This document shows positions 1 through 64,000 of a stretch of DNA of 64,000 nucleotides, in pieces (the stretch's first letter is position 1; each line of letters begins with the position of its first letter). The notes beneath the pieces were generated by a model that saw only the letters and a program-made list of their open reading frames with translations, searched no databases and was not told the origin of the DNA. Source of the DNA: Candidatus Levybacteria bacterium RIFCSPHIGHO2_01_FULL_40_16 (lineage in GTDB: Bacteria > Patescibacteriota > Microgenomatia > Levybacterales > UBA12049). The stretch covers positions 89,975 to 153,974 of the forward strand of contig MFNS01000007.1 of NCBI GenBank assembly GCA_001783805.1. Reading direction: 5' to 3'. The translations under genes and the position numbers were made by a program.

Positions 1-1
1 A

Positions 2-283
2 CAGGGAGGAAGAAACCAAGAAGTAGTTTTAGCAGTACTTCCTATTCTGGATGAAAAGACCACAATTGTCTCTTTTGATTCCGACGGCTGGGATAATTCG
101 CCTTTTGCCGGAGCCGTTGGAGACTTTCTAACAATCCAAAAAACCAAAGAGCTGGACATAAATCCGGAAACTTTCTTACAGGAAAATAATAGCTTCCTTT
201 TCTTTGAAAAGACCGGCGATGGAATTATTACGAACCGCCTTCCTTCCAATGTCTCAGATCTTCTGATTGTTCTAAAAAAATAA
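2..283 (+). CDS. C-terminal fragment of an upstream gene (unknown function), open from the window edge to a TAA at 281-283
   Basis: Frame 2 is open from position 2 to the stop at 283. No recognisable motifs; product unknown. Confidence 0.3.
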   Translation, partial: QGGRNQEVVLAVLPILDEKTTIVSFDSDGWDNSPFAGAVGDFLTIQKTKELDINPETFLQENNSFLFFEKTGDGIITNRLPSNVSDLLIVLKK

Positions 284-301
284 TTTTGTTATTATAAAAT
301 A

Positions 302-1159
302 ATGCCACAGGAATTAAACGAAGAGAAATTAAAGGATCTTAAGAATAAAGCAAATAAAGTCAGGCAGCTGATTATTGAAATGCTGGTCGAGGCAGGATCA
401 GGTCATTCAGGCGGACCGCTGGGAATGGCGGACATTTTCACTGCTTTTTATTTTCATATTTTGAACCACGATCCAAAAAACCCAGATTGGGACGATCGTG
501 ATCGATTAATTTTATCCAATGGACATATTTGTCCTGTCCGATATGCAACCATGGCACTATCGGGATATTTTCCAATCAAAGAGCTCAAAACTTTAAGAAA
601 GATCAATTCTCGTCTACAGGGACACCCTCATTGCGGTTCCCTTCCGGGACTTGAAACGACTTCTGGACCCCTTGGTGAAGGATTATCGCAGGCAATCGGC
701 ATGGCTTTAGCCGGAAGAATGGATAAAAAGTCCTATTACGTTTATTGCTTAACCTCGGACGGTGAACATGAGGAAGGAAATACTTGGGAAGCGGTGATGT
801 TTGCGGCAAAAAATAAATTAAATAATTTAATTCAGGTTATAGACCGCAATTATATTCAAATAGACGGGACAACAGAAAGCGTCATGCCTTTGGATCCCTT
901 AAAAGAAAAATATGAATCATTCAATTGGAACGCAATCGAAATAGACGGCAATGATATCAAAAGTTTTATTGAAGCAATTGCCAAAGCAAAGTTGGTGCCG
1001 GACAGGCCAACTATCATAATTGCCAGGACAATTCCGGGTAAAGGTGTCAGCTTCATGGAAAACGATTATCATTGGCATGGAAAACCGCCAAACAAAGAAG
1101 AAGCGGCAAGAGCACTAAATGAATTAAGAGTATTGCAAGAAAAAATTCAAAACGAATAG
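302..1159 (+). CDS. Transketolase, N-terminal (TPP-binding) subunit of a split transketolase
   Basis: GSGHSGGPLGMADI and GHPHCGS...TSGPLGEG motifs typical of the transketolase N-terminal domain. Followed by the C-terminal subunit gene. Confidence 0.9.
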   Translation: MPQELNEEKLKDLKNKANKVRQLIIEMLVEAGSGHSGGPLGMADIFTAFYFHILNHDPKNPDWDDRDRLILSNGHICPVRYATMALSGYFPIKELKTLRKINSRLQGHPHCGSLPGLETTSGPLGEGLSQAIGMALAGRMDKKSYYVYCLTSDGEHEEGNTWEAVMFAAKNKLNNLIQVIDRNYIQIDGTTESVMPLDPLKEKYESFNWNAIEIDGNDIKSFIEAIAKAKLVPDRPTIIIARTIPGKGVSFMENDYHWHGKPPNKEEAARALNELRVLQEKIQNE

Positions 1160-1310
1160 TAATAGCGAGGGGTGGCAAAAGAGGAAGGGCTCCCGACCCC
1201 ACTCCGCTTGAAAGCTTTGAGGGGCAAGCAGCGCTTAGCGGGCTGCGCCACTCCGAAGCCTTGGCGGAGGATGGAGGGATTACTTTTGACAGGACCCCGA
1301 GCAAATAAAT

Positions 1311-2309
1311 ATGCTTAATCCGGATTTAAAACTAAACCCAAAATTATTTGAGGCTGATGCGGAAGTTAAAGCAACCCGCGCCGGTTATGGCGAGGGGCTC
1401 CTACAGCTGGGAGAAGAAAATCCTAATGTAGTTGCGCTTTGTGCCGATCTAACCGAATCAACCTATGCCCATCTTTTTGCCCAAAAATTTCCTGAAAGAT
1501 TTTTTCAGGTTGGGGTTGCCGAGCAAAATATGGCAGCAATCGCAGCCGGCCTGGCAATCAGCGGAAAAATTCCCTTCATATCCTCCTATGCCACTTTTTC
1601 TCCCGGGAAAAACTGGGAGACTATCAGAACAACCATTATTTACAATCAAGCAAATGTTAAAATTGCAGGTCACCATGCGGGAATTATGACCGGACCGGAT
1701 GGAGCGACTCATCAAGCAACCGAGGATATCGCCAGTGTCCGTTCTTGGCCAAATCTAAAAATCTTGGTCCCATGCGACAGCATAGAAGGCAAAAAAGCAA
1801 CAATTGCAGCCGGAGAAACAGAAGGCCCTATTTACCTGCGCTTTACCCGCGATAAAACTCCAATTATTACAACTATTGACTCGCCTTTTGAAATAGGTAA
1901 AATTCAAACTTTTTGGACAAGCGAAAAACCTGTTGCCACTATTTTTGCAATGGGCTACATGCTTTATTATGCCTTAGTTGCCGCAAAAGAATTAGAAACG
2001 GAAGGAATTCAAGTCTTAGTTGTAAATGTTTCAACGATTAAACCTTTGGACGAAAACGCTCTCTTATCATTAGCAAAACAAACAGGAGCCTTTGTCAGCG
2101 TCGAGGACCACCAAGTAGCGGGCGGATTAGGAGGAGCAATTGCGCAGTGGAGTACAAAGAATATCCCAACTCCTATGGAATTCATCGGGCTTCAGGATAC
2201 TTTTGCAGAGTCGGGAAAGCCTGCAGAATTGATTGAAAAATACAAAATGGGAAAAGACCATATTAAAGCCGCTGTTAAAACAGTTATCCAAAGAAGCGCT
2301 AGATTATGA
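1311..2309 (+). CDS. Transketolase, C-terminal (pyrimidine-binding/C-terminal domain) subunit
   Basis: FQVGVAEQNMAAIAAGLA... motif region and a ~330-aa size typical of the split TktB-type subunit. Adjacent to the N-terminal subunit. Confidence 0.9.
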   Translation: MLNPDLKLNPKLFEADAEVKATRAGYGEGLLQLGEENPNVVALCADLTESTYAHLFAQKFPERFFQVGVAEQNMAAIAAGLAISGKIPFISSYATFSPGKNWETIRTTIIYNQANVKIAGHHAGIMTGPDGATHQATEDIASVRSWPNLKILVPCDSIEGKKATIAAGETEGPIYLRFTRDKTPIITTIDSPFEIGKIQTFWTSEKPVATIFAMGYMLYYALVAAKELETEGIQVLVVNVSTIKPLDENALLSLAKQTGAFVSVEDHQVAGGLGGAIAQWSTKNIPTPMEFIGLQDTFAESGKPAELIEKYKMGKDHIKAAVKTVIQRSARL

Positions 2310-3958
2310 TTCAAAATCTCCCGGAAGAGTTAAGAAAAATAATTAAAGGCGATGTTTTATCGGATGACCAAACCCTCAAAGACTATAGTCATGACTATAG
2401 TCTTTTTGAAGTGAAATCAAAAGTTGTTGTCTTTCCCAAAGATGCGCAAGATTTACAGGCATTGATTAAGTATGTTGCTGAGAATAAAAAAAATGATCCA
2501 TCATTGTCTTTGACAGCCAGAGCCGCGGGAACAGATATGGGCGGAGCCGCTATTAATGATTCTATTCTTGTAGAATTCACTAAATATTTTAATCATTCGC
2601 CAAAAGTAAATGGGGATATTGCTACAACCGAACCGGGTGTCTTCTTTAAAGATTTTGAGAAAGAAACTTTAAAGCATAACCTTATTTTTCCGTCTTACCC
2701 CGCATCAAAAGAAATTTGCGCCATGGGCGGAATCTTAAACAACAACGCGGGCGGAGAAAAATCCTTGCAATATGGAAAAACGGAGAAATACATTAGAAAA
2801 ATGAAAGTAATGCTAAGAGATGGAAATACCTATGAATTAGAAAAACTTTCAGAAGGCCAACTTCAGGAGAAACTTGCTCTTAAAACGTTTGAAGGAGAAA
2901 TCTACCAAAAAATGTACAAACTGATTACTGAAAATTATGACGAAGTTGCAAAAGCTAAACCCGATGTTTCCAAAAACTCTGCCGGATATTATTTATGGAA
3001 CATTTATGATAAGGCAAATAAAACTTTTGATTTAACTCAGCTTTGGGTGGGGGCGCAAGGCACACTGGGATTTTTACTTGAAGCGGATATTCAACTTGTT
3101 CCGACGTACCCCCATAGAGAAATGGAGATAATTTTTCTGCACGATCTTTCACATTTGGGAGAGATTATTGATGCAATATTGCCACTTCAGCCCGAAAGTT
3201 TTGAGTCGTATGATGACAACACTCTTAAACTTTCCCTTAGGTATTTTCCGGAATTTGCCCGCAAATTGGGCATCTGGGGGCTTATCCAGTCCGGACTGGC
3301 ATTTCTACCGGCATTTTTGGAGATGTTAATCGGCAGACTTCCTAAACTTATTTTGCAAATTGATTTTACAGGCAACAGTCCCGAGGAACTTCAAAAAAAA
3401 ATAGCCACCCTCCGCGAAAAGCTTAAGCCACTGCATCTACAAACCCGGACTGCTATTGATGATGCAGAAAAAAAATATTGGCTGATTAGAAGAGAAAGTT
3501 TCAATTTATTACACAATAAAATAAGAGATAAACACACCGCCCCCTTTATTGATGATTTCGTGATCGACCCGCATTTAATCTCGGAAGTTATTCCGAGAAT
3601 AACCACAATTTTGAAAAAACATCCTGAATTCATTTTTACTGTCGCAGGCCACGTTGGAAACGGAAATTTTCACATCATTCCCTTGGTTGATATTGAAAAT
3701 CCCAATGTCAGAAAATATATTCCGATAATTGCAGATCAAGTCTATAATATTGTTAATAAATATCATGGTTCAATAACCGGAGAGCACAACGACGGATTAA
3801 TCCGAACTCCCTATCTGAAACAAATGTACGGAGAAAAAATTATTCAGCTTTTTGAAGAAGCCAAAAAGATTTTTGACCCTGACAATATCTTCAACCCGCG
3901 GAAAAAAGTCTTCGGAGATCTGAAATTCGTGATGAGCCACATTAGGCAAAAGTGGTAG
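2306..3958 (+). CDS. FAD-binding oxidoreductase (GlcD/D-lactate dehydrogenase-like FAD-linked oxidase)
   Basis: N-terminal FAD_binding_4-like region (ARAAGTDMGGAAIN) and C-terminal FAD-oxidase domain. 4-nt overlap with the upstream gene. Confidence 0.7.
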   Translation: MIQNLPEELRKIIKGDVLSDDQTLKDYSHDYSLFEVKSKVVVFPKDAQDLQALIKYVAENKKNDPSLSLTARAAGTDMGGAAINDSILVEFTKYFNHSPKVNGDIATTEPGVFFKDFEKETLKHNLIFPSYPASKEICAMGGILNNNAGGEKSLQYGKTEKYIRKMKVMLRDGNTYELEKLSEGQLQEKLALKTFEGEIYQKMYKLITENYDEVAKAKPDVSKNSAGYYLWNIYDKANKTFDLTQLWVGAQGTLGFLLEADIQLVPTYPHREMEIIFLHDLSHLGEIIDAILPLQPESFESYDDNTLKLSLRYFPEFARKLGIWGLIQSGLAFLPAFLEMLIGRLPKLILQIDFTGNSPEELQKKIATLREKLKPLHLQTRTAIDDAEKKYWLIRRESFNLLHNKIRDKHTAPFIDDFVIDPHLISEVIPRITTILKKHPEFIFTVAGHVGNGNFHIIPLVDIENPNVRKYIPIIADQVYNIVNKYHGSITGEHNDGLIRTPYLKQMYGEKIIQLFEEAKKIFDPDNIFNPRKKVFGDLKFVMSHIRQKW

Positions 3959-3959
3959 G

Positions 3960-4580
3960 TTAGATTTCCGCAACTTTTCTTCTTTTCGCGTAGAGAATAT
4001 AGGGGATGATACTTAATAAATTCGTGACTGCCACCAGATAAAATAAAAAGGCAAACCCATATCGATTGGCCACAAATCCTCCGATGGTGGCAGCCATTGC
4101 CATACCCATAAACACAAATCCGTCATAAATACTCCACTCCGTAACTTCTTTATCCTTATCCAGATGTGAAGAAAATAAAGAATTTTTTGCAGGAGAAGCA
4201 ATCCCCAATCCCGCACCAATAACACCATAATAGAAAAATAAAGAAAGAATATCTTTGGTTAAAGCAAACCCCAGATATCCGCCGCTCATGAGAATAATGC
4301 CGATAATGGTGACTATAAATTTCTGCATTTCGGATGAATGGGAAAGATATTTTCCGCTGATCAATTCAAAAACAACTCTCACAATTAGATAAGTACTAAA
4401 AGATGCTGCCGCAATCTCGGTATTCCCTTCGGGTATTTGAGTGGCCGCAAAAATAGCGAAAATCGGAATAATCGCATTCCAGGAAGACCAAAGGAAGATT
4501 TCGGAAATTATAAATGCCTTCACAACCGCATTCATGTGAAAATGTGAGGGTTTTCTTCCGAGAAAAACTTCTTTGATCAT
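3960..4580 (-). CDS. Six-TM membrane protein resembling the C-terminal half of an MFS transporter (possibly truncated)
   Basis: Hydrophobic profile with about six TM segments. Glycine-rich helices typical of MFS. Only a half-size transporter. Confidence 0.45.
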   Translation of the reverse strand: MIKEVFLGRKPSHFHMNAVVKAFIISEIFLWSSWNAIIPIFAIFAATQIPEGNTEIAAASFSTYLIVRVVFELISGKYLSHSSEMQKFIVTIIGIILMSGGYLGFALTKDILSLFFYYGVIGAGLGIASPAKNSLFSSHLDKDKEVTEWSIYDGFVFMGMAMAATIGGFVANRYGFAFLFYLVAVTNLLSIIPYILYAKRRKVAEI

Positions 4581-4601
4581 TTATCTTAGCTTATCACATT
4601 T

Positions 4602-5465
4602 TTACCAGGGTTTGAAATCCTCTTGAGCCAGAAATTTTATTAACTCCATTCCTGTTTTATATCCCGGACGCAGTCTGTAAAGAAAAAACTTATTTCGTAT
4701 TGTTTGTTTAATTCCCGGAATAGTTGAAACCGCATTTGTATATCCTGCATTTTTAACCATATTTATTGTCCGCCGGTCAAGCGCCCCGTACGGATAGGCA
4801 AAAGAATTAACCGAAAGCCCGGTCATATCTTCAAGCACTTTCTTGCTCTGCGCTATTTCATATTCTGCAGTTTTTTTATTGATGTCTTTAAGCCAGGTGT
4901 GATTGAGCGTATGAGATCCGATCTCAACCAAAGAGCTTTTGGCAATTTCTTTGACCTGAAAAGTGGACAGATAATTTTCTTGATTCAAAAAATTCGCAAC
5001 GACATAGACAACTGCTTTTACTTTTTCCTTTTTGAGGATGGGAAAAACATCCGTGTAAAAATCCGAATATCCATCGTCAAAGGAAAGAATAATTATTTTT
5101 TTAGGGAGTACTAACTCTCCAAGAAGATCTTTTATCAAATCGTCCGGAGCTACAAAGGTGTAGCCCGCAGTTTTTAAAGTTTTTATTTGAGCCTGAAGAA
5201 CATTCGGAGGAGTTGCAAAATTTTCTTTCTTCGGATCATTTTTTACATACTCCACGTAATGATACAGAAATATAGGTACTTTAATTTGTTTTTCAAATAA
5301 TTGCGGTCCTATTCCCGTATCCGATAGATTTTCCAGCTCCGGCGGAAGTACCGTCACCAAAGTATCCATACTTAATTCCGGAACCTTGCGTAATTGATAG
5401 GACATTAGTAGTCCTAAGATTGCAAGAAGAATAACGAGTGCTCTGATATTTTTTTTCCTAATCAT
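4602..5465 (-). CDS. Polysaccharide deacetylase (NodB homology domain), signal-anchored
   Basis: N-terminal TM segment. FDDGY...D/HTxxH (GSHTLNH) NodB motifs. Confidence 0.8.
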   Translation of the reverse strand: MIRKKNIRALVILLAILGLLMSYQLRKVPELSMDTLVTVLPPELENLSDTGIGPQLFEKQIKVPIFLYHYVEYVKNDPKKENFATPPNVLQAQIKTLKTAGYTFVAPDDLIKDLLGELVLPKKIIILSFDDGYSDFYTDVFPILKKEKVKAVVYVVANFLNQENYLSTFQVKEIAKSSLVEIGSHTLNHTWLKDINKKTAEYEIAQSKKVLEDMTGLSVNSFAYPYGALDRRTINMVKNAGYTNAVSTIPGIKQTIRNKFFLYRLRPGYKTGMELIKFLAQEDFKPW

Positions 5466-5498
5466 TTATTCCTGTATTATACGCAGTTTCAGAGTTGT

Positions 5499-6284
5499 TT
5501 GACAACGCAATCTCTTTATGATACATTTCTCCCAATGACAAGAGAAAAATCACCAAAATCCGATCTTGAACAACTTGCTATCTCCAGCATGGAAAAGCTC
5601 CGCCTTAATACTTATCCCGGAAGAGGCATAGTGATGGGATTTAATAAACAAGGGGATCAGGCAATTCAGATCTATTGGGTCATGGGAAGAAGTGAAAATT
5701 CCAGGAATAGAATTCTCGTTCAAGAGGGAAACGTTGTTAAAACAAAGCCTTTTGATGCAAGCAAAGTTAAAGACCCAACTTTGATAATCTATACGGCTAT
5801 GAAAGAAGTTAGGGGAGGACACCTCGTATCAAATGGAGATCAGACAGACAGCATAGCTCAAATAATAGAAAAAGGGGGCACCTTTGGAGAGGGGCTAAGG
5901 GAAAGGACGTATGAACCTGATGCGCCAAATTTTACTCCAAGGATTACAGGAGAATACTCGTCTGAATCTGAATCTCCATTTTTTATCCTTTCAATAATCA
6001 GAAAAGATCCCTTTAGTGATCGCCCAATACACAACCTTCAATTATATAAACCCGAGAGTGGAACAGGTAAATGTATTCATACTTATGAAGGAGATGGCAA
6101 TCCTTTACCATCGTTTAAGTTAGATCCTTATCTAGTCACCCTTGAGGGATCAATAGATCAGATAGCACAAACATTCTGGGATTTACTGAATGCAGAAAAC
6201 AGAGTAGCATTAGCTGTAAAAGGGGTCGATATAAGAACTGGAAAGGTAGACTTTAAAATAATTAATCAACTCGGTAATAAATAA
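5499..6284 (+). CDS. purO: Archaeal-type IMP cyclohydrolase (PurO family)
   Basis: YPGRGIV.G...Y.V.GRS..SRNR ... VSNG.QTD ... NFTPRI pattern matches PurO-type IMP cyclohydrolases. Immediately upstream of an AICARFT-only purH. Confidence 0.6.
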   Translation: MTTQSLYDTFLPMTREKSPKSDLEQLAISSMEKLRLNTYPGRGIVMGFNKQGDQAIQIYWVMGRSENSRNRILVQEGNVVKTKPFDASKVKDPTLIIYTAMKEVRGGHLVSNGDQTDSIAQIIEKGGTFGEGLRERTYEPDAPNFTPRITGEYSSESESPFFILSIIRKDPFSDRPIHNLQLYKPESGTGKCIHTYEGDGNPLPSFKLDPYLVTLEGSIDQIAQTFWDLLNAENRVALAVKGVDIRTGKVDFKIINQLGNK

Positions 6285-6460
6285 GAACTCTGAATACTCT
6301 TCACCCAACAAATGAGCAATTTCCTGAAAAAATTGCTCTGCGGGGGCGGAAAAAAATCGAACTTCGTTATGGGGAAAATCCGCACCAAAAAGCTGCAGTT
6401 TATTTTGAACCGAATAATAATTCTCCGCTTAATAACTTACAGAAATTAACCGGCAGAGAT

Positions 6461-7288
6461 TTGTCTTATGTTAATTTTACAGATGTTGCAGCGGGACTGG
6501 AGTCAGTCAGGATTTTTGCTGAACCTGCAGCTGTTGTCATTAAACACAACAGTCCTTCCGGAATTGCCTTGGGCTCCTTGCCTGCCCAGGCGCTTAAGCG
6601 CGCGGTGGCCGCAGATCCGGAATCCGCATTCGGCGGAATAATTGTTTTGAATAAACCTTTGGATATTCAAGCAGCCAAAACTTTCGCCGGTTTTAAAGAA
6701 AAGAACGGTGTACTAATCGATGTTGTTGCTGCCCATAGCATTACCAATGAGGCAAAAGAGTTTATCAGAACAGTCCGTAAAACTACCGGCATCTATACTT
6801 TCGGAAACATTCCTAAGCAGAGATCAAATTCGACTCATTTAAGATTTTTTGACGGCGGATTTGTAGTCCAGGAGTGGGATGATCAGATTGATTTTTCCAA
6901 ATGGAACATTGTCACAAGAAAAAAACCAACCTTCAAGCAAAGAAAGCAAATGGAGCTTGCCTGGAAATTTATCGGCAGAATTAGGTCAAATTCAATTATT
7001 GTGGTTGACAAAAATTTGCCAATGACCCGGGGTATTGGGTCGGGACAGACTTCCCGGGTAAGGGCTACCAAAATTGCTCTTGAGCAAGCAGGCAAAAACG
7101 CCAAAGCTGCGATTTTGGCAAGCGATAGTTTTTTCCCCTTTGATGATTCGGTAAAGCTGGCTGCGGAAAGCGGAATAGCCGCGATTGTCCAGCAAGGCGG
7201 ATCAATCAACGATCAAAAGTCAATTGATGCGGCAAACAAAGCAGGCATTGCCATGGTTTTCACCTCGGAGCGCAAATTCTGGCACTAA
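6461..7288 (+). CDS. purH: AICAR transformylase domain protein (PurH, AICARFT-only, lacks the MGS-like IMP cyclohydrolase domain)
   Basis: C-terminal ASDSFFPFDDS...QQGGSINDQ...AMVFTSERKFWH is the classic PurH AICARFT end. The conserved LRYGENPHQ motif is encoded upstream at 6362-6391 in the same frame, which is open from 6281. There is no ATG/GTG/TTG in that frame before the TTG at 6461. The true start is therefore probably a non-canonical codon near 6281-6340, or is translationally coupled to purO. Confidence 0.8.
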   Translation: MSYVNFTDVAAGLESVRIFAEPAAVVIKHNSPSGIALGSLPAQALKRAVAADPESAFGGIIVLNKPLDIQAAKTFAGFKEKNGVLIDVVAAHSITNEAKEFIRTVRKTTGIYTFGNIPKQRSNSTHLRFFDGGFVVQEWDDQIDFSKWNIVTRKKPTFKQRKQMELAWKFIGRIRSNSIIVVDKNLPMTRGIGSGQTSRVRATKIALEQAGKNAKAAILASDSFFPFDDSVKLAAESGIAAIVQQGGSINDQKSIDAANKAGIAMVFTSERKFWH

Positions 7289-7409
7289 TTCCTGCTCCGT
7301 AATCCTCGGATTAATCTGACTGACACTTTTGATTGTATTATAAAGGCTTTCCAAAATCCAATATGGGCGGAGCAGGCAAGAGAAAGACTGAAGGAGATTA
7401 AGATTTTAA

Positions 7410-8696
7410 TTAAAGGTAGTGCCGATTAACTATCTCTTCAGATATTTCTTTTCTTGAATTGCTGGCATTTGATAAATAGATATTCATTTTGTCCTGCGAG
7501 ATGTCATCAATATAAGTCTCCGTTATGTTAAAGTAATTCTTATCTATTTCACCATGATAATTTAATCCTGAAGTGTATAAAATAAAGTTGTTTGTATTTT
7601 TATCTTCTTCGTCATAGTCTTGCCATGTTCCATCGGAAAAATCAAGATAAACACCAAGGTATTCTGTGCCCGATTTGAGATTAAACTCCGAAATTTTTCT
7701 AATGTTTTTCTCGGTATCAAAGTTTGAAAGTTGAATTTTTATATCTTTTTGAGGAATGAGAACTTGAACTCTACGGGTTTGATTTAGGCTATATTGCTTA
7801 TTGCTATAAAGCCATTGTTTTTTGAGAGAATAATTTATTAACCAGTCAAGACAGAATTTAACGTTTAGTTCTGTCCAATTCTCTCTTCCCCAATAAACGC
7901 TTGTTTTAAATATTGTTTTATTTGTTTTTGTATCAATGCCAAACTCTGGAATAAAATTTTTAAACCTCCAATAAAAATAAGGGGTTAAACCGAGTTCTAA
8001 GTGATTTAAGGCAATTTCATTTACGTTCTTCTTGGGAAATTTATACCTGGCTCCTTTTTTATTAGGATTAGACAATCTATCAAACATATCTGCCAAAGAA
8101 GAAAGTGTGTAATTTTTCTCGAAATAATCAAAATAAATTTCACCAATTCTTAATAAAATCTCTCTATAAGTATTGTGGGTATGCTTTTTGTTTCCATATA
8201 ACTTTACCTCAACTTCTTCAATATTTTTCTTTAGTTTCTTATCCATTATAAGAGTTGAAAGGCTGATTGTATTCAGGTCAGTCCCAAAAATATCACTTAT
8301 TGTCTGATAAAAATCTACAATTATTTTATCTATAATTGATATTGTTTGGGGTATATTCGGAAGTAACGCGTGATGCTTATAAGAATCTCTAATACGACAT
8401 AAATTACTTAGGCTCGTTTTATCGAAAGATAATTTTTTCCCAACGGCCTTAATTAATTTTTCATACTTGTCAGGAATTGAGTTATCTTTAAGTGGAAAAT
8501 TTTTCTTTAAAGCTATTGCCCAAAATAAATTTTCAATTGAATCATGTAATAGCGATATGCCTATTGTAAAACCGTATTCGTTTGTTGTATCCCTTAAATA
8601 GTTTGATGCTTCTTCTAATGTATACCTGAGAAAAACCAATTTTTCTACTAAGCTCTTGCTTGGATTATTAGTCGCCTTTCTGTTTGCCTTTTTCAT
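7410..8696 (-). CDS. Hypothetical AT-rich protein with an N-terminal HEPN-like all-alpha region (RIRDSYKHH = Rx4-6H motif); candidate RNase/abortive-infection-type protein
   Basis: Long uninterrupted ORF. Noticeably more AT-rich than its neighbours. Four predicted helices followed by an R-x4-H-H motif near residues 90-135. Confidence 0.55.
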   Translation of the reverse strand: MKKANRKATNNPSKSLVEKLVFLRYTLEEASNYLRDTTNEYGFTIGISLLHDSIENLFWAIALKKNFPLKDNSIPDKYEKLIKAVGKKLSFDKTSLSNLCRIRDSYKHHALLPNIPQTISIIDKIIVDFYQTISDIFGTDLNTISLSTLIMDKKLKKNIEEVEVKLYGNKKHTHNTYREILLRIGEIYFDYFEKNYTLSSLADMFDRLSNPNKKGARYKFPKKNVNEIALNHLELGLTPYFYWRFKNFIPEFGIDTKTNKTIFKTSVYWGRENWTELNVKFCLDWLINYSLKKQWLYSNKQYSLNQTRRVQVLIPQKDIKIQLSNFDTEKNIRKISEFNLKSGTEYLGVYLDFSDGTWQDYDEEDKNTNNFILYTSGLNYHGEIDKNYFNITETYIDDISQDKMNIYLSNASNSRKEISEEIVNRHYL

Positions 8697-8825
8697 AAAT
8701 TGTTAAGGAAATAATGTTGATAGTTGAGGTTTTGTGGCAAATAACAATATGAATGTCAAAGTAATAGCTACCTTATTTTGCATATCTTAACAAAATCCCA
8801 ACATGGCCAGATTAAGAAAAATCGG

Positions 8826-8930
8826 CTCCTCCGAGAGGATTCGAACCTCTAACCTTGTCCTTAACAGGGACCTGCTCTACCTGCCCGCAATCGCTGAAGC
8901 GATAGCTTCTGCAGGCGGGCCATTGAGCTA
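8826..8930 (-). pseudogene. tRNA-Asn relic: nt 8-17 and nt 18-73 of tRNA-Asn separated by a 40-nt palindromic element in the D-loop; 5' acceptor strand missing
   Basis: 8826-8880 is identical to the 3' 55 nt of the intact tRNA-Asn at 8946-9000. 8921-8930 equals TAGCTCAATG of the D-arm. 8881-8920 is the inserted palindrome. Confidence 0.6.
8881..8920. repeat. 40-nt GC-rich palindromic element (copy b); outer stem GCCCGC/GCGGGC, inner hairpin ATCGC-TGAA-GCGAT
   Basis: Differs from the copy at 9298-9337 at 2 positions, one of them a compensatory C-to-T giving a G-U pair. Same termini as the element in ruvC (49641-49676). Confidence 0.7.
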
Positions 8931-8945
8931 CTATTAGCAATTCTG

Positions 8946-9017
8946 CTCCTCCGAGAGGATTCGAACCTCTAACCTTGTCCTTAACAGGGACCTGCTCTAC
9001 CATTGAGCTACAGAGGA
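8946..9017 (-). tRNA. tRNA-Asn (anticodon GUU), intact
   Basis: Folded by hand. Acceptor UCCUCUG/CGGAGGA with G73, D-arm GCUC-AAUGGUA-GAGC, anticodon loop CUGUUAA, T-arm AGAGG-UUCGAAU-CCUCU. Ends match E. coli tRNA-Asn. Confidence 0.85.
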
Positions 9018-9031
9018 GCAGAATTGCTAGA

Positions 9032-9280
9032 CTACTTTAATCTTCCTTTTAAATATTTTCTACCAAATCCTGTTTTCAGCGCCTTTTCTCTTTTAATAGC
9101 GTTTCCCCTTGATAAACATGCCTCATAGTATACCAAAACCATAGGCGACCTGCTTTTAGTTGCTGTTACTTTTCCCCTGTTGTGTTCTGATACTCTTTCA
9201 ACTAAATCATCGGACCAACCGATATACAAATTATTATCCTTTTTACTTTGCAAAACGTATGTATAAAAAAATTTTGCCAC
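9032..9280 (-). CDS. Small GIY-YIG nuclease family protein (YhbQ/UPF0213-like, 82 aa)
   Basis: FYTYVLQS...NLYIGWSDDLVERVSEHN...YYE...AIKREKALK is a typical small GIY-YIG domain. The likely start is GTG at 9280. The ORF-track ATG at 9340 is created by the tRNA D-loop/palindrome junction and is probably not used. Confidence 0.8.
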   Translation of the reverse strand: MAKFFYTYVLQSKKDNNLYIGWSDDLVERVSEHNRGKVTATKSRSPMVLVYYEACLSRGNAIKREKALKTGFGRKYLKGRLK

Positions 9281-9293
9281 ATCTGCACACTTT

Positions 9294-9354
9294 CTACCTG
9301 CCCGCAATCGCTGAAGTGATAGCTTCTGCAAGCGGGCCATTGAGCTACAGAGGA
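9294..9354 (-). pseudogene. tRNA-Asn 5' fragment (nt 1-17) + 40-nt palindromic element (copy a) + GTAG (nt 18-21), truncated by the GIY-YIG gene
   Basis: 9338-9354 is the reverse complement of UCCUCUGUAGCUCAAUG. 9298-9337 is the palindrome. 9294-9297 is GTAG of the D-loop. Confidence 0.55.
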
Positions 9355-9546
9355 ATGTTAGACAATTTTACCATTAAACAATGGATAAATCTAGGGCTTT
9401 GAAAAGCCTTGAAGGTGCTGGATAATTAAGTTACTATATTAGTGTTACGATTCTCGAGCCAATTTTTTTAGTCTTAGACTTTGATGACTCCGGTAGACAT
9501 TCGAATCTTTTTGGTATAATTACCCCATAAATAGGACGCCACATAT

Positions 9547-10164
9547 ATGAAATTATATCTTTCATCATATCGTTTGGGAAATAGTTCTGAAAAACTAAAA
9601 GAATTATTTTCTGACAATAAAAATATTGCTGTCATAGGCAATGCTATGGATTTTGTGGATGGGATACAAAGAAAAGAAAAGATAAAACAATCAATAACAG
9701 AGTTGAAGAATTTAGGAATGTTTCCCGAAGAAGTAGATTTGCGTGATTATTTTGGAAAACAAAAAGAACTGAGTAAAAAATTAAAGCATTATAATGCCGT
9801 TTATGTCAGGGGAGGAAATACTTTTATTCTAAGACGTGCAATGGCACAAAGTGGTTTTGATAATCTGATGAAAGAGAAAAATAAGGATCCGAATTTTGTT
9901 TATGCAGGTTATAGCGCAGGCATATGTGTATTATCGCCTAATCTTCATGGACTCGAACTTATAGATGATCCAAGCGCGGTTCCGGACGGCTATAATCAAG
10001 AAGTTATTTGGGATGGCTTGGATATTGTCGATTTCTCCATTGCGCCGCATTATAAATCGAACCATCCTGAATCTGAAAACGTAGACAAAGAAGTAGAATA
10101 TTTTCTTAAACACAAAATACCTTTCAAAACTCTTCACGACGGTGAGGTTATTATTAGGGAATAG
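9547..10164 (+). CDS. Peptidase E / S51 family dipeptidase (alpha-aspartyl dipeptidase-like)
   Basis: VYVRGGNTF...AGYSAGICVLSP motifs typical of the peptidase S51 (PepE/cyanophycinase) fold. Confidence 0.65.
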   Translation: MKLYLSSYRLGNSSEKLKELFSDNKNIAVIGNAMDFVDGIQRKEKIKQSITELKNLGMFPEEVDLRDYFGKQKELSKKLKHYNAVYVRGGNTFILRRAMAQSGFDNLMKEKNKDPNFVYAGYSAGICVLSPNLHGLELIDDPSAVPDGYNQEVIWDGLDIVDFSIAPHYKSNHPESENVDKEVEYFLKHKIPFKTLHDGEVIIRE

Positions 10165-10307
10165 TTTTATAATAAATTCTAGCTTCGCTCCATCCAGAGG
10201 CGGGCAAGCATCAGGCGGAGCTGCGTAAGACTATAACCCCAAGCTGGAATCGATCGACTCGGGACGTATAATTGACATCAAAGTTTAAAAGGACTATAAA
10301 CTAGTTA

Positions 10308-11054
10308 ATGAAAAAGTTAATTCCTGTTGGTGTATTTGTAGTAATTATTCTGGGGGCAAGTTTTCTTTTTATCTATAACTCTTCCTCCCCATTAACACCC
10401 GGATCAAAACAAACCAATGAAAGTTCTATTAATACTTCCTTTTCAAACCCTAAAAAAAGCGCTCACTATGAAAGTAATACTCCGGAGCATGGATCAACCT
10501 TAGCAGGTGTACCGATAAATGTAGTAATAAACTTTAATTTCGATCTCGCAGTTCCATCAGATATAAAAATAGAAAATGACGGGAAGGATTATGGAATTGG
10601 AGAAACCGAAATTGATGAGAATAAGCTATCCATGAGAAAAAATATGGACCCTAATTCGCCAAATGGAATTTATACTGTTAACTACAAGGCTTGCTGGCCA
10701 GATGGAAGCTGCCATGACGGAGGTTTCCAATTCGCAATAGACAGGACACAAGATTCTTCATATGAAGATATGATTGGACAAAATGAAATAACAATCAGAA
10801 TGAGCGAGATACAGTTTATGCCTAAGAATTTAAAAATCGGTAAAGGCACTAAAGTAACCTGGGTCAACAATGACGAAGTTGAGCATTTTGTAAACACAGA
10901 CTCTCATCCAGCGCATACATACTTCCCTAATCAAAACTCTAAAGCTCTAAAAACTGGAGACACCTATTCTGTTACATTCAGCGATACGGGAATTTATCTC
11001 TATCATTGCTCGGCTCATGCCGACTCAATGATTGGATCAATACTCGTAGAGTAA
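10308..11054 (+). CDS. Secreted CopC-like domain fused to a type-1 copper cupredoxin domain
   Basis: Signal/TM N-terminus. The C-terminus has VEHF...YHCSAH...SMIG, i.e. the H, C, H, M copper ligands of plastocyanin/azurin-like proteins. Confidence 0.6.
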   Translation: MKKLIPVGVFVVIILGASFLFIYNSSSPLTPGSKQTNESSINTSFSNPKKSAHYESNTPEHGSTLAGVPINVVINFNFDLAVPSDIKIENDGKDYGIGETEIDENKLSMRKNMDPNSPNGIYTVNYKACWPDGSCHDGGFQFAIDRTQDSSYEDMIGQNEITIRMSEIQFMPKNLKIGKGTKVTWVNNDEVEHFVNTDSHPAHTYFPNQNSKALKTGDTYSVTFSDTGIYLYHCSAHADSMIGSILVE

Positions 11055-11341
11055 TAGCTCCTCGACTCATCCATTAAGCGGAGTTTAATCCTGGATAATA
11101 TAACTATGATGTCGAACGGTTCTTGACCGACACACAGAGCCAGATATGATGCTGGAAGCATAAAGCGTCCCTTTTTATTGATATTACGGGCTTTTTCAAG
11201 GGCTCGAATAATCTTTGCGTGAACCTCGCTAGGAAAGCGATTTCCAACTTTCCCAACTTTAGGTTTATTTTGTGCTAAAATAGCGGTGACTACAATAGAT
11301 ACAATATGAAAACAATTTTCTGCGAGTTTCTCGACAGTCAA
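11015..11341 (-). CDS. Hypothetical ORF in a relatively GC-rich spacer (doubtful)
   Basis: ORF only. Overlaps the starts or ends of both neighbouring genes. No motif recognised. Confidence 0.2.
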   Translation of the reverse strand: MTVEKLAENCFHIVSIVVTAILAQNKPKVGKVGNRFPSEVHAKIIRALEKARNINKKGRFMLPASYLALCVGQEPFDIIVILSRIKLRLMDESRSYYSTSIDPIIESA

Positions 11342-11788
11342 GACAAAAACGGCACTATTACCATCAAACCGCTGGGAAAAGCAAAAAATAATATTACTAA
11401 GCCAACACTACCTGGCTGGAAGGATATAATCAGCGAGATTGTAATTGATAAAAGATATGCCAAAGGCTTAGACGGGATTGAGGATTATTCTCATGTAATT
11501 ATCGTTTACTGGATGGATAAGGAAAAGGAGTGTCATCTCAAGCATCATCCTCAAGGCAGAGAAGATATCCCATATATTGGAATCTTTGCTTGCCGTTGTC
11601 CGCAAAGACCAAATAGAATTGCTATCTCAACCGTTGAGTTAGTCAAAAGAAAAGGGAATATTTTAACGGTTAAGGGTTTGGATATTGTCAATGGTACACC
11701 AATACTTGACATCAAACCTTATACCCCTCAATATGACGAGGTTAAAAATGCTAAAGCCTCCGATTGGGTCAGTAAACTTGTTTTCTAA
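11306..11788 (+). CDS. TsaA/TrmO-like tRNA methyltransferase N-terminal domain protein (YaeB/UPF0066 family)
   Basis: GIEDYSHVIIVYWMD...GIFACRCPQRPNRIAISTVELV...GLDIVNGTPILDIKPY matches the TrmO/TsaA beta-barrel domain. Confidence 0.7.
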   Translation: MKTIFCEFLDSQDKNGTITIKPLGKAKNNITKPTLPGWKDIISEIVIDKRYAKGLDGIEDYSHVIIVYWMDKEKECHLKHHPQGREDIPYIGIFACRCPQRPNRIAISTVELVKRKGNILTVKGLDIVNGTPILDIKPYTPQYDEVKNAKASDWVSKLVF

Positions 11789-11935
11789 AAAACGCTAAAG
11801 TTGTAGATAAATAATAGGTTCTAATAGCCTTTCTGTAAGCTCAGTGTAAGCGGACAGGCGTTAAGCCGAGTAATCTTACCTCAGGATTGACAATTTCTGC
11901 TTTTGATGTATAACTATTATTAGTGCTAAAAGAAA

Positions 11936-12211
11936 GTGAAAATTATGTCTAGAGAAGCTAAGCTCTTAATTTTAACTTGGGTAATGATCGGATTATTGGT
12001 CGCTGGAGGAGTAGGTTTTTATCTTGGAAGGGCGACTGCTCCTAAGACTCAAGGAATCCTTCAGGATGGAATTCAACCGCCGGGGTCACAGCAGCTCGGA
12101 CCGCAAAGCGGACAGCTCCAGGGTTCGCCTTTTCCAACAGGAAGACAACAACCACCTCAAGGGCAACAAAATCCGCCAGATGGAGGAAGTCAACCCCTTC
12201 CGCAAAAATAG
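11936..12211 (+). CDS. Small membrane-anchored Pro/Gln/Gly-rich protein
   Basis: One TM helix followed by a low-complexity PQG-rich tail. Confidence 0.4.
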   Translation: MKIMSREAKLLILTWVMIGLLVAGGVGFYLGRATAPKTQGILQDGIQPPGSQQLGPQSGQLQGSPFPTGRQQPPQGQQNPPDGGSQPLPQK

Positions 12212-12300
12212 GTTAAAATAGCCCTTCTGTAAACTCAGGGTAAACTGTCCCTCCAGAGGCGGGCAAGCATTCGGCGGATAAAATTAGCTTCAAATCTCTT

Positions 12301-12621
12301 TTACTTAAGAAAAGCTACCACCACTTCAAAGATCGGGGGAAAAACCATCAGGGAAAATAAAACTATTGAGAAGCAAAACGCAAGAAAGGCTGATTTTTGA
12401 TTCTTTAATCTCATAATTCTAAATATAAAAAGGGCAATACCCATCACCAATATCGACGCCAAAAACAACCCCAGTAACGGACCCATGGGTGGGTAAAAGT
12501 TCAAAGTTGCTTTAACGCCCGGATAAGCTCCTTTCAGAATATTTAACACCCAAAAGAAAGTTAAACTGCTTACTGCTGAATATAATACGCCAATTGCCTG
12601 CTCAAGGTTCTTATTCTGCAT
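12301..12621 (-). CDS. Hypothetical integral membrane protein
   Basis: Three predicted TM helices. Tandem with the next membrane protein. Confidence 0.4.
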   Translation of the reverse strand: MQNKNLEQAIGVLYSAVSSLTFFWVLNILKGAYPGVKATLNFYPPMGPLLGLFLASILVMGIALFIFRIMRLKNQKSAFLAFCFSIVLFSLMVFPPIFEVVVAFLK

Positions 12622-12625
12622 ATAT

Positions 12626-13138
12626 TTAATAAACTTCTGCCGCTTTGGTTACTAAAACTGCTTCTCCTGCGACCATCAGAACAAATAATAACGAAAATAT
12701 TATGGCTGCCAGTGTCGCGTATCTTAAAAACCTATTTTTATCGGAATCTGAAAATGAGCTACCTAATTTAAAGACTATAAATAAGGCACAAAAAATTAAG
12801 ATAGGGGGCGCAAACGCTAGAAATTCTTTATGTTCAAAAACGATCTTGTGCAACCAGGCCGTATCCGGGAAGGACAATAACGTATCTCTGGGTCCGCCTA
12901 CTGCCCGATAAGGCATATAAACCAAAAGTCCGGCAAGATCCAGAAACACTAGGTCCAAAAATAAGATTAGTAAAACCTTTCTTAGCCAGGAAACCGAAGA
13001 TTTAACCCTGTCGGTCAAAAAATATAAACAAATCGCTCCTCCAAATAAGATCAGCGAAATCATCCCCAAAAGACCATGCAGATTTGCAAATTTGCTCCAA
13101 AAAGGCAGTTCGGAAATTCTGGTAAAAAATTCGACCAT
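12626..13138 (-). CDS. Hypothetical integral membrane protein
   Basis: Multiple TM helices. 4-nt spacing to the downstream membrane ORF. Confidence 0.4.
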   Translation of the reverse strand: MVEFFTRISELPFWSKFANLHGLLGMISLILFGGAICLYFLTDRVKSSVSWLRKVLLILFLDLVFLDLAGLLVYMPYRAVGGPRDTLLSFPDTAWLHKIVFEHKEFLAFAPPILIFCALFIVFKLGSSFSDSDKNRFLRYATLAAIIFSLLFVLMVAGEAVLVTKAAEVY

Positions 13139-13214
13139 TTTTGCTCTTATTCAGTATAATAAAGCTGTTTATTAAACGCAACAGGTTCAATCCCTCCCAT
13201 CAGGTGGTATAATT

Positions 13215-13910
13215 GTGGCGATGAAATCTTTGGAAAATAAAGTTGTGGTTATAACCGGCGGGGCCAAAGGAATCGGATTTGCGGATGCCAAGTTATTTTT
13301 GCAGCGAGGCGCCAAAGTGGCAATCTGCGATCTTTGGGAAAAAGAATTAATCAGTGCTAAAAAAACACTTAAAAAATACGGCGAAGTTTTTGCCAGAGCT
13401 GCGGATATACGCAAAGAAAAAGCAGTTGTAAAATTTGTAAAAGAAGTCATCGCTCATTATGGAAGACTAGATGTTTTGATAAATAATGCCGGAATTTTGC
13501 CTTCGCGCGCAGATTTTTCAGAACAATCACCTTCCGTAATAGATGATGTTATTGATACGAACTTAAAAGGAATTTTATACATGACCCGGGCTGTTATAAA
13601 CCATATGATAAATAAAAAATCCGGAATTATTATTAATATGTCCTCTGTAGCCGGCATTGAGGGGTATGCGGAAATGGCTGTTTATTGCGCCACAAAATTT
13701 GGGATCAGAGGTTTTTCCGAAGCTCTTGATGAAGAAGTTTCCGGACAAGGAATTAAAGTTTACTCAATCTGTCCGGGACCGGTCAAAACTGATTTGAATG
13801 CCGGATTTACCGGCCGGCCAGCGGAAGGAATTCCACCTGAAGAAGTAGCAGAACTGATCGTTAAAATCGTAGCCACTCTTCCCGCATCAAAAACTTGCTT
13901 CGAAATCTAA
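13215..13910 (+). CDS. SDR family NAD(P)-dependent oxidoreductase
   Basis: TGGAKGIG glycine motif, NNAG, and the S...YxxxK (YCATK) catalytic triad. Confidence 0.85.
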   Translation: MAMKSLENKVVVITGGAKGIGFADAKLFLQRGAKVAICDLWEKELISAKKTLKKYGEVFARAADIRKEKAVVKFVKEVIAHYGRLDVLINNAGILPSRADFSEQSPSVIDDVIDTNLKGILYMTRAVINHMINKKSGIIINMSSVAGIEGYAEMAVYCATKFGIRGFSEALDEEVSGQGIKVYSICPGPVKTDLNAGFTGRPAEGIPPEEVAELIVKIVATLPASKTCFEI

Positions 13911-13913
13911 ATG

Positions 13914-13962
13914 TGGCAAGATTTGGCAAGATATGGCAATATTCGGCAAGATCTGGTAAGAT
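13914..13962. repeat. Five tandem ~10-nt direct repeats TGGCAAGATn immediately upstream of the Fic gene
   Basis: TGGCAAGATt TGGCAAGATa TGGCAATATtc GGCAAGATc TGGTAAGAT, read directly from the sequence. Confidence 0.7.
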
Positions 13963-13983
13963 AATACTGAGTTTATCGAACGT

Positions 13984-14967
13984 ATGAAGATTCCGCCCTC
14001 ATATACCATTTCCGACGAAATGCTTTCGCTAATTACCAAGATTGAAGCGCAGCGTCTATATTTTTCTTCATTAAATCTTGAAAGTCAAATTAAAGAAAAT
14101 ATTCGAAGAGTCAGCCTGTTAAAAAGTTCGCTTTTTTCAGCCCGCATTGAAGGAAATCCTCTGAAAATATCCGATTTTGATTTTTTGTCGGAAACCGAAA
14201 AAGAAAAGAAAAAAGAGATCTTCAATATTGTTGAAGCAATCAACTTTATAGATAAAAAAATCACGAAAATTCCAATTACGAAAGATATTATCTTATCTCT
14301 TCATGCGTGGGTTTTGAAAAATTTATCTCCGGATGCAGGGCATTTCCGAAAAGAAGTCAGTGCAATTTTTAATCAGGCAGGGATGGCTGTTTACATGCCT
14401 CCCCCGCCATCCCAAATTTTAAAATTATTGGATAATCTTTTGATTTATATAAACTCTGAAGAAAAATTTCCTTTGCTTAGGGCTTTTGTTGTCCATCTTA
14501 TCTTTGAAAAAATTCATCCCTTTATTGACGGTAATGGCAGGGTCGGCAGGCTTTTGATTTCGGCAGTTCTTAAGTCGCAAGATTGGGATTTTACTTTCAC
14601 AGTGCCTTTTGAAGAGTATCTGGACGAACATAAAGACGAATATTATTCTCATTTGAATGACGGGTTGAAAAATACCAATGATTATCTTGAATTTATGCTT
14701 GAAGCATTTTACCAACAAATAGAGAGGATAAAAATTCAGGTTAATGCGGAAACCGCCAGAGAAAAGCATCCGTTTCTTCCTCCCCGCCAGGAAGAAATAT
14801 TCAACATTATTAAAGATCAATTTATAGCCTCTTTTGATATGATCCGTAGGCGTTTTATTCAGATTCCGGAAAGAACTCTTCGCTATGATTTAAAAAAGCT
14901 TTTGGATAGAAAACTGATTGAAAAGTCCGGCGAAACCAAAGGAAGATATTATCGAATAAGAAAATAG
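13984..14967 (+). CDS. Fic/DOC family protein (class II, N-terminal inhibitory helix SxxxEG)
   Basis: HPFIDGNGRVGRLL core Fic motif. SARIEGN inhibitory motif near the N-terminus. C-terminal winged-helix-like tail. Confidence 0.9.
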   Translation: MKIPPSYTISDEMLSLITKIEAQRLYFSSLNLESQIKENIRRVSLLKSSLFSARIEGNPLKISDFDFLSETEKEKKKEIFNIVEAINFIDKKITKIPITKDIILSLHAWVLKNLSPDAGHFRKEVSAIFNQAGMAVYMPPPPSQILKLLDNLLIYINSEEKFPLLRAFVVHLIFEKIHPFIDGNGRVGRLLISAVLKSQDWDFTFTVPFEEYLDEHKDEYYSHLNDGLKNTNDYLEFMLEAFYQQIERIKIQVNAETAREKHPFLPPRQEEIFNIIKDQFIASFDMIRRRFIQIPERTLRYDLKKLLDRKLIEKSGETKGRYYRIRK

Positions 14968-14988
14968 TGAATAGTGTATAATTTATTT

Positions 14989-15111
14989 ATGGGAAGAAAA
15001 CGTGTAAGAGTTGGAGCAAAGAAAAGATCTCATTCTTATAAAACCAAAAAACGGCTGGCAATAAAACGCGCAATGCTCTTGCAAAGAGCCAAGAAAAAAC
15101 ACAGAAAATAA
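14989..15111 (+). CDS. Putative 40-aa highly basic small protein (MGRKRVRVGAKKRSHSYKTKKRLAIKRAMLLQRAKKKHRK)
   Basis: Short ORF not in the ORF track. 17 K/R in 40 aa, ribosomal-protein-like composition. Lies in an intergenic gap with no competing ORF. Confidence 0.3.
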   Translation: MGRKRVRVGAKKRSHSYKTKKRLAIKRAMLLQRAKKKHRK

Positions 15112-15174
15112 ATAGCGCTGGTCCCCCCGGGTTAAAACATTGACATTGGATTTCTTTCCTGCAAGAATAGGCGT

Positions 15175-15609
15175 ATGGCGGAAGAGGAAAAGGGCTACAG
15201 ATATAGCAAAAGGCCATTGTGGCAATGGTTTGTAATTTATTTAATTATCGGAGCGCTTGTTTACGGCCTGATTTATTATTTTGTTTTTGCCAAAAATAGC
15301 TATAATAATTCGCAGCCAGCTCCCAACGCAAGTCAAGCCCCAACAACTTCAGTCCCCGCAGCTAAAAATGCTATCCAGATAGTAAATTTTAGTTTCTCCC
15401 CGGCAACACTAACAGTTAAAGTCGGAGATACGGTTACCTGGACAAATCAAGATGGCATTGGGCACAGTGCAACTGCAGATGACAAAAGTTTTGACACCGG
15501 AATTTTAAGTCAAAGAAGATCAAGAGCTGTTACTTTTGGTAAAGCCGGAACTTATACTTACCATTGTAGTCCTCATCCCAATATGCGCGGAACAATTATT
15601 GTCCAGTAA
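15175..15609 (+). CDS. Membrane-anchored cupredoxin (plastocyanin/amicyanin-like type-1 copper protein)
   Basis: N-terminal TM segment. GHSA...YHCSPHPNMRG copper-ligand pattern (H, C, H, M). Confidence 0.7.
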   Translation: MAEEEKGYRYSKRPLWQWFVIYLIIGALVYGLIYYFVFAKNSYNNSQPAPNASQAPTTSVPAAKNAIQIVNFSFSPATLTVKVGDTVTWTNQDGIGHSATADDKSFDTGILSQRRSRAVTFGKAGTYTYHCSPHPNMRGTIIVQ

Positions 15610-15646
15610 CTTTTTCCCTTTAAGTAACTTCTGCTAGACTAAGTGC

Positions 15647-16372
15647 ATGACCATTTTCTTTTTTCTTACGGCTCTTTTTGCAGAAATCGTGGGAACGATT
15701 GCCGGTTTTGGTTCATCGACTATTCTTTTGCCTTTAGCGACCTTCTTTTTTAACTTTACAACCGCGTTGGCTTTAGTTGCTTTTTTTCATCTGTTTGGGA
15801 ATTTAAGCCGAGTTGGCTTTTTCAGAGCAGGACTGGATAAAGAAACTATTCTTAAGTTCGGCATTCCCAGCGTCATTTTTAGTATAATTGGAGCACTCCT
15901 TGTCAAATATGTTTCACAAGATTTACTGAAAGGTATTTTAGGAATTTTTCTGCTTATCTATTCCACAACATTTTTATTAAAAGAAAATTTACAGATCAAA
16001 AAATCTCTTGTTAATGCACTTTTGGGCGGAAGTTTATCCGGGTTTCTGGCAGGTCTTATCGGAACAGGCGGCGCATTGCGGGGAGCATTCCTTAACTCCT
16101 TTAATTTACCAAAAGAAAAGTACATTGCAACCTCCGCTTTTATTGCCATTATAGTTGACGCAACCCGTATTCCGGCTTATCTGAAAGAGGGCTTTCTGCA
16201 AAGTTCTTACAACTGGTATCTACTTATTCTTTTCCCCATTGCAATCGTGGGGTCTTTTATTGGAAAAAGAGTTGTTGTAAAAGTGCCACAAAAAATATTT
16301 AAAAAAGTTATACTTATGGCAATTTTGCTGATTAGTATTCAATTTATCTACACAGGCTTATTGCACAAATAA
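15647..16372 (+). CDS. TauE/SafE (TSUP) family sulfite/anion exporter
   Basis: Eight-TM internally duplicated protein with GxGGG motifs (AGFGSST, GTGGALRG). Confidence 0.8.
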   Translation: MTIFFFLTALFAEIVGTIAGFGSSTILLPLATFFFNFTTALALVAFFHLFGNLSRVGFFRAGLDKETILKFGIPSVIFSIIGALLVKYVSQDLLKGILGIFLLIYSTTFLLKENLQIKKSLVNALLGGSLSGFLAGLIGTGGALRGAFLNSFNLPKEKYIATSAFIAIIVDATRIPAYLKEGFLQSSYNWYLLILFPIAIVGSFIGKRVVVKVPQKIFKKVILMAILLISIQFIYTGLLHK

Positions 16373-16427
16373 AAAGGCCGGCTTTCTTTATTTTTTAAAA
16401 ACATAGATTATTTGATAAAATATATTT

Positions 16428-16844
16428 ATGAAAATTATTAAACAAACTTATTTGATTAATTCTTCTATTGAGGATGTCTGGCAGGCGCTGGTTGATCCAA
16501 AATATATTAACGCTTGGGGAGGCGGACCTGCAAAAATGGCTGACAAAGTCGGAACGAAATTTGAGTTTTGGGGCGGAGATATTCATGGAAAAAACATCGA
16601 AGTTGTTCCAAAGAAAAAACTTGTTCAGGAATGGTTTGGCGGAAATTGGGGAAAACCCTCTCTTGTTACTTTCACTTTAACCCAAGAAAAAGATGCTGTT
16701 AGAATAAATCTTCTGCAAACCGATGTTCCGGATAACGAGGCAAAAGATATTGGTGAGGGATGGAAAGATTATTACTTGGGGCCCCTGAAAAAATATCTGG
16801 AAAATAAATCCAGCACCGAACCGGTGCTGAATAAAGCTTCTTAG
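16428..16844 (+). CDS. SRPBCC/AHSA1-like domain protein
   Basis: [13 protein letters not shown] start and size (138 aa) typical of Activator-of-Hsp90-ATPase-like/polyketide-cyclase-fold proteins. Confidence 0.65.
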
Positions 16845-17935
16845 TCTCCGAGGTAATCGCGGAGTTTGTTTCCCCGGGACGGGTGGCGGAGTTTTCGCAA
16901 AGCCTTTGCTTCAATTTGGCGTATTCGCTCCCGGGTAACCGCAAACATCCGCCCGACTTCTTCCAAGGTTTTCGGCTTGCCGTCTTTCAGGCCAAACCGT
17001 TCTTCCAAGACTCTTCTTTCCCGATCCGACAAAGTCATCAGCACTCCTTCAACCTGTTCTTTCAAAAGCTCCCGGGATGCGGAATCAAAAAGCGTTGGGG
17101 CTCCAGCATCATGAATAAAGTCTCCGAGCCGGCTGTCATCTTCATCCCCAACGGGCGTTTCCAAACTGGCCGGCTCCTGGGAAATTTTGATTATTTCCAA
17201 AGCTTTGTCAGGATCGATTCCCAATACTTTGGCTACTTCCTCCGGGGTCGGCTCGCGTCCCAATTCCTGCATCAGTTTCCTGGAAGTTCTTAAAAACCGA
17301 TTAATATTTTCAACCATGTGGACCGGAATTCTGATGGTTCTTGCCTGATCCGCAATTGCCCGGGTGATGCTTTGGCGGATCCACCAAGTGGCGTAGGTTG
17401 AGAATTTATAGCCTCTTCGCCAATCATATTTTTCAACCGCTCTGATCAGCCCTTGGTTTCCTTCCTGAATCAGATCCAAAAGCGTTAAGCCCCGTCCAAC
17501 GTATTTTTTGGCAATCGATACTACCAAACGCAAATTCGAGGTGGTCAATATTTTTTTTGCGGCTTTGTCTCCTTTTTCCACTCTTTTCGCCAGAGAAATT
17601 TCTTGATCGAATTTAAGAAGGGGGATTCTGCCTATTTCTTTAAGATACATCCTCACCGGATCCGAAACCGTTCCCTCGGTCAGAACCGTCAAAGCCTCGA
17701 GTTCCTTTTCCAAAGCCTCCATGGGCTTATTGTCTCCATCCTGATCTTTGACAACCGATTCGAAAACATCGATATTGGATTCCAGCAACTTGTTGTAGAG
17801 ATGATCAAGCTCTATCAAATGCTCTTCGGGTCTGGGGAAAATAGAGAGTATTTCATCTTGAGTGATGTACCCTCTTTTCTTAGCAGAAATTACAATATCG
17901 GAAAGTATATCCGGCGCTTTATCTTTTTTCTTCAT
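16841..17935 (-). CDS. rpoD: RNA polymerase sigma-70 factor RpoD
   Basis: Region 2.4-4.2 motifs: [27 protein letters not shown], and region 4 [20 protein letters not shown]...[15 protein letters not shown]. Confidence 0.9.
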
Positions 17936-17964
17936 AGCTATCTGAAGCCTTATTATACCACGCT

Positions 17965-19764
17965 TTAGGATTTTCCCAAAAGATTAATTGTTGAGGATAG
18001 CTCTTTTTCCAAATCATTAACTTTCTTGAGATCTTCATCTTTTTCACCTTTTCTAAGATTGTCTGAAATCTCCTTGATCTTATTTTTTAAGAAAAGCGCT
18101 CTTAATTCCCTAGCAACTTTTTCCACTTCTTCTGCATGTTTTTTATCCTCCCCAAACGAAGGTATTGGAAATAAATATGCTTTATCGAATGTTGCTGTCA
18201 ACTCTTTGGGAAGAAGATTCAAAAAATACCGGCTATCAAACTTACTATTACTTTTGAAATAATCAGCCAACTCAGAAATTATCTTTTGGTAAGAGTCAAT
18301 TTCAAATTTATAATCTCTGAGAATTGCCAGGCTTCTTTCCAAAATCATTTTTGGATTATCATGCTGGACTAGGAGTGACATTAAATAATCTTCCAAAACC
18401 TCAATTCTTGACCTTTTATCTTTTTTACTAATAAAAACATCTTCTTTCACAACTTCTTTTTTCTCGATTTTTTCTGCTTCCTTTGCTAAGGCATCCAAAG
18501 AAACATCCAGCTCGCGGCCTAACTTCTTCAAATAATGTTCTTTGACTATCTCGTTGGAAATTCTTATAAAAATAGGCAGTAATTCCTGAGCAATTTTTCT
18601 TTTCCCATACACTCTGTCTTTCTCAAAAGCGGAAAATGTTTTTGTGATTAGATAGTCATAAACCGGAATATCTTTTTTTATAGCTTTCTTAAAAGCTGCC
18701 GGATCATTTTTGATTGCTTCATCTGCATCCTTAGCCTGATCAAAAATACAGGTTGTGATATTTATTCCTTTTTTCTCCAAAGAGGGCAGACTTCTTTTTG
18801 TCGCCTCGTATCCCGCATCATCTTTGTCAAAGCAAAGACAGATATTGTTTGTGAAACGGGCGATAAGCGCAACCTGATCATCGGTTAAGGCTGTTCCTTT
18901 TACGGCAACTGCATTTTTAACGCCAATGCTAAAACACGAAATAACATCCAGTTCTCCTTCAACGATAATCGCCTTGTCCAGTTTTTTAATTTCTTCTTTG
19001 GCCGTATTTAAGCCAAAAAACATACTGCCCTTGTGGTAAACAAGCGTATCTCTGGTGTTGATATATTTTCCGCCGCTGTACGGTTCTTCTATCGCACGGC
19101 CTGAAAATCCCGTAATGTTTCCTCTGTGATCAAAAAGGGGAAACATTACTCTATTCCTAAAAAAGTCAAGCACGCTTGCTTGTCCTGAGCTAGTCGAAGG
19201 ACCTCTTCCGTAAAATGCCAGCCCTGCCTCTACCAAGTCTTCTTTTTTATATTTTTTTTTATTGATTAAATAATTGGACAAATCAACGCCATCTTTTGGA
19301 GAAAATCCAATCATAAAAGTTTCGATTAGTCTTTCATCCAACTTTCTTTCTTTTTTTAAATAAGTAAGCGCTTTTTTACCGGCCTTATGGCTGGTTAGGA
19401 CATAATGATAAAATTCCATTGCCAGTTTATCTAACTTGTAAATTATTTCTTTTTTTGAAGAGAGTCCCTCTTGAAAGCCGGATTCACGAAGATGTATTCC
19501 GGTTTTCTTTGCCAAAATGCGGAGTGCTTCTATAAATTCCAAATGTTCATACTCCATTAAAAATGTATAAACATCCCCGCCCTTGCTACATCCCCCGAAG
19601 CAATGCCAGATTTGCCGCTCAGGAGAAACAATAAAAGACGGAGTTTTCTCGTTATGAAAGGGGCAAATCGCTTTGAAATTCCTTCCCATTTTTTTTAGAG
19701 GAATATATTCGGAGATAAAAGAAACCAAGTCTATTCTTTCCCTGATTTGCGTAACTTCATCCAT
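17965..19764 (-). CDS. dnaG: DNA primase DnaG
   Basis: N-terminal zinc ribbon [11 protein letters not shown]...CFGC and TOPRIM EGELD...DKDDAG. Contains a GC-rich in-frame insert ([17 protein letters not shown], about 19180-19230). Confidence 0.9.
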
Positions 19765-19813
19765 AGGCAGCTCTATTCTATCATCTTAGGGATTGCTTTT
19801 CCTATGCCTGTGA

Positions 19814-21109
<1,296 letters not shown>

Positions 21110-21111
21110 TT

Positions 21112-22443
21112 ATGCCAGCACCAATACGTTACGCAGAACAAATTCCTGATATTGTGAACATTTGGGAACCCGAGGGCTATTTTCGGGCACAAGCTAAAAT
21201 TTGGGAAGCGCAATGCGAGGCCAGACATGAATTATATGGCAAACCAACCGCAAGGCAATTAAAACTAATCAAATCTGCTTTAAAATTAACTTCAAAAGAT
21301 ATTGCCACTCTTAGTGAGGCCAAAGGACATGAGACAAAAAAATTGCTCCGGACAATACAAGGCCGTCTTTCTCCTGAAATAGGAAATTCCATCCACTTAG
21401 GAAATACTAGCGCTGACGTTCTCGATACGAGTCTTTCTTTACAGATAATTGAATCACTGAACATGCTAGGAAACGACTTTAATCAACTGGGAAAATCTCT
21501 AAGAAAACTTGCTCTTAGACATAAGGGAACATTGCAGATAGGAAGAACTCATGGACAACACGCAATACCCCAAACCTTTGGTCGTCAAGTTGTAAGTTGG
21601 TATGCAGAAGTAATACGTGGCATTGAAAGGATCAATCAGGCAAAAGGAGTAATTGCTGTTGGAAAATTATCCGGAGAAATTGGAACACATGTCTTCATTG
21701 ATCCACAACTGGAAAAACTGGCATTAACAAAGTTAGGTCTCAAACCGGACGAAGCACCAACTCAAATTATCAGTCGCGACAGACATGTTCAGGTTGTAGG
21801 ATTAATGGTAACTAATAGCAGCACGCTTGCTCGCATTGCCGAAAACATTAGACACCTAGCAATGACGGAAATTGGCGAAGTGCAGGAACCGTTTGAAGGA
21901 TTAACTCATCCAGGCTCAAGCGCAATGCCGCACAAAAGAAATCCTGAATTATCAGAACGCATTATTGGTTTAGACAGAATAATTCGAAGCAAAATAACCG
22001 AAGAATCAGAAGCAACCAGAACTTTATTCGAAAGGGATATTAGTCATTCTTCAACTGAACGCTATGTTTTTCCTGACGTATTCGAAAATCTTGCTTATGC
22101 CGTTCGACTAACTAATTTTATTATTGATAATCTGGAAGTATTCCCCGGAAAGATGCGCAAAAATTTGGAGATTACTCATGGATCAATTTACAGCTCACAC
22201 TTACTAAATGCGCTTATCGACTCGGGAAAATATTCAAGAACTCAATCTTATGATATGGTAAGAAAACTCGCCCAACAAGCAATTGATCAAGAAATAAATC
22301 TCAAAACATTAGCTTCAAATGAACCACAAATTATAAAAGTATTGAAGAAAAAAGAAATTGACGAGCTTTTCAATCCCGAATTTTATCTTAAAAATATTGA
22401 TGTTGCTTTCAAAAGAACAGGTTTAATTTTTTCTAAAAGATGA
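21112..22443 (+). CDS. purB: Adenylosuccinate lyase
   Basis: Fumarase/ASL family signature GSSAMPHKRNP. Operon position after purA. Confidence 0.9.
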   Translation: MPAPIRYAEQIPDIVNIWEPEGYFRAQAKIWEAQCEARHELYGKPTARQLKLIKSALKLTSKDIATLSEAKGHETKKLLRTIQGRLSPEIGNSIHLGNTSADVLDTSLSLQIIESLNMLGNDFNQLGKSLRKLALRHKGTLQIGRTHGQHAIPQTFGRQVVSWYAEVIRGIERINQAKGVIAVGKLSGEIGTHVFIDPQLEKLALTKLGLKPDEAPTQIISRDRHVQVVGLMVTNSSTLARIAENIRHLAMTEIGEVQEPFEGLTHPGSSAMPHKRNPELSERIIGLDRIIRSKITEESEATRTLFERDISHSSTERYVFPDVFENLAYAVRLTNFIIDNLEVFPGKMRKNLEITHGSIYSSHLLNALIDSGKYSRTQSYDMVRKLAQQAIDQEINLKTLASNEPQIIKVLKKKEIDELFNPEFYLKNIDVAFKRTGLIFSKR

Positions 22444-22949
22444 AGAAAATATTAGTAGGAATTTTACTTGGTTCTGATTCGGACTTACCTGTAATGTCCA
22501 AAGCTTGTGAAGTTCTGGAAGAGTTTAAGGTTCCCTATAAAATTACAGTTTCTTCAGCGCACAGATCTCCGGAATTAACTGTTAAAAATATCGAAAATTT
22601 TAAAAAAATCGGCGTTAAGGTAATTATTGCCGGAGCAGGGCTGGCAGCGCATCTAGCCGGAGTTGTTGCCGCCCACTTTCCTCTTCCTGTTATCGGTGTT
22701 CCTTTAAGGGGTGGAGCGTTAAATGGAATTGACTCTTTATATTCAACTGTCCAGATGCCTCCCGGAATTCCGGTGGCAACTGTAGGAATTGACAATGCCA
22801 AAAATGCGGGACTTTTGGCTATTCAAATTCTGGCAACATCCAATAAATTACTTGAGAAAAAATTATTAGAATATAAAAAGGAATTGGCACTTGGCGTTTT
22901 AAAAAAAGCGGAAAAACTGGAAAAAGTAGGCTGGAAAAAATATTCATGA
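22440..22949 (+). CDS. purE: N5-CAIR mutase / AIR carboxylase catalytic subunit PurE
   Basis: GSDSDLPVM...AGLAAHLAGVVAA typical PurE motifs. 169 aa. Confidence 0.9.
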   Translation: MKKILVGILLGSDSDLPVMSKACEVLEEFKVPYKITVSSAHRSPELTVKNIENFKKIGVKVIIAGAGLAAHLAGVVAAHFPLPVIGVPLRGGALNGIDSLYSTVQMPPGIPVATVGIDNAKNAGLLAIQILATSNKLLEKKLLEYKKELALGVLKKAEKLEKVGWKKYS

Positions 22950-23878
22950 AGATTTTAAAAACTGTTGACTTGAAGGGATTTGGCAAAAAATATCAGGGAA
23001 AAGTCAGAGATTATTATATTCAAAAGAATAATCGGATAATCATTACCACTGACCGCCAGTCCGCATTTGACAAAATTTTGGGATTTATTCCTCACAAAGG
23101 ACAGGTTCTTACCCAATTGAGTCAATTTTGGTTTGACAAAACCCGGGATATTATTCAAAACCACTTAATTTCCATTCCCGATCCGAATGTAATGATTGTC
23201 AAAAATTGCAAAGTTATTCCAATTGAAATGGTAGTTCGGGGCTATATCAGCGGTTCTACATCTACATCTGCCTGGACTGCTTACGCAAAAGGGGACAGGA
23301 TAATTTACGGCATAAAATTTCCGGAAGGTTTGGAAAAAAATCAGAAATTAAAAACTCCAATTATTACCCCCACTACAAAGGCCGAAAGGGGGCATGATGA
23401 AAAATTAACAGAGAAAGAAATTCTCCAAAGAAAAATCGTAACAAAAAAAATATATTCTCAAATGAAGAAAGCTGCTTTGCAGCTATTTGAAAGAGGAACA
23501 AAAATTTGCGCCAAAGCCGGAATTATTCTAGTTGACACAAAGTACGAATTTGGCCTGGACGAAAAAGGGGAATTAATGCTGATCGACGAAATTCACACGC
23601 CGGATTCTTCTCGTTTTTGGATTAAAAAGACTTATAAAAAACGTTTTCAAAAAGGACAGGAACCGGAAAATTTCGACAAAGAATTTTTAAGACTTTGGTT
23701 TAAAGAAAAAGGTTATTCCGGAGAAGGAAAACCTCCCAAAATGCCGGAAGGATTTATTGCAAAAGTAAGTAAAAGGTATATCTCTATTTACGAAAAATTA
23801 ACCGGAAAGAGATTCAAAGCGGATTTATCCAACAATCCTTCCAAGAGGATTCAGCAAAATTTATCGACCTATCGCTGA
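22946..23878 (+). CDS. purC: SAICAR synthetase (long, ~300-aa form)
   Basis: GKVRD.Y...ITTDRQSAFD and LVDTKYEFG motifs of PurC. Confidence 0.85.
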   Translation: MKILKTVDLKGFGKKYQGKVRDYYIQKNNRIIITTDRQSAFDKILGFIPHKGQVLTQLSQFWFDKTRDIIQNHLISIPDPNVMIVKNCKVIPIEMVVRGYISGSTSTSAWTAYAKGDRIIYGIKFPEGLEKNQKLKTPIITPTTKAERGHDEKLTEKEILQRKIVTKKIYSQMKKAALQLFERGTKICAKAGIILVDTKYEFGLDEKGELMLIDEIHTPDSSRFWIKKTYKKRFQKGQEPENFDKEFLRLWFKEKGYSGEGKPPKMPEGFIAKVSKRYISIYEKLTGKRFKADLSNNPSKRIQQNLSTYR

Positions 23879-24280
23879 CCCAAATCTCTCTCTTCGTTTT
23901 TCCAGCGCAGCCCTAGCTGCTTTTCTAATCCCCCCTGTGGGTTTTTGTAAACTATCTATTACAGGCAACTCGTCTCTAGTTAATTTAGAAAAATTCACCA
24001 ATTCGCCCTTCTCAGCAGCTCTGGCAAAGATAACGCCTCTGGGGCTAATATTAACCCCTAAATTATTAAGTGCGACCTCCTTAGTTACAATCATTCCTTC
24101 ATCTGTTTTAACCGATTGCCTCAACAGCGTTTGCTCCGTATAATCATCTTCTACCACGGTTATTCTTGAAGCGGGACCATAATTCTTGGTAAGGATCCCT
24201 TTTTTGGGCATCAACCCGATAGCTTTAGCAATTTCTGGCAAACTTTTATTGGAAAATAAAAAAGTTGTTTCTGACGACAT
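23861..24280 (-). CDS. Hypothetical protein (139 aa)
   Basis: Clean ORF convergent with purC. No motif recognised. Confidence 0.4.
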   Translation of the reverse strand: MSSETTFLFSNKSLPEIAKAIGLMPKKGILTKNYGPASRITVVEDDYTEQTLLRQSVKTDEGMIVTKEVALNNLGVNISPRGVIFARAAEKGELVNFSKLTRDELPVIDSLQKPTGGIRKAARAALEKRRERFGSAIGR

Positions 24281-24349
24281 ATTTTTTCTTTTTACAAAAC
24301 TAGGAGCAGTATATTATAGCATTATTTCGTTGTCAATGACTATTAAAAC

Positions 24350-25912
24350 TTATTCCCATTCCATTGTTGCGGGGGGTTTGGTCGTAATGTCATAAACAAC
24401 TCTGGAAACACCCGGAATTTCATTCACAATTCTTGAGGAAATTTTTTGTAAAATTTCGTAGGGGAGTCGCGCCCAACTGGAGGTCATAATATCCTTGGAC
24501 TCAACCACCCTAAGCGCTACAACTTCTCCAAATTGCCTGCCGTCTCCTTTCACGGAAGTCGAATATGCATTTGTCATTACCGGAAAAGATAAAAAAATAT
24601 TCGGCAAAATCCCAGCTTTTTCAAGTTCCGACAAAACAATACTGTCTGCTTTTTTTTCCATCTTCAATCTTTCTTTAGTGACCTCTCCTCTAATTCTCAC
24701 TGCATATCCCGGTCCGGGAAAAGGCTGTTTGTTAACAAACTCTTCGGGTAACCCTAATTTTCTGCCGAGCATCCTTACCTCATCTTTATAGTAATTTCTC
24801 ACTGGCTCCAATAACTTTAATTTCATTTTTTTGGGAAGTCCGCCAACGTTATGATGGCTTTTTATCTTAGCCGAATATTTTGTGCCCTGACTTTCAATAA
24901 CATCCGAATAAATTGTACCCTGCAACAAATACTTTACCGATAGTTTTTGGGCTTTTAATTTTTTCATTTCGCGCTCAAAAATTTCTATATAAAAATTGCC
25001 GATAACCTTTCTTTTTCGCTCGCTATCTGTAATTTTTTTGAGTCGCAGTAAAGTCTCCCCTACCGCATTTATTACTACAGGCTTTATACCAATTTTCTTG
25101 AATATTCTAATTACATGTTTTTTCGTCCCTTCTCTCATCAACCCATTTTCAACATAAATTGGGATGAATCTCTTCCCTATTGCCTTGGCGGTTAAGGCCG
25201 CAGCCACAGTTGAGTCAACTCCGCCCGATACCGCTCCAATTACATAATCTTTCCCCCCAACTATTTTCTTAATTCTTAATTCTAAATTCTTAATTCCTAA
25301 TTCTACTTTATTTTCTGGAATAACTTTTAAGCCACATATTTCTATAAAGTTTCTTAAAATTTGACTGCCGAACTCCGTGTGCTCTACTTCCGGATGAAAC
25401 TGCAGTCCATATATTTTTCTATTTTTATTTTCAACAAACGCAAAAGGAACTCCCCCTGATGAGCCGATTATCCTAAATCCCTTTGGTAGCTTAATCACTT
25501 CATCGCCATGCGACATCCAGACAACGAAAGATTTTGGCAAACCTTTTGCAATTTTGACTTTTGATTCTCCATTGGAGAATTGAATTTTGAGTTTGGTTGG
25601 TCCGTATTCTTTCTTGCCAGAAATAACTTTACCGCCCAATAAATGCGCTGTTAATTGCAGTCCGTAACAAATTCCCAAAATTGGAATATTTAACGAGAAA
25701 ATTTTTTTATTAACAATGGGCGCATTTTTTTCATAAACCGATGCCGGCCCTCCGGAAAAAATAATCCCTTCAGGTTTGTCATTCTGAATTTGTTTCAGAA
25801 TCTCCTCCGGATGAACAATTTTTATATCGCATCCTAATTCTTTTATTCTTCTTGCAATGAGGTGTGTTGTCTGAGACCCGAAATCAACAATTATAATCAT
25901 AGTCCTTGTCAT
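24350..25912 (-). CDS. guaA: GMP synthase (glutamine-hydrolysing)
   Basis: GATase GLQFHPEV, ATP-PPase SGGVDS, and the C-terminal dimerisation motif ending TMEWE. Confidence 0.95.
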   Translation of the reverse strand: MTRTMIIIVDFGSQTTHLIARRIKELGCDIKIVHPEEILKQIQNDKPEGIIFSGGPASVYEKNAPIVNKKIFSLNIPILGICYGLQLTAHLLGGKVISGKKEYGPTKLKIQFSNGESKVKIAKGLPKSFVVWMSHGDEVIKLPKGFRIIGSSGGVPFAFVENKNRKIYGLQFHPEVEHTEFGSQILRNFIEICGLKVIPENKVELGIKNLELRIKKIVGGKDYVIGAVSGGVDSTVAAALTAKAIGKRFIPIYVENGLMREGTKKHVIRIFKKIGIKPVVINAVGETLLRLKKITDSERKRKVIGNFYIEIFEREMKKLKAQKLSVKYLLQGTIYSDVIESQGTKYSAKIKSHHNVGGLPKKMKLKLLEPVRNYYKDEVRMLGRKLGLPEEFVNKQPFPGPGYAVRIRGEVTKERLKMEKKADSIVLSELEKAGILPNIFLSFPVMTNAYSTSVKGDGRQFGEVVALRVVESKDIMTSSWARLPYEILQKISSRIVNEIPGVSRVVYDITTKPPATMEWE

Positions 25913-26004
25913 GCTGAATTTATTTCAGCATCTCATCACGTCGTTAACAACCTGCCTGCTGGCAGGAGATCCCGAAACAAGTTCGGGATGACACCGATAT
26001 GAAA

Positions 26005-27150
26005 TCATGTATAGTTTTTGCCGGGATTGGTAACGAAGATATCGTGAGGATGACTTTCAGTTAGTGATGCTTGCGTAATCTGAATAAAGCGGGTTTTCTT
26101 CCAGAGTTCAAGCAGATTTTTTGCTCCAATATAGTACATGCCGGATTTTATTCCACCGACTGCCTGATTGACCAGCTCTTCAACCGTACCCTTTACCGGC
26201 ACTAATCCTTCTACTCCTTCCGCTACCAAAACTCTATCTTTATAATTTTTTCCATGAAATTCGTCTTCCGATTTAATTTGGGCTCCCTTTTTCATTGCGC
26301 CTTCCGACCCCATTCCCCTGTATTCTTTGAATTGATAATATTTTTTCCTATTAGAAATTCTGTGAAACCGAGAAGGAAGTTCATTCTGTTTTAAAGTTAT
26401 GAGTTTCCCCGGAGCTTCAAGAGTTTGAGCAAAAAATCCTCCCATCATCACAGTTGATGCTCCCGCGGCCAAAGCTTTTACCATGTCTCCTGAATATTTT
26501 ATTCCCCCATCGGCAATAATCGGTACTCCAAATTTTTTGGCAACCTTAAATGTCTCCATGATCGCTGTTATTTGCGGAACACCCATACCGGAGATAATTC
26601 TGGTTGTACAAATTGCTCCCGGTCCCATTCCCACCCGTAATCCATCTGCTCCTGCGGCAATTAAAGCTTTTGCTCCATCATGGGTTGCAATATTTCCGCC
26701 AATTACATCTATATTTTTATAATTTTTCTTAATAAATTTTATTGTTTCGATTACTCTCTTGGAATAACCATGCGCGGAATCAACCACTACTACATCTACT
26801 CCAACTTTTACTAAGGCTTTTATCCTCGCTTCGAATCCACTGGATGCTCCAATTGCCGCGCCAACTAATAAATTTTTATTTTTGACTTTTTTAACTTCCA
26901 GTGCTTGATTTTTTATAGACAAATTTCGGTGAATAATTCCAATCCCCCCCAATTTTGCCAGCTCAATGGCAAGCTTATTCTCTGTCACTGTATCCATCGG
27001 AGCTGAAACCAAAGGAATGGAAATTTTTATTCTTTTGGAAAATTTAGTAGATAAATTTATATCCTTACGGGAAAAATCGCTGTATCCCGGGATAAGAAGA
27101 ATATCATCAAAAGTGAGGCCAAATTGAAAAGAAGGATTTCGTGGCTCCAT
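26005..27150 (-). CDS. guaB: IMP dehydrogenase lacking the CBS pair (381 aa); GMP reductase not excluded
   Basis: GGIGIIHRN, catalytic loop GMGPGAICTTR, EGVEGLVPVKG. No CBS insert. Adjacent to guaA. Confidence 0.75.
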   Translation of the reverse strand: MEPRNPSFQFGLTFDDILLIPGYSDFSRKDINLSTKFSKRIKISIPLVSAPMDTVTENKLAIELAKLGGIGIIHRNLSIKNQALEVKKVKNKNLLVGAAIGASSGFEARIKALVKVGVDVVVVDSAHGYSKRVIETIKFIKKNYKNIDVIGGNIATHDGAKALIAAGADGLRVGMGPGAICTTRIISGMGVPQITAIMETFKVAKKFGVPIIADGGIKYSGDMVKALAAGASTVMMGGFFAQTLEAPGKLITLKQNELPSRFHRISNRKKYYQFKEYRGMGSEGAMKKGAQIKSEDEFHGKNYKDRVLVAEGVEGLVPVKGTVEELVNQAVGGIKSGMYYIGAKNLLELWKKTRFIQITQASLTESHPHDIFVTNPGKNYT

Positions 27151-27202
27151 AATTAACTCTACACCGTTTCGGTCTGTTTGTCAAGCAAAAGAGGGGCATT
27201 TT

Positions 27203-27808
27203 TTACTTTCTTGGTCTCCCCACATTCTCAAAAGCACTATTAAAATCCCTGTAAAATAAATATCCTTTTTCTGGTGGAATAAGCCATTTTCTCCTACGCT
27301 TTCTTTTCGGAGCAATTTCAACAATTTCCATCTCTTCCCATTCATTTGGAACAACCGGCAGAATTAATTCTTGAGGAATATTCTTAATTACTATGACAGT
27401 TGCTGTCTTCCTTTTTAATTTTATTGCGAGAAGCATTCTATGCAATCCATCTATGACAACATTCTGTGTTTTACCATTTGAATTCTTAACACATTCTACT
27501 ATCGGAGGAATAAAGGTATATTTTTTATCATTAGACTCATACACGCAATAACCATTCATGTGAAAAATGTCTTCCCTATATTCTTTTTTAAAAATACTAT
27601 GCAAATCTTTGACGAGCTGATTAGATGATTTTAATTGATAAAGCTGAAGAGGAACTAGGTCTTTTATTTTTACTTCCTTTAATTCTATTAAGGTTTTTTT
27701 GTATACAAACACTCGCTTTCCTATTTTTTCGGAATTTAGCAGAATTACTTTTCGCAAATTCTTAATAAGCTCTTTTTTAGCATGTTTCTTATACTTTAAT
27801 ATTTTCAT
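27203..27808 (-). CDS. Hypothetical protein with a ParB/sulfiredoxin-like nuclease-fold motif (VVIDGLHRMLLAIKL)
   Basis: DGxHR-type motif preceded by a hydrophobic beta-strand region. Divergent from the kinase/nucleotidase pair. Confidence 0.4.
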   Translation of the reverse strand: MKILKYKKHAKKELIKNLRKVILLNSEKIGKRVFVYKKTLIELKEVKIKDLVPLQLYQLKSSNQLVKDLHSIFKKEYREDIFHMNGYCVYESNDKKYTFIPPIVECVKNSNGKTQNVVIDGLHRMLLAIKLKRKTATVIVIKNIPQELILPVVPNEWEEMEIVEIAPKRKRRRKWLIPPEKGYLFYRDFNSAFENVGRPRK

Positions 27809-27850
27809 ACAGGCAATTATATCAATTTATATTATAATAAGCTTAATTAA

Positions 27851-28510
27851 ATGACAAATAAGGGATTATTTATTGTTATCGATGGCCCAAGTGCCAGCGG
27901 AAAAGATAGTATTATCAAGCAAGTTCTTAAAGATTTAAGTGAATTGGGGGTAAAAGCCTTATCCATAGAAGAGACTAAAGAGAAGAATTATAATCGAAAA
28001 AAAATCCTGAAAGAAAAAAATAAAGGGAATCAAGAAGTCGCAAGAGCGATAATTGATGAAAGAAAAAAACTTTATCAGGCAAAAGTTATCCCCCAATTAG
28101 AATCTGGAACTTTGGTAATCGCAAATCGCGGAGAACCATCAACATTAATTTATCAGACTTTTGAAAATCAAATAACCATGGAGGAAATCTGGAATATGCA
28201 TAGAAACGAAACTATGCTCATTCCCGATTTGATAGTTATTGTTAATTGTAGTGTTGGTGAAGCGTTGCGAAGGGAGAGTTCAATGAAAATTTCAGATGAG
28301 AACAAAGATGAAAATTCTATGAGCGGCAAATTCACTAAGGATTTTGAAAGAAGAAAACAAATACATGCAAAGTTCGAAAAGGTGAGGAATTTCCTTGAAA
28401 GAAAAAAACTTCTTGTAATTTACCTTAGAACTGACATTATGGATATACAGGAAGAGAGCCAAAAGGTTGTAAATTTCATTAAAAATAAGCTAAACTACGT
28501 ACGTGAATAA
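27851..28510 (+). CDS. Thymidylate kinase-like (d)NMP kinase
   Basis: P-loop FIVIDGPSASGKDS. NRGEPS (DRY-like) and PDLIVIV.C lid/LID-region pattern as in Tmk. Confidence 0.55.
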   Translation: MTNKGLFIVIDGPSASGKDSIIKQVLKDLSELGVKALSIEETKEKNYNRKKILKEKNKGNQEVARAIIDERKKLYQAKVIPQLESGTLVIANRGEPSTLIYQTFENQITMEEIWNMHRNETMLIPDLIVIVNCSVGEALRRESSMKISDENKDENSMSGKFTKDFERRKQIHAKFEKVRNFLERKKLLVIYLRTDIMDIQEESQKVVNFIKNKLNYVRE

Positions 28511-29048
28511 AAAGATAATTTTAGTTGATATGGACGGCGTGCTGGCTGATTTCGAAACGAGATTCCTCGAGGAGTGGAAAAGGAAATTTCCTAATCATCC
28601 GAAGGTGCCCCTTGAAGAAAGGAAAACATTCTACTTAGCAGAAAGTTATCCCGGCGGACTGAAAAAGGAAATAGAAATCATTCTTTCTGCTCCCGGATTT
28701 TATGAAAATTTAGAGGCAATTTCCGGAGGAAAGGAAGCATTGGCTAAGATGCAAAAACTTGGGCATGACGTCTTTATTTGCACGAGTCCTATTTCAAAAT
28801 ATGAAAACTGTGTTCTTGAGAAATATCGCTGGGCAGAAAAAAACTTAGGTTTCGAGTGGACGAAAAAGATAATTATGACAAAGGATAAAGCTCTTGTTTT
28901 CGGAGATATACTTATTGATGATAAACCGGAACACAAAGGCGCAAGAAAACCCGCCTGGAAACATGTGCTTTTTGAGGCACCATACAATAAGCATGTAAAA
29001 GATAAACTCAGGATTACGTGGAGCAACTGGGAAAGAATATTAGAATAA
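28503..29048 (+). CDS. 5'(3')-deoxyribonucleotidase (HAD superfamily, NT5C-like)
   Basis: ILVDMDGVLADF HAD motif I and NT5C-family length/pattern. 8-nt overlap with the upstream kinase gene. Confidence 0.7.
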   Translation: MNKKIILVDMDGVLADFETRFLEEWKRKFPNHPKVPLEERKTFYLAESYPGGLKKEIEIILSAPGFYENLEAISGGKEALAKMQKLGHDVFICTSPISKYENCVLEKYRWAEKNLGFEWTKKIIMTKDKALVFGDILIDDKPEHKGARKPAWKHVLFEAPYNKHVKDKLRITWSNWERILE

Positions 29049-29060
29049 ATAATTCGTGAA

Positions 29061-30920
29061 TTAGGCTTTAACGGGAGCAAGAATTTTTTTGGGGCCTAAA
29101 AGCGTAATAAAACTATCCGCGTCAATTGTTTCTTTTTGCAAAAGTTCTTTTGCCAGAATATCCAGTTGTTTTTTTAATTGCGTTAGTATTGCAACTGCAG
29201 TTTTGTAACCGGCATCGGTAATTTTCTTAATTTGCTCATCAATTTTTGCAGCCATTACCGGCGAAACTGTTTTCTGCTCATAGAAAGTTTTTTGCTCCGT
29301 ATCCAAATTTATCGGACCTAAATCGCTCATTCCATATTCAACTACCATTGTTCTGGCAACTTCGGTTGCTTTGGCAATATCGTCAGCTGCTCCGGTGGTC
29401 ATCTCTTTGAAAATCATGTTTTCCGCAGCTCTGCCTCCAAGCATTACCGCAATCTGCTCAATTAATCTGGTCTTTGTTTCATGAACTCTTTCCGATGGTT
29501 CCATCATGGTGTGGCCCAGACTCATTCCGCGGCTGACAATTGAGATTCGGTGAACCGGATCCATATGCGGCATTTCCCAAGAAACAAGAGCGTGTCCAGC
29601 CTCATGATATGCGGTCATTTTCCTGTCTTCTTCCGATTGCAGTCTTTTCTTCTCGGGGCCTAACTTTACTTTTGTTGCCGCTTCCTCAAGATCTTTGGTG
29701 TCAATTGCTTTTTTTCCTAAGCGAGCCGCTAATATGGCGGCTTCATTAAGCATATTTTCCAAATCCGCTCCGGAAAATCCGACTGTTCGTTTGGCCACCT
29801 TATCCCAATTAACCCCTGGCGCAAAGGGTTTACCTCTGGCGTGAATTGCCAAAATCGCTTTTCTTCCAACAACATCCGGCATATCCAGAATAACTCTTCT
29901 ATCAAATCTTCCCGGTCGAATCAGCGCCGGATCCAAAATATCAGGTCTGTTTGTGGCTGCCATAACCACTAATTGTTCTGTTGGGGCAAATCCGTCCATT
30001 TCAACCAGAATTTGATTTAAGGTCTGTTCTCTTTCATCATGCCCCCCCATAAAACCTGCTCCGCGCTGTCTACCAATCGCATCAATTTCATCTATGAAAA
30101 TAATCGCGGGTTGGGCCTTTTTTGCAGTATTAAATAGATCGCGGACACGGGAAGCTCCAACTCCAACCAACATTTCCATAAATTCCGATCCAGCCATGGA
30201 GAAGAAAGCCACATTGGCTTCGCCGGCTGTGGCTCTTGCTAAAAGTGTTTTTCCTGTTCCGGAAGGCCCAACCATTAGAACTCCTTTTGGGGTACGGGCG
30301 CCCATGGCCTTATATTTGCCCGGGTTTTTTAAGAAATCCACGATTTCCGTTAATTCCTGCTTTGCCTCATCTACGCCGGCAACATCCGCAAAACTAATTT
30401 TTGGTGTATCTTTGCTAAAAAGCTTTGCCGAAGACTTGCCGAAAGAAAAAATATTTTCCTGAGCTCCGCGGGCCTGACGGAAGATAAAATAAAAAAATGC
30501 AACCATCAGAAGAATTGGAAGAACGGAAGAAATAATATTCAGCCAATTATTAAATCCCGTCTCATCTTTGATAACCACTTTTGTTTTATCCAACTGTACG
30601 CCGGCATCTTTAAATATTTGGTAGACATTTGCTCCTTGCTCCTTGAAGCTTTGAAAAGTCTCTTTTCCCTTTGTAAGTATAAGTTTATTTTCCAAAACTT
30701 GTATTTCCGTCACTTTCCCTGCATTTACATCTGCAACAACTTGAGAAAGAGGAATTGTCTTCATGTCGGAAGATGGTTTATTATTGGTTCCCATGAAGAT
30801 AAACATTGCAAAGAAAAACAAAAATGCATAGACCAGGAGATTTTTCCACGAAAAACGAACTTTAACTTTGACAATTTTATGTTTCCTGCTGTTACTGTTT
30901 CTCCTAATGTTGGAAGCCAT
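29061..30920 (-). CDS. ftsH: ATP-dependent zinc metalloprotease FtsH
   Basis: AAA Walker [12 protein letters not shown], and zinc site HEAGHAL. Confidence 0.95.
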
Positions 30921-30956
30921 AAGCCGGGTAATTATATCACAGCGAGCCTGAAAATT

Positions 30957-31949
30957 CTATGCAGAAATTCCCATTTTCTCTTTGACAATTTTGAGGGTTT
31001 GGGAGGATTTGGTCTTAGCAAATTCAGCTCCTTCATCTAAAACTTGTCTTAATAACTTATCGCCCGATCTTATTCCCTGATATTTTTTTTGGATTTGGCT
31101 CAAAGATGAAACCAGTAAACCCGCCAAAATAGATTTGAATTCGCCGTAAGATTTTCCTACTAATTCTGAAGTCGAGTTTTTGAAACTTTGATTTTTGAAA
31201 ACAGAATAAATTGTTACAAGATTGGCAATTGCTTCCGAAGGATTTTTGGAAATACTGGAGCCGGAATCCGTCACTGCTCTTCTTACCTTTTCCCTAATTT
31301 CTTTTTCACTATCTAATAAATTAATTGTTCCCAACGGATCTTTGTCGGATTTACTCATTTTGGAATTCGGATTTTGCAGACTCATTACTCTGGCAGTTTC
31401 TTTTTGAATTACCGGCACAGGAAGTTTAAAAGTTTCTCCATATTTTTTATTAAATTTTTCTGCCAGATCGCGGGTTAATTCAATGTGCTGTTTTTGATCT
31501 TCCCCAACCGGCACCTCATCTGTTTGATAAAGTAAAATGTCGGAAGCCATCAAAACCGGGTAATCAAAAAGCCCAACATTCGCTTCGTGTTTTTCGCTTT
31601 TTTCTTTAAACTGGGTCATTCTTTCCAGTTGTCCGAAAGGTGTAATCGTATTTAAAAGCCAGGTAAAATACGGATGGTCGGGATTTTCGGATTGAATAAA
31701 AATGTGCGCTTTTTTAGGATTAATTCCACAGGCCAAATACAAAGCGGCTACTTCCAATACTTTTTCTTGCAATATTTTCGGATCTTGAGGTACGGTGATA
31801 GCGTGCAAATCAACAATGCAAAAAAATAATTCTGAATTCTGAATTCTAGATTCTGAATTCTGCAGATTAACCCATTGACTTAATGCGCCAATATAATTTC
31901 CGATATGCAGATTTCCTGATGGCTGAACTCCGGAAAACACTGTTTTCAT
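30957..31949 (-). CDS. trpS: Tryptophanyl-tRNA synthetase
   Basis: HIGNYIGAL (HIGH) and KMSKS. Contains an in-frame tandem heptamer insert near the N-terminus. Confidence 0.9.
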   Translation of the reverse strand: MKTVFSGVQPSGNLHIGNYIGALSQWVNLQNSESRIQNSELFFCIVDLHAITVPQDPKILQEKVLEVAALYLACGINPKKAHIFIQSENPDHPYFTWLLNTITPFGQLERMTQFKEKSEKHEANVGLFDYPVLMASDILLYQTDEVPVGEDQKQHIELTRDLAEKFNKKYGETFKLPVPVIQKETARVMSLQNPNSKMSKSDKDPLGTINLLDSEKEIREKVRRAVTDSGSSISKNPSEAIANLVTIYSVFKNQSFKNSTSELVGKSYGEFKSILAGLLVSSLSQIQKKYQGIRSGDKLLRQVLDEGAEFAKTKSSQTLKIVKEKMGISA

Positions 31950-32036
31950 ATTCCAAACCTCCCGCTTGCCCTTCCGTAGCCTTGGCGAAGGAGGGAAAAA
32001 ACCGTTTTCATATTATTCCTAGTTTATCACAATTTA

Positions 32037-32300
32037 CTAGCTCCCATAAAGTTTTTCCATTTTATTAAGAGCTTCTATATAATAAATCTCGCAAAGTTGT
32101 CTTAAAGTATACGGTGAATTTCCATAATATGGTTCAGTTGCGCTTTTAGCTGTTACTATAACCAGTTTTCCATCTATCCTTGTGATTTCCTTGCCAACAG
32201 GAATTTTCGGAACTTTTTCTTTTTGATGAATTACGGGTGCAAAACCCAGTCTTCTCTCATTCATACACATCACCTCCTTTCTTAAGTAATGCCATAGCAA
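32037..32300 (-). CDS. Hypothetical small ORF (doubtful)
   Basis: ORF only. Partly overlaps the racemase remnant. Confidence 0.2.
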   Translation of the reverse strand: MLWHYLRKEVMCMNERRLGFAPVIHQKEKVPKIPVGKEITRIDGKLVIVTAKSATEPYYGNSPYTLRQLCEIYYIEALNKMEKLYGS

Positions 32301-32454
32301 TAATTTTTAACGGATTAAAAACTGGAAAAGTTTGTTTAGGAGGAAAAATTAAAGGCAATTCCGTACATCCCAAAATTATACCTTGTGCTCCTCTTTTTCT
32401 AAGATTATTGGCGGTAGAGAGAAGTATCATGCTGTCTTTGCGGTCAGGATTGAA
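32257..32454 (-). pseudogene. C-terminal remnant of an Asp/Glu racemase family gene (only ~65 aa incl. the GIILGCTELPLIF catalytic-Cys motif)
   Basis: ILGCTELPL is the conserved second catalytic-cysteine motif of the Asp/Glu/hydantoin racemase family. The roughly 150 aa that normally precede it are absent because murD ends at 32474. Confidence 0.45.
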
Positions 32455-32473
32455 AAGAGATTCTTCGCTTCGT

Positions 32474-33775
32474 TCAGAATGACAACTCCCTAACGGCTTT
32501 CTTAAACTGTTCTCCCCTATCTTTATAATCCTTAAATGTTCCGAAACTGGCGGAAGCAGGAGATAATAAACAAATTTTTCCGGGTAGAGTTTCTGCAGCT
32601 GCAATTCGCATTGCCTGCTCCATTGTTGTTACATCAAATTTTTCCGGACGGCTTCCTTCCGATGTAATTTTGCAAATTTCCTCCCAAATTCTTGCCCCAG
32701 ACGGCGGAAATAAAATCAAAGTTTTTATTTGCCCCCTACCCACATGTTGTGCCAAACCGGAGTAATCAAGTCCTCGGTCAAAACCTCCTGCAATCAGAGT
32801 CTGTGTATCGGGAAAGGTTTTAAGCGCTTCAATTGTCGCTTCCGGTATTGTTGCCAGGGAATCATTGTAAAAAAGTATGCCATTTTTCGCACCTGCAAAT
32901 TCTAATCTATGCTCCAAACCCGTAAATTCTTCTAAAACTTTCGCAATATTTGTCTTTGAAACACCGGCCAAAATTGCCGCGCAAACTGCTGCGCAAACAT
33001 TTTCTAAATTATGGCGACCTAAAAGCTTTATTCTCTCGATGTCAATAATTTTTTTCGCTTTACCATCGCGGCTCATCCAAACACTGTCTTCTTTTATGAA
33101 GCATCCGTTTTCTACTTCTCTTTCCCTGCTTACCCTGAAGATTCGTCCTGCTGTATAAATGTCCGACTCGTCGCTTGCCAAATAATCCTTATTTATAATT
33201 GTAAAATCTTGCGGATCTTGAAATTTTAAGATATTTCTTTTCGCATCAACATACGCTTCCTGAGTTTTGTGATAATCCAAATGCTCACTGGTAATCATGA
33301 GAACTACGGCAATATGCGGACTTATTTTTAGATCATTAAGCTGATAGCTGGACATCTCCAAAATCGTCCAGGAATTGTCATTTAAATTATCTATAAAATT
33401 CAAAGGAGATTGTCCGATATTTCCCCCCAAATACACATCGAGCCCTTGTTTTTTCAACATCTCAAAAATTAATGTTGAAGTTGTGCTTTTTCCTTTTGTT
33501 CCGGTTACCCCAATCACTTTCCCTTTGGCATTGGATAAAAAAATATTGGTTGCGGTTGTGTATGGAGTTGTTATTAATTCCGATTTTACTCCCGGAGATT
33601 TTATTGCAATGTCGTAACTTTTTTGTTTGTCCAAATAATTACTTCCATCTTTTTGATCAACAATATCAATTGTAGAATTTTGTAAATGTTTTTTAAGATA
33701 TTTAAGCGCAGCACTCCCTTCAATTCCTTTTCCGACAATTAAGATCTTTTTGTCTTTTAATTCCGCAAGTTTCAT
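32474..33775 (-). CDS. murD: UDP-N-acetylmuramoylalanine--D-glutamate ligase MurD (or L-Glu-adding MurD2)
   Basis: Mur ligase P-loop GVTGTKGKSTTSTLI, plus central and C-terminal Mur ligase domains. Confidence 0.9.
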   Translation of the reverse strand: MKLAELKDKKILIVGKGIEGSAALKYLKKHLQNSTIDIVDQKDGSNYLDKQKSYDIAIKSPGVKSELITTPYTTATNIFLSNAKGKVIGVTGTKGKSTTSTLIFEMLKKQGLDVYLGGNIGQSPLNFIDNLNDNSWTILEMSSYQLNDLKISPHIAVVLMITSEHLDYHKTQEAYVDAKRNILKFQDPQDFTIINKDYLASDESDIYTAGRIFRVSREREVENGCFIKEDSVWMSRDGKAKKIIDIERIKLLGRHNLENVCAAVCAAILAGVSKTNIAKVLEEFTGLEHRLEFAGAKNGILFYNDSLATIPEATIEALKTFPDTQTLIAGGFDRGLDYSGLAQHVGRGQIKTLILFPPSGARIWEEICKITSEGSRPEKFDVTTMEQAMRIAAAETLPGKICLLSPASASFGTFKDYKDRGEQFKKAVRELSF

Positions 33776-34989
33776 AAACTTTTAAAATGCTTCACAAGAA
33801 TTGTTTTATTAAATTCTCCTTTTCCTAAAATTCTTTCCAGGGCTTCTTTGACTTCTTCCGGCGTACCAACGCACTCAAAGGGTTTGAAATTTCTAATGCC
33901 AATTAATTCTTCAAAAAGCGGCAAAAGGCTTTTTTCCTCAAGCAGGTTCTTGCCAAAAATAGCTAACACTTCTTTTTTGGGAAGAAAAGCCGCAAGAGAT
34001 ATAAAAACAAACAGGCACTTCGGACATTCCCTGCACCATCGACTTGCCTTGAGCGAAGCCGAAGAATTAATTTTGTAATTCTTATTGCAGCTGGAAAAAA
34101 CTTTAAAATATTTAGGATATTTTACAAATTCTTCCACGGCTTGCAATTCGGTCATCTGCCTTAAAGGTGACGAATACGAAATGTCCGGCGTTATAAATCT
34201 TTTAACATAATCATTAAAAAGTTTTTCAAACTCTTCGGATTTGCTCCACTGATGATTAACCATTTCCCCCAAATATTCAACATTTCCATAGTTAGCACTT
34301 TTCTCATTTCCAACAATTACAGATCTATAATCAAATAACGCCGCCATTAAAAGGAGTATAAATGCGTAATATACAGAGATTGGCACGTGCCCATTGTAAA
34401 CGTCCGCCTCTTTATTTAACTCCAAAAGTTTGGGGTCTATTTCTTTGAATGTATTAATTATTTCTCCGCCGATCATCTTGGCAATTTCAATTTGTATCGG
34501 AAAACCTGAAGTAGCCAGATCAAATTGCTGATTGGATTGCCTTAAAAGTTCTGCTGCAACTATTGAATCTTTCCCCCCTCCAATTCCCAAAAGCGAACGG
34601 TTTTTTCTGGGAAAAGAAACTAATTTTTCTGAATTCTGCTTTGCAGAAGGAAAACTGACTAAGCCTCTAAAATCGATTTTGTTTTTATAAAAAAACTCCC
34701 CCATTCCTTTGGTATAAACAATATTCCAAAATTCCGCCTGTTCGTGGGTAAGAAAGTTATTCTCGACGACAATTTCCTTCGGACAGTAAGCCTTCCAATA
34801 CGAAATACCCAAAATCAGCATGAGATTGTTTAATAAAGATTTAAGTAAAGTTTCAGGAATTTTGTTCGTGACCGGAGGAAAAGAGATCTTTTCCGCAAAA
34901 TCTATGTTTTTCTCACCCCTGAAGCCAAAACTAAAAATTATTTCGCCTTTTTCGAGATTAGACTCGTGCCCTTTGAATACAAATTTCAT
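33772..34989 (-). CDS. PP-loop (SGGxDS-type, here GGGKDS) ATP pyrophosphatase-family protein with a C-terminal CxxC motif, translationally coupled to murD; candidate MurL-like epimerase
   Basis: LLGIGGGKDSIVAAELL PP-loop, CRECPKCLF. Start chosen at ATG 34989 (MKFVFKG) because the ORF-track start at 35022 overlaps tRNA-Met. ATGA overlap with the murD stop. Confidence 0.6.
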   Translation of the reverse strand: MKFVFKGHESNLEKGEIIFSFGFRGEKNIDFAEKISFPPVTNKIPETLLKSLLNNLMLILGISYWKAYCPKEIVVENNFLTHEQAEFWNIVYTKGMGEFFYKNKIDFRGLVSFPSAKQNSEKLVSFPRKNRSLLGIGGGKDSIVAAELLRQSNQQFDLATSGFPIQIEIAKMIGGEIINTFKEIDPKLLELNKEADVYNGHVPISVYYAFILLLMAALFDYRSVIVGNEKSANYGNVEYLGEMVNHQWSKSEEFEKLFNDYVKRFITPDISYSSPLRQMTELQAVEEFVKYPKYFKVFSSCNKNYKINSSASLKASRWCRECPKCLFVFISLAAFLPKKEVLAIFGKNLLEEKSLLPLFEELIGIRNFKPFECVGTPEEVKEALERILGKGEFNKTILVKHFKSL

Positions 34990-34995
34990 AAAAAG

Positions 34996-35067
34996 TACCA
35001 GGGGTGGGGATCGGACCCACAACCGCAGCGTTATGAATGCTGTGCTCCACCATTGAGCTACCCTGGC
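34996..35067 (-). tRNA. tRNA-Met (anticodon CAU), elongator-type, intron-less
   Basis: Hand fold: acceptor GCCAGGG/CCCUGGU, D-arm GCUC-AAUGGUG-GAGC, anticodon loop UUCAUAA, T-arm GUGGG-UCCGAUC-CCCAC. Confidence 0.8.
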
Positions 35068-35076
35068 GAGTGTTAA

Positions 35077-35787
35077 CTATTTTAACATTTTTAGTCCTTC
35101 AATCCAACCCTTCATCTTCAATAACCGATCTAAGCTTTCTCTTACATGAATCCTTAAAACTCCGTGATAATTAACCGTATTATACTGTTTTTTCCACTTC
35201 GAGGTTTGAAAAAAAGGTTTCGTAAACTGATCTAATGGTATTCCAATTGTTCTTGCCCAAAAACCTTGTATTTCATTAATCTTATCTTCATACAGACAAT
35301 TAAGCGTCAGTCTTGCAACTAATTGACTCTTATCGACGCCCAAATACTTTTCCAGCCAATAAATATAAAATTTAATCATTGCTGGATCGGAATTACAGAA
35401 ACCCAATCGGTGCTCATGCCTATTCTTAAATCCTTCTGCCCAATATAGGGAAACTCCCGCGATTAAAAAATCCCTAGGACTTAGTTTTCCAATTTCCTTT
35501 AGCCCAATTTCCAATAATTCTTTTTCATTTTTTTGCCTTTTTTCTTTCTGAACTGTCTGAAACCGCACTCTTCCCTTTTGCAATGATTTTTGAACACGGT
35601 TTTTCAAAACCAAAGCCTGGTTTTTAGATAAAATAATATCTCTAATCCAAGTACGAATAGTTGTACGAGGGACACCTGTATTTTGGAATATCTGGCCAAG
35701 ACTAAAGCCTTTCTGTCTTAGATGGCGAACTTTATTCTTTATATCTTGGCTATATTGCACATATCTATTATGCGCACTTATATGCAT
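35077..35787 (-). CDS. HTH-domain protein, possible LAGLIDADG-type homing endonuclease (FLIAGVSLYWAEGFK), lying between two tRNA(CAU) genes
   Basis: N-terminal HTH (GFSLGQIFQNTGVPRTTIRTWI) and a degenerate LAGLIDADG-like motif. Start placed at ATG 35787, because the longer ORF-track start would overlap the tRNA exon on the other strand. Confidence 0.45.
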   Translation of the reverse strand: MHISAHNRYVQYSQDIKNKVRHLRQKGFSLGQIFQNTGVPRTTIRTWIRDIILSKNQALVLKNRVQKSLQKGRVRFQTVQKEKRQKNEKELLEIGLKEIGKLSPRDFLIAGVSLYWAEGFKNRHEHRLGFCNSDPAMIKFYIYWLEKYLGVDKSQLVARLTLNCLYEDKINEIQGFWARTIGIPLDQFTKPFFQTSKWKKQYNTVNYHGVLRIHVRESLDRLLKMKGWIEGLKMLK

Positions 35788-35871
35788 AATGTCAATAAGA
35801 AATTGATAATCTCGAGCGTTGTACAATGTCGTATTGACTACAACCTCTAATTCTGATAAGATGCTTCTACG

Positions 35872-36143
35872 CGCGGGGTAGTGTACAGTGCACGTGAGGC
35901 TCAAAATGGGCCTCCCGCCAAGTAATTGACGGGAAGAACTTAGCTATATCGGTGAAACCCTAGATGGATTCAGGGTAATACCGAGGGAATCCCGATTCGA
36001 TCGGGAACTCCGTAGAGACTACACGCTAAGCCCCCTGCACATTTCAAAGATGTGAGAGGGGTGAAGATATAGTCCGACACTCTGGGTAACCGGAGCAACA
36101 GATGCATAATCTCACAGGTCGGGCGCAACTCCCGACCCCGCAA
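35872..36143 (+). tRNA. Initiator-like tRNA-Met (CAU) interrupted by a group I intron: exon 1 35872-35901, exon 2 36105-36143
   Basis: Acceptor CGCGGGG/CCCCGCA + A73 (C1xA72 mismatch, identical to E. coli tRNA-fMet). Anticodon stem UGAGG/UCUCA. Spliced loop CU-CAU-AA. Atypical D-loop (ACAGU) and T-loop (CGCAACU). Confidence 0.75.
35902..36104 (+). ncRNA. Group I self-splicing intron (203 nt) between U33 and C34 of the tRNA
   Basis: P1 is exon GAGGCU pairing with GGGCCUC, with U-G at the splice site. P-like AAUUGACGGGAAG (35924-35936). R CCGUAGAGACUACACG (36010-36025). P8 hairpin (36032-36061). S GAAGAUAUAGUCCGAC (36063-36078). P9 ACUCUGG-GUAA-CCGGAG (36079-36095). Terminal G at 36104. Confidence 0.8.
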
Positions 36144-36150
36144 CATATCC

Positions 36151-36486
36151 TCATTTAAAGAATAAATTCCACCACTTTTTCCAATTCGGATCGTTATCTT
36201 TCAGTATCTCTTGGGAGTTTTCCGATTCCTGCGGGATAAGTACCTTTTGCTCACCCTCTTTAACCATGAAGAGCTTGTCCCGAGCCTCTCTTTCGATAAA
36301 TTCCTGGGTTTGAGAATAGGAAAGTGCAGATTTTAATCTTTGATTCTCCTGCTTCTGGAAATCTAATTCTTTTTGCGCCTGTGTAACAAAATCTTTTTTT
36401 TGCCAAATATTAAACACGGAATTTACTAAATTATTAATAATAAAGAGTAGGATGACTACGATTATAATAAAGATAATTTTTTTCAT
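36151..36486 (-). CDS. Septum formation initiator family protein (FtsB/DivIC-like)
   Basis: N-terminal TM followed by a coiled-coil (QKQENQRLKSAL...). Size 111 aa. Confidence 0.65.
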   Translation of the reverse strand: MKKIIFIIIVVILLFIINNLVNSVFNIWQKKDFVTQAQKELDFQKQENQRLKSALSYSQTQEFIEREARDKLFMVKEGEQKVLIPQESENSQEILKDNDPNWKKWWNLFFK

Positions 36487-36536
36487 CTTGACTTACAACT
36501 CTTTTACTGATATTATAGGCTATCTAAATTCTAGAT

Positions 36537-37397
36537 ATGAAAGCAATTAACATCCAAGATGCACATCAAGCATTCAAAAAATACTTAAGCGAGAATAAGC
36601 GCTCGGCATCAACCATTGTAGCATATGGTAAAGATATTGAGCAGTTGGTTAATTTTTTGAAGGAGCTTTCCAAAAGCTACGTCCACGAAGCAACCAAAGA
36701 AGACCTTGAAGCATTTTTGGCTAAAATGGCCAAAAACGGCTATACTCCGAAGTCAATTTCCAGAAAACTCAACTCAACCAGAACGTTTTATAGGTTCCTT
36801 AAGGTAAATGACTCTGTGACCGCTGATCCTTCTCTGCTCATTGCGCATCCAAGATATCAATTGGCGGCCCCCAGAATTCTGACTCCCACAGAGTATCGGG
36901 CTTTGCGAGATGCGGCCAGAAATGATTCACGCATGTTTGCGATTATTGAGCTTTTACTCCAAACAGGAATCCGGATTGGGGAATTAGCTAACCTCAAACT
37001 CTCCGATATTCGCAAAGATGGATTGCATATTGCTCCCGCCGAAAAACATGGAGAAAGAATAGTTCCCTTGAACGCGAGAGCCAAGGAAGCATTAAATAAG
37101 TATTTAGAAATAAGACCGAAAACAAACACGGAACATTTATTTATCACCAAATCAGGCAAGCCATTTTTGATCAGAAATATCCGAACTGCGGTTGAGAGAT
37201 ATTTCCGCTTAGCCGAAGTGAAGAATGCTAAAGTGAATGATCTGCGCCATACCTTCGTGGCATATCATTTAAAACATGGTGTTTCTTTGGTTTTGATTTC
37301 AAAAGTTTTAGGACACAAAAGAATTTCTACAACCGAAAGATATCTTGAATATGTTCCTGACCGCGCGCATGAGAATAGCATCCTCAACGAACTCTAA
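36537..37397 (+). CDS. Tyrosine recombinase XerC/XerD family
   Basis: C-terminal catalytic R...HxxR...Y: LRHTFVAYHL...LGHKRISTTERYLEY. Confidence 0.85.
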   Translation: MKAINIQDAHQAFKKYLSENKRSASTIVAYGKDIEQLVNFLKELSKSYVHEATKEDLEAFLAKMAKNGYTPKSISRKLNSTRTFYRFLKVNDSVTADPSLLIAHPRYQLAAPRILTPTEYRALRDAARNDSRMFAIIELLLQTGIRIGELANLKLSDIRKDGLHIAPAEKHGERIVPLNARAKEALNKYLEIRPKTNTEHLFITKSGKPFLIRNIRTAVERYFRLAEVKNAKVNDLRHTFVAYHLKHGVSLVLISKVLGHKRISTTERYLEYVPDRAHENSILNEL

Positions 37398-38095
37398 GGA
37401 AGTTTGAGGCGGACGAAGTTTTCTGCGAATTTAAAGCCTTTTTTCTCTCCCAATATTCTTGCTCTCTCTAAAACTCTTTTTTTCACCTGCTTAAAATCTG
37501 CAAATTGACTGACATGCATGGACAAAGCTTTTATTTTTTGTTCAATATTTTTTGAAATATCTACCAGACGGTCAACCTTATCAAAGCTAACCATCCACAA
37601 TTCCTCGACCCGATGCGGAGTTAATCCATCTTTCTCCAATTCCTGGAAAGTTAAGCGGTCTCGGCACAAAGGAAAACACGCATCCATGGCTGCCAATCCG
37701 GCCGCGCGGTGATCCGTATGATTGACAAATCCCCTATCTTGTGAGTAATAAAATGTCGGATCCATTGAAATGACAATACTTGGTTTAACTTTTCTAATTA
37801 TCCTAACTATTTCTTTTTTGAGGATTAAGTCGGCAACTAATTGCGTGTCTGTGTGATTAAAAAAAAATATTTTTTTAAGGCCCAAAATCTTGCCTGAAGC
37901 TTCCTGTTCTTCTCGCCTAATTTTCACCAAACGCTGGTGGGTCATTTTGGGATCATCCGAACCACGGCTACCGTCTGTACAAATTATTAAATAGGCCTCC
38001 CAGCCTTCTTTTGCCAATTTAGCCAGAGTTCCGGATGCGCCGAAATCCATATCATCAGGATGTGCACCCACTGCCAAAATCGTTTTATTTTTCAT
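37394..38095 (-). CDS. PIG-L/LmbE family deacetylase
   Basis: ILAVGAHPDDMDFGASGTL (HPDDE-like zinc motif) and HxDH. Confidence 0.8.
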   Translation of the reverse strand: MKNKTILAVGAHPDDMDFGASGTLAKLAKEGWEAYLIICTDGSRGSDDPKMTHQRLVKIRREEQEASGKILGLKKIFFFNHTDTQLVADLILKKEIVRIIRKVKPSIVISMDPTFYYSQDRGFVNHTDHRAAGLAAMDACFPLCRDRLTFQELEKDGLTPHRVEELWMVSFDKVDRLVDISKNIEQKIKALSMHVSQFADFKQVKKRVLERARILGEKKGFKFAENFVRLKLP

Positions 38096-38102
38096 AATAA
38101 TG

Positions 38103-38173
38103 TAGGCCCAGGGGGAATCGAACCCGCATCAGGTGTGTATAAGACACCCGCTTTACCATTAAGCTATGGGCCT
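38103..38173 (-). tRNA. tRNA-Ile with anticodon UAU (reads AUA)
   Basis: Hand fold: acceptor AGGCCCA/UGGGCCU, D-arm GCUU-AAUGGUA-AAGC, anticodon stem GGUGU/ACACC with loop CUUAUAC, T-arm GCGGG-UUCGAUU-CCCCC (one C-C mismatch). Confidence 0.7.
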
Positions 38174-38217
38174 GTGAGTATTCAGATTTTAACAAACTTA
38201 GCCGTAATGAGCAAGGA

Positions 38218-40581
38218 CTAGAGGCGGGCGCGTTGGGCGATTGCGGCTTCGATCGTGGCTGCGTCTTTTCCAAATTTAAGTCTGGATAATTCTCTAACCA
38301 ATTCCGCTACCCTCGGATTGGCCAAGGCTTTTTCTTTTTCCAAATCCCGGGTTAAGTCCATAGAAAATGGCGTAACCGGCTCACCGCCAACAATGGTTTT
38401 GACATAAGTATTGTATCTTTCGACATTAATCAAATCTGCTTCTGCAAAAACAGGTTGGAATTCGTGTTGCAGGTAATTTGCATCATTTACTCCGACCCGG
38501 AAAGCCACCACAGTTCCAACATTGCCAAAAATAGCATTTTTGACTTCTTCCTCCATTTGTCCGATGAACTGATTGGCAACGATTAAATTCAGCTTGTATT
38601 TCCGGGCTTCCGACAAGATTTGCGCAAAATCAGGAGTGGCAAAATTTTGAAATTCGTCTACATACAGGAAAAAATCGCGCCTTAAATCTTTGGCCATATC
38701 TTGTCTGCTCATTGCCGCCACCAGGATTTTTGGAACAAGCACAAGACCCAAGAATTGTGAATTTTCTTCCCCGATTTTTCCTTTGGCTAAATTTATCAGA
38801 AGTATTTTCCCTTCATCCATGACTTTGCGAAAATTAAATGAGCTGTCTGACTGTCCGATAATATTCCTAATCATTTTATTGGTGACAAATCTGCCGAACT
38901 TGGAAACTATATAATCTAAAACTTCGGATTTATGGAAATCTGACGTTTGGGCAATTTGATCAGTCCAGTAACGGCGAATAATCGGGTCGGTAACTATCGG
39001 CAGGAGCTCTTGCACATAATTTGCGTCGGTCAAGACACGCACCACTTCGACAAAAGTTGCTCCTTGTTCGTACATAACTGTTAACATGGCATTACGGATC
39101 GCATGCTCAAACCGGGGTCCGATAATACCGGTTTTGTTGGGATCAAAAAGCTTGTACATTAGGCCGATAATCGAGGAAACAACATAATGTTTTTGTTCTT
39201 CGGTTTGGGCTTCCAACATATTTAATCCCATTGGCCTGCTGGTATCTGCCGGATCAAAAAGAATTACATCCTCGGCTCTTTTTGGCGGAATCATTGGTAA
39301 AATATCATCAATTAAATCTCCATGCGGATCTATTACCGCTAACCCCTGACCGCTACGAATATCCTGCATGATCATGTCCTTGAGAAATTCCGATTTTCCC
39401 GTACCGGTTTTACCAATAATATACATATGGCGTCTGCGGTCATCGATGTCCATATAAACCGGTTTGGCCAATCCCCGATAAGTGCTTTTACCCAAATATA
39501 GTCCCGAAGTTGGAATAGTTGCCGGAGCGGGAGCCCTTTTTGCATTCATCCAAAAGATATTTGGAGTTGTCACTGATTTATTCGGAAAATGATATAGAGT
39601 CGCCAGTTCTTCGCTGGTTAAGACCGATGATCCTCCCCACATCGGCAGATACCGATAAATGAAATCACTCATAAACATACCTTTTAGTCTGTGCTTAACT
39701 TTCTTGAATGAATTAATTCCTTCAAACTGGCTAAAGATGCTCATGATGTTGCCAAGATGCGTTTCCGCAGCTTCTTTGGATGTTGAAGAAACAACAATTC
39801 TGATTGTTGTTTCAAATCCGGGCTTACTGATTTTATTCTCAATTCCCTCTAATTCTTTGGCATCTGAAGAATATTTAGCTGTTTCCGGATTTGACTCCAG
39901 CTTTTTAGTTTTAGTCAGATAGCTTCTTCCATGCTTTTTCCAAGAACTACCGGCAGGAGTAATCAAAATCTGAATTGCCGCGCCCTCTCCCTCTGTCATT
40001 TTGGCCAAAACCGAAGTGATTGAAGATAAAGGATCGGTCGGCAGGTCTTTATAAACTTTTATTGGCTTATAATTTTCGGATTTAAGCCTCAAGGACGTAA
40101 AAGCCACCTTACCTTCTCTTGAGAAAATATTGTACTCATTTCCGATTACTATGCCCTCTCTTTTTATGTTATCTACGCTGACAATTTTTATCTCCGCATC
40201 CGGGTATGCTCCGTTAATTTGTTTCTCAACCAAATCTTGTAATTTTTTCGGCGTATGCACATAAAAACGAATATCCCCGGGCATTCCCACTATTTCAAAA
40301 GATAAATGCGGGGGCAATTTAAAAACTCCCCCTTTGCCAATCGCTGAAAGAGAAGAAAATAATTGTTCTGCGGTATCAATCTTGATTTCATTGTCCCGAG
40401 GAAGCGCAATTTGCAGCAAAACCGATTCCAGTGAAGTCTTTTCTCTTCCCTGATTTTTGTACCAAATGATTAATAATTTACTTAAATAATATAACCCAAC
40501 ACCTAGAATAATTAAGGCAAGAATAATCAGCACGAAATTCGTTAGATAAGCTATCGCATTGTCAATTGAAAAATTCTGCAT
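38218..40581 (-). CDS. Membrane-anchored VirD4/TraG/TrwB-like (FtsK-HerA superfamily) P-loop ATPase
   Basis: N-terminal TM. Walker A IIGKTGTGKSEF. Walker B FFLYVDEFQNF followed by NQ. About 787 aa. Confidence 0.55.
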   Translation of the reverse strand: MQNFSIDNAIAYLTNFVLIILALIILGVGLYYLSKLLIIWYKNQGREKTSLESVLLQIALPRDNEIKIDTAEQLFSSLSAIGKGGVFKLPPHLSFEIVGMPGDIRFYVHTPKKLQDLVEKQINGAYPDAEIKIVSVDNIKREGIVIGNEYNIFSREGKVAFTSLRLKSENYKPIKVYKDLPTDPLSSITSVLAKMTEGEGAAIQILITPAGSSWKKHGRSYLTKTKKLESNPETAKYSSDAKELEGIENKISKPGFETTIRIVVSSTSKEAAETHLGNIMSIFSQFEGINSFKKVKHRLKGMFMSDFIYRYLPMWGGSSVLTSEELATLYHFPNKSVTTPNIFWMNAKRAPAPATIPTSGLYLGKSTYRGLAKPVYMDIDDRRRHMYIIGKTGTGKSEFLKDMIMQDIRSGQGLAVIDPHGDLIDDILPMIPPKRAEDVILFDPADTSRPMGLNMLEAQTEEQKHYVVSSIIGLMYKLFDPNKTGIIGPRFEHAIRNAMLTVMYEQGATFVEVVRVLTDANYVQELLPIVTDPIIRRYWTDQIAQTSDFHKSEVLDYIVSKFGRFVTNKMIRNIIGQSDSSFNFRKVMDEGKILLINLAKGKIGEENSQFLGLVLVPKILVAAMSRQDMAKDLRRDFFLYVDEFQNFATPDFAQILSEARKYKLNLIVANQFIGQMEEEVKNAIFGNVGTVVAFRVGVNDANYLQHEFQPVFAEADLINVERYNTYVKTIVGGEPVTPFSMDLTRDLEKEKALANPRVAELVRELSRLKFGKDAATIEAAIAQRARL

Positions 40582-40584
40582 AAG

Positions 40585-41013
40585 TTAAAATCCCATTGCT
40601 TTGATTATTTTTTGTATCAATCCTGCCTGCCATTTTCCTGAATCGTCATCTTGACCGGTTTTAAGCTTATTCGTTATTTCTTCTTCTGACATTGGTAACT
40701 TAATCGGAGCTGATGGCTGAGTTAAAACAGTGATATTCGGTCCCGCATGCTCCATGCCTAATTCTTGGTGTTCAAGAGTTAAATTTGGTTTATCGGTTTT
40801 TACCTCAACACCTGATTCGGATACCTCCTGCGGAAGATTTGGACTAATCTCCGGACCGGCCGGCCTGACAAACTCGGATAAATTTGTTCCTATCGGGGTT
40901 TTCTCTTTATTCAAAGATCCCTGAGGCCCAGTTACGCCACCCGAAACAGGCGCAAAGACAGGTTTTTGATCTAAAACTTGTGTATCTGTATTCATATATT
41001 TATGATACCACAA
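40585..41013 (-). CDS. Hypothetical acidic Pro-rich protein, tightly linked upstream partner of the ATPase
   Basis: 4-nt gap to the downstream ATPase gene. No motifs. Confidence 0.4.
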   Translation of the reverse strand: MWYHKYMNTDTQVLDQKPVFAPVSGGVTGPQGSLNKEKTPIGTNLSEFVRPAGPEISPNLPQEVSESGVEVKTDKPNLTLEHQELGMEHAGPNITVLTQPSAPIKLPMSEEEITNKLKTGQDDDSGKWQAGLIQKIIKAMGF

Positions 41014-41036
41014 AATAAATGCTACTATAATAAGGT

Positions 41037-42569
41037 ATGCTGGCGAAAGTTAATTCTTCTGCGGTGGTTGGCTTGGATGCGGTTCCGGTTGAAGTTGAAA
41101 TAGATATTTCCTCACGAGGACTGCCCTCCTTTACAATTGTCGGTTTGCCGGATAAAGCAGTTGAGGAAGCAAGGGAACGTGTCAGATCGGCAATTCTTAA
41201 TTCCAATGCGACTTTTCCCGATCACCGTATCACTGTTAACCTTGCCCCGGCTGATCTACCTAAAGAAGGACCGTCCTATGATCTACCGATTGCTCTGGGA
41301 ATTTTGATCGCTTCAGGCCAAATCGAAGCGGATCTCGCGGACAGCATTTTTATGGGAGAGTTGTCTTTGGACGGCAGACTTAGGCATACCAATGGCGTTT
41401 TGCCGCAAGCGCTTCTGGCACAAAGCAAAAAATTAAAAAGGATTTTTTTGCCTAGCATTAATGCTAAAGAAGCGACAATCTTGAAGGGACTAAAGATTTA
41501 TCCACTGAATACTTTATCCGAACTATTTTTTCATTTAAAAAACCAGAGATTAATCAAGCCCTTAAAACATCTGAATTTAAAAGATCATTTTAATCAGGAA
41601 ACTTTTGAATTTGACATGAGCGAAGTCAAGGGGCAGGAGGGCGCCAAAAGAGCTTTGGAAATTGCTGCGGCCGGTAATCATAATATTTTGCTCAAAGGTC
41701 CGCCCGGCGCCGGCAAAACTCTTCTGGCCCGCACGCTTCCCTCAATTCTTCCCACTTTAACTTTACAGGAAGCTTTGGAAGTAACTAAAATTTACAGTAT
41801 TTCCGGATTGCTGAATAACAGAGCCCTAATTGTCACCCGCCCGTTTCGCTCTCCCCACCACACCACTTCTCATATTGGCTTAATTGGCGGCGGAACAAAT
41901 CCGCACCCCGGAGAAATTTCTCTAGCCCATCGCGGCGTTTTGTTCTTAGACGAATTTCCGGAATTTCCCCGCCATGTGCTGGAAACGTTAAGACAGCCGG
42001 TTGAGGACGGCATTGTGACTATTTCCAGATCTGCCGGACGGGTTAATTTTCCGGCAAAATTCATGCTGATTGCCGCACAAAACCCCTGTCCATGCGGATT
42101 TTTCGGCAATCCGACAAAGAATTGCAAATGCAGTCTTAATCAAATACTCCGCTACCAAAGACGCGTTTCCGGCCCAATGCTTGACCGGATTGACATTCAT
42201 TTGGATGTTCCGGCAGTAAAAGTGGAAAAATTGACTCAGCAAGGCAATTCCGAACCTGCTGAAGGATCTTTAACCATCAAAAAACGGGTACAGGCAGCCC
42301 GCGATATCCAAACTAAAAGATTTAGAAAATCCAAAATTACCTCCAACTCCGAAATGAACAATAAAGAAATCAAAGAATTTTGCGAATTGGATAAAAGCTG
42401 TATTAAGCTTTTGCAATTGGCAGTTGTCAGAATGAATTTATCCGCCCGCTCCTACAATCGGACGATAAAATTGGCCAGAACGATTGCGGATTTGGCAGGC
42501 TTAAAAAATATTAACTCAACTCATATCGCGGAAGCTCTTCAATTCCGGCCCCGTAATGATAATATATAA
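41037..42569 (+). CDS. comM: YifB/ComM family Mg-chelatase-like AAA+ ATPase
   Basis: Typical ComM N-terminus (VGLDAVPVEVEIDISSRGLPSFTIVGLPDKAVEEARERVRSAI) and AAA+ core GPPGAGKT. Confidence 0.9.
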   Translation: MLAKVNSSAVVGLDAVPVEVEIDISSRGLPSFTIVGLPDKAVEEARERVRSAILNSNATFPDHRITVNLAPADLPKEGPSYDLPIALGILIASGQIEADLADSIFMGELSLDGRLRHTNGVLPQALLAQSKKLKRIFLPSINAKEATILKGLKIYPLNTLSELFFHLKNQRLIKPLKHLNLKDHFNQETFEFDMSEVKGQEGAKRALEIAAAGNHNILLKGPPGAGKTLLARTLPSILPTLTLQEALEVTKIYSISGLLNNRALIVTRPFRSPHHTTSHIGLIGGGTNPHPGEISLAHRGVLFLDEFPEFPRHVLETLRQPVEDGIVTISRSAGRVNFPAKFMLIAAQNPCPCGFFGNPTKNCKCSLNQILRYQRRVSGPMLDRIDIHLDVPAVKVEKLTQQGNSEPAEGSLTIKKRVQAARDIQTKRFRKSKITSNSEMNNKEIKEFCELDKSCIKLLQLAVVRMNLSARSYNRTIKLARTIADLAGLKNINSTHIAEALQFRPRNDNI

Positions 42570-42571
42570 AT

Positions 42572-44935
42572 ATGGAAAAAGGATTAACCACTCTTGAGGT
42601 AGCGGAAAAACTAAAAAATTTTGGCAAAAATGAAATTACCACACAGGAAAGAATATCTGCTTTTTCTCTTTTTACCTCTCAGTTCCCGACTTTTATTAAC
42701 GGAATCTTGGTAATAGCCTCTATTCTCTCTTTCGTCATCGGAAACACGCTTGACGGAACACTTATTTTAATCATTCTGTTTCTTAACGCGCTCTTTGGCT
42801 TTGCGCAAGAATATCGGGCGGAGAAATCTTTGGACAAATTAAAAGCTTATGTAAAATCCGTAGTTCGCGTCATTAGGGATGGAAAAGTAATTCAAATCGA
42901 TGCGGCAGATTTGGTTCCGGGAGATATCGTGCGCCTGTCCGAAGGAGACAAGGTTCCGGCTGACGGAAAAATAATTTCTGATAAATTCTTGGAAGTTGAC
43001 GAGTCAATCTTAACCGGGGAATCTTTGTCTGTTATTAAAAATCGTAATGATACCGTTTACTCCGGAACCCTTGTCACTAAGGGTAATTCTCGCATACTGA
43101 TTGCAACCATCGGCAACCAAACCCGCTTTGGTCAAATTGCCCAAACTTTAGGTTCTGTTGTCCCGGATAAAACACCACTGCAAAAACGTCTGGATGGACT
43201 GGCAAAAATTTTATCAGTTATCATCCTTGTCATTGCAGCTATTATTGTCCCCGTTGGAATTCTTCAAGGCAAAGAATTTATACCTCTTCTTCTTATTGCT
43301 GTTAGCATTAGTATTGCCGCCATCCCCGAAGGACTGCCGGCCGTAGTCACGATTGCCTTAGCCATCGGAACTGCAAAAATGGCCAAACGGAAAGCAATTG
43401 TCAGGCGTATGCAATCTGTTGAGACTCTGGGAGCGGTCCAAATAATCATTACCGATAAAACCGGCACTTTAACTCAAAATACTATGCGAGTCAAAAAATT
43501 CTGGACATTTAAAAAAGAATATCTAACCGCGCTTATCCGAGCCTGCGTACTGGGAAATACCTCTTCCATAATTGAAAAAAAAGAAAATAATTCCTTTGAT
43601 GTAATCGGAGACAAAACAGACGGGGCTCTCCTTCTCTGGGCGAAAGAAGAAGCCGGAAGCCTGGAGAAAATAAAAGGTGAAGGGAAAATTCTTGAAGAAT
43701 ACTCATTTGATCCCCAAACCTCAACTGTCACCACTATCTGGCAAAACAAGGTCAAGCATATTTTTGTCAGGGGAGCTCCGGAAGTGGTTCTATCCAAAAG
43801 CAAGCTCTCTGAAAAAGAAAAAGAGGAAATCAATAAAGTTTATGAAGAATATGCCCGGGAAGGCTACCGGGTGATTGGATTCGGGACAAGAATTTCCCAT
43901 CATCAAGGAGATATTGAAAGAAAAGATGCGGAGAAAGACCTAACCTTTTTAGGGGTGATCGGAATCTACGACCCACCGCGATTGGAGGCAAAAAGGGCGA
44001 TTGAAGATGCTAGAAAAGCCGGAATTCAAACCATTATGGTAACCGGTGACAATATTCTTACTGCCGGAGCTTTGGCCCGGGAAATTGGACTGCTTGAAAA
44101 AGGAGATGATTTGGCAACGGGAGAAGAAATAGATAAATTATCCGATGAGGAGCTGGGAAAAATAGTTTTAAAAACCCGTGTTTTTGCCCGCACAAAACCT
44201 GAAGACAAATTAAGACTGGTCACGATCCTCAAGAAAATGGGTTACGTAGTTGGGGTAACAGGAGACGGAGTAAATGATGCGCTTGCCTTGAAACGCGCGG
44301 ATGTGGGACTAGCAATGGGAGAATGCGGAACAGATGTGGCAAAAGAAGCCAGCGACATTGTTCTGACAGATGACAACTTCTCAACGGTTGTTTCTGCAAT
44401 TGAAGAAGGTAGGACAATTTACAACAATATCTTAAAATCCATTACTTATCTTTTGACCGGCAATCTGTCCGAACTGTCTTTTGTTTTTTTCGCCAGCCTA
44501 ATCGGACTGCCGAATCCGTTTTTTCCAACCCAAATACTTTGGATCAATCTGGTCACGGATGGCATACCGGCTTTAGCCTTGGCTTCCGACAATAAAGACC
44601 ACACTGTGTTAAATAATAAACCGAGAAATCCCGCTGCGCCGATTTTAGGCAAAAGCCGTCTTTTATTCATCGGCATAATCGGCTTTTCTATTTCTCTATT
44701 TCTGCTGTTTGTTTTTAGAACTCTGCTTGAGAATGGTTCTTCGGAAACGCTTGCCCGGACCATAGTCTTTAATACTCTGATTATTTCCCACATGATTTTG
44801 GCTTTTATTGTCAGAGGAAAAACAATCTTTAGACTGAACAAATTCCTTATTTTAGGAGTGTTATTTACACTTATGCTTCAGGGGATTATCACTTTCAACC
44901 CTTTCTTCCAGCAAATCTTCAGGCTTGGGTTTTAA
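42572..44935 (+). CDS. Cation-transporting P-type ATPase (type II, Ca2+/Mg2+-like)
   Basis: DKTGTLT phosphorylation site, TGD, and GDGVNDA hinge. Confidence 0.9.
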   Translation: MEKGLTTLEVAEKLKNFGKNEITTQERISAFSLFTSQFPTFINGILVIASILSFVIGNTLDGTLILIILFLNALFGFAQEYRAEKSLDKLKAYVKSVVRVIRDGKVIQIDAADLVPGDIVRLSEGDKVPADGKIISDKFLEVDESILTGESLSVIKNRNDTVYSGTLVTKGNSRILIATIGNQTRFGQIAQTLGSVVPDKTPLQKRLDGLAKILSVIILVIAAIIVPVGILQGKEFIPLLLIAVSISIAAIPEGLPAVVTIALAIGTAKMAKRKAIVRRMQSVETLGAVQIIITDKTGTLTQNTMRVKKFWTFKKEYLTALIRACVLGNTSSIIEKKENNSFDVIGDKTDGALLLWAKEEAGSLEKIKGEGKILEEYSFDPQTSTVTTIWQNKVKHIFVRGAPEVVLSKSKLSEKEKEEINKVYEEYAREGYRVIGFGTRISHHQGDIERKDAEKDLTFLGVIGIYDPPRLEAKRAIEDARKAGIQTIMVTGDNILTAGALAREIGLLEKGDDLATGEEIDKLSDEELGKIVLKTRVFARTKPEDKLRLVTILKKMGYVVGVTGDGVNDALALKRADVGLAMGECGTDVAKEASDIVLTDDNFSTVVSAIEEGRTIYNNILKSITYLLTGNLSELSFVFFASLIGLPNPFFPTQILWINLVTDGIPALALASDNKDHTVLNNKPRNPAAPILGKSRLLFIGIIGFSISLFLLFVFRTLLENGSSETLARTIVFNTLIISHMILAFIVRGKTIFRLNKFLILGVLFTLMLQGIITFNPFFQQIFRLGF

Positions 44936-44941
44936 TTTAGA

Positions 44942-45976
44942 TTAATTTTTGTTGGTTTTTGTCTTCTTTAATTTTTTTCCCAAATGTGCGTAGGCGGATT
45001 TGGTGGCAACTCTCCCGGATTTGGTTCTTTTAATAAAGCCTAATTGCAACAGATATGGCTCAACTACTTCTTCTACTGTCCCTATATCCTCGGAAATCGA
45101 CGCGGCAATGGTTTCTATCCCAACCGGTCCTCCTCCATGCTTGTCAATAATATTTTTCAAATATCTTCTGTCAAGCGCATCCAGTCCGAACGGATCAACT
45201 CCCAACAAATCAAGCGCTGAAACAATATTTACCTTATCAATATCTCCGCCGGCTTTAACCTGAGCGTAATCTCTGGCTCTTTTTAATAGTTTAAGTGCGA
45301 TTCTCGGAGTTCCTCTGGCCCTTTTGGCAATCTCTTTAATACTTTCTTTATCGACTTTTACTTTTAATTTTTTGGCCGCATTGGCAATAATAATTTCCAG
45401 CTCGCTTGGGGCATAAAAATTAAGTCTGTGCACCAAGCCGAACCGATCTCTTAAGGGCGCCGACATGAGTCCGATTCTGGTGGTTGCGCCAATAATGGTA
45501 AATTGCGGCAGATCAAGTCTTAAACTTTTGGCTGAGGGTCCTTTGCCCAAGATAATATCCAAAGCATAATCCTCCATTGCCGGATACAAAGTTTCCTCAA
45601 CTACTTTATTGAGCCTGTGGATCTCGTCAATAAACAGGATATCGCCTTTTTCCAAATTAGTCAAAATGGAGGCCAAATCCCCTGCCCGCTCAACGGCCGG
45701 TCCGGAAGTCACCCGAATATTTGCCCCCATTTCTTTGGCAATTAGATGAGCCAGAGTTGTTTTACCCAGCCCCGGAGGGCCATAAAGCAAAACGTGTTCG
45801 ATGGCTTCTTTTCTTTTCTTCGAAGCACTGATGGTAATTTTTAAAGATTCTTTAATCGGAGTTTGCCCATGGAACTCATTCCACTGCTTAACCCTTAGAG
45901 AGGTAAATAACGCCTCCTCTTCAGGGTTTGCCTGTTCGCCAGAATTATTTTTTATTTTTGTTTTACTATCTTTCAT
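44942..45976 (-). CDS. ruvB: Holliday junction helicase RuvB
   Basis: [15 protein letters not shown] and the RuvB-specific sensor region. Downstream of ruvA. Confidence 0.95.
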
Positions 45977-46057
45977 AAATTTGAATTATGAATTACGAAT
46001 CAAGAGTCATGGAAGGAAAGGAATCCAATCCTTAATTCATGATTCATGCTTCATGAT

Positions 46058-46633
46058 TCATCTCCCCAAGTACTTCAGTGCTAATCTAATTGTTTCCTCA
46101 ACTTTTTGCCCTTCTTTCTTAACACTCTTTATCGCGTCATGAATTTCTTTAGTAGTAAATCCAAAACCCTTCAAGGCAATTACCGCTTCTTCGTTGCCAG
46201 ACAGATCATCGCCACTTAAATCAAGATCTGCAACTGACCCAAATTTACTTTTCAATTCAATAATGATTTTCTGCGCATTTTTTTGCCCCAATCTTGGTAC
46301 TGCCTTAAAAAAAGAGGTATCTGCTTTAACAATTGCCGAGATAATTTGATCTTTATTGCCAATTGAAAAAATATTCATCGCGGTTTTAGGCCCTATGCCG
46401 GAAACCCCAATTAAATTTTCAAAAAGCTTTAAATCTTGAGCCTCCAAAAAGCCAAACAAAGAAATATTATCTTCGCGGACATGAGTATAAATAAATAATT
46501 CCAATGGGGATCCCTTATGGGCTTTTGCCAAAACATCGCTGGCGGCTAAAACTTTATACCCAACCCCTTTGACATCCAAAATAATTGAATTACTTTCTTT
46601 AAAAATTACCTCACCGTTTAAATGGCCTATCAT
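46058..46633 (-). CDS. ruvA: Holliday junction DNA-binding protein RuvA
   Basis: MIGHLNGEV start, HhH motifs GVSGIGPKTA. Confidence 0.9.
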   Translation of the reverse strand: MIGHLNGEVIFKESNSIILDVKGVGYKVLAASDVLAKAHKGSPLELFIYTHVREDNISLFGFLEAQDLKLFENLIGVSGIGPKTAMNIFSIGNKDQIISAIVKADTSFFKAVPRLGQKNAQKIIIELKSKFGSVADLDLSGDDLSGNEEAVIALKGFGFTTKEIHDAIKSVKKEGQKVEETIRLALKYLGR

Positions 46634-46701
46634 AATTTATCCTGAGCAACGTCGAAGGATTTCGTCTTGATTATAGCACACGGATTATCTAATATAGATA
46701 T

Positions 46702-47127
46702 ATGAATTTCGACCCGAAGAATTTTTCCAATTCTCCTTATGTTAAACGCGTAGAAAAACCTTGGGGCTATGAATTGCACTGGGTGCCGGAAGATAAACCT
46801 TACATGGGAAAACTTCTCCATATTAATGCCGAAGCACGGCTTTCTTTGCAATATCACGATCAGAAAACCGAAAGTTGGTTTATTGTCAAAGGACAGGGCA
46901 AAGTAATTTGGGACAACGATAAGGGAGAGCTTGTCGAAACAGAACTTAAGCCGGGAGTTGGTTACACTAGCCAAATCGGCCAACGGCACAGACTTTGCGG
47001 GATAACCGATTGCGATATTATTGAGGTCTCCACTCCTGAAATGGGCACGACCTGGAGGCTGGAAGATGATTATAAAAGACCTGATGAAACTCCGCAGCAG
47101 CGCAAAAAAGAACGCGGGGAAACCTGA
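46702..47127 (+). CDS. Cupin domain protein
   Basis: KPWGYE...H...E...V.G.G...PG...H cupin motifs. The overlapping antisense ORF is judged spurious. Confidence 0.65.
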   Translation: MNFDPKNFSNSPYVKRVEKPWGYELHWVPEDKPYMGKLLHINAEARLSLQYHDQKTESWFIVKGQGKVIWDNDKGELVETELKPGVGYTSQIGQRHRLCGITDCDIIEVSTPEMGTTWRLEDDYKRPDETPQQRKKERGET

Positions 47128-47172
47128 TTTATTTTTACCTCTTGACAAAGGCATACAAGATACATACAATAA

Positions 47173-47442
47173 TTGTATATGAATACTCAAACATTCAACA
47201 TTGCTCTTCCTAAAGAACTCGTTAAGAAAGTTGACGAACAGGCTAAGGAAGAATATAGAAATAGATCTGAACTTATTCGGGAAGCTCTTAGGGTTTATTT
47301 AAATAGACGGGAAGAGTGGAAACAGATTTTTAAAGCCGGTGAAAAAGCCATGAAAGCTATGGGAATCAAAAGCGAAGAAGAGGTTAATGAAATAGTGTAT
47401 AAATATAGACATGGCCGCAAATCTAATCAAAGTAATTCTTGA
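47173..47442 (+). CDS. Ribbon-helix-helix antitoxin (CopG/VapB-like)
   Basis: N-terminal RHH pattern (TFNIALPKELVKKVDEQA...RSELIREALRVYL). Overlaps the downstream PIN gene. Confidence 0.55.
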   Translation: MYMNTQTFNIALPKELVKKVDEQAKEEYRNRSELIREALRVYLNRREEWKQIFKAGEKAMKAMGIKSEEEVNEIVYKYRHGRKSNQSNS

Positions 47443-47818
47443 TACCAATATTCTAATTTCAGGCATAGGTTTTGGAGGCAAACCAAGAGAAATTCTAAAC
47501 CTTATTTTGGACGACAAAATTGAAACAATTACTTCACCCATACTTCTGGCAGAACTTGAAGACATCATTAACAAGAAGTTTCCGAAATTAGCATATAGCT
47601 TTGCTCTAATTAACAGACAGATTAAGGATAAATTCAAGATAGTCAACCCCAAAAAATCCTTATTAGTTGCCAGAGATGAAGATGACAACCGGGTTCTGGA
47701 AGCGGCTCTGGAAGGCGGATGCAGTTATATAATAACCGGCGATAAAGATCTGTTGGATCTAAAAACTTTCAAAAATATAAAAATCCTTACTCCCGATACC
47801 TTTTTGGATATATTCTGA
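47411..47818 (+). CDS. PIN-domain toxin (VapC-like)
   Basis: VILDTNILIS start with conserved acidic residues (D5, E..., D...). 32-nt overlap with the RHH gene. Confidence 0.65.
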   Translation: MAANLIKVILDTNILISGIGFGGKPREILNLILDDKIETITSPILLAELEDIINKKFPKLAYSFALINRQIKDKFKIVNPKKSLLVARDEDDNRVLEAALEGGCSYIITGDKDLLDLKTFKNIKILTPDTFLDIF

Positions 47819-47847
47819 AAGTGTAAAAAAAACGAGGTGAAAATTAG

Positions 47848-49233
47848 TTACTTATTTAATCTTTCGACATCCCTCCAGCCAATATCTTTTCTATAATGCA
47901 AATTATTTCCCTCAACACTTATCTTTGACATTGCCCGATATGCCATTCTTCTCGCTTCAACAATATCTTTACCTTCGGCAACTATATAGAATAATCTTCC
48001 GCCCCAAGCATAATATTTACCATTAATTTCTTTGATTGCGCCGCTATATAATTTTACGCCATCCATCTTTTTTATTTCTTCCAGCCCAAAAATTTGTCTT
48101 CCTTTTGCCCACCTATACTCTTCTTCTCTTGGGTAGCCCTTTGATGCTCCTGTCACCGCTACTCTTACTCTTTTGTCATGACCAATCTTTACTTTAGAAA
48201 TATCCCCGCTTGAAACTGCTTTTCCCAACTCAAATAAATCACCTTTCAATCCCGGAAGAATGGCTTGCGCCTCGGGATCACCCCAACGAGCATTAAATTC
48301 AATAACGTATGGTTTCTGTTCATAAATATATCCAAAATTATCCGAACCTTTTATTTTATTTATTGCCATCCCCCCAAAATACAAAACGCCTTCATATGGC
48401 ATGCCTCTTTCTTTTAGCTCTGCTAATACTTTTCCTATTATTTCCTTGCTTTCTTTCATTAATCCAGGTGTAGCAAGAAGAGTTGGACTGCTACAGCCCA
48501 TGCTGCCGGTATTCTCCCCCTCATCGAAGTTATTTTCCCTCTTATAATCTTGGGCGTTGCCTAAAACTCGATAATGTTCACCGTCACTAATAACAAACAA
48601 GGAAAACTCTTCTCCCTGACTGCCGGCATCACCTTCTAGCCAGTCTTCAATTAAAAAAACTTTGCCGGCTTTCATTTTCGTCACTTCTATAATTTTTTCT
48701 TTAGCTTCCCCTCTATCTTTGGCTGCTTTCGCTCCTTTTCCGCCAGCCAAAAATGCAGCTTTTATAAATCTTGGCTTATTTGACTCCAAATCCATACGTG
48801 TTAAGGCAAAATTTAACTCATCTCTGGTATAAATATCAAAGCCAGGTTGAGGAAGTTGCAAGTGAAAACCAAGTTTTCTGGCAAATGCTTTATCCCATTC
48901 AATTCTGCCGGCTCCCCGAGTTGGCCCAACAACTGAAATTCCTTTCCTAATCAGGGCGTCTACTAGACCTGCCTCAACTGCCCTATCTTCGGCAACATCA
49001 ACTAAATCCACATCTTTTTGCTTACAAAGATAAACTATTTCTTTTACACTGGTTGTCTTCAGCTGAGGATAAATTTGCACCGGTTTATCTGTATTTAATT
49101 TCATCAAATCATTACCGGGAACTGCAATAACTTTCCCCACATGATTGCTCTGCGCGTATTTATCAACCAGTGCCGCGCCTCTTCCTCCGCCCTCAACAAC
49201 CAGGACTGTATTTCCCGTACTTCTTTCTTTCAT
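47848..49233 (-). CDS. purD: Phosphoribosylamine--glycine ligase
   Basis: ATP-grasp PurD pattern (VLVVEGGGRGAALVDKYAQS...). Size 461 aa. Confidence 0.85.
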   Translation of the reverse strand: MKERSTGNTVLVVEGGGRGAALVDKYAQSNHVGKVIAVPGNDLMKLNTDKPVQIYPQLKTTSVKEIVYLCKQKDVDLVDVAEDRAVEAGLVDALIRKGISVVGPTRGAGRIEWDKAFARKLGFHLQLPQPGFDIYTRDELNFALTRMDLESNKPRFIKAAFLAGGKGAKAAKDRGEAKEKIIEVTKMKAGKVFLIEDWLEGDAGSQGEEFSLFVISDGEHYRVLGNAQDYKRENNFDEGENTGSMGCSSPTLLATPGLMKESKEIIGKVLAELKERGMPYEGVLYFGGMAINKIKGSDNFGYIYEQKPYVIEFNARWGDPEAQAILPGLKGDLFELGKAVSSGDISKVKIGHDKRVRVAVTGASKGYPREEEYRWAKGRQIFGLEEIKKMDGVKLYSGAIKEINGKYYAWGGRLFYIVAEGKDIVEARRMAYRAMSKISVEGNNLHYRKDIGWRDVERLNK

Positions 49234-49751
49234 TTCAATTTTTTATTTGTAAACGAGTGGGTTAGGGCGGCGGCGATGGCGTCGACAGTATCGTCTAATT
49301 TCGGCAATTCTTTTAATTTAAGTATTGTTTTGACCATTCTGCCGACTTGAGCTTTGTCCGCTTTGCCATACCCGGTCACTGCAATCTTAATTTGCAAAGG
49401 CGTGTAGGAAGCAACCGGAATTTTTTGCATTGCGCCGGCCAAAATGATCACTCCCCTGGCCTCTCCGACTTTAAAAGCAGTTTTGGCATTATTAGTAAAA
49501 AACAACTCTTCAATTGCCAAAACATCCGGCTGATATTTTTTAATCAGCGCGCAAACTTGTTTGTAAACATCAACCAACCGCTCTTGCGAATCCTTATCTT
49601 TTGAAGTTTCTATGCATCCGCAACTTTGAACTTTGAACTTCCCGCCTGCCACGCTTTGCGAGGCATTGCGGGCAGGTGAACTTTGAACTTCCAACACCGC
49701 CCATCCCACCCTGGCATATCCCGGATCAATCCCAAGTATCACCATAGACAA
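49230..49751 (-). CDS. ruvC: Crossover junction endodeoxyribonuclease RuvC (with an in-frame palindromic-element insertion in the beta1-beta2 loop)
   Basis: ILGIDPGYARVGWAVLE...AIEELFF...ARGV RuvC motifs. The insert encodes VQSSPARNASQSVAGGKFK. Confidence 0.9.
   Translation of the reverse strand: MSMVILGIDPGYARVGWAVLEVQSSPARNASQSVAGGKFKVQSCGCIETSKDKDSQERLVDVYKQVCALIKKYQPDVLAIEELFFTNNAKTAFKVGEARGVIILAGAMQKIPVASYTPLQIKIAVTGYGKADKAQVGRMVKTILKLKELPKLDDTVDAIAAALTHSFTNKKLK
49641..49676. repeat. 36-nt GC-rich palindromic element inside ruvC, flanked by 15-16-nt direct repeats (GAACTTTGAACTTCC at 49628-49642 and 49678-49692)
   Basis: The reverse complement, CTGCCCGCAATGCCTCGCAAAGCGTGGCAGGCGGG, shares both termini with the tRNA-Asn D-loop inserts. 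Confidence 0.7.
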
Positions 49752-49777
49752 ATCGTATTGTAATCTAAGCTCATTTA

Positions 49778-50584
49778 ATGTACAATATCCAAATCATGAA
49801 AAGGTATAAATTGGCAGTTGAGGCAAGAAAAGTTTTGGGGAAAAAAGTTGCCAAACTCCGCAAAGAAGGTCTATTTCCGGCAAATATTTATGGAAAAGGC
49901 GTAAAATCTCTTTCCGTGCAAGTTCCCTACAAAGATTTTGAAAAAGTTTACAAAGAAGCAGGCCTTACAGGCATTGTGGATGTTGAAGTTGCAGGTGAAG
50001 TCAGACCATCCTTAATTCACAACGTTCAGCAAGATTATTACAAACACGTGCTCCTCCACGCAGATTTTTTCCAAGTTAATCTTAAAGAAAAAGTTAAGAC
50101 CATGGTCAAAGTCGTTACTCTTGGCGAGCCAAAAGCAGTTTCCGAGAAGCTTGGTTTACTCATGCAAACTCTTAACGAGGTCGAAATCGAGGCTCTTCCT
50201 ACAGATTTGCCGGACAAAATCGAAGTTAACGTTGAGTCCTTGGCAGTTCTAGATGCACAAATTGCTGTTGGCGAAATTAAGGCGCCAGTCGGCGTGACGA
50301 TTTTGACCGATGCATCTCAAGTCGTTGCCAAGATTGGCTCATTAATCAGTAAGGAAGCTGCAGAACAAGCCGCAGCCGAAGTTGCAGCTGCCGCAGCCGC
50401 TAAAGCAGCCGCCGCTCCGGTAACGCCCGAGGCAGGAGTAGAAGGAGCAGTCCCGGCAGAAGGAGAAGCTGCCGCGCAGCCCGCAGCCGAAGCCGGAAAG
50501 CCAACGGTTGGAGCAGAAAGTGCAGCCGCACCCAAACCGGAAGCTACAGCGGCTACTTCAGGACAAGCAAAACCACAAAAATAA
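49778..50584 (+). CDS. rplY: 50S ribosomal protein bL25 (Ctc form) with an Ala/Pro-rich C-terminal tail
   Basis: N-terminal bL25 domain (RKEGLFPANIYGKG) and Ctc-type C-terminal domain. Confidence 0.85.
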   Translation: MYNIQIMKRYKLAVEARKVLGKKVAKLRKEGLFPANIYGKGVKSLSVQVPYKDFEKVYKEAGLTGIVDVEVAGEVRPSLIHNVQQDYYKHVLLHADFFQVNLKEKVKTMVKVVTLGEPKAVSEKLGLLMQTLNEVEIEALPTDLPDKIEVNVESLAVLDAQIAVGEIKAPVGVTILTDASQVVAKIGSLISKEAAEQAAAEVAAAAAAKAAAAPVTPEAGVEGAVPAEGEAAAQPAAEAGKPTVGAESAAAPKPEATAATSGQAKPQK

Positions 50585-50585
50585 C

Positions 50586-51071
50586 TTACTTGTTTACGAG
50601 GAATTTTTCCAACCTTTGTCCGTCTGTAGAGCTTGGATCCAAAATAAGCCCTTTTTCAAGGTGCGTTTTTGCCTTTGAGGTATTTCCCAGCTTATACTCC
50701 AAAATAGAAGCTTGAAAATAGGCAATCGGATAATTTTGGCGCTTGGAAATAAAGTCTTTCCAGAAATTTAATTCTCTATTTAAAATTATTCTTTGGGAGT
50801 CAATATCTTGTTTTATCTGTAAATTTTCTTGAAAATCCAGTCCCACAATAATAACCGCCACGATAAAAATAAAGACAACAAAAACCCTCAAGGCTCCCCC
50901 ATAGAGCTTAATCAGGGTTACATGATTAATTTTTGGTAAAGAAAATTTAAAATTAACGGGTTTGCCCGCCGAAGCTTTAACGGATGCGGGAATAGCTCGG
51001 GAATTACTCGGGGATTGTTTGTTTTTTCCGCCAGCTGGCGGACTTTTCTTTTTTATGTTCTTAAACTTCAT
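50586..51071 (-). CDS. Hypothetical membrane-anchored protein with a TPR-like C-terminus
   Basis: One TM. 4-nt overlap with the valS stop. Confidence 0.4.
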   Translation of the reverse strand: MKFKNIKKKSPPAGGKNKQSPSNSRAIPASVKASAGKPVNFKFSLPKINHVTLIKLYGGALRVFVVFIFIVAVIIVGLDFQENLQIKQDIDSQRIILNRELNFWKDFISKRQNYPIAYFQASILEYKLGNTSKAKTHLEKGLILDPSSTDGQRLEKFLVNK

Positions 51072-53266
51072 AATGAGGGTTTACCCGCCGACTTGTCCGC
51101 CAAAGCTTTAGCGACGGCGAAGGCGGGCCATTTATCAATCATTACGGATTCCCCAAACTTAAATCTCTGATAAATTTCTTCTGTCACAAAAGGCATAAAA
51201 GGATGCAATAATTTGAGAAGTGTTAAGTATAATGTATTAAGTATTATGTATGATTCAGGATTAAGTCGATCTTTGATGTCTTCTATGTATTTATCAGCGA
51301 ATTCGTGCCAGGCAAATTCATATAAACTTTCTGCGGCATAGTTAAAATTATAAGATTCCAGATGTTTAGTTATTTCGTTAGTTAGCTGCTTAGTTTTTTC
51401 AATCATCTCCCTGTCATTATTATTCTTCGCCAATTCCAATAATTCTTCTATTGAATTTTGCTTGTCCGCCGACTTGTCCGCCAAAGCTTTAGCGACGGTG
51501 GAAGCTTTAGCGAAGGCGGAAGTTCGGTTCATTTCGATGAACCGCCCCATATTCCACAGTTTATTGGTAAACTTCCGCGTCGCGTCCAACTTGGGATAGG
51601 ACAAAGCCTGATCATTACCCGTGGCATTTCCGTAAATTAGGGCAAAACGTACCGCATCTGCCCCGTATTGATCAACCAACTCCAAAGGATTAATCGCATT
51701 GCCCTTGGACTTGCTCATCTTTTTCCCATATGGGTCATTAACCAAACCGTGCAAAACAACATTTCTAAACGGTACCTTCCCTGTTCTATAGATTCCTACC
51801 ATTACCATTCTTGCAACCCACCAACGTAGAATATCGTACCCTGTTTCCATTACGGAAGTTGGATAGAATCTATCAAAAAAACCACCTGATCCATCACAAT
51901 CGCAATTTGCCATTAAAGTTGAAAATGGCCATTGGGCTGATGAAAACCAAGTGTCAAAAGTATCCTCGTCCTGTTTCCAACTTTCTCCCTTTGGCGCTTC
52001 ACCCTCTGTAATCACCCATTCTCCGGTTTTCGAATTTTTCCAGGCTGGGATTCTTATCCCCCACACAATCTGACGACTAATGTTCCAATCTCTGATATTC
52101 TCCAAAAAGTCTAGATAAGTTTTTTCAAATCTTTGCGGATGAAATTTAATTTCTCCTTTTTTAAGAACATCTATCGCGGTTTTTGCCAATCTTTCCATTT
52201 TTACAAACCACTGCGGCAAAAGCATTGGTTCAATGGTTGTCTCACACTTATAACAAGTTTCTATAGTATGAATGTAGTTTTCATCAATCTTTTCTATCAA
52301 TCCCATCTTTTGCATGTCTTCTGCAACTGCCTTTCTTGCCTGTCTGACATACAATCCTTGATACTTTCCTGTTTTTTCATTGAGTTTTCCGTCGAAGCCA
52401 ATTACTTGAACAATATCTAAGTTGTGCTTTTTGCCTATTTCAAAATCTTTCATGTCATGAGCCGGAGTCACTTTAGCAACGCCGGTTCCAAAATTTGGAT
52501 CGATTAAATCGTCTGCGATAACCTTTACCTTAAATTTGCCATTTACTCCTTGCACTTCAATTTCTTTCCCAACCCATTTCTGATAACGCTTATCCTCTGG
52601 ATTAATTGCCACAGCGGTGTCTCCAAACTTTGTTTCCGGTCTAACTGTTGCCAAAACAAAAGGTCCGTATTTTATGTAATAAAAGGGGTCTTTTTGCTCT
52701 TTGTGATTAACCTCAAGATCCGAAAAAGAAGTGCCGCACTTGGTACAGTAATTTACAAGCCTATCTCCTCTGTAAATAAATCCTTCATCATACAGCTTTT
52801 TGAAGGTCTGATAAGCTATTTTGATGATGTCTTGATCAAGAGTAAATTTTTTCCGAGACCAATCCAGAGAGAAACCAAGTCTACGCAATTGACTCTCCAT
52901 TCCTCCCCTGTTCTCTTGTACAAAATCCCAAATCATTTTATAAAGAGTATTCCTATCAAAGTCAAACCTGGACTTACCTTCCTTCTGTAGTTTTTTTTCA
53001 AAAACAAACTGTGTTTCAAATCCGGCATGATCTGCTCCGGGAAGCCAAAGAGCTGCATTCCCGAGCATGCGGTGATAACGAATTAAAACATCTTCAACTA
53101 CATACATTGCGTGACCAAAATGAAGGGGTGCATTGGCATTTGGAGGCGGCAAAATAATGCAGTAAGGTTTACCTTTCGGATTTACTTCCGGTTTGAAATA
53201 ACCTTTTTCTTCCCAAACTTTATAGATTTTTTCCTCAACATCCTTGTGATTATAAACTTTGTCCAT
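51068..53266 (-). CDS. valS: Valyl-tRNA synthetase (compact, 732 aa) carrying two copies of an in-frame repeat (VAKALADKSA)
   Basis: PPPNANAPLHFGHA (HIGH region, ValRS-like PPPNxxG) and KMSKSKGN. Repeats at 51086-51118 and 51463-51495. Confidence 0.75.
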   Translation of the reverse strand: MDKVYNHKDVEEKIYKVWEEKGYFKPEVNPKGKPYCIILPPPNANAPLHFGHAMYVVEDVLIRYHRMLGNAALWLPGADHAGFETQFVFEKKLQKEGKSRFDFDRNTLYKMIWDFVQENRGGMESQLRRLGFSLDWSRKKFTLDQDIIKIAYQTFKKLYDEGFIYRGDRLVNYCTKCGTSFSDLEVNHKEQKDPFYYIKYGPFVLATVRPETKFGDTAVAINPEDKRYQKWVGKEIEVQGVNGKFKVKVIADDLIDPNFGTGVAKVTPAHDMKDFEIGKKHNLDIVQVIGFDGKLNEKTGKYQGLYVRQARKAVAEDMQKMGLIEKIDENYIHTIETCYKCETTIEPMLLPQWFVKMERLAKTAIDVLKKGEIKFHPQRFEKTYLDFLENIRDWNISRQIVWGIRIPAWKNSKTGEWVITEGEAPKGESWKQDEDTFDTWFSSAQWPFSTLMANCDCDGSGGFFDRFYPTSVMETGYDILRWWVARMVMVGIYRTGKVPFRNVVLHGLVNDPYGKKMSKSKGNAINPLELVDQYGADAVRFALIYGNATGNDQALSYPKLDATRKFTNKLWNMGRFIEMNRTSAFAKASTVAKALADKSADKQNSIEELLELAKNNNDREMIEKTKQLTNEITKHLESYNFNYAAESLYEFAWHEFADKYIEDIKDRLNPESYIILNTLYLTLLKLLHPFMPFVTEEIYQRFKFGESVMIDKWPAFAVAKALADKSAGKPSL

Positions 53267-53348
53267 GAAGCAATTTTAACACAGACGATATTAATCTCAA
53301 AGTTCAACTAGTAAGACCCAAAATATCAGAAGAATTATATATTAAATA

Positions 53349-53531
53349 CTACCCGCAGACGTCGTTCCATTTTTCGACATTCAGGCTACTTTGGATATCG
53401 GAAACGCCCTTCTTCTTGATTTCTGTTTTTGAACTACTTTTTTTTGCTACTTCTGGAACTGCAGTTTTGCTTATAATGGCATCTACTTCTCCTGTCTGCC
53501 GTTTTACAAAATTAACTTCTACATGATTCAT
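53349..53531 (-). CDS. Small hypothetical ORF (60 aa)
   Basis: ORF only. Confidence 0.2.
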   Translation of the reverse strand: MNHVEVNFVKRQTGEVDAIISKTAVPEVAKKSSSKTEIKKKGVSDIQSSLNVEKWNDVCG

Positions 53532-53655
53532 AATTAATTGTTCACTTTATATCACAACTGCAAATTCATTGTCAACTTGAGAAATCGATTCCCGAAGATT
53601 TAACGAAGAATTCCCTACTTCGGCCGCCATAGCTTTAGCGACGGCGGCAAGAGGC

Positions 53656-54957
53656 CTAGACTTCTACCATCTTGTAGCCTCTGGTTTTGACGGTTTGAAT
53701 TTCAAATTTGGCGTTTTGCGATTTTAATTTCACCCGTAAACGGGCAACCAATCTGTCAATCGCCCAGTCAGATACCCCAAGCTCTTCAACTTCGGACCAG
53801 ACTGCCTCAATGATCTCTTCTCTCTCGCAAATAACGTTGATTTTACTTTTAAGAAAAGTAAAAAGTAAATGTTCTTTTTTACTCAAGTCAACGCTCACAG
53901 CATTTCCCTTAGTAATTTGTCTTTGTTTTAAGTAATGGCTAAAAAGTGGACTAAACACCCCGCTTTTTCCTTTTTCCTCAGATATAAATCCGCTATCCCA
54001 CAAATAGGTTGCAGATTTTCTTTCTTCAGAAGTTATTTTTAGATCTTTTTCTATTTTTAATAAAACACCCTGTTCGATGCTATTTAAACTTTCCCATAGT
54101 TCTTCTGATTGCAAAATTATCCTTTCGTCTTTTGACAGAAAATCTAAAATTTCCGCTTTGTTTTTCAACCTTACGTCTGATTCATGAAGGGAAATTAAAG
54201 CCAGTTGCAAATATTGCACATAACCGTCAACAATCTCAAAAAGAGAATCTTTCAAAGAATCCGACAAGGCAAGTGTATATTTAGTTTTATAAGTATCAAA
54301 GATAATTTGCGTATCTTTATATTCGGCCGGTTTGATATACATGTTTTGCGCAAAAAGAGAAATTGAGGATTTTGTAAAAATCTCTGGCGCCAAATCTGTT
54401 AATCCCCTAAAACTGGTAAAAACATAAGAGACTTTTTGATTTGCCGCATCCTTTAACCCCTGCAGGTTTCCGAATAATTCAGATGTGATAATTTCTTTTA
54501 GTCGATCAAAGCGTATAAGAAATATTGTCGGCAAAACGTTTTCATTGGTTATCTTTGCCAGGCTTTTTTTAATATTTTCTATGGTTAAAAAGGTATCTTT
54601 TGACTGCATACTGTCTAAGAATAATCTTTCGATATATTTTTTGGTTGGTTCTTGCAAAACCGAATTCTCCACACTATCCACAATTCTTTTAAGTGTTAGT
54701 ATCCAAAAAGGAAAAATTTCTCTTTCAACCAAGTCATTGAGGTCAACGGGGATAAAAAGGTGCGAAGAGCCATCGGCAATATAGGTCTTGGCAATCCCTT
54801 GATGATTGAGAAAAAAACGGAGAAAATTACTGATGCCCACCCTCTTTATCCCAATCAGCACAACGTTATTGCGGTTTTTCAGATGCTGTCCCAAAGTCGC
54901 AGCATCGTCTTTCCTGAAGGAAATAGGATACAAAGCCTCAATTATTTTGTTCTCCAT
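53656..54957 (-). CDS. Putative regulator: degenerate NTPase-like N-terminal domain fused to a C-terminal OmpR/PhoB-type winged-helix DNA-binding domain
   Basis: C-terminal AIDRLVARLRVKL...VKTRGYKMV is a classic trans_reg_C. N-terminal VVLIGIKRVGISNF resembles a degenerate P-loop. Confidence 0.55.
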   Translation of the reverse strand: MENKIIEALYPISFRKDDAATLGQHLKNRNNVVLIGIKRVGISNFLRFFLNHQGIAKTYIADGSSHLFIPVDLNDLVEREIFPFWILTLKRIVDSVENSVLQEPTKKYIERLFLDSMQSKDTFLTIENIKKSLAKITNENVLPTIFLIRFDRLKEIITSELFGNLQGLKDAANQKVSYVFTSFRGLTDLAPEIFTKSSISLFAQNMYIKPAEYKDTQIIFDTYKTKYTLALSDSLKDSLFEIVDGYVQYLQLALISLHESDVRLKNKAEILDFLSKDERIILQSEELWESLNSIEQGVLLKIEKDLKITSEERKSATYLWDSGFISEEKGKSGVFSPLFSHYLKQRQITKGNAVSVDLSKKEHLLFTFLKSKINVICEREEIIEAVWSEVEELGVSDWAIDRLVARLRVKLKSQNAKFEIQTVKTRGYKMVEV

Positions 54958-55024
54958 ACCCTATTTTAATCGATTTATAACACTTTTAGCAACAGCTGTT
55001 GTCAAAATATGCTAAAATCGCTCT

Positions 55025-56134
55025 ATGATTGAGGATGGATCAACTAGCATCGGCATAGAGCAAATGAGTCTTGAACAGCTTAAAATTATTTCCAATAATT
55101 TTACGCAGGAAATCCGTAATGCTAATGCCGGAGAGAAAACTAGTTTGGCATTTATCATTCACGATCTTTCTCCTTCTCCAATTGTTAAAGATGGTGAAAC
55201 CTTTCAATCGCTGGTAATTGGCGGATCAGTTGGAAAAATAGCCACTCTTAAAAAGAATGAAAAGACAATTCAAATTCTAGACAAAAAAGAGAAGCCACTA
55301 TCTTTCCAGACTGAAGCAGAATTTTTTGATTTTATCAACAATGGGCTTCCGGACAACATAAACGCTCTCGCTCTTAATTTTGCCTATGCTCTTAAGCCCG
55401 TTTTTGATAACGGAATGCTGGACGGGTTTTTACTTGCTTTTTCAAAGGAGGGTAAGTTACGCGGACTAATTGGAAAACAAATTGGGCGAGAGATAGAAAA
55501 TCACGTATTTGAAAAGAGAAATAAAAAAATAAAAGTTGCTGTTGCCAACGATACTGTTTGTCTATTGACTTCAGGCCTTATTAAGTTCCGGGAAGAAGAG
55601 TTGGCCGGAGGAATTGTCGGAACAGGATTAAACTTTGGTTTTTTTCTTAACAAAAATAAGCTTGTAAATTTGGAGTCGGCAGATTTTAATAATTTTTCGC
55701 AATCAGCATCAGGAAAGAAGGTGGACGAGAACTCTTCCCAACCGAGCGCAAGTCTTTTCGAAAAAGAAACAGCCGGCGCTTACTTGTACAAGCATTTTAA
55801 TCATATTTTGAAGGAAACCGGTATTAACTACCCAAGTATTGCCTCGACAGAAGAACTTGATAGGGTAAGCCGTGCTAATGTCCTGCGAGTTTCGGAAATC
55901 GCTCAAAGTCTGCTAAAAAGATCTGCCCAGTTGGTTGCCTGCCAAATTGCAGGCATTACCACATTTAAAAAAAGGAGTATGATTTTTAATATGGAGGGCA
56001 GCCTTTTTTGGAAAGGAAAAAACTATAAAGAAACCGTTGAAAAAACGGTAAAAGAACTGGTTCCGGAATATAAAATAGATTTTGTCGAAATCGAAAATAG
56101 TGCAATTTTAGGTGCCGCAAAACTTATAAGTTAA
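55025..56134 (+). CDS. Hexokinase family protein (eukaryote-type hexokinase fold)
   Basis: Motifs aligned by eye to hexokinase: IIHDLSPS (LDLGGTN-like), VANDTV (NDTVGT), GGIVGTGLNFGF (GTGxNACY), SAILGAAKL (GSGVGAA). Confidence 0.55.
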   Translation: MIEDGSTSIGIEQMSLEQLKIISNNFTQEIRNANAGEKTSLAFIIHDLSPSPIVKDGETFQSLVIGGSVGKIATLKKNEKTIQILDKKEKPLSFQTEAEFFDFINNGLPDNINALALNFAYALKPVFDNGMLDGFLLAFSKEGKLRGLIGKQIGREIENHVFEKRNKKIKVAVANDTVCLLTSGLIKFREEELAGGIVGTGLNFGFFLNKNKLVNLESADFNNFSQSASGKKVDENSSQPSASLFEKETAGAYLYKHFNHILKETGINYPSIASTEELDRVSRANVLRVSEIAQSLLKRSAQLVACQIAGITTFKKRSMIFNMEGSLFWKGKNYKETVEKTVKELVPEYKIDFVEIENSAILGAAKLIS

Positions 56135-56137
56135 CTT

Positions 56138-58744
56138 TTATTTTTTTGCAAAATTGATAATTAAATTTTTATCTCCTGTAATTTTCTCAGAATACGACAA
56201 CGAGCTATCTTCTTTTTTCAAGCCTCCTGAATTAATCACACTTAAGCTATCGGGATAGTAAAGAGAAAAGGAATAAGGCAAAATATCAATACCTGGTTGC
56301 TTAAATATTTTTAAATTATAGGAAAAATTATTTGGATCAAAAACATTTTTTCTTAAAACAGTATATTGAATTTTAATTCTCACCAATTCACCTGCGGGAA
56401 CATTCACCAAAAATCCATAGATTGCTTTCTGAGTCTCAATTGTCTTTTCGATTTCAAGGTCTTTTGGTGCTTTGAAGTTTTTTGCTTCATAAATTTGCGG
56501 GGCAACAATCGCATCGACAATAACTTGAGAAACATCATTTACCGATAATGAGTTTAGGAGGGTGTCGATTGGTAAAATAATTCTTAAATAATTTTTATAA
56601 TTCCCATTCGGCTCAAAAGCAGCGTCATTTTTATAGCTTAAGCTTAATTCTCCAAATAGGCTCCCATCCGGCTCTATTTTTACAGTTTGAGTGACCTGTC
56701 TTTTAATAAAACCATTAACTCGATTCAGCCCTAAATTCGCTTCATTAATTCCCACAAAGTCATTCACGGAATCCCCGCTCTCTTTTCTTTCGTCCCAAAG
56801 CGAAGACGACCAGCCATTCACGGTAAAAATATTTTGTACATCTTTAAATTCAAACAATAAATGTTTTTGTGTAAGTGCGTTAGAAATTGCCTGCGCAATT
56901 AAAAGATAAGCTGTTTTCGCTACTATTGGCTTAGCTACTATTGATTTATAGAGAGATCTGGGAAAATCTTTATTCTGCGTATGGGACTGCATTAATTTAT
57001 AAAAATTATTTTCATCAACATTTTCCTTATAATTAGCAACATAAACCGGTCCGATTGCCTGCAGGATGTTTTTAACAAAGGTGTTGTCAACTGCCACAAC
57101 TCCCGAAACTTGCTGGCCTGTTTCAGCCAATAAAAAATTAGCTACAGAAAGAGCAGATTGAGCAAAGTCTACATCAAAATTGCCATCTTTCATGTACCAA
57201 TGCTGTTTTGAAAGATATCTCCTGATCGCAAAGGGCGGCTCCACATGGCCCCTTAATTGTTGGTCGGCATCATCCACATTGTAGATATCAAACTCCATAA
57301 TTTTGCCCTGGTTGAGTTTTAAAATACCATAAGAATTAATCAGTCCCCCACCAGGCCGGAGCTCCAGATTGTCTTGAAAAAGAATTAAATAGGTTTTAGG
57401 TGTTTCCATTCCTAAAATACCGGGCAATATATCCGTGGTAGCGGATAAAAGCTTAATTAAGGGATTAATGATTTCCAGATTTTGTGAAATCGATGCGGGA
57501 ATTTTTTCCTCTAGCTTTATCTTATTTAATGCGACCATTGAGTTTTTCAGATAATTTTCCGCTTTGGCAAAATCATCGCTTGGATTTTCGCTTTTGCCGG
57601 TTAAAATTTTGGAAAAATAAGTTCCTGAATCAAATATTTGTAATAAATTCCCCGAGATCTTCAGACCCGAGTCCAAACTTTGCGAATATTTCCTTATGTT
57701 ATCTTCTCCTCCAATAACTTTTGCTTGAAAAAATAGAATGTTCGAGGTTTGTTTTCCTAAATAAAAAAAAGTCTGCGACAGATGAAGAGAACTTTTGGCA
57801 TTAACAAAATTACCCTTATCCATTTCGCTCTTTGCGTTATAAAGAATATTTAATCCCAGAAAAGAGAAAAGTACCGTAAAAATAATAGGAGAAAATAATA
57901 AAAAAATCATTATCCAAATTATAAAAAGGGGGACGTTCTTTATTTTCTTTGTGTCTTCTTCCAAATTATTTCTTTGTGCTCTTCCACCAGCTGACGGGTT
58001 CTTTTTTATATCAATACTGCGTATTTTTTGAGCCAGTGGATATTTATCGCTTAACAAATATTCTCCGTTGGGAGGATAAAAAATGTTTTTCGGTCTTGGA
58101 TCGTGCCTGATGAAATCTATTGTAATTTCTGGATTGATTTTTTGAATCATGTGCGCTAAAGCCAGTTCGGATACCGGGTGTTTTGGGAAAATATAAAAAA
58201 GGGAATGTTTTTTTTGTATTCCAAATACCAGATCTATTAATCCATCCACTACGTCCGGCAAAAATACTGGGTAAGCCCCCCGCAGACCATCCCCCATAAC
58301 CTGTATTTTCCCAAATCTCTGAGCCTGATAAATAAATTTATTGATTACCGACTTATAACCTTCTCTCCCAAGAATTAATTTGTTATCAAAGACGTCTCCA
58401 AATATCGCTATTTCTGCGCCGGGACATACCCGCATAATCTTATCAGCTGCATATTCTTCCGCTAGGGACATTCCTTGAACGAAAATAAAATTCGCATTAA
58501 TGTCCTTAACTTTTTTTATAATTTTAGGTAATATTTCTAAATCCTGCCCCTTCTCATCAATAAATATAATATGGGAATATTTATTATCTGGAATGGTGGG
58601 AAATTTTCCAGAAAAAGGGACTTCCCCTCCTCGGCCGGCAAAGACTATTAAAAATTCTTGAGAAAGCTTTAGACAAAGAGATTCGCCAATTAATCCTTCC
58701 CTATCTATTACGAGAATTGGGCTTTTGGAAAAAGCAGACTTCAT
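56138..58744 (-). CDS. NAD-dependent epimerase/dehydratase-like N-terminal domain + TM + DUF4012-type extracytoplasmic domain
   Basis: Central TM (FIIWIMIFLLFSPIIFTVLF). LILFQDNLELRPGGGLINSYG resembles the conserved DUF4012 core. Confidence 0.55.
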   Translation of the reverse strand: MKSAFSKSPILVIDREGLIGESLCLKLSQEFLIVFAGRGGEVPFSGKFPTIPDNKYSHIIFIDEKGQDLEILPKIIKKVKDINANFIFVQGMSLAEEYAADKIMRVCPGAEIAIFGDVFDNKLILGREGYKSVINKFIYQAQRFGKIQVMGDGLRGAYPVFLPDVVDGLIDLVFGIQKKHSLFYIFPKHPVSELALAHMIQKINPEITIDFIRHDPRPKNIFYPPNGEYLLSDKYPLAQKIRSIDIKKNPSAGGRAQRNNLEEDTKKIKNVPLFIIWIMIFLLFSPIIFTVLFSFLGLNILYNAKSEMDKGNFVNAKSSLHLSQTFFYLGKQTSNILFFQAKVIGGEDNIRKYSQSLDSGLKISGNLLQIFDSGTYFSKILTGKSENPSDDFAKAENYLKNSMVALNKIKLEEKIPASISQNLEIINPLIKLLSATTDILPGILGMETPKTYLILFQDNLELRPGGGLINSYGILKLNQGKIMEFDIYNVDDADQQLRGHVEPPFAIRRYLSKQHWYMKDGNFDVDFAQSALSVANFLLAETGQQVSGVVAVDNTFVKNILQAIGPVYVANYKENVDENNFYKLMQSHTQNKDFPRSLYKSIVAKPIVAKTAYLLIAQAISNALTQKHLLFEFKDVQNIFTVNGWSSSLWDERKESGDSVNDFVGINEANLGLNRVNGFIKRQVTQTVKIEPDGSLFGELSLSYKNDAAFEPNGNYKNYLRIILPIDTLLNSLSVNDVSQVIVDAIVAPQIYEAKNFKAPKDLEIEKTIETQKAIYGFLVNVPAGELVRIKIQYTVLRKNVFDPNNFSYNLKIFKQPGIDILPYSFSLYYPDSLSVINSGGLKKEDSSLSYSEKITGDKNLIINFAKK

Positions 58745-58750
58745 AGTATT

Positions 58751-59176
58751 CTACGTAGTATTATCTAATGCTTCGTTAACAAACGCGTCTGCTATTGCAT
58801 TTTGTTCTCTGGGAATATGTTTATAAAACATTGGCAGGCATATTTGTCCTTCCCTATCCCGAACGTCCAGAAGTAAGTCTTTAAGAGCAACATTTTTTAC
58901 TTTAAAAATTCCAATTATCTGCGAGCAAACCAGCCTTGAGTCTAGAAAAAAATGTATTTTCGCATTTTCCGCTAAAGCTTTTTTATTCTCAATTATCCAA
59001 TCAAGCGCCTCAATTACTGCCTTGTATTCTGCAACATTGTTAGTGGATATTTCAATTGTTCTTCCAAAACCGGCAATTTTTTTATTTTTCTCATCTGAAA
59101 TATAAACTCCGATTGCTGCGGGCCCGGGGTTTCCTCTGGCTCCACCATCTGTAAAAATATTTAAAGCGTTTATCAT
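58751..59176 (-). CDS. rnhA: Ribonuclease HI
   Basis: FTDGGARGNPGPAA...AEY...D RNase H catalytic pattern. Confidence 0.85.
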   Translation of the reverse strand: MINALNIFTDGGARGNPGPAAIGVYISDEKNKKIAGFGRTIEISTNNVAEYKAVIEALDWIIENKKALAENAKIHFFLDSRLVCSQIIGIFKVKNVALKDLLLDVRDREGQICLPMFYKHIPREQNAIADAFVNEALDNTT

Positions 59177-59305
59177 GTTTTCAGTTTATCACGAAAGAGT
59201 ATATTTACAAAGAGGCTAATATGTTCATTTTCGCAAAAAGTTCTTATATTAAATTTCATCTAATGATTTCTTTTGGGATAAAATTGGGGGAGTAAATTGT
59301 GAAAA

Positions 59306-59776
59306 TTATTTAACTTTGGGGCTGACCACCAAAACTCTATCACGACCTTCACCTTGGGATCCGGAAATAACTTCATCATCTTTTTCTAGCAATAAGTGAA
59401 CTATTCTTCTTTCCCAAGATTTCAGCTCGGGAATTGCAATTTCTTTTCCTTCAGCCAAAACTCTTTCTTTTGTTTCCAGCGCCAAAGCTTTCAGCATTTC
59501 CGTTCTGTTTTTCTTGTAATCTCCAACATCAATTGAGATACGAACAAACCTTCCCAGATTTCTGGCAACACACAAAGATAAAGCTAATTGCAACCCTTCG
59601 AGGGTATCTCCATGATAGCCAATTACTACTCCCGTATCCTTGGTATTAAGAACTATTTCTACACCTTCCGCATCTTTACCCTTTGGTTCCAAGATCTCAA
59701 AATCTCCTTCAATATCCAGAAGTTTTAAGAGTTTTTCCGTTATTTCCTTAATGGTTTTTATTTCTTTTTTATCCAT
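59306..59776 (-). CDS. jag: Jag/R3H RNA-binding protein (KH + R3H)
   Basis: KH-like VIGYHGDTLEGLQ and C-terminal R3H (ELKSWERRIVHLLL). Located next to yidC. Confidence 0.8.
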   Translation of the reverse strand: MDKKEIKTIKEITEKLLKLLDIEGDFEILEPKGKDAEGVEIVLNTKDTGVVIGYHGDTLEGLQLALSLCVARNLGRFVRISIDVGDYKKNRTEMLKALALETKERVLAEGKEIAIPELKSWERRIVHLLLEKDDEVISGSQGEGRDRVLVVSPKVK

Positions 59777-60606
59777 GCGCTTAATCCCCCAAGCCCCGCA
59801 ATTTTATATTGCTGTATGATACCAAAAACCGTAAAAGTATTCCAGTACAAGGATAGTCCGATCGGAAAACCGAAAGAGAAAAATCCGATCATGATCGGAA
59901 ATATAAACATGGATTGCGTCTGAAAAGCACTGGCAAAATCACTGGCATCTTTTTTATCAATCTGCGTTTTCTTCTCAATATCTTTTTCCAAAATCGCAAC
60001 TCCCGTCTTTGCAGGAATCATCATTTTGGAAAGAATAAATTGAAAAACCCCCGTTAAAATAGGGACCAGTAATATTAATGAACTTACCGCGAATAAATTG
60101 TTAAAAGACATGATTTTTGAAGGCATTTCTCCAAGAGGAAGTCCAAAAAAAGAAATATCCCAAGCGTTTTTCAATTTTAAAAAATCAAAATAAACGATTT
60201 TATTAACCTCTGCAATGGCGGCTTCGGGTTTGAGGGTTACCATGCGTTGCAAAACCGAGTAAAGTGCCCAGATAATTGGCAGCTGTATAAGTACAGGCAG
60301 GCATCCCGCAGCAGGATTAATTCCATGCTCTTTGTAAAGCCTCATTGTTTCCTCCTGCATTTTTTTTGCATCCCCCTTATGTCTTTCCTTAAGTTTTGAC
60401 AAATGAGGAGCAATCTTCTGCATTTTCATTGACGCTTTTAGCTGGGCGGTGGTCATGGGATATAAAATAAATCTAATGACAATTGTCAGTCCGATGATCG
60501 CAAACCCCAGGGCATACGGAAGGTGTATAAAAGAAAAAACCGAATAAACGGCTACCAAAATATTTATAATTGGATTGATAAAAACTAAATTAAAAAAATC
60601 TCCCAT
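59758..60606 (-). CDS. yidC: Membrane protein insertase YidC (short form)
   Basis: Five-TM Oxa1/YidC core. Position in the rnpA-yidD-yidC-jag cluster. Confidence 0.9.
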   Translation of the reverse strand: MGDFFNLVFINPIINILVAVYSVFSFIHLPYALGFAIIGLTIVIRFILYPMTTAQLKASMKMQKIAPHLSKLKERHKGDAKKMQEETMRLYKEHGINPAAGCLPVLIQLPIIWALYSVLQRMVTLKPEAAIAEVNKIVYFDFLKLKNAWDISFFGLPLGEMPSKIMSFNNLFAVSSLILLVPILTGVFQFILSKMMIPAKTGVAILEKDIEKKTQIDKKDASDFASAFQTQSMFIFPIMIGFFSFGFPIGLSLYWNTFTVFGIIQQYKIAGLGGLSAWIKKK

Positions 60607-60617
60607 AAATTAATCCT

Positions 60618-60830
60618 TCAGCTGACGGGAAAAAACGGCTGGCATTTTAAGATTCTTATTGCGGATTTTTGCAAGCCCTGAAAAATGCCATTCTTGTTAA
60701 TTGAAATTTTTGCGTATTCGGAGCAGGTGGGGGAATGCCGGCACATTTTCTGCACTCCTAAAACATTTTTTAAAGCTACCGAAATAAAGCTTTGATAAAT
60801 ATCAATAATTAAAAGCAAAAATTTTTTCAT
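60618..60830 (-). CDS. yidD: Membrane protein insertion efficiency factor YidD
   Basis: CRHSPTCSEY motif. 70 aa. Confidence 0.8.
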   Translation of the reverse strand: MKKFLLLIIDIYQSFISVALKNVLGVQKMCRHSPTCSEYAKISINKNGIFQGLQKSAIRILKCQPFFPVS

Positions 60831-61159
60831 TTCTTAATAAGCCCTGCTTTTTCTAATGCACTTCTTACCATAAGCAAATTTTCTTCTTTAGTTTTACCAA
60901 TTATTCCTTTTTTTACAATAAGAAGTATATCATGTCCGACATTTATTTTTTTCTCTAAATTTAAAAGTGTTGTTCTAAAAAATCTTTTTATCCTGTTTCG
61001 GATAACTGCTCTTTTGTCAATTTTTTTTGAGACAACAATCCCAAACCTGTTAATTTCCAGTCCATTTTTTTTCTCTTTCAGCAAAAATTGGGGAGTAGAG
61101 ATGAGATGAGAATTGCTAAAGCTTATTCCTGGAACAAGACGGTTCTCTTTTTTAAACAT
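60827..61159 (-). CDS. rnpA: RNase P protein component
   Basis: Basic ~110-aa protein downstream of rpmH with an RNR-like motif (KRAVIRNRIKRFFR). Confidence 0.85.
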   Translation of the reverse strand: MFKKENRLVPGISFSNSHLISTPQFLLKEKKNGLEINRFGIVVSKKIDKRAVIRNRIKRFFRTTLLNLEKKINVGHDILLIVKKGIIGKTKEENLLMVRSALEKAGLIKK

Positions 61160-61258
61160 TTATCCAGCACCTTTCAAAACACCAAGCCAGACTCGGTAAG
61201 TTACCAACATTCTTTTTTTCCGTACTGTCCAATATCTCGCGGTAAAAAGGTGCTGGAT

Positions 61259-61402
61259 TTAGGCTTTCTTAACAGAAAGTTTTGCTCGGCCCTTTAATCT
61301 TCTTCTTCTGATAACTTTTTGCCCAGCATGAGATCTCATTCGCACCAAAAAGCCGTGTTTCCTAGCTCTTTTTGTTTTTTTGAGAGTGATAAATTTTTCC
61401 AT
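61259..61402 (-). CDS. rpmH: 50S ribosomal protein bL34
   Basis: MEKFITLKKTKRARKHGFLVRMRSHAGQKVIRRRRLKGRAKLSV matches the bL34 pattern. The ORF-track N-terminal extension was ignored. Confidence 0.85.
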   Translation of the reverse strand: MEKFITLKKTKRARKHGFLVRMRSHAGQKVIRRRRLKGRAKLSVKKA

Positions 61403-61580
61403 AGAAAATAGTATAGCACAAAAAAGACATAGTTGTATCCACTTCCTCATCTTGACCCTACACCAACTTAGTCGCCTAGGCGACAGCGCTTGGGCGGGGT
61501 CTGCGAGATACACTTGCCATAGTTTGGTCTAGTAATACTTCTTGACAAAAAGTTATCCACATAGTTAAACTTCATAGTAC
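61403..61580. promoter_or_regulatory. oriC region 1 (rpmH-dnaA spacer) with DnaA boxes
   Basis: Perfect TTATCCACA at 61553-61561. Near-consensus TGTATCCAC at 61433-61441. Divergent rnpA-rpmH / dnaA-dnaN arrangement. Confidence 0.75.
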
Positions 61581-62942
61581 ATGAATGAAGAAAATAATAT
61601 TTTGTGGAAAAAGGTTCTGGGGGAGATAGAAACCGAAGTCTCGCGCGCTAATTTTTTAACCCTTTTTAAGACCACTGTTCTTCTTTCTCTTGAAAATGGA
61701 ATAGCCTCAATTGCCGCCCCTTCAACTATGATCATCGATCTTTTGCAGAAAAGGTTTTATACGGTTATTAAAAAAACCGTGGACAAATATACCAAAATTG
61801 ATACGAAGATAATATTCATTCCGAAAATAATCAACAAAGAGTTTCGGGGGAGTATGACTGTTGCCCCATTACTTGCGCAAATTGAGAAAAATCAAACACC
61901 GGCAGTTGGACATCTTCCCAGAGTTAGAGCGGATTATACTTTTCAAACACTTGCCGTATCTTCAAGCAACCAACTGGCTTTCGTTTCTGCAACAACCGTG
62001 GCAAAGAAACCTGGCCTTGCATACAACCCTCTTTTTATTTACGGGCCGGTTGGTGTTGGTAAAACTCACCTGATGCAGGCAATTGCTAACGAGGTTTACA
62101 AAAACGACCCTGATAAAAAAATCATTTACACCACCAGCGAAGAGTTTACTAATGAGGTTGTTGAGGCAATAAGAAATAATGATACCGCGAGAATGAAAAG
62201 AAAATTTAGAAATGTTAATCTTTTGATAGTTGACGACGTGCAGTTTTTTGCTGGTAAAGATAGGGCTCAGGAAGAGCTTTTTCACACTTTTAATATTTTG
62301 ATTGACGCAGGAGCACAAATTGTTTTATCTTCGGATCGTCCCCCTTCCGAAATAAAAAAACTGGAAAAAAGACTTTCTTCCCGATTTGCCGGAGGACTAA
62401 CTGTTGACATAGAAGTAGCGGATTTTGAATTAAGATGCGCAATCCTTTTAATCAAGGCGAAAAAATATAACCTTGATCTTTCAATAGAAACTGCCAAAAA
62501 AATTGCAGAAAGAACGCACGATTCCAGAGAATTGGAAGGCCTACTTTTGAAAACGATTACCGTTGCAACCAATCGGGGAACTGCAGTTACTCCGGAGTTG
62601 GCAGAAAATGTCTTAAATAAAGGGATGGTTGAAGAAAAAAAATTTCTTCGTCCGGATGAAGTCATCAAAAACATTTGCTCTTTTTATAACATTAAAGAGA
62701 CTTTAATCAAGGGTCCAAAAAGAGATTCCAGACTTGTGAAAGCGCGGCAAATTGCAATGTTTATTTTAAAACAGGATTTATTATTAAGCTTTGTTGAGAT
62801 AGGTAACATTTTGGGGGGGAGGGACCATACTACAATTATATATGGTGTGAGAAAAATAGAGGGGTTACTTTTGGATAAAAATTTCTCTAAGGAGATCATG
62901 GGGATAAAATCTTTATTTCAAAAGCGGTGGGGGACACCTTGA
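61581..62942 (+). CDS. dnaA: Chromosomal replication initiator DnaA
   Basis: AAA+ GPVGVGKTHL, box VII/VIII, and the C-terminal DNA-binding helix (KARQIAMFIL...). Confidence 0.95.
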   Translation: MNEENNILWKKVLGEIETEVSRANFLTLFKTTVLLSLENGIASIAAPSTMIIDLLQKRFYTVIKKTVDKYTKIDTKIIFIPKIINKEFRGSMTVAPLLAQIEKNQTPAVGHLPRVRADYTFQTLAVSSSNQLAFVSATTVAKKPGLAYNPLFIYGPVGVGKTHLMQAIANEVYKNDPDKKIIYTTSEEFTNEVVEAIRNNDTARMKRKFRNVNLLIVDDVQFFAGKDRAQEELFHTFNILIDAGAQIVLSSDRPPSEIKKLEKRLSSRFAGGLTVDIEVADFELRCAILLIKAKKYNLDLSIETAKKIAERTHDSRELEGLLLKTITVATNRGTAVTPELAENVLNKGMVEEKKFLRPDEVIKNICSFYNIKETLIKGPKRDSRLVKARQIAMFILKQDLLLSFVEIGNILGGRDHTTIIYGVRKIEGLLLDKNFSKEIMGIKSLFQKRWGTP

Positions 62943-63079
62943 AAAACGGTTGGGTTTATTAACCTTCATACACATTGTTTTTCCACAAGTTATCCACATT
63001 TTTTTAATCTCTTTCCTTGCTTTTTTCCACTTTTCCAGATACACTACTACAACTACAAACTTAAAAACTGTAGATTAAA
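62943..63079. promoter_or_regulatory. oriC region 2 (dnaA-dnaN spacer) with DnaA boxes and an AT-rich tract
   Basis: Perfect TTATCCACA at 62991-62999 and TTTTCCACA at 62980-62988. Further TTTTCCAC copies downstream. Confidence 0.75.
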
Positions 63080-64000
63080 ATGAAAACTTCTCTAATTTTG
63101 GACCGTCTACAAAAGAAGATTTTATTCGTCAATCACGCGATATCCGCTAGGAGCCAACTACCCACACTGCTTAATTTTTTAATCGAAGCTAAGGAGGGAG
63201 GAGTGACAATTAGCGCAACCGACCTGGAAATAGGAATAATAGTAAGCGTCCCAGCAAAAACAGAAAGAAAAGGGTCGCTAATGGTTCCGGCAAAAACTTT
63301 CGTGGAGTTAATTGGAACAATTTCTTCTGGTAAAATCAACCTCGAAACAACACCCGAAGGACTAATGTTGACTGGAGATAGGGAAAAGGCGGTTTTTCAA
63401 ACCACCCCAACAGACGAATTCCCAAAACTATATGAAGATAGGGGTAAGTCAATAATGGTTCTAAAAAAAGAAACACTAGAGAAGGATTTTTCCAGAATTG
63501 TTTTTGCAGCCAGTCCGGACTCGGAAAGACCAGCGTTGTCCGGTGTCCTGATAAAGGAAAGTAACGAAGGTTTCTTGCTGGTGGCAACTGATGGATATAG
63601 GTTGTCATTAAAAAAGAATGCCCTACAAAGCGCAAAAAAAGAAAAAGGAGAAGGAGAAGTCTCCATGCTTGTTCCGGCCCGCGTGATTAGGGAGTTAATT
63701 CAGATGGAAAAAGATGAAGAATCTGAAGATGTTAAGGTTTTTGCTTCAAAGGAAGAAAACCAGATAATCTTTTCCCAAAGCGATACCATGTTAATTGGTA
63801 GGCTGATCGAAGCCGAGTTTCCTAATTATGAAAAGATAATCCCAACGGATTTTTCTACCAAAGCGGTTTTTGAAAGAGATAGTTTGCAAAAAGCCATTAA
63901 AGCGGGTTATGTTTTTGCCAGACAAACAGCCGGAATTATTAAATTAGCTATTCAAAAAAATAAAATATCTGTTTCCGCCAATGCTCCGTCAGTCGGAAAA
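63080..64000 (+). CDS. dnaN: DNA polymerase III beta sliding clamp (partial, runs off the window end)
   Basis: MKTSLILDRLQKKILFVNHAISARSQLPTLLNFLIEA... typical DnaN N-terminus. In-frame to the last base of the window. Confidence 0.9.
   Translation, partial: MKTSLILDRLQKKILFVNHAISARSQLPTLLNFLIEAKEGGVTISATDLEIGIIVSVPAKTERKGSLMVPAKTFVELIGTISSGKINLETTPEGLMLTGDREKAVFQTTPTDEFPKLYEDRGKSIMVLKKETLEKDFSRIVFAASPDSERPALSGVLIKESNEGFLLVATDGYRLSLKKNALQSAKKEKGEGEVSMLVPARVIRELIQMEKDEESEDVKVFASKEENQIIFSQSDTMLIGRLIEAEFPNYEKIIPTDFSTKAVFERDSLQKAIKAGYVFARQTAGIIKLAIQKNKISVSANAPSVGK

Follow-up and report, generated by a model that had tools for sequence, protein, structure and literature searches.

How does D-glutamate reach the peptidoglycan of a Candidatus Levybacteria (CPR/Patescibacteria) cell whose murD gene overlaps the gene of a PP-loop protein on one side and adjoins a decayed Asp/Glu racemase gene on the other? 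The locus lies within a 64-kb stretch of DNA that was analysed as a whole and is called the window here. All of its genes are on the minus strand, and the gene for the 405-residue PP-loop protein, labelled 'hypothetical protein' by NCBI and referred to below as murL (33772..34989), is thus located upstream of murD (32474..33775, 433 aa) and not downstream of it, as the initial annotation had placed it. The stop/start overlap that had also been noted is indeed present: at the junction (...AAA AGT TTA TGA AAC...) the ATG of murD overlaps the TGA stop codon of murL by 4 nt (ATGA). The murL frame starts with an ATG at 34989, and a tRNA-Met (CAT) gene (34995..35067, minus strand; ARAGORN and sequence reading) ends 5 nt before this codon, an arrangement also seen at the related loci L008 and L009. 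A longer frame with a TTG start at 35022 was rejected because that codon falls within the tRNA-Met gene. With a probability of roughly 85%, we interpret murL and murD as an operon for the alternative early peptidoglycan step that was first described in Xanthomonas oryzae, in which a MurD2-type ligase and the epimerase MurL would act together.

Judged by homology, the 405-residue protein is a full-length MurL. In the profile comparison that had been suggested for it, the protein matched the NCBIfam MurL model NF041275 along its full length (profile positions 9–409 of 447, E 3.9e-102), the score of 342 bits lying below an NCBI equivalog cut-off (700 bits) that belongs to a model built for Xanthomonadales. 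Both Pfam families, MurL_N (~aa 1–125) and MurL_epimerase_C (PF26298/PF26299), are matched according to precomputed annotations, a profile search with a local Pfam copy having given no MurL match. MurL is the sole match of the protein in Pfam and NCBIfam, where QueC, TilS and other PP-loop families gave none. Alignment with the RefSeq-annotated murL product of X. sacchari extends over 406 aa at 35% identity (E 7e-82), and CPR homologues are already named MurL in JGI and UniRef. Akin to X. sacchari MurL, the window protein features the motifs GGGKDS, NGH, NHQWSK, SSCN, WCxxCPKC and KPFECVG, and is encoded directly upstream of, and overlapping, the gene of a MurD-type ligase. As opposed to its Xanthomonas counterpart, it lacks ~45 residues at the C-terminal end (405 versus 451 aa) and belongs to an ultrasmall CPR bacterium. 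The GGGKDS loop and the CxxC motif, the two features that first drew attention to the protein, were both recovered, at aa 137–142 (34564..34581) and C319–C325, respectively. Among 139 aligned homologues G137 and G139–S142 are invariant and G138 nearly so, and X. sacchari MurL carries IGGGKDS.

The proposal of a MurD2/MurL-type route to D-glutamate, made in the initial annotation, is supported by the MurL homology, by the MurD2 specificity residues of the ligase and by the PP-loop fold. By this route, the MurD2-type ligase would add L-glutamate, rather than D-glutamate, onto UDP-MurNAc-L-Ala, after which MurL would flip the added L-glutamate to D-glutamate at the expense of ATP; free D-glutamate, and hence MurI, would not be needed. 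The PP-loop of MurL may adenylate the α-carboxylate of the glutamate and release AMP and PPi, as in other PP-loop enzymes, and this adenylation would acidify the α-proton. A conserved base would then invert the centre, candidates being the invariant Cys373 (of KPFECVG), His201, His246 and Lys250, and hydrolysis of the adenylate would make the epimerisation irreversible. The 4-nt overlap of the two genes, and their fusion elsewhere, could keep the MurL and MurD2 activities stoichiometric. The pathway itself is known; what the window pair adds, as far as homology tells, is an uncultured CPR bacterium to the list of its hosts.

The ligase has the three-domain architecture of a Mur ligase (Mur_ligase_M/C), with all of the catalytic residues K115, N138, E157, H183 and K198 (E. 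coli numbering) conserved, and it passes the cut-off of the murD model TIGR01087 with 328 bits. Its residues E164, L307, R334, A409 and F411 correspond to D182, K319, K348, A414 and L416 of E. coli MurD, and E164 and R334 are the counterparts of X. oryzae MurD2 residues E197 and R358. The double mutation E197D/R358K shifts the specificity of that enzyme to D-Glu and the K319T variant of E. coli MurD accepts L-Glu, while the P433A mutation leaves the specificity of MurD2 unchanged, the P433 and F435 positions being without effect on stereospecificity (PMC8788868). The window ligase resembles MurD2 in having a Glu where E. coli MurD has D182, an Arg in place of K348 and an aromatic residue in place of L416. 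Lys319 is replaced by a hydrophobic residue (L307), and X. sacchari MurD2, which reads E/I/R/P/F at the five positions, likewise has a hydrophobic residue there (I). Unlike the X. sacchari enzyme, the window ligase has Ala and not Pro at A414/P433 (Pro in 61 of 79 CPR homologues taken from the best 80 of at least 564 loci). Identity between the two is 29% overall (126 bits), and the clade uniting CPR ligases and X. sacchari MurD2 to the exclusion of canonical MurD, in a crude NJ tree on 401 columns, was recovered in only 54/100 bootstrap replicates. In light of the K319T result (PMC8788868), we considered the loss of Lys319 (NDSKAT motif) as a candidate MurD2 marker of our own. No Lys occurs at this position in any of the 79 murL-linked ligases examined (from the best 80 of at least 564 loci), whereas 15/16 canonical MurD controls have kept it. 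Arg occupies position 348 in 78/79 of the same murL-linked set, and Glu is found at position 182 in 0/16 controls. Loss of Lys319 combined with Glu182 and Arg348 gives a practical sequence rule to annotate MurD2 as distinct from MurD.

It could still be argued that MurL is real, yet its partner ligase is an ordinary MurD that adds D-Glu supplied by a racemase encoded elsewhere in the genome or by a host, with MurL repairing or proofreading mis-incorporated L-Glu or serving some other role. Sources nearly always label the ligase 'D-glutamate ligase', in keeping with its match to the murD model. X. sacchari MurD2, however, passes the same model (298 bits) and is likewise annotated as a D-Glu ligase, so such names carry no information on stereospecificity. 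Similarity to canonical MurDs (~30–33% identity) is as high as that to X. sacchari MurD2, and a quarter of the murL-linked CPR ligases (19/79, from the best 80 of at least 564 loci) have Asp, not Glu, at position 182; the window ligase, on the other hand, has both L-Glu-specificity residues and is without Lys319, the residue missing from the whole murL-linked set and kept by 15 of 16 canonical controls. A racemase of the Asp/Glu family does adjoin the pair in relatives. Neither murI nor a D-amino-acid aminotransferase nor other mur genes were found in the 64-kb window, which favours the MurD2/MurL route; the window is ~8% of the genome (64 kb of a contig of at least 776 kb), a coverage that leaves room for a supply from elsewhere. 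Against such a supply stands the obligatory linkage of murL to murD, along with their fusions, which suits two consecutive steps. On balance, we regard a normal MurD at this locus as unlikely.

The linkage was apparent from a scan of species-representative genomes, which confirmed at least 564 MurL loci spanning Microgenomates, Parcubacteria-type lineages and others. The best 80 of these are almost all from CPR; murD lies directly downstream of murL on the same strand in 78/80 of them, and murL and murD form a single ORF in 13 of the 79 analysed from these best 80. One such fusion was checked and comprises 857 aa, with MurL at 1–433 and MurD at 433–852. X. sacchari has the order seen in the window, that is murL followed by an overlapping murD. 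An ATGA overlap is commonplace by itself, but linkage in 78/80 loci and fusion in 13/79 exceed chance, and so obligatory a linkage, together with the fusions, speaks for two steps in succession.

Reviews restrict the MurD2/MurL route to 'relatively few bacterial genera', listing Xanthomonadales, a few Alphaproteobacteria and rare actinomycetes, and no CPR (PMC8788868, PMC5808125), and searches of the open-access literature for this route, or for glutamate racemase, in CPR/Patescibacteria yielded nothing pertinent. The related loci show the Xanthomonas-type route to be widespread in CPR, where many homologues already bear a corresponding label in Pfam, UniRef and JGI product names. We lean, with some reserve, towards a broader reading in which MurD2/MurL is the standard and probably ancestral CPR/Patescibacteria route to the D-Glu of peptidoglycan, often as a fusion, with MurL acting as a QueC-like zinc PP-loop adenylating enzyme that uses Cys373 as base. 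In that case, the wrong substrate stereochemistry would be attached to most 'MurD' annotations in CPR, and the reduced genomes of CPR would need no glutamate racemase. For the window itself, the MurL/MurD2 assignment joins a 'hypothetical protein' and a ligase whose relatives routinely bear the name 'D-glutamate ligase' in one coherent two-step pathway.

On the other side of murD, a 57-aa ORF (32257..32430, minus strand) begins 44 nt past the murD stop codon and carries GIILGCTELPLIF. The initial annotation had recognised a racemase remnant at this place, and a real gene remnant it is, albeit of ~54–57 aa and so slightly below the ~65 aa given at the time. The ORF corresponds to the C-terminal quarter of a gene of the Asp-racemase family: its match to Pfam Asp_Glu_race is confined to the C-terminal end of the profile (positions 161–208 of 211, E 1.1e-6), its best NCBIfam match is TIGR00035, and it aligns with residues 176–229 of an intact 231-aa racemase whose gene occupies the corresponding place in a close relative. 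Identity over the retained part is 77% to the racemase of the relative L015 and 56% to that of L005. Presence of the remnant in independent ENA and JGI assemblies shows that it is no assembly artefact. The motif of the second catalytic Cys (LGCTELP) is kept; as all but the last ~55 of ~230 residues are gone, the first catalytic Cys among them, the product cannot be active. Akin to MurI and the TIGR00035 racemases, the remnant derives from the two-cysteine Asp/Glu racemase superfamily (PF01177); as opposed to MurI, it belongs to the Asp-racemase subfamily. The intact orthologue in L005 indeed scores 148.6 bits with TIGR00035 (asp_race, cut-off 93.1) and 43 bits with TIGR00067 (MurI, cut-off 146.65), and is by these profiles of the Asp-racemase or broad amino-acid racemase type, not MurI.

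The remnant had been taken initially to fit the MurD2/MurL logic, and its position directly beside murL–murD invites the view that the racemase once made D-Glu, that murL–murD2 was then acquired, and that the racemase decayed as a result of this recent switch. Some racemases of the TIGR00035 family have broad specificity, which would make such a past role conceivable; the intact orthologue, however, is of the Asp-racemase type and scores far under the MurI cut-off. Moreover, the racemase is intact next to murL–murD in both L005 and L015, and the L005 ligase has the same MurD2 signature as that of the window. The murL–murD pair is kept across many CPR phyla and so must be far older than the deletion, and the data already point to an ancestor of Levybacteria that had murL prior to the truncation of the racemase. 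In addition, what lies between murD and trpS generally differs from locus to locus (tgt, the racemase, both or neither), and by this comparison a single deletion seems to have removed both tgt and the 5' three quarters of the racemase gene from the window. The Asp-type orthologue, the intact copies beside murL–murD and the CPR-wide occurrence of the pair identify the remnant as the product of a recent local deletion and not as the trace of a pathway replacement, which makes a recent switch very improbable. On this comparative evidence, we consider the fragment to be debris of that deletion, functionally unrelated to the murL–murD2 pair.

Structure prediction gave the window protein a PP-loop (QueC-like) ATP-pyrophosphatase core. 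A PDB sequence search with the window protein found no match at E≤1, so no MurL structure has been solved; the structure model has a pLDDT of 95. Its best PDB neighbours are QueC (PDB 3bl5), Cap9, argininosuccinate synthetase (ArgG), TtuA, ThiI, LarE and TilS, with which it has in common a Rossmann-like PP-loop nucleotide-binding core and an SGGxDS-type loop. A PP-loop fold of MurL, which could not be vouched for in the initial annotation, was therefore found in the model, QueC and Cap9 being the nearest solved folds; it fits the reported ATP-to-AMP stoichiometry. Adenylation of a carboxylate or carbonyl with release of AMP, the chemistry of PP-loop ATP pyrophosphatases, would also apply to MurL. 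QueC has in addition a Cys-x2-Cys-x2-Cys cluster after the core, akin to that of MurL, whose C-terminal cluster C301...C319-x2-C322-x2-C325 (34015..34089, with the C319–C325 portion at 34015..34035) falls on invariant columns; by analogy with QueC, these four residues probably hold a structural zinc. MurL differs from QueC in that only its central ~173 residues align, and from QueC-type enzymes in having a C-terminal helical region that bears KPFECVG. The substrate of MurL would be a UDP-muramyl dipeptide and the outcome an epimerisation, as opposed to the amidation or thiolation carried out by PP-loop enzymes. Cys373 of KPFECVG (33871..33873), invariant in the 139 sequences and in X. sacchari MurL, is a candidate for the catalytic base. 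Work on the mechanism of MurL can take its structural start from the PP-loop/QueC-like fold, the cluster of invariant cysteines and the fusions that occur naturally.

The PP-loop protein might instead be an adenylating enzyme of an unrelated kind (QueC-like or acting in tRNA modification) whose gene overlaps murD by chance. QueC as the closest solved structure, the label '7-cyano-7-deazaguanine synthase' on homologues in a few JGI entries and the tRNA-Met gene 5 nt from the murL start could point that way. Such an identity is effectively refuted by the full-length match to MurL alone, the homology to X. sacchari MurL, the conserved synteny and the verified fusion with the ligase, identity to QueC being 14–16% over ~173 of 405 residues. 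The initial annotation had reckoned with a protein that lacks similarity to MurL or matches an unrelated PP-loop family; the similarity to MurL was found instead, and QueC is the nearest solved fold only, at 14% identity.

Promoter and terminator scans of the region 31800–36600 gave hits at chance level (12 versus 13.0 expected and 3 versus 4.2 expected, respectively). At the murD stop codon and deletion junction, GTCATTCTGAACGAAGCGAAGAATC was considered as a repeat element and rejected, since it occurs a single time in the window. Beyond the remnant lies an orphan ORF of 75 aa (32037..32264, minus strand), without a Pfam match and outside the pathway. Its Shine-Dalgarno sequence (AAAGGAGGTGAT) is strong and falls within the end of the racemase relic; of 87 loci, those of this population alone have the ORF.

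All genes of the murL-murD locus lie on the minus strand, in the transcription order tRNA-Met(CAT) (35067..34995), a 405-aa ORF encoding a PP-loop protein (34989..33772), a 433-aa murD (33775..32474), a 57-aa racemase remnant (32430..32257), a 75-aa ORF (32264..32037), trpS (31949..30957) and ftsH. Since the junction reads AAA AGT TTA TGA AAC, where the TGA that ends the 405-aa ORF is overlapped by the murD ATG, the PP-loop gene is situated upstream of murD, and not downstream as the initial annotation had placed it. The ATG at 34989 is the right start for the 405-aa ORF, as an alternative TTG at 35022 falls within the tRNA, and the motifs quoted previously are all present (GGGKDS at residues 137-142 and CRECPKC at residues 319-325 of the PP-loop protein, and GIILGCTELPLIF in the remnant). 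For Candidatus Levybacteria bacterium RIFCSPLOWO2_01_FULL_39 an identical 405-aa protein is on record, labelled 'hypothetical protein', and it recurs on 25 contigs of up to 776 kb in several assemblies; the locus, racemase fragment included, is also present in independent assemblies at ENA and JGI.

The MurD2/MurL system, in which a ligase adds L-Glu and an ATP-dependent epimerase converts it to D-Glu, has been known since 2017. The sole NCBIfam match of the 405-aa protein was NF041275 ('MurL_Xanthmoales', UDP-N-acetyl-alpha-D-muramoyl-L-alanyl-L-glutamate epimerase), covering profile positions 9-409 of 447 (E 3.9e-102) with 342 bits, a score below the model's equivalog cut-off of 700, which is tuned to Xanthomonadales. 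Precomputed Pfam annotation assigned PF26299 (MurL_N) and PF26298 (MurL_epimerase_C), and a Pfam copy without these two models returned no match. Searching PLSDB by tblastn led to a Xanthomonas sacchari record (NZ_CP010410.1) whose RefSeq-annotated murL product is 35% identical to the window protein over 406 residues (E 7e-82). The two proteins share all conserved blocks (IGGGKDS, NGH(I/V)P, NExSAxYG, VNHQWSK, FSSCN, RWCxxCPKCxFVF and KPFECVG), and the gene order is the same, with X. sacchari murL (3782-5137 of the extracted locus, L090) ahead of and overlapping murD (5118-6554). The PP-loop protein is a full-length homologue of MurL and a predicted MurL itself. MurL-like 'hypothetical proteins' are also encoded on Pseudonocardia plasmids (PLSDB hits H2-H4: NZ_CP010991.1 70681-71841, NZ_CP011869.1 224831-226057 and NZ_CP052772.1 307535-308563), with 26-29% identity over 84-99% of the window MurL length.

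MurL has been described as lacking known conserved domains, and as requiring ATP and Mg2+, forming AMP and acting in the L to D direction only (PMC8788868; PMC5808125). An AlphaFold2 model of the window MurL, built with 139 homologues, reached a mean pLDDT of 95.0 and a pTM of 0.93. The PDB holds no solved structure with sequence similarity to MurL. The best structural neighbours of the model were all PP-loop ATP pyrophosphatases (Foldseek: QueC, E 1.3e-5), and the PP-loop fold predicted for MurL, which the initial annotation had left unverified, is borne out by this comparison. Fully invariant in the 139 sequences are, among others, the PP-loop residues G137 and G139-S142 (G138 being nearly so), H201, N245, H246, S249, K250, C301, C319, C322, C325, K369, P370, C373 and E379. 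C301...C319-x2-C322-x2-C325 forms a pattern similar to the zinc-binding Cys cluster of QueC, from which we infer, by analogy, a putative structural zinc site. In the mechanism that we propose, the PP-loop core would adenylate the alpha-carboxylate of Glu, a reaction that PP-loop enzymes carry out on carboxylates and carbonyls, a conserved base (candidates are Cys373, His201, His246 and Lys250) would invert the activated alpha-carbon, and AMP would be released by hydrolysis, the four-Cys cluster serving as structural zinc; a role of the N-terminal domain in holding the UDP-MurNAc moiety is pure conjecture.

E. coli MurD and X. oryzae MurD2 carry different residues at four positions close to the glutamate (D182/E197, K348/R358, A414/P433 and L416/F435, respectively); the double substitution E197D/R358K makes MurD2 a D-Glu ligase, neither P433A nor F435L has an effect, and E. 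coli MurD K319T accepts L-Glu (PMC8788868). We read these positions from alignment to E. coli MurD structures and from a multiple alignment, with 16 canonical MurD proteins as controls (14 from diverse cultured bacteria, most with annotated dcw-cluster neighbours, and the E. coli and S. agalactiae PDB chains). Some PLSDB records are whole chromosomes or chromosome pieces with dcw-cluster genes, e.g. NZ_CP093325.1 (5.5 Mb), NZ_OL790696.1 (4.8 Mb) and NZ_CP010410.1 (508 kb), a data-quality caveat attached to this source of canonical controls. At E. coli positions 182, 319, 348, 414 and 416 the window ligase has E164, L307, R334, A409 and F411, and X. sacchari MurD2 has E, I, R, P and F. Position 182 is D, A, T or N in the canonical proteins and E in none, and position 319 is K in 15 of the 16; loss of K319 is common to the window ligase and Xanthomonas MurD2. 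Judged by E164 and R334 against the canonical controls and X. sacchari MurD2, both experimentally defined specificity residues are MurD2-like, and the window ligase is predicted to be of MurD2 type. Overall similarity does not separate the two classes (29% identity to X. sacchari MurD2 versus ~30-33% to canonical MurDs), and a simple NJ tree grouped CPR murL-linked ligases and X. sacchari MurD2 apart from canonical MurD with a bootstrap of only 54/100. As NCBIfam has no MurD2 model, and its murD model is passed at 328 bits by the window ligase and at 298 bits by X. sacchari MurD2, the name 'D-glutamate ligase' that both carry is uninformative on stereospecificity. An annotated murD of Pusillibacter faecalis (NZ_AP023421.1 701-2077; locus L094), adjoining yunB on a record labelled plasmid and with no murL in the 2.7-kb segment examined, has N, I and K at positions 182, 319 and 348, the otherwise conserved Lys319 being absent.

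Scanning one genome per GTDB species with the MurL alignment confirmed at least 564 MurL loci, the best 80 of which are almost all from CPR/Patescibacteria (Levy-, Roizman-, Gottesman-, Woyke-, Kuenen-, Sung-, Taylor-, Colwell-, Buchanan-, Uhr-, Moran-, Kerfeld- and Peribacteria, and Saccharibacteria). In 78 of these 80, murL is directly followed by a co-oriented MurD homologue, the other two being contig ends. In the 79 ligases linked to murL, Arg occupies position 348 in 78 cases, Lys never occurs at 319 (I 56, L 18, A 3, F 1, N 1), position 182 carries Glu (61) or Asp (19), Pro is found at 414 in 61, and each of the 79 that extend to position 416 has Tyr or Phe there. MurL and MurD form a single ORF in 13 of 79 non-redundant loci (L031, L043, L053, L058, L063, L068, L069, L070, L075, L076, L078, L079 and L082), as in an 857-aa protein matching MurL at residues 1-433 (401 bits) and MurD at 433-852 (300 bits); these natural fusions are ~830-880 aa long and match around 4001-6600 in each locus. 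When 1.84 billion cluster representatives were searched exhaustively, 2643 relatives had E<=1e-3 and 1159 had E<=1e-30, with lengths of 800-900 aa in many cases. One representative (P0371, 883 aa) has its MurL part at residues 439-821, suggestive of a reversed domain order. With homology, gene order, signature residues, fold, synteny and fusion all in its favour, the MurD2/MurL-type route proposed in the initial annotation proved a good call.

For the window itself the outcome is mainly a correct annotation and not a surprise, CPR homologues of MurL being already recognised in Pfam families and in UniRef and JGI names. Reviews restrict the MurD2/MurL pathway to a few genera (PMC8788868; PMC5808125), and we found no link of it to CPR in the searchable open-access literature, relative to which the CPR-wide distribution, the frequency of MurL-MurD2 fusions, the explicit assignment of a PP-loop/QueC-like fold and the K319-loss marker for MurD2 are modestly new.

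The racemase remnant had been read as a sign that MurL replaced a racemase. The 57-aa ORF matches Pfam Asp_Glu_race at that family's C-terminal end only, and its top NCBIfam match is TIGR00035 (aspartate-type amino-acid racemase), not MurI. In L005 (GCA_023379505.1), the locus of a close relative whose MurL is 80% identical, an intact 231-aa racemase lies between murD and trpS; its score clears the TIGR00035 cut-off (148.6 against 93.1 bits) and falls short of that of TIGR00067, the model for glutamate racemase (43 against 146.65 bits). The first ~520 nt of this gene are absent from the window by DNA alignment. In a second relative, L015, whose racemase is 77% identical to the relic, murD is followed by a split tgt, the racemase and trpS, and tgt alone occupies the slot in other relatives. 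From the racemase and tgt content of these slots, a local deletion appears to have removed tgt from the window together with three quarters of the racemase gene, at its 5' end. Because MurL and a MurD2-signature ligase occur alongside the intact racemase in both L005 and L015, and murL-murD conservation extends across CPR, the remnant gives no support to replacement. The slot varies in content (tgt, racemase, both or neither); some Levybacteria (L015 3466-4805; the context of P0013) have tgt (tRNA-guanine transglycosylase) broken into two ORFs, and in L006, L007 and L008 it is intact downstream of murD. The 75-aa ORF, which has a strong ribosome-binding site (AAAGGAGGTGAT), lies within the end of the relic. 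It belongs to no Pfam family, was found among 87 loci in this population only, and sits where the racemase gene end of relatives abuts trpS.

The classic criterion for the pathway is a genome with neither murI nor dat. Precomputed annotation and Pfam scans found no murI, class-IV aminotransferase or further mur genes within the 64-kb window, whose content includes purine biosynthesis, ftsH, trpS, divIC, an xerC/D-type integrase, type-IV-secretion-like ATPases, ruvABC, dnaA/dnaN and transketolase. The tRNA-Met(CAT) ends only 5 nt from the murL ATG (34989-35067; also L008 3019-3097 and L009 3923-4001), with no space for a Shine-Dalgarno sequence outside the tRNA, and the murL message would be almost leaderless once the tRNA 3' end is processed. 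In other assemblies gene callers run MurL N-termini through the tRNA (P0085 and P0113, for example, start 'MVEHSIHNA..GSIPTP'). Between divIC and this tRNA, a 275-aa ORF (35077-35904, minus strand) belongs to no family, with weak HTH matches only (transposase-like, E ~0.01); homologues occupy the same place in L008, L017 and L009 and lie elsewhere in L043, the slot being variable among relatives. A tRNA-Ile with anticodon TAT (38102-38173, minus strand) is conserved near the locus in Levybacteria (also in L005-L009, L014, L017, L020 and L054); the UAU anticodon is unusual for bacteria, in which AUA is normally read by a lysidine-modified CAU tRNA.

Follow-up and report, generated by a model that had tools for sequence, protein, structure and literature searches.

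A tRNA(CAU) gene on a chromosome of Levybacteria (Microgenomatia, Patescibacteria) is interrupted by a compact group I intron of 203 nt, inserted between U33 and C34 of the anticodon loop. The window (the whole 64,000-nt stretch of DNA that was analysed) has its nearest species representatives in L019 and L055, both Levybacteria, at a DNA identity of ∼78%. That a group I intron occupies site 33/34 of a functional tRNA(CAU) gene is close to certain, whatever the identity of the tRNA. We further consider it likely that the locus is one transcription unit, made up of an initiator-type tRNA-Met(CAU) and a self-splicing intron. The 272-nt split gene is present as an identical copy in three independent metagenome assemblies, which rules out an assembly artefact, and chance origin is ruled out by 66 homologous split genes in other genomes together with covariation of the intron helices. 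An initial annotation had described the locus as an initiator-like tRNA(CAU) gene into which a compact group I intron of 203 nt is inserted at 33/34. A covariance model, in-silico splicing, and covariation in 64 sequences support this description, and all of its coordinates, including those of both exons and the intron end at G36104, are correct.

Exon 1 (35872-35901, + strand, 30 nt) begins with the acceptor 5′ strand CGCGGGG (35872-35878), which is followed by U8 and A9, a short D arm (GUGU-ACAGU-GCAC, 35881-35893), G26, the anticodon-stem 5′ strand UGAGG (35895-35899), and C32 and U33 (35900-35901). Exon 2 (36105-36143, + strand, 39 nt) opens with the anticodon CAU (36105-36107) and A37 A38, and continues through the 3′ strand of the anticodon stem (UCUCA), a variable loop of 4 nt (CAGG), the T arm (UCGGG-CGCAACU-CCCGA, 36119-36135), and the acceptor 3′ strand CCCCGCA (36136-36142). 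The gene stops at the discriminator A36143 and does not encode the CCA end, which would thus be added after transcription. The junction 35901/36105 is the only one that yields the 7-nt loop CUCAUAA together with U-1 and omega-G. The initial annotation had proposed ARAGORN with intron detection as a check: no tRNA was called in the unspliced region, even with the intron options -i and -i0,400, but once the exons were joined in silico (35901 to 36105), ARAGORN called a 70-nt tRNA-Met(cat) with the anticodon loop CU-CAU-AA. The tRNA call therefore depends on in-silico splicing. The interrupted gene is also invisible to the Rfam tRNA model.

The intron (35902-36104, + strand) contains no ORF, starts with C35902, and ends in omega-G36104. 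Its family membership was anticipated correctly: the region matches the Rfam model Intron_gpI (RF00028) at 35892-36096 (+ strand) with 67.9 bits (E = 4.5e-15, model positions 1-253 of 253), above the gathering score of 50 bits. P1 (35896-35914, + strand, as are all elements below) joins the exon segment GAGGCU (35896-35901) to the guide GGCCUC (35909-35914) around the loop CAAAAUG, and its wobble U35901-G35909 marks the 5′ splice site. The same loop holds a P10 guide, AUG (35906-35908), complementary to the exon 2 anticodon CAU (36105-36107). The P2 hairpin (35915-35932) is capped by a GUAA (GNRA) tetraloop (35922-35925), and P3 pairs CUUAGC (35939-35944) with GCUAAG (36025-36030). P4 (UCGGUG 35949-35954 with UACCGA 35979-35984) encloses P5 (CCCU 35958-35961 with AGGG 35972-35975). 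The Rfam alignment places the true P/Q region in this P4-P5 segment (35949-35984), with UCGGUG as the P4 5′ strand; the ‘P-like element’ assigned earlier, AAUUGACGGGAAG (35925-35937), is instead the 3′ strand of P2 plus J2/3. Downstream of the P6/P6a hairpin (35985-36011), P7 is formed by GACUA (36017-36021), inside the conserved GUAGAGACUACACG (R element), and UAGUC (36070-36074), inside GAAGAUAUAGUCC (S element), with G36017-C36074 as the presumed guanosine-binding pair. The P8 hairpin (36032-36061) lies between the P7 strands, and the P9 hairpin (36080-36095) again carries a GUAA tetraloop (36086-36089). When the 272-nt precursor is folded, its minimum free energy structure contains the acceptor and D stems as well as P1, P2, P3, P4, P5, P6/6a, P8, and P9, and none of 200 shuffles folds equally well (z-score -5.21). 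The architecture, with P2 present, tetraloops on P2 and P9, and no P5abc or P7.1/7.2, is compatible with subgroup IC3.

We scanned one genome per species for the pattern of the split gene. Two of the 68 matches were discarded, namely an intron-less Bacillota fMet gene with a chance match in front of it (L028) and a chance match in Riemerella (L068). The 66 homologous split genes that remain are nearly all in Microgenomates (Levy-, Gottesman-, Woese-, and Shapirobacteria); many of the carriers are metagenome-assembled genomes deposited as ‘uncultured Gammaproteobacteria’, yet have Microgenomates gene order. Exon 1 ends in U and the intron in G in 66/66 homologues, and the exon 1 pattern YGCGGGGUAGUGUA..GCAC..AGGCU is kept in 64 of the 66. 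The Intron_gpI gathering score is reached by 13 of the 18 relatives tested.

An alignment of 64 distinct sequences shows covariation in both the intron and the tRNA. In the intron helices 85.4% of cells are paired, compared with 76.1% in shuffles and 36-49% in slid controls, and 39 pairs changed on both sides, a number matched by 0 of 500 shuffles. All six P2 pairs changed on both sides, and the P2 loop is GYAA in most homologues. Compensatory changes occur in five of the six P3 pairs (99.2% of cells paired) and in four of the six P9 pairs (98.7% paired), the latter supporting the P9 hairpin of the initial annotation. P4 is paired in 99.5% of cells, and three of the four P5 pairs have double changes. 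The base of P6 is conserved or covarying and the basal pairs of P8 covary; the distal part of each is length-variable, that of P6 being poorly aligned (64% paired). Closest to the splice site, P1 has three pairs (G-C, C-G, U-G) that do not vary in any of the 64 sequences and so provide no covariation evidence; the fourth is G-C or G-U in 63/64, and the outer two are confined to a few genomes. P7 is likewise paired and invariant in all 64 sequences, with its 3′ strand fixed by the search pattern. The initial annotation had made the P1 and P7 pairings one test of its reading: P1 holds under comparative alignment, and P7 is paired throughout but, being invariant, is uninformative on covariation. 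For P10 the intron U and G are invariant and the A-U pair is present in 53/64 (95.8% of cells paired); the exon side is locked by the anticodon, so that P10 displays conservation and no covariation. The cloverleaf is paired in 96.4% of cells. Four of six pairs in the anticodon stem, which forms only once the exons are joined, show compensatory changes, as do four of five in the T stem; the tRNA thus covaries across the splice junction.

The split gene lies among bacterial housekeeping genes encoding a Mur ligase, MurL, FtsH, a TrpRS/TyrRS-class synthetase, DivIC, and a Xer-type recombinase. Gene order is kept across several candidate phyla, running from an unnamed gene (35077-35787) through the interrupted tRNA gene to that for DivIC, and gene and synteny are together conserved across Microgenomates. 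A 275-aa ORF with a TTG start (35077-35904, - strand) overlaps exon 1 but is probably over-extended, as other assemblies have a 236-aa protein from 35787; the conservation of the extra part is that of the tRNA exon read on the opposite strand. Scattered tRNA genes had raised the suspicion of a phage origin, and a blastn search of 35600-36400 against 50,697 phage records gave no match. A candidate sigma-70-type promoter (35834-35862, + strand), in which TTGACT and TAAGAT are 17 nt apart and TG precedes the -10 box, stops 9 nt short of the tRNA 5′ end; its match of 9/12 is not distinctive alone (3 found, 2.6 expected). Read by eye, the flanks of relatives show TTGAC-type -35 boxes, ∼17 nt, and TA..AT -10 boxes, at a similar distance from the tRNA in many and with differing spacers. 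A terminator-like hairpin and T run are also visible downstream of the gene in many relatives.

We propose the following splicing pathway. Transcription would start from the candidate promoter, a few nucleotides upstream of the tRNA. The exon end GAGGCU, comprising the anticodon-stem 5′ strand and C32 U33, would pair with the guide GGCCUC as P1, with the U33-G wobble setting the 5′ splice site. The core (P3-P4-P5-P6-P7-P8-P9) would then fold, probably clamped by the P2 and P9 GUAA tetraloops, and an exogenous guanosine bound in P7 would attack after U35901. The intron AUG at 35906-35908 would hold the exon 2 CAU as P10 while omega-G36104 enters the G site, and ligation of the exons would release a 69-nt tRNA with the anticodon loop CUCAUAA. 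In this scheme we infer the catalytic activity of the 203-nt intron, the contacts of the tetraloops, the use of the promoter, and a formylatable, initiating tRNA.

The split tRNA(CAU) is probably an initiator. Its acceptor stem and discriminator (CGCGGGG/CCCCGCA and A73, with C1xA72, G2:C71, and C3:G70) have the features expected of an initiator and are identical to those of genes annotated fMet in a published catalogue, which upholds the initiator-type C1xA72 stem of the initial annotation. None of the 66 homologues has a strong pair at position 1:72, where only C*A, U-A, or G*A occur; of the 64 aligned sequences, 48 have C*A or G*A and 16 have U-A. Other initiator features are missing. The set of three G-C pairs at 29-31:39-41 is replaced by A29-U41, G30-C40, and G31-U39 (the last kept in 63/64), as had been recognized from the start, and the D stem has U11:A24 (63/64) in place of A11:U24. 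These two absences favour the reading that the split gene encodes an elongator tRNA-Met and that the initiator lies elsewhere in the genome, as does the cataloguing of homologues as ‘Met (CAT) 33/34’ via intron-less best matches called Met. We nonetheless think this reading unlikely, given the weak 1:72 position throughout the 66 sequences and the fMet-like acceptor stem and discriminator. Moreover, the window, as do most related loci, contains a separate tRNA-Met within 8 kb. This uninterrupted elongator-type tRNA-Met(CAU) (34995-35067, - strand) is paired at 1:72 (G1-U72) and has ordinary D and T arms, so that the split gene remains as the candidate for the initiator. In 49 of 66 related loci the 8-kb locus likewise includes another tRNA(CAU) gene that is uninterrupted, mostly of the GCCAGGG/GGCAGGG type with G1 paired to C72 or U72, apart from a few atypical calls. 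Finally, a Parcubacteria homologue (L009) carries the intron at the identical site in a canonical initiator tRNA body.

The anticodon CAU would also suit a tRNA-Ile2(CAU) converted by lysidine modification to read AUA, as in intron-containing tRNA-Ile(CAU) genes such as that of Azoarcus, and some Ile2 genes do contain group I introns, e.g. Ile2 (CAT) 33/34 in Bacillota_B. This alternative is very improbable: a tRNA-Ile(UAU) (38102-38173, - strand) ∼2 kb from the split gene, found in 20 related loci as well, already reads AUA and makes a lysidine-type tRNA unnecessary, and the acceptor stem is initiator-type rather than the GGGCC type of catalogued Ile2 genes. Least credible of all is a decaying tRNA pseudogene broken by a selfish intron, to which the non-canonical D- and T-loops and the silence of ARAGORN on the unspliced gene might point, since the gene order is conserved across several candidate phyla, every tRNA stem that varies has compensatory changes, D-loop and T-loop bases change in concert, and promoter-like boxes at a constant upstream distance and terminator-like hairpins accompany many relatives (by eye).

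The product of the split gene has an unusual elbow. The initial annotation had noted non-canonical D- and T-loops without G18G19 or T54-Psi55. Indeed, A18 in the D-loop and G55 in the T-loop replace G18 and U55; what it overlooked is that an elbow partner remains, as the D-loop retains one G able to act as G19 opposite C56. The A18 and G55 replacements occur jointly, with no mixed combination in 66 sequences. A neighbour-joining tree of the intron columns implies a minimum of 13 A18/G55 changes; this tree is crude, and we therefore take the independent switches only as ‘several’ and not as a count. We found no description in the literature of such D-loop/T-loop covariation in a bacterial cytoplasmic tRNA, and the A18/G55 covariation may be a new observation.

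Group I introns at 33/34 of tRNA-fMet genes have been known since the 1990s. The tRNA-Ile(CAU) intron of Azoarcus (Reinhold-Hurek and Shub 1992), reportedly 205 nt long and of subgroup IC3, resembles the window intron by description: both are of comparable minimal size, have a P1-P9 architecture that lacks P5abc, carry GNRA tetraloops at P2 and P9, and interrupt a tRNA with the anticodon CAU. In contrast to the window intron, that of Azoarcus is inserted after the anticodon (36/37), has a 3-nt guide for CAU, is GC-rich, and resides in a proteobacterial host.

The initial annotation called the 33/34 insertion unusual and placed tRNA-fMet introns mainly in cyanobacteria. The first view is wrong: group I introns of tRNA-fMet are normally inserted at 33/34, with cyanobacterial and Bacteroidota examples (PMC13011429). 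The second view is outdated as well: two complete Microgenomatia genomes (GCA_001029755.1 and GCA_013426185.1) are listed with tRNA-Met(CAU) 33/34 introns (Nakagawa et al., mSystems 2026, PMC13011429, Tables 1 and S3), besides the 66 species-level genomes from our scan. The published pair shares with the window the 33/34 site, the exon 1 pattern YGCGGGGUAGUGUAC.G..GCAC..AGGCU, the P1 guide (U)GGGC, a GUAA-type P9 loop, and the core strings GCUAUAUCGG, AGAGACUA.ACGCC, and AGA.AUAGUCCG.CACUC. In global pairwise comparisons, every intron of a published panel had 117-145 identical bases, so that identity failed to separate them and only profile scores were informative. With a profile built from the 64 family introns, the published Microgenomatia pair reaches 136.6 and 99.1 bits. 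The two come from other species and differ from the window at 1:72 (U1-A72 instead of C1xA72) and in the T-loop (canonical UUC instead of CGC); they are labelled elongator Met (PMC13011429). The survey states that none of the tRNA introns of Patescibacteria falls into class IC.

The tRNA-fMet introns of cyanobacteria (e.g. Gloeobacter, GCF_000011385.1) share the host gene type, the 33/34 site, U-1, and omega-G, and pair the same exon end GGGCU with an (A)UGGGC guide. Their host tRNA, unlike that of the window, is canonical, with three G-C pairs, a GAGCAG..GGUAGCUC D arm, and a UUCAAAU T-loop. At 244-655 nt the introns exceed that of the window in length, and their P1 loop contains a large insertion or an ORF; Synechocystis-type copies carry a PD-(D/E)XK homing endonuclease. 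Their cores are only distantly similar to the family profile (31.7 and 23.4 bits), and they are classed IC3 (PMC13011429). Beyond the Microgenomatia family, the most similar catalytic core (69.5 bits) belongs to the tRNA-Arg(UCU) introns, whose 34/35 insertions in Bacteroidota and Bacillota are listed as IC3, with one IB3 (PMC13011429, Table S5); the nearest outside core is thus IC3-labelled. These introns share the strings UAUAUCGGUGAAACC, AAUACCGAGG.AA, CCGUAGAGACUACACG, and GAAGAUAUAGUCC with the family, and differ in host tRNA, site (34/35), P1 and P2, and an extended P9.

The intron-plus-tRNA family is therefore not new, having been catalogued in 2020-2026, and the Levybacteria locus adds one further case. 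As an intron it adds little, since the Microgenomatia family is already in published tables; the family itself comprises at least 66 species-level genomes, as against two in the published sample. Both ARAGORN and the Rfam tRNA model miss the interrupted gene, so that in completeness checks the initiator or Met tRNA seems to be missing from genomes of this lineage. More tentatively, and with tRNA gene content known from the 64 kb of genome in the window, the split gene may be the only initiator gene of Levybacteria and their Microgenomates relatives, and its product a strongly remodelled initiator with a rebuilt elbow; we hold this to be possible but rather doubtful. Were it true, the initiator would retain one of the three signature G-C pairs, and A18, G55, and C/U54 would stand where nearly all tRNAs have G18, U55 (pseudouridine), and U54 (ribothymidine). 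Every start of translation would hinge on a ribozyme that requires guanosine, and initiator identity elements and the conserved tRNA elbow could drift far in bacteria with a reduced translation machinery.

The initiator-type tRNA(CAU) gene at 35872-36143 (+) is interrupted by a group I intron, as the initial annotation had proposed; the sequence matches its description exactly, and the finding is real and was correctly interpreted. Rfam Intron_gpI aligns over its whole model to 35892-36096 (+) with 67.9 bits (E 4.5e-15; gathering score 50), and it is the sole non-tRNA Rfam match in the window. ARAGORN, intron mode included, misses the unspliced gene and reports ordinary genes for tRNA-Asn (8945-9017, -), tRNA-Met (34995-35067, -), and tRNA-Ile(UAU) (38102-38173, -). 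Joining 35901 to 36105 in silico yields tRNA-Met(cat) with the 7-nt loop CUCAUAA. Folding of the 272-nt precursor far exceeds that of shuffles (z = -5.21), and the acceptor and D stems reappear independently in its MFE structure, together with P1, P2, P3, P4, P5, P6/6a, P8, and P9. The same 272 nt occur identically in three independent assemblies (two ENA, one JGI), so the split gene is not an assembly artefact.

All intron elements lie on the forward strand, window coordinates being relative positions in the precursor plus 35871. P1 pairs 35896-35901 with 35909-35914, and its wobble pair U35901-G35909 marks the 5′ splice site. In P10, the AUG at 35906-35908 pairs with CAU at 36105-36107, the exon contributing its own anticodon to the helix. 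P2 (35915-35932) and P9 (36080-36095) both carry GUAA loops. The core comprises P3 (35939-35944 with 36025-36030), P4 (35949-35954 with 35979-35984), P5 (35958-35961 with 35972-35975), P6/6a (35985-36011), P7 (36017-36021 with 36070-36074), and P8 (36032-36061), and the intron ends in omega-G at 36104. Rfam alignment and covariation locate P4 at UCGGUG; the 'P-like element' originally read at AAUUGACGGGAAG is actually the 3′ strand of P2 with the joining bases that follow it. The intron lacks an ORF and P5abc, and there is no space for P7.1/7.2 between P7 and P3′.

We scanned one genome per GTDB species with the pattern AGATATAGTC-N15-45-CATAA-N25-29-CCCCGCAA, which returned 68 loci: 66 homologous split genes and two chance matches. 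A U before the 5′ splice site and a G as intron end occur in 66/66, and 13 of 18 relatives tested pass the Rfam gathering score. In an alignment of 64 distinct precursors (A1), 85.4% of intron helix cells are paired, against 76.1% in column shuffles and 36–49% with slid partners. Both-sided changes occur in 39 intron pairs, and none of 500 shuffles reached the observed values. Compensatory changes are found in all six pairs of P2, five of six in P3, three of four in P5, and four of six in P9; paired cells reach 99.2% in P3, 98.7% in P9, and 99.5% in P4. No variation is seen across the 64 precursors in P7, whose 3′ strand the scan pattern had fixed beforehand, or in the three P1 pairs nearest the splice site, which makes these pairs uninformative on covariation; towards their distal ends, P6a and P8 vary in length and align poorly. 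The cloverleaf is paired in 96.4% of cells, with compensatory changes in four of six anticodon-stem pairs and four of five T-stem pairs. The two anticodon-stem strands flank the intron on opposite sides, and covariation of the cloverleaf is strong evidence that the exons are joined into a working tRNA.

The 33/34 insertion point had been called unusual. This is incorrect, because the 2026 survey of tRNA group I introns counts 33/34 in tRNA-fMet among the common, previously known sites, together with 34/35 in tRNA-Leu and 36/37 in tRNA-Arg (Nakagawa et al., mSystems 2026, PMC13011429). For two complete Microgenomatia genomes, its Tables 1 and S3 list introns at 33/34 of Met(CAU), and these genes share exon 1 (UGCGGGGUAGUGUACGGCUGCAC..AGGCU) and intron cores plainly homologous to those of the window. 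A profile HMM built from 64 introns of the split-gene family scored these two introns at 136.6 and 99.1 bits, a Bacteroidota tRNA-Arg(UCU) 34/35 intron labelled IC3 at 69.5 bits, a Patescibacteria tRNA-Asp 35/36 intron at 48.7 bits, and cyanobacterial fMet introns at 31.7 and 23.4 bits. On these profile scores, the window intron is a member of the Microgenomatia family that the survey had catalogued. It has the site and guide sequence in common with the classical cyanobacterial fMet introns, but no close core. Its architecture and nearest outside core point to subgroup IC3, whereas the survey classes no Patescibacteria tRNA intron as IC (PMC13011429). Abundant tRNA group I introns have also been described in metagenomic assemblies of unnamed phyla (Williams, bioRxiv 2020, 10.1101/2020.01.27.920355). 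Other Microgenomatia genomes contain intron-less homologues of the same tRNA with 94–97% identity, which means that part of this group lacks the intron.

One relative, L027 ('Patescibacteria group bacterium H52-bin113_1'), carries a 657-nt version of the intron in its split gene at 504-1230 (-), with an ORF on the tRNA strand (595-1101, -) for a predicted 168-aa LAGLIDADG endonuclease. The protein matches Pfam LAGLIDADG_3 (E 1.9e-6) and LAGLIDADG_1 (E 5.4e-6). Judging by this predicted ORF, a homing form exists in the family or did so in the past. The survey reports LAGLIDADG among tRNA genes only in tRNA-Arg(CCU) introns, PD-(D/E)XK in fMet introns, and HNH in Patescibacteria tRNA-Asn introns (PMC13011429).

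Judged from the 64-kb window, the split gene probably encodes an initiator tRNA. Its acceptor stem (CGCGGGG/CCCCGCA), A73, and C1xA72 mismatch are identical to those of annotated fMet genes of cyanobacteria and Bacteroidota. Across the relatives A72 is fixed and faces C or U at position 1, in one case G, never forming a strong pair; in the Parcubacteria homologue (L009), the intron occupies the same site in a tRNA whose D arm and T loop are those of a canonical initiator. The published catalogue calls the homologues 'Met' (PMC13011429), and two features count against an initiator: the three G-C pairs are indeed missing from the anticodon stem (A29-U41, G30-C40, G31-U39), and the D stem has U11:A24 in place of A11:U24. 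That the gene and its homologues are elongators nonetheless appears improbable. Only 0.8 kb separates the split gene from an ordinary tRNA-Met with paired 1:72, and 49 relatives have a second tRNA(CAU), mostly with paired 1:72, within 8 kb. The window also encodes tRNA-Ile(UAU) at a distance of 2 kb, and 20 relatives have one within 8 kb, so that other tRNAs already cover elongator Met and the reading of AUA. This UAU-anticodon tRNA-Ile is of a type rare in bacteria, and its presence suggests that this lineage reads AUA without a lysidine-modified tRNA-Ile2(CAU).

The body of this candidate initiator departs from the canonical form at the elbow. In 25 sequences, a D-loop GG is accompanied by U (24) or C (one) at T-loop position 55, a pyrimidine in either case; the other 41, the window included, combine a D-loop AG with G55 and have C or U at position 54 (window D-loop AG at 35887-35888, T-loop CGCAACU at 36124-36130, both +). 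No mixed combination occurs among the 66, and neither C56 nor the second D-loop G varies. A crude tree indicates that the switch occurred several times. The G18-U55 contact looks to have been replaced by A18-G55, with G19-C56 kept. Taken literally, the original reading of 'no G18G19, no T54-Psi55' thus describes the sequence correctly, but because the D- and T-loop bases change in concert, the elbow has probably been remodelled, not lost. We found no description of A18/G55 covariation in titles and abstracts of the literature on initiator tRNA in the Candidate Phyla Radiation. Positions 26 and 44 also covary, as G-C or A-U in every sequence. L047 (6673-7042, +), a divergent member, combines G1xA72 and a canonical UUCGAAU T-loop with a lengthened D-loop; its 299-nt intron contains an insertion of ~100 nt in the P6 region. 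The window's elongator tRNA-Met (34995-35067, -) has the T-loop UCCGAUC, with C not U at 55, and several relatives (e.g., L004, L011, L015, L017, L031) have the same GGTCCGA form. Together, elongator C55 and initiator G55 hint that pseudouridine-55 may be dispensable in this lineage.

A predicted promoter (TTGACT-17-TAAGAT with upstream TG) ends 9 nt 5′ of the tRNA, a match that alone is not significant. By eye, many relatives have TTGAC-type -35 and TA..AT -10 boxes at a similar distance from the tRNA 5′ end, with differing spacer sequences, and many have a terminator-like hairpin and T run just downstream. CCA is not encoded.

The great majority of the split-gene hosts are Microgenomates (Levy-, Gottesman-, Woese-, Shapiro-, and Daviesbacteria and 'Patescibacteria group'), and one is a Parcubacteria genome. 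A phage origin of the window is rejected: 35600-36400 has no blastn match among 50,697 phage records, and the surrounding genes serve bacterial housekeeping (Mur ligase, MurL, FtsH, a class Ib aminoacyl-tRNA synthetase, DivIC, a Xer-type recombinase, and a type IV coupling protein). The closest relatives, Levybacteria MAGs L019 and L055, share ~78% DNA identity over a syntenic block and 74–80% in the proteins compared. The order of an unnamed gene (35077-35787), the split tRNA gene, and the DivIC gene is conserved, with the Mur ligase gene nearby. The unnamed gene's protein has no Pfam family yet is kept beside the tRNA across Microgenomates; the mechanical ORF, with 275 aa and a TTG start (35077-35904, -), runs antisense into exon 1, and gene calls in other assemblies start at 35787 (236 aa). 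For ORF 33772-35022 (-) our scan gave no Pfam match, but identical contigs carry a precomputed annotation of it as MurL (MurL_N, MurL_epimerase_C), which together with the Mur ligase next to it makes up a pair for murein synthesis. About two dozen MAGs with the Microgenomates-type split tRNA bear the database labels 'uncultured Gammaproteobacteria' or 'Pseudomonadales' (L001, L002, L006, L008, L010, L016, L025, L036, L041, L045-L047, L050, L052-L054, L056, L060, L064, L066, L067, and others), one of them a 615-kb chromosome. Many MAGs so labelled share the window's gene order around the tRNA; the labels are probably wrong and the hosts Microgenomates.

The window intron is thus a further member of a known, recently catalogued family at the standard insertion site. 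What remains novel is the host tRNA, with its remodelled elbow and reduced initiator signature, and the possibility that the split gene is the lineage's only initiator. We tentatively conjecture, as a possibility short of an even chance, that a single initiator with a strongly remodelled body may serve this lineage.

Follow-up and report, generated by a model that had tools for sequence, protein, structure and literature searches.

How does a bacterium of the Levybacteria lineage read the codon AUA? The genetic code has a classic weak point here, since AUA has to be read as isoleucine while AUG is not misread, and nearly all bacteria rely for this on the essential enzyme TilS. Lineages that naturally dispense with lysidine are therefore independent experiments in the retuning of tRNA, isoleucyl-tRNA synthetase (IleRS) and ribosome. 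The 64,000-nucleotide stretch of Levybacteria DNA analyzed here, referred to below as the window, contains a tRNA gene with a UAU anticodon. This gene is confirmed as a genuine tRNA-Ile(UAU), and it probably acts as a working, lysidine-free AUA decoder of its genome.

The tRNA-Ile(UAU) gene and its chromosomal setting

Analysis of the 64-kb window with ARAGORN yielded three tRNA calls, a tRNA-Asn(gtt) at 8945-9017 on the minus strand, a tRNA-Met(cat) and a tRNA-Ile(tat), the last located at 38102-38173 on the minus strand. The Rfam tRNA model (RF00005) matched 38103-38173 of the same strand over its full length (model positions 1-71). The 66.4 bits of this match (E 3e-12) lie well above the gathering score, which is 29, and on a level with the scores of the other tRNAs in the window. 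Both methods thus agree on a 71-nt tRNA-Ile gene with a UAU anticodon at 38103-38173, exactly to the base where a previous sequence-only reading had placed it, and they assign it to the minus strand. The encoded RNA, AGGCCCAUAGCUUAAUGGUAAAGCGGGUGUCUUAUACACACCUGAUGCGGGUUCGAUUCCCCCUGGGCCUA, has an acceptor stem of 7 bp, a D stem of 4 bp and an anticodon stem of 5 bp, and its anticodon loop, CUUAUAC, is the one that had been read by hand. The variable region has 4 nt in the Rfam alignment, and 3 nt plus an extra G26-U44 pair in the ARAGORN drawing. The cloverleaf, previously described as clean, is so save for a single flaw, the T-stem mismatch C50xC64. The discriminator base is A73 and CCA is not encoded. 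Six independent assemblies of the same organism carry an identical gene sequence. No sigma-70-like promoter was found on the tRNA strand in a scan that is uninformative for a CPR host.

The window is ordinary chromosomal DNA, about 91% coding (by a simple greedy choice of open reading frames) and with 35-42% G+C, and includes dnaA, dnaG, valS, trpS, guaA, purD, ruvAB, ftsH, yidC and rnpA. Exact matches to its proteins occur in Candidatus Levybacteria MAGs of the Rifle aquifer series (among them RIFCSPHIGHO2_12_FULL_39_9, RIFCSPHIGHO2_01_FULL_40_16 and GCA_001782525.1) and on many metagenome contigs of up to 776 kb, which assigns the organism to the Microgenomates branch of the CPR (Patescibacteria). 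Near its left end, a 102-aa ORF with a Pfam match to GIY-YIG nucleases (9032-9340, minus strand) adjoins the tRNA-Asn gene, and a 104.9-kb contig from this organism has its right end at about the same place (∼9032-9340). At 58751-61159 (minus strand), genes for an RNase H and a DUF4012 protein come after rnpA-yidC-jag, at a position occupied by mnmE-mnmG in many bacteria; no genes for U34 modification were recognized among the annotated genes of the window.

The immediate neighbors of the tRNA-Ile(UAU) gene match the Phage_integrase family and the T4SS coupling-protein family (a TraG/TrwB-like ATPase). Together with the T-stem mismatch, these matches could be taken to indicate a non-functional or accessory copy, either a decaying pseudogene or a tRNA carried by a mobile element. 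The Rfam score, on a par with those of the other tRNAs, argues against decay, as do the 13 distinct sequences recovered from relatives, all of which keep TAT (see below). As for a mobile origin, the window holds no second copy of the 3' half of the tRNA and hence no att-like duplication, the genes around it have housekeeping functions, and the flanking 'integrase' has the domain pair of the XerC/D type and is a conserved neighbor of the tRNA. TrwB-like and Xer genes also adjoin tRNA(UAU) in diverged relatives, among them Levyibacteriota, Curtissbacteria and other loci (e.g. L025, L078, L119), and the TrwB-like gene alone is found beside it in two more (L085, L093). Since the neighbors are conserved and the 3' half is unrepeated, a mobile-element origin was rejected, and a non-functional or accessory copy of either kind is considered very improbable.

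Conservation in Levybacteria and other Patescibacteria

Relatives of the window were collected from metagenomes using its FtsH as the query, which recovered 80 Levybacteria-like loci (FtsH 69-90% identical, ∼1 Mb in total). The only tRNAs in these loci are 14 tRNA-Ile(tat) genes, which make up the 13 distinct sequences mentioned above, and 41 genes with a CAU anticodon. Forty of the latter are of the Met or fMet type, and the remaining one, which could not be parsed, lies at the position of the initiator-exon match in L165.

A broader survey, limited to one genome per species, used a search pattern made up of a D arm and, at the place of the anticodon, CTTATA, and returned at least 120 loci. 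Judged by record title, the matches listed comprise at least 54 CPR, at least 21 archaeal (mostly DPANN) and at least 45 other bacterial loci. According to ARAGORN, 53 of these 54 CPR loci and 44 of the 45 other bacterial ones do contain a tRNA(tat), so that at least 53 CPR species carry a confirmed tRNA(UAU). Across the 53 CPR genes among the matches listed, pairing is kept at 98.8% of stem positions, and each stem position varies among 2-6 pair types except for two invariant T-stem G-C pairs; the D arm was fixed by the search pattern and its positions are therefore uninformative in this comparison. The anticodon loop is CUUAUAC in 31 of the 53 and CUUAUAA in 21. Since paired stems and the TAT anticodon are kept across diverged relatives, these comparisons show a gene that is maintained by selection and vertically inherited in the Levybacteria lineage.

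Several matches with Gammaproteobacteria or Bathyarchaeia titles encode proteins that are 56-78% identical to those of the window; among such loci are L010, L050 and L078 (Gammaproteobacteria) and L019 (Bathyarchaeia). In all four the tRNA(UAU) adjoins TrwB-like/Xer genes, and their TrwB-like and Xer proteins are 44-79% identical to those of the window. They are probably mis-binned CPR contigs, in which case the CPR share of the listed matches would be underestimated. The archaeal matches belong mostly to DPANN groups (Woesearchaeota, Pacearchaeota, Nanoarchaeota, Aenigmatarchaeota and Undinarchaeota), and with ARAGORN in bacterial mode a tRNA(tat) was confirmed in 4 of the 21 listed (L019-L124).

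Gene order around the tRNA was also recurrent. The ftsH gene is present in at least 25 of the tRNA(UAU) loci of the species scan, and in at least 15 the tRNA lies downstream of ftsH in the same orientation and at less than 1 kb, often at only 50-150 nt (loci with both genes include L008, L012, L024, L026, L046, L048, L065, L099, L114 and L117). The order ftsH-tRNA-Ile(UAU) is widely conserved in Parcubacteria and Saccharibacteria; in the window, by contrast, the tRNA lies 7.2 kb upstream of ftsH.

Among cultured or complete genomes, surveys have reported tRNA-Ile(UAU) together with a lack of tilS in 9 species (Taniguchi 2013, PMC3575796), the TAT anticodon in 19 species, and tRNA-Ile3(UAU) in place of tRNA-Ile2(CAU) in 17 genomes, and a 2013 note counted 371 unique tDNA-Ile(TAT) sequences in a metagenome database. 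The sequence-only reading had called a genomic UAU anticodon rare in bacteria. This is true of the cultured genomes covered by such surveys, but not of the CPR lineage, with its 53 or more species and the 14 Levybacteria-like loci. Together, the window example and the matches of the species scan suggest that UAU-type tRNAs are common in Patescibacteria; the scan counts are minimum numbers, not frequencies. No paper tying the CPR to tilS, lysidine or AUA decoding was found in the literature searched, and for this reason the apparent prevalence of tRNA-Ile(UAU) in CPR and DPANN may be under-described.

Amino acid identity of the tRNA and meaning of AUA

A UAU anticodon by itself leaves the amino acid unfixed, and AUA might in principle have been reassigned, the tRNA carrying for example methionine, as in many mitochondria. 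The acceptor stem and discriminator are of the isoleucine type: A1-U72, G2-C71, G3-C70, C4-G69 and A73 are identical to those of E. coli tRNA-Ile(GAU) (ileV), and C5-G68 and U12-A23 are also present. Two determinants of E. coli IleRS differ in the window tRNA, which has C38 rather than A38 and U29-A41 rather than C29-G41. In a survey of 234 genomes, G3 or A3 with C70 or T70 ruled out Met and fMet tRNAs, in which C3-G70 is usual; C4-G69/C5-G68 are often found in tRNAs for isoleucine, and both pairs are determinants of E. coli TilS (Silva 2006). The window tRNA has all three of the isoleucine-side pairs of that survey (G3-C70, C4-G69 and C5-G68), which, with A73 and U12-A23, place it with isoleucine rather than methionine tRNAs. 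The same holds among the 53 listed CPR tRNA(UAU) genes, with G3 or A3 and C70 or T70 in 51, C4-G69 in 39, A73 in all 53 and the methionine-type C3-G70 in none.

The use of AUA in the coding sequences of the window, which the sequence-only reading had left to be counted, proved to be heavy. In 63 non-overlapping ORFs, ATA makes up 402 of 19,272 codons (20.9 per 1000), or 23.6% of the isoleucine codons. In order to assess the meaning of the codon, DnaA, GuaA, ValRS, FtsH and PurD of the window were aligned to the orthologous proteins of E. coli K-12 (36-45% identical), and for each class of codon the E. coli residues facing it were counted, E. coli being chosen as the reference so that the comparison is independent of how AUA is translated in relatives of the organism. 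Opposite AUA (54 positions), the E. coli residue is Ile in 24%, Leu in 28%, Val in 15% and Met in 2% (1/54) of cases; these counts are small, and Leu is as common as Ile. The corresponding Ile fractions are 35% for AUU (125 positions), 15% for AUC (27 positions) and 4% (5/113) for the Leu codons CUU and UUA. Opposite AUG (69 positions), Met occurs in 29% (20/69) and Ile in 10%. Since the residues opposite AUA are mostly Ile, Leu and Val, with so little Met, AUA apparently behaves as an aliphatic, Ile-like codon at conserved positions and not as a Met codon. A reassignment of AUA, for which no specific support was found and against which both the acceptor end and these alignments argue, therefore appears exceedingly improbable.

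AUA decoding, tilS and the methionine tRNAs

If the tRNA carries isoleucine, it remains to be considered whether it is the sole reader of AUA or a second one, added to a tilS gene and a lysidine-dependent tRNA-Ile2(CAU) located elsewhere. The CAU tRNAs of the window bear on this, and both had been predicted to be methionine tRNAs. Examination by the rules of Silva 2006 bears this out, one being an elongator and the other an intron-split tRNA of the initiator type.

The elongator-type tRNA-Met(CAU) lies on the minus strand at 34996-35067 (ARAGORN, 34995-35067; Rfam, 58.6 bits). Its pairs G1-U72, C3-G70, A4-U69, G5-C68, C11-G24 and U12-A23 include the C3-G70 expected by these discriminators and neither an fMet D stem nor Ile-type acceptor pairs. 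At the bottom of its anticodon stem there is an A31xC39 mismatch, which recurs in the L011 homologue (330-404) and has A31xA39 in its place in the L025 homologue, and which thus seems to be conserved and not erroneous.

The initiator-type tRNA-fMet(CAU) was missed by ARAGORN in its unspliced form because the gene is split by an intron. Read by hand on the plus strand, its 5' exon (35872-35901) covers tRNA positions 1-33 and ends in U33, and its 3' exon (36105-36143) covers positions 34-73, with the T loop CGCAACU. Between U33 and C34 lies a group I intron of 203 nt (35902-36104, plus strand), detected by RF00028 at 35892-36096 (plus strand; 67.9 bits, E 4.5e-15). A possible P1 is formed by exon GAGGCU with intron GGCCUC, and the last base of the intron is G. 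When the exons (35872-35901 and 36105-36143) are joined, ARAGORN calls a tRNA-Met(cat). The spliced tRNA has a C1xA72 mismatch, C3-G70 and G12-C23, as bacterial initiators do; it departs from the bacterial initiator set in having U-A rather than A-U at 11-24, and A29-U41/G30-C40/G31-U39 rather than three G-C pairs in the anticodon stem. Intronless CPR homologues show these same traits. The elbow is also unusual, with a short D loop without the usual GG, a D stem of 3 bp in the ARAGORN drawing, and a T loop that is not UUCRANY. The 3' exon is 100% identical in the intronless allele of L146, and the intronless CPR initiator homologues of L011 and L025 have the same D arm and normal T loops.

The intron is present in seven Levybacteria-like relatives (L140, L141, L147, L148, L180, L185 and L200), whose precursors are 72-86% identical over their whole length, and in at least 15 others the exons are contiguous and the intron is absent. 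This looks like the presence/absence polymorphism of a mobile intron. [quoted passage not shown]

Searches for the lysidine system gave negative results throughout. No TilS is encoded in the window, where the sole PP-loop (SGGxDS) protein among the ORFs is GuaA, and neither PF01171 nor IleRS was found in the 10-kb flanks beyond each end. Likewise, neither phmmer with E. coli TilS (E up to 10) nor the motif detected any TilS in the 120 listed loci with tRNA(UAU) or in the 80 found through FtsH (∼2 Mb). No CAU tRNA of the Ile2 type was seen in the window, its flanks, the 80 Levybacteria-like loci or the 120 tRNA(UAU) loci listed. Apart from ValRS itself, a class Ia scan with the ValRS of the window recovered one LeuRS, part of a MetRS and three IleRS of archaea; no IleRS occurs in the window, the flanks or related CPR loci. 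In other bacteria tilS often lies upstream of hpt-ftsH. An argument from this synteny was dropped, as having no bearing either way, because what lies upstream of ftsH in the CPR is a set of unrelated genes (patatin, EF-P, histidine kinase and unknowns; trpS in the window).

Within the genome itself, the searches for tilS, Ile2(CAU) and IleRS covered about 84 kb of at least 776 kb, a scope that leaves room for a second, lysidine-dependent system. Such a redundancy would be consistent with the retention of both E. coli TilS determinants by the window tRNA, and bacteria with both systems exist (Taniguchi 2013, PMC3575796). A UAU tRNA alone would be no proof of tilS loss, as Lactobacillus plantarum and L. 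casei have both. However, in addition to the negative searches in the window, its flanks and the related loci, the three AUR-decoding tRNAs (fMet, elongator Met and Ile(UAU)) fall within 3.2 kb of each other in the window (34996-38173), and they cluster likewise in other Patescibacteria, within ∼0.5 kb in L011 (98-490) and ∼2 kb in L025 (4073-6001), with no fourth member. Also, small CPR genomes would be less likely to keep a redundant pair of enzyme and tRNA. A redundant role for tRNA-Ile(UAU) is accordingly regarded as unlikely, although far less so than a defective gene or a reassigned codon. From the small genome, the compact set of fMet, Met and Ile(UAU), and the precedents discussed below, we infer that tilS and tRNA-Ile2(CAU) are rather likely to be absent from the genome.

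Decoding of AUA by tRNA-Ile(UAU) alone would proceed as follows. The genomically encoded U34 would pair directly with the A of AUA, so that conversion of cytidine to lysidine would not be needed. The IleRS of the organism would have to accept U34, which might be achieved if Arg (or Lys) replaced the Trp that normally contacts the wobble base by stacking (W905 in E. coli), with Arg as in the IleRS of Mycoplasma mobile, or if the enzyme were an IleRS2 of archaeal/eukaryote type, like those of Bifidobacterium and Neorickettsia. AUG would presumably be protected from misreading by the elongator tRNA-Met(CAU) of 34996-35067, which is expected to read AUG and to compete there with tRNA-Ile(UAU), together with properties of the ribosome or a modification of U34.

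A wider and more tentative proposal is that Levybacteria and much of the CPR may have inherited tRNA-Ile(UAU) vertically as their standard AUA decoder, with TilS and lysidine missing lineage-wide; we consider it somewhat less likely than not. If true, it would parallel the loss of TiaS and agmatidine in DPANN archaea, two ultra-small symbiont radiations having converged on the same simplification of the code machinery, and the IleRS and ribosomes of the CPR would hold further independent solutions to AUA/AUG discrimination. In practical terms, Ile(UAU) is to be expected when CPR genomes are annotated. Markers of the tilS family may be missing from these genomes as a rule, a point to check before such a gap is read as incompleteness.

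Several known systems resemble the one proposed here. The nearest in outline is M. mobile, which likewise combines a genomic TAT anticodon on a tRNA-Ile with a small genome and frequent AUA, and in which an unmodified UAU tRNA functions with an adapted IleRS and an adapted ribosome (Taniguchi 2013, PMC3575796). There, the absence of tilS, the unmodified U34, Arg865 of IleRS and ribosomal discrimination against AUG have been established experimentally, whereas the window is known from its sequence. As the CPR are unrelated to Mollicutes, the two systems would have originated independently. In Bifidobacterium and Neorickettsia, tRNA-Ile(UAU) replaces tRNA-Ile2(CAU), tilS is reported to be lacking (PMC3575796), and charging has been attributed to a horizontally acquired IleRS2 of eukaryote/archaeal type. 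L. plantarum and L. casei also have a genomic UAU tRNA-Ile but retain tilS, so that AUA decoding is redundant there, a state proposed to be an intermediate in the evolution of AUA decoding (Taniguchi 2013, PMC3575796).

Outside the bacteria, tRNA-Ile3(UAU) replaces a modified-cytidine decoder in Nanoarchaeum equitans, itself an ultra-small symbiont, and in Korarchaeum cryptofilum, the enzyme lost in that domain being TiaS (agmatidine) and not TilS. In the laboratory, a suppressor of tilS deletion in B. subtilis demonstrates that a UAU tRNA-Ile can sustain AUA decoding without TilS (Fabret 2011; Kohrer 2014, PMC3919564). That suppressor is a G34 to U mutation of tRNA-Ile1, and the first four acceptor pairs of the window tRNA are likewise those of the major type, tRNA-Ile(GAU); in contrast to the laboratory mutant, the window gene is natural and conserved. 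The mechanism is thus already known, and the window adds a probable example of it, with conserved synteny, in a new host lineage, the CPR.

What the first reader, a model, noticed from the sequence alone, without database searches (positions are those of the whole stretch)
49622..49692. Family of short GC-rich palindromic elements inserted in-frame in ruvC and into the tRNA-Asn D-loop (RPE-like selfish DNA)
The 36-nt segment inside ruvC (49641-49676) has the same termini as the two tRNA-Asn D-loop inserts (8881-8920, 9298-9337). Its reverse complement begins CTGCCCGCAAT and ends GCAGGCGGG, so it belongs to the same family.

It is flanked by a 15-16-nt direct repeat (GAACTTTGAACTTCC), which looks like a target-site duplication. 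It sits in the beta1-beta2 loop of RuvC, adding about 17 codons without breaking the frame.

This recalls Rickettsia palindromic elements that colonise protein-coding genes in-frame. Finding the same element in a tRNA D-loop and inside a recombination gene within one 64-kb window suggests an active or recently active miniature element in this genome.
Basis: seen in the sequence. Interest (0 to 1): 0.75.

Follow-up and report, generated by a model that had tools for sequence, protein, structure and literature searches.

The report
Mobile 36-base hairpin inside ruvC
A 36-base GC-rich, hairpin-forming piece of selfish DNA sits in frame inside the DNA-repair gene ruvC; it belongs to a large family, not found in the literature I could search, that peppers essential genes of ultra-small (CPR) bacteria and lies next to a small GIY-YIG nuclease gene upstream of tRNA genes.

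Summary
The element is real. Window 49641-49676 is a discrete 36-nt insertion (12 codons, PARNASQSVAGG) in ruvC. 108 of 121 close orthologues lack it.

- The 15-nt flanking "target-site duplication" is a pre-existing heptamer repeat, G(AAGTTCA)4AAGTTG, that the element splits. Empty alleles carry it intact, so there is no duplication.
- The insert adds 12 codons, not 17.
- It lies in the beta2-beta3 hairpin, not beta1-beta2.

The same termini (C|CTGCCCGCAAT...GCAGGCGGG) occur in at least 119 genome stretches, mostly Patescibacteria but also Verrucomicrobia, Kiritimatiellia and Lentisphaerae, and in 15 viral stretches.

Copies inside long ORFs are 36 or 39 nt long, so they are translated. They sit in GyrA, GluRS, LepA, ATP synthase gamma and a Mur ligase. 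The inner hairpin shows compensatory base changes.

The two "tRNA-Asn D-loop" copies lie in truncated tRNA fragments, not in the working gene. They belong to a conserved module: tRNA 5' fragment with the element, an 82-aa GIY-YIG nuclease gene, then an intact tRNA. Of 80 metagenome loci fetched by the protein alone, 69 carry the element 10-69 nt upstream of the gene.

Verdict: an RPE/REP-like mobile mini-element family absent from Rfam and from the papers searched. The mobilising enzyme is unproven; the GIY-YIG nuclease is the leading candidate.

The parts
49641..49676 (-). Element E, solo copy: 36 nt, CCTGCCCGCAATGCCTCGCAAAGCGTGGCAGGCGGG on the minus strand. It encodes PARNASQSVAGG, residues 26-37 of the 173-aa ORF.
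   Evidence: Searches show precise presence or absence against orthologues. One search gives a DNA hairpin of -13.3 kcal/mol, z = -3.4.
49230..49745 (-). ruvC (PF02075). The start is probably the ATG at 49745, matching the orthologues; the ORF tool begins at the TTG at 49751.
49622..49640 (.). Half of the pre-existing heptamer tandem repeat (AACTTTG units on the + strand) that the element splits. It is target sequence, not a duplication.
   Evidence: empty alleles L220 and L221 carry the uninterrupted repeat.
49677..49692 (.). The other half of the same pre-existing heptamer repeat.
9297..9336 (+). Element E, 40-nt class, one terminal mismatch. It is inserted after position 18 of an 18-nt tRNA-Asn 5' fragment (9337-9354) and lies 16 nt upstream of the GIY-YIG start codon.
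9035..9280 (-). 82-aa GIY-YIG nuclease gene (catalytic domain only, UPF0213-like) with a GTG start.
8945..9017 (-). Intact tRNA-Asn(GTT) with no element: the functional copy of the module.
   Evidence: (Rfam tRNA, 67.5 bits).
8880..8919 (+). Element E, 40-nt class, at the same D-loop position of a 5'-truncated tRNA-Asn copy (8825-8930). That copy lacks the 5' acceptor strand.
   Evidence: 56-nt direct repeat D6; partial tRNA match, 24 bits, below threshold.

Best explanation
The 36 nt in ruvC are a solo copy of a mobile, non-coding, quasi-palindromic DNA element, called E here. E has a 4-nt tail, CCTG, followed by a GC-rich hairpin CCCGC...GCGGG. Copies are 36, 39 or 40 nt long.

Shown:
- E enters DNA precisely, adding only its own bases, with no target duplication or loss. 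It can sit in either orientation, usually after a purine, and more often than chance inside short tandem repeats.
- In ruvC it landed in the middle of a heptamer repeat that encodes the tip of the beta2-beta3 hairpin.
- It stays in the gene and is translated as a 12-residue loop.
- Across genomes, copies inside long ORFs have lengths divisible by 3, lack stop codons, and mostly use the frame PARNAxxSxAGG. This is the pattern expected if selection filters insertions after the event.
- The family's full-context copies lie in a conserved module: tRNA 5' fragment with E, a GIY-YIG nuclease gene, then an intact tRNA or tmRNA.

Inferred:
- The 82-aa nuclease has a catalytic domain only and a distant Slx1-like similarity. 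I propose that it recognises the E hairpin or its ends, and structured DNA such as tRNA D-arms and slipped repeats.
- It would supply the breaks through which E is cut or copied out and ligated in.
- Solo copies such as the ruvC one would then be non-autonomous passengers of that system.
- Phage-like contigs carry E and may help it spread between phyla.

Probabilities: mobile selfish element that is translated, about 0.85. GIY-YIG as the mobilising enzyme, about 0.35-0.4.
For: Presence and absence at ruvC:
- 108 of 121 RuvC orthologues (at least 72% identity) have the 10-residue empty hairpin. Five carry E, one of them with a second 45-nt E-like element nested in the loop of the first.
- The DNA junctions are exact and show no duplication.
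- E-bearing alleles fall in four separate places of an NJ tree. Their nearest neighbours are empty; the window's nearest is P0007 at 93%.

The family:
The size classes are 35+1, 38+1 and 39+1 nt.
- 15 viral stretches also hold it.

Translation:
- In low-GC loci, 34 of 59 copies with length divisible by 3 lie in ORFs of at least 150 aa. Only 1 of 25 other copies does (Fisher p = 2e-6).
- 26 of 35 coding copies use one frame.
- Hosts include GyrA, GluRS, ATP synthase gamma, a Mur ligase and LepA.

Structure:
- DNA folds have dG of -10 to -13 kcal/mol and z about -3.
- Compensatory changes occur in two inner helices; 0 of 500 shuffles reach the observed covariation score.

GIY-YIG link:
- 69 of 80 metagenome loci fetched by the protein alone have E 10-69 nt upstream of the gene (most within 10-45 nt). 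65 have an intact tRNA within 51 nt downstream.
- In 45 loci the upstream tRNA fragment matches the intact tRNA exactly up to E and resumes at the next base after it.
- The element type tracks the GIY clade.
- The protein is a bare PF01541 domain, nearest to UPF0213 structures and weakly to SLX1.

Target bias:
- Flanking repeats of at least 7 nt occur at 16.5% of sites against 4.7% of control positions (p = 2e-6).
- A purine occupies position -1 in 97 of 121 copies.
Against: - No enzymology exists, and no whole-genome co-occurrence test was possible.
- The GIY-YIG association could arise because the pseudo-tRNA fragment is a favoured or neutral landing pad, or because E stabilises the cassette, rather than because the nuclease moves E.
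- The E next to GIY in this window is the 40-nt class. The ruvC copy is the 36-nt class, with a different interior.
- Viral contigs and high-GC PVC genomes carry E with no such GIY gene in the stretches seen.
- The patchy distribution at ruvC could reflect allele transfer by homologous recombination, or precise loss, rather than repeated insertion. The NJ tree rests on 147 columns and has no support values.
- Some scan hits of odd length in high-GC genomes (Streptomyces, Pseudarthrobacter and others) are probably chance matches of a GC-rich pattern.
- The AlphaFold model is of low confidence (pLDDT 59.6).
Confidence: 0.7

Rival explanations
1. E is mobile, but another activity moves it: an unseen HUH/Y1-type transposase as for REP/IS200, or host replication and repair. 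It sits next to GIY-YIG only because the leftover tRNA 5' fragment made by the GIY cassette is a preferred, selectively neutral target. Alternatively, an E in that fragment stabilises the cassette against deletion between its direct repeats.
For: - E occupies variable positions (7, 9-13, 18-21) and both orientations (31 forward, 38 reverse) within the fragment, as expected for independent secondary insertions.
- Other palindrome families (CCCGCC...GGCGGG) occupy the same fragments.
- E occurs without GIY in viral contigs.
- The layout, a 4-nt tail plus hairpin with no target duplication, is that of REP and IS200/IS605 ends (own knowledge).
Against: - 86% occupancy of a fragment of about 25 nt is hard to reach by passive landing.
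- No other recurrent protein partner was seen.
- The element type correlates with the GIY clade.
- The termini are conserved across phyla, which implies a dedicated protein.
Confidence: 0.35
2. At the ruvC site, E spread among related lineages by homologous recombination: gene conversion or homing of an E-bearing allele together with its flanks. Repeated de novo insertion into the same nucleotide position did not occur.
For: - All four sequenced E-bearing alleles have E at the identical position and orientation, with identical 15-21-nt flanks, although the genes differ by 12-18%.
- The window's closest overall relative, P0007, has a different hairpin sequence, ENGKSKLEVRD.
Against: - The same flanks also occur in empty alleles L220 and L221, so they are not diagnostic of co-conversion.
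- Different insert types hit the same codon.
- This rival is not exclusive of the main explanation, because E must first have inserted somewhere.
Confidence: 0.3
3. The segment is removed or skipped before the protein is made, by RNA splicing or by ribosome bypassing as with the 'byp' GC clusters of yeast mitochondria. In that case frame would not matter.
For: Matching sequence on both sides of the insert could in principle serve as take-off and landing sites. GC-cluster bypass is known in Magnusiomyces mitochondria (own knowledge).
Against: - Copies in ORFs are almost exclusively 36 or 39 nt and free of stop codons: 34 of 59 against 1 of 25. That pattern is expected only if they are read through.
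- Strong frame preference, 26 of 35.
- No Rfam ribozyme or intron match.
Confidence: 0.03
4. It is an ordinary lineage-specific loop of RuvC, a chance similarity, or an assembly artefact, and not a mobile element.
For: None beyond the fact that surface loops vary in length.
Against: - The site is empty in 108 of 121 orthologues.
- Identical termini occur in unrelated genes, genomes and independent assemblies.
- Chance expectation in the window is 0.00.
- Compensatory substitutions occur.
Confidence: 0.02

Closest known systems
Rickettsia palindromic elements (RPEs)
   Same: Palindromic selfish DNA that inserts in frame into unrelated housekeeping genes and is translated as an extra peptide the protein fold tolerates. 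It occurs in a small, AT-rich genome (PMC10969869).
   Different: RPEs are about 100-150 bp, fall into ten families and are confined to Rickettsia. E is 36-40 nt, is shared by several phyla and viral contigs, has a defined protein neighbour (GIY-YIG) and also marks tRNA-gene fragments. Sequence homology was not tested.
REP elements / REPINs with RAYT transposases, and IS200/IS605 ends
   Same: - 20-40-nt GC-rich imperfect palindrome preceded by a conserved tetranucleotide.
- Insertion without target duplication.
- The hairpin is maintained by compensatory change.
- A single associated nuclease-type gene flanked by the element (own knowledge).
   Different: - REPs are extragenic, start with GT[AG]G and pair with an HUH Y1 transposase.
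- E starts with CCTG and is frequently intragenic.
- E pairs with a GIY-YIG domain on one side only, with a tRNA gene on the other.
Mobile GC clusters of yeast mitochondrial DNA (and 'byp' elements)
   Same: GC-rich palindromes of 30-50 bp scattered in an AT-rich genome. They are optional between strains and are sometimes found inside coding sequence (own knowledge).
   Different: These are organellar. Some classes leave short duplications. Byps are bypassed by the ribosome, whereas E is read through.
MITEs (e.g. Correia, ERIC, QMITE)
   Same: Small non-autonomous repeats with inverted termini and stable stem-loops, presumed to be mobilised in trans (PMC10969869).
   Different: MITEs typically exceed 100 bp, are AT-rich and mostly intergenic, derive from IS elements and are flanked by target-site duplications. 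E has no duplication and no related IS.
Free-standing GIY-YIG homing endonuclease genes (e.g. phage T4 SegB in the tRNA gene cluster)
   Same: A GIY-YIG gene parked among or next to tRNA genes and inherited as a selfish cassette (PMC2330249).
   Different: Seg proteins carry a DNA-binding domain, and no hairpin element accompanies them. Here the protein is 82 aa, a catalytic domain only. The cassette also duplicates the tRNA 5' part and carries E.

Membership tests
Rickettsia palindromic elements | Length about 100-150 bp; one of the described RPE sequence families | tested here: not met
   E is 36-40 nt. RPE size is taken from PMC10969869. No sequence comparison with RPE consensus sequences was run.
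Rickettsia palindromic elements | In-frame insertion into unrelated protein-coding genes, translated | tested here: met
Rickettsia palindromic elements | Restricted to Rickettsia | tested here: not met
   The hosts are Patescibacteria and PVC-group MAGs and viral contigs.
REP / REPIN-RAYT | Imperfect GC-rich palindrome of 20-40 nt with a conserved 5' tetranucleotide GT[AG]G | tested here: not met
   Palindrome size and layout are met, but the tetranucleotide is CCTG, not GTAG.
REP / REPIN-RAYT | Extragenic location | tested here: not met
   34 of 59 copies with length divisible by 3 lie inside long ORFs.
REP / REPIN-RAYT | Associated Y1 (HUH) RAYT transposase gene flanked by the repeats | tested here: not met
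   The recurrent neighbour is a PF01541 GIY-YIG protein. Whole genomes were not searched for RAYTs.
MITE | Target-site duplication flanking young copies | tested here: not met
   No duplication at ruvC or in 45 comparisons of tRNA fragment with intact tRNA.
MITE | Terminal inverted repeats and derivation from a related IS | tested here: inconclusive
   The termini CCTGCCCGC and GCAGGCGGG form 9-bp inverted repeats with 2 mismatches. No parent IS was seen.
Free-standing GIY-YIG homing endonuclease cassette | GIY-YIG catalytic domain with intact motifs | tested here: met
   PF01541 at E = 2e-14. The ORF is intact in 80 loci at 44-77% identity.
Free-standing GIY-YIG homing endonuclease cassette | Site-specific cleavage of the cassette-less allele, followed by copying of the gene into it | not testable with these tools
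   This needs enzyme assays or crosses. No cassette-less allele of the same tRNA locus was recovered.
Self-splicing intron / ribozyme (Rfam) | Match to a curated RNA family | tested here: not met
   There are no matches other than tRNA, even at E up to 10.

The most novel reading that the evidence does not exclude
E and the 82-aa GIY-YIG protein form a previously unrecognised kind of bacterial mobile system. It would be the GIY-YIG counterpart of REP/RAYT.

A structure-specific mini-nuclease would park itself upstream of tRNA and tmRNA genes by duplicating their 5' part. It would mobilise a 36-40-nt hairpin that inserts scarlessly, in either orientation, into structured or slipped DNA. The hairpin has colonised essential genes of CPR bacteria in frame and has crossed into PVC bacteria and phages.
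Probability: 0.35. Interest if true: 0.9.

Novelty: new variant of a known kind. Interest (0 to 1): 0.8.

Why it matters
- **Annotation.** The element explains odd GC-rich 12-13-residue inserts such as PARNASHSDAGG in essential CPR proteins, and broken or duplicated tRNA annotations. Both distort gene calling, alignments, phylogenies and structure prediction for a large part of bacterial diversity.
- **Mechanism.** It is one of the smallest mobile DNAs I know of, it inserts without a scar, and it has a candidate single-domain nuclease partner. The long-standing question of how RPE-, REP- and GC-cluster-type elements move becomes directly testable with an 82-aa protein and a 36-nt substrate.
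- **Gene flow.** Near-identical copies in CPR, PVC-group bacteria and viral contigs give a marker for DNA exchange between ultra-small bacteria, their neighbours and phages.
- **Convergence.** Together with Rickettsia and yeast mitochondria, this is a third independent case of GC-rich palindromes invading coding sequence in reduced AT-rich genomes.

Tried and rejected
- **Target-site duplication:** rejected. Empty alleles already contain the repeat.
- **17-codon insert in the beta1-beta2 loop:** rejected.
- **Known RNA family:** Rfam at E up to 10 gave only tRNA.
- **Splicing or ribosome bypass:** rejected on the length and frame statistics.
- **CRISPR repeat, uptake sequence or artefact:** the copies form no arrays, occur at low density, are conserved across phyla and show compensatory changes.
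- **Literature:** searches by sequence, by peptide and by topic found nothing describing the element or the module. The topics were CPR plus palindromic elements, MITE or REP; GIY-YIG plus tRNA or tmRNA; and UPF0213. The paper on Patescibacteria tRNA group I introns concerns position 35/36 and does not mention D-loop hairpins or GIY-YIG.
- **Cultured phage and plasmid collections:** no match.
- **GIY-YIG relatives in viral contigs:** only one partial hit.
- **Loose regular-expression census of variant termini:** too noisy because of register shifts, so abandoned.
- **AlphaFold of RuvC:** low confidence. I used it only for strand order and for the disordered insert.

Full report
**1. What is in the sequence**

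ruvC lies on the minus strand at 49230-49745/49751. On that strand, 49676-49641 reads CCTGCCCGCAATGCCTCGCAAAGCGTGGCAGGCGGG.

The pattern CTGCCCGCAAT-N(10-35)-GCAGGCGGG matches here and at 8881-8919, against 0.00 matches expected in shuffles. A third copy at 9298-9336 has one terminal mismatch.

**2. It is an insertion, and its limits are exact**

A search with RuvC returned 120 orthologues of at least 72% identity. With the window's protein that makes 121 sequences.
- 108 have a 10-residue segment between GWAVLE and CGCIET.
- 5 carry the 12 extra residues (P/S)ARNA(S/T)QSVAGG: the window and P0001 to P0004.
- 6 carry a different 8-residue insert at the same place.
- 1 carries a 6-residue remnant.

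The DNA alignments show the junctions.
- Empty alleles L220 and L221 read GAAGTTCAAAGTTCA|AAGTTCAAAGTTCAAAGTTG.
- Filled alleles have exactly 36 nt at the bar, with nothing duplicated and nothing lost.

The 15-nt "target-site duplication" is thus a pre-existing tandem repeat, G(AAGTTCA)4AAGTTG, which encodes the hairpin EVQSS|KFKVQS. The element splits it between units 2 and 3.

The insert is 12 codons, not 17. E. coli RuvC (1HJR) aligns with a 12-residue gap at this place. In a low-confidence AlphaFold model (mean pLDDT 59.6), residues 25-37 have pLDDT below 50 and lie between strands 14-22 and 39-48. That is the beta2-beta3 hairpin tip.

L121 (P0004) carries a second, 45-nt E-like element nested in the loop of the first. 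L123 (P0012) keeps an 18-nt remnant, CCTCCTCGGTGGGCAGGC.

**3. Distribution at the ruvC site**

I built an NJ tree from 147 columns with the insert region masked. It has no support values. The E-bearing alleles fall in four separate places, and their nearest neighbours are empty; the window's nearest is P0007 at 93%. This fits repeated insertion at one position, allele transfer by recombination, or precise loss. I cannot separate these. The window's copy is identical to that of its closest sequenced relative, L222, so recent activity in this genome is not shown.

**4. The family**

One capped scan of species-representative genomes found at least 119 stretches with the exact termini. They hold 122 copies, in core size classes of 35 nt (52 copies), 38 nt (25), 36 nt (10) and 39 nt (8). 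A further C usually precedes the core. Comparison of filled and empty sites shows that this C belongs to the element, so the full lengths are 36, 39, 37 and 40 nt.

Hosts are mostly Patescibacteria MAGs. Some are high-GC Verrucomicrobia, Kiritimatiellia, Lentisphaerae and Nitrospirota contigs whose copies have the canonical interior.

Odd-length hits in Streptomyces, Pseudarthrobacter and similar genomes are probably chance matches of a GC-rich pattern. This rests on my own estimate of match probability. Some "Gammaproteobacteria" labels on contigs of 33-39% GC are doubtful.

Fifteen viral-contig stretches carry copies, several per contig. Cultured phage and plasmid collections hold none.

**5. 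The copies are translated**

In low-GC loci, 34 of 59 copies with length divisible by 3 lie inside ORFs of at least 150 aa. Only 1 of 25 other copies does (p = 2e-6). Of 35 coding copies, 26 use the frame PARNAxxSxAGG. Five of the six frames of the consensus are open, as read directly from the sequence.

Hosts confirmed by Pfam are GyrA, GluRS, ATP synthase gamma, a Mur ligase and LepA. By eye I also identified UvrC, ribonucleotide reductase, FtsK, RecG (twice), SecA, IleRS, ThrRS and S1. This pattern excludes splicing or bypass as the rule. It fits post-insertion selection for harmless surface loops.

**6. Structure**

Each strand folds as a 4-nt tail (CCTG, or CAGG on the other strand) plus a hairpin. 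The outer stem is CCCGC/GCGGG. As DNA, dG is -10 to -13 kcal/mol and z is about -3.

I tested 26 distinct 40-nt copies.
- The inner helix 14-21/26-33 shows compensatory changes. Pair 17-30 switches between A-U and G-C in 11 sequences.
- The mutually exclusive helix 11-15/20-24 also does. Three of its pairs have 8-9 double changes each.
- In both tests, 0 of 500 shuffles reach the observed covariation score.

A third register, CCTGC/GCAGG, has one compensatory U-A to A-U change (from L139). So the hairpin itself, and not only the sequence, is under selection, and there may be two alternative conformations. I do not know which molecule folds, DNA or RNA. Orientation-independent use (section 7) favours DNA.

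**7. The tRNA copies and the GIY-YIG module**

The two "D-loop" copies lie in truncated tRNA copies, not in the working gene. In tRNA sense, the locus reads:
- tRNA-Asn positions 1-18, then E, then positions 19-22;
- 13 nt;
- an 82-aa GIY-YIG ORF (9280-9035);
- 14 nt;
- the intact tRNA-Asn (9017-8945);
- 14 nt;
- tRNA-Asn positions 8-18, then E, then positions 19-76.

The same order, fragment with E, then GIY, then intact tRNA of the same identity, recurs in the genome loci L046, L093, L048, L051, L119 and L082. L066 has E next to GIY but no tRNA was called there. The tRNAs are Asn, Met, Gln and Lys.

For a sample unbiased towards E, I fetched 80 metagenome loci using the GIY protein alone.
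- 69 have E 10-69 nt upstream of the start codon, most within 10-45 nt.
- 65 have an intact tRNA within 51 nt downstream, and 58 have both.
- Eleven tRNA identities are represented.
- Two loci have a tmRNA gene downstream instead.

In 45 loci the fragment equals the intact tRNA up to E and resumes at the next base. This is again insertion without any scar. E sits at positions 4, 7, 9-13 or 18-21, in either orientation: 31 forward and 38 reverse among the 69 placements.

Loci that lack a canonical E have truncated copies or other CCCGCC...GGCGGG palindromes in the same place. The element type follows the GIY clade.

The protein is a bare PF01541 domain, closest to the UPF0213 structures 1YWL and 1ZG2. 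It has a marginal match to SLX1 (E = 0.44). In the contig that holds P0003, a GIY-YIG gene lies directly upstream of an E-bearing ruvC.

**8. Target**

Position -1 is a purine in 97 of 121 copies. Flanks share a direct repeat of at least 7 nt at 16.5% of sites, against 4.7% of control positions. Examples are heptamer arrays in LepA (L062), IleRS (L058) and ruvC, and a 9-mer array in the viral copies. Other recurrent targets are hairpin loops of E itself (L121, L017, L192) and tRNA D-arms. I infer, but have not shown, that insertion favours DNA able to form slipped or hairpin structures.

**9. Mechanism proposed**

Shown: the element inserts precisely, without duplication and in either orientation. 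It is a structured palindrome and is translated where it sits in genes. It is tightly linked to a GIY-YIG, tRNA-adjacent cassette.

Inferred: the GIY-YIG mini-nuclease recognises the element's ends or hairpin, and structured targets. It makes the breaks through which E is excised or copied and ligated in. Solo copies are non-autonomous. Selection then keeps only in-frame, loop-compatible insertions.

The main rival is that E moves by another activity and merely accumulates in, or stabilises, the pseudo-tRNA fragment created by the cassette.

**10. Comparison and novelty**

Functionally E behaves like Rickettsia palindromic elements, which insert in frame and are translated (PMC10969869). Architecturally it resembles REP or IS200-type hairpins: a tetranucleotide plus a palindrome, with no duplication. 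It also resembles yeast mitochondrial GC clusters. The REP and GC-cluster comparisons rest on my own knowledge.

It fails defining features of each group:
- its size and taxon differ from those of RPEs;
- it lacks the GTAG start, the extragenic location and the RAYT partner of REPs;
- it lacks the target-site duplication and IS parent of MITEs.

Rfam holds no such family, and seven literature searches found no description. I class it as a new variant of a known kind. The GIY-YIG/tRNA/E module may be a new type of mobile system.

Noticed in passing
window 8825-9354: A composite locus. In order: a tRNA-Asn 5' fragment with E; the GIY-YIG gene; the intact tRNA-Asn; and a 5'-truncated tRNA-Asn copy with E. 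It is bracketed by a 56-nt direct repeat (8876-8931 / 9293-9348). This window has a third, E-bearing tRNA copy that the other loci lack.
   Followed up: partly
window 8935-8946 and 9018-9029: The intact tRNA-Asn is flanked by a perfect 12-bp inverted repeat (TAGCAATTCTGC / GCAGAATTGCTA). In the precursor this would extend the acceptor stem to about 19 bp. It was not seen in the other loci.
   Followed up: no
window 50965-50990, 51084-51127, 51466-51505, 53612-53651: Other GC-rich CCCGC...GCGGG hairpin elements: 5 in the window against 0.54 expected. One lies in frame in ORF 50586-51071. Two lie in frame in the valS-like ORF 51068-53266, giving ...AKALADKSA twice, one of them forming the C-terminus. 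One lies just past a stop codon. E appears to be one family of a wider group.
   Followed up: partly
window 10189-10219 / 12248-12278 and 1247-1275 / 31968-31996: Two further pairs of GC-rich short repeats, 90% and 83% identical. Their nature is unknown.
   Followed up: no
window 49622-49692 minus the insert; L220, L221: The tip of the RuvC beta-hairpin is encoded by a perfect heptanucleotide tandem repeat, (AAGTTCA)4. This is odd for coding DNA, since 7 is not a multiple of 3. Similar heptamer arrays flank E in LepA (L062) and IleRS (L058).
   Followed up: partly
RuvC orthologues P0008, P0010, P0011, P0020, P0033, P0067 (L122) and P0012 (L123): The same codon of ruvC holds a different 24-nt GC-rich insert (peptide xLRLRSGQE) in six orthologues scattered over the tree. 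One orthologue holds an 18-nt E-like remnant. The site is a hotspot.
   Followed up: partly
contig of P0003 (JGI 3300075153, no DNA available): A 90-aa GIY-YIG gene lies between the L25 gene and an E-bearing ruvC and overlaps the ruvC start by 4 nt. In the window that spacer is empty.
   Followed up: no
L193 1824-2144, L196 1815-2123: In two divergent GIY loci the gene downstream is a tmRNA gene rather than a tRNA (Rfam, 62 and 139 bits). A CCCGCCCGC-variant palindrome sits at its 5' end.
   Followed up: partly
L128 (likewise L129, L131): Downstream of GIY, the tRNA-Asn appears interrupted right after anticodon position 35. This is the site reported for group I introns of Patescibacteria (PMC13011429). 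ARAGORN does not call it.
   Followed up: no
L206, L211, L214, L207/L216/L219 (viral contigs, GC 0.48-0.54): Several identical E copies per phage-like contig. Most (the recurrent two of three sites per contig) sit inside a short tandem repeat (tctgtgtcc), and no GIY-YIG gene is nearby.
   Followed up: partly
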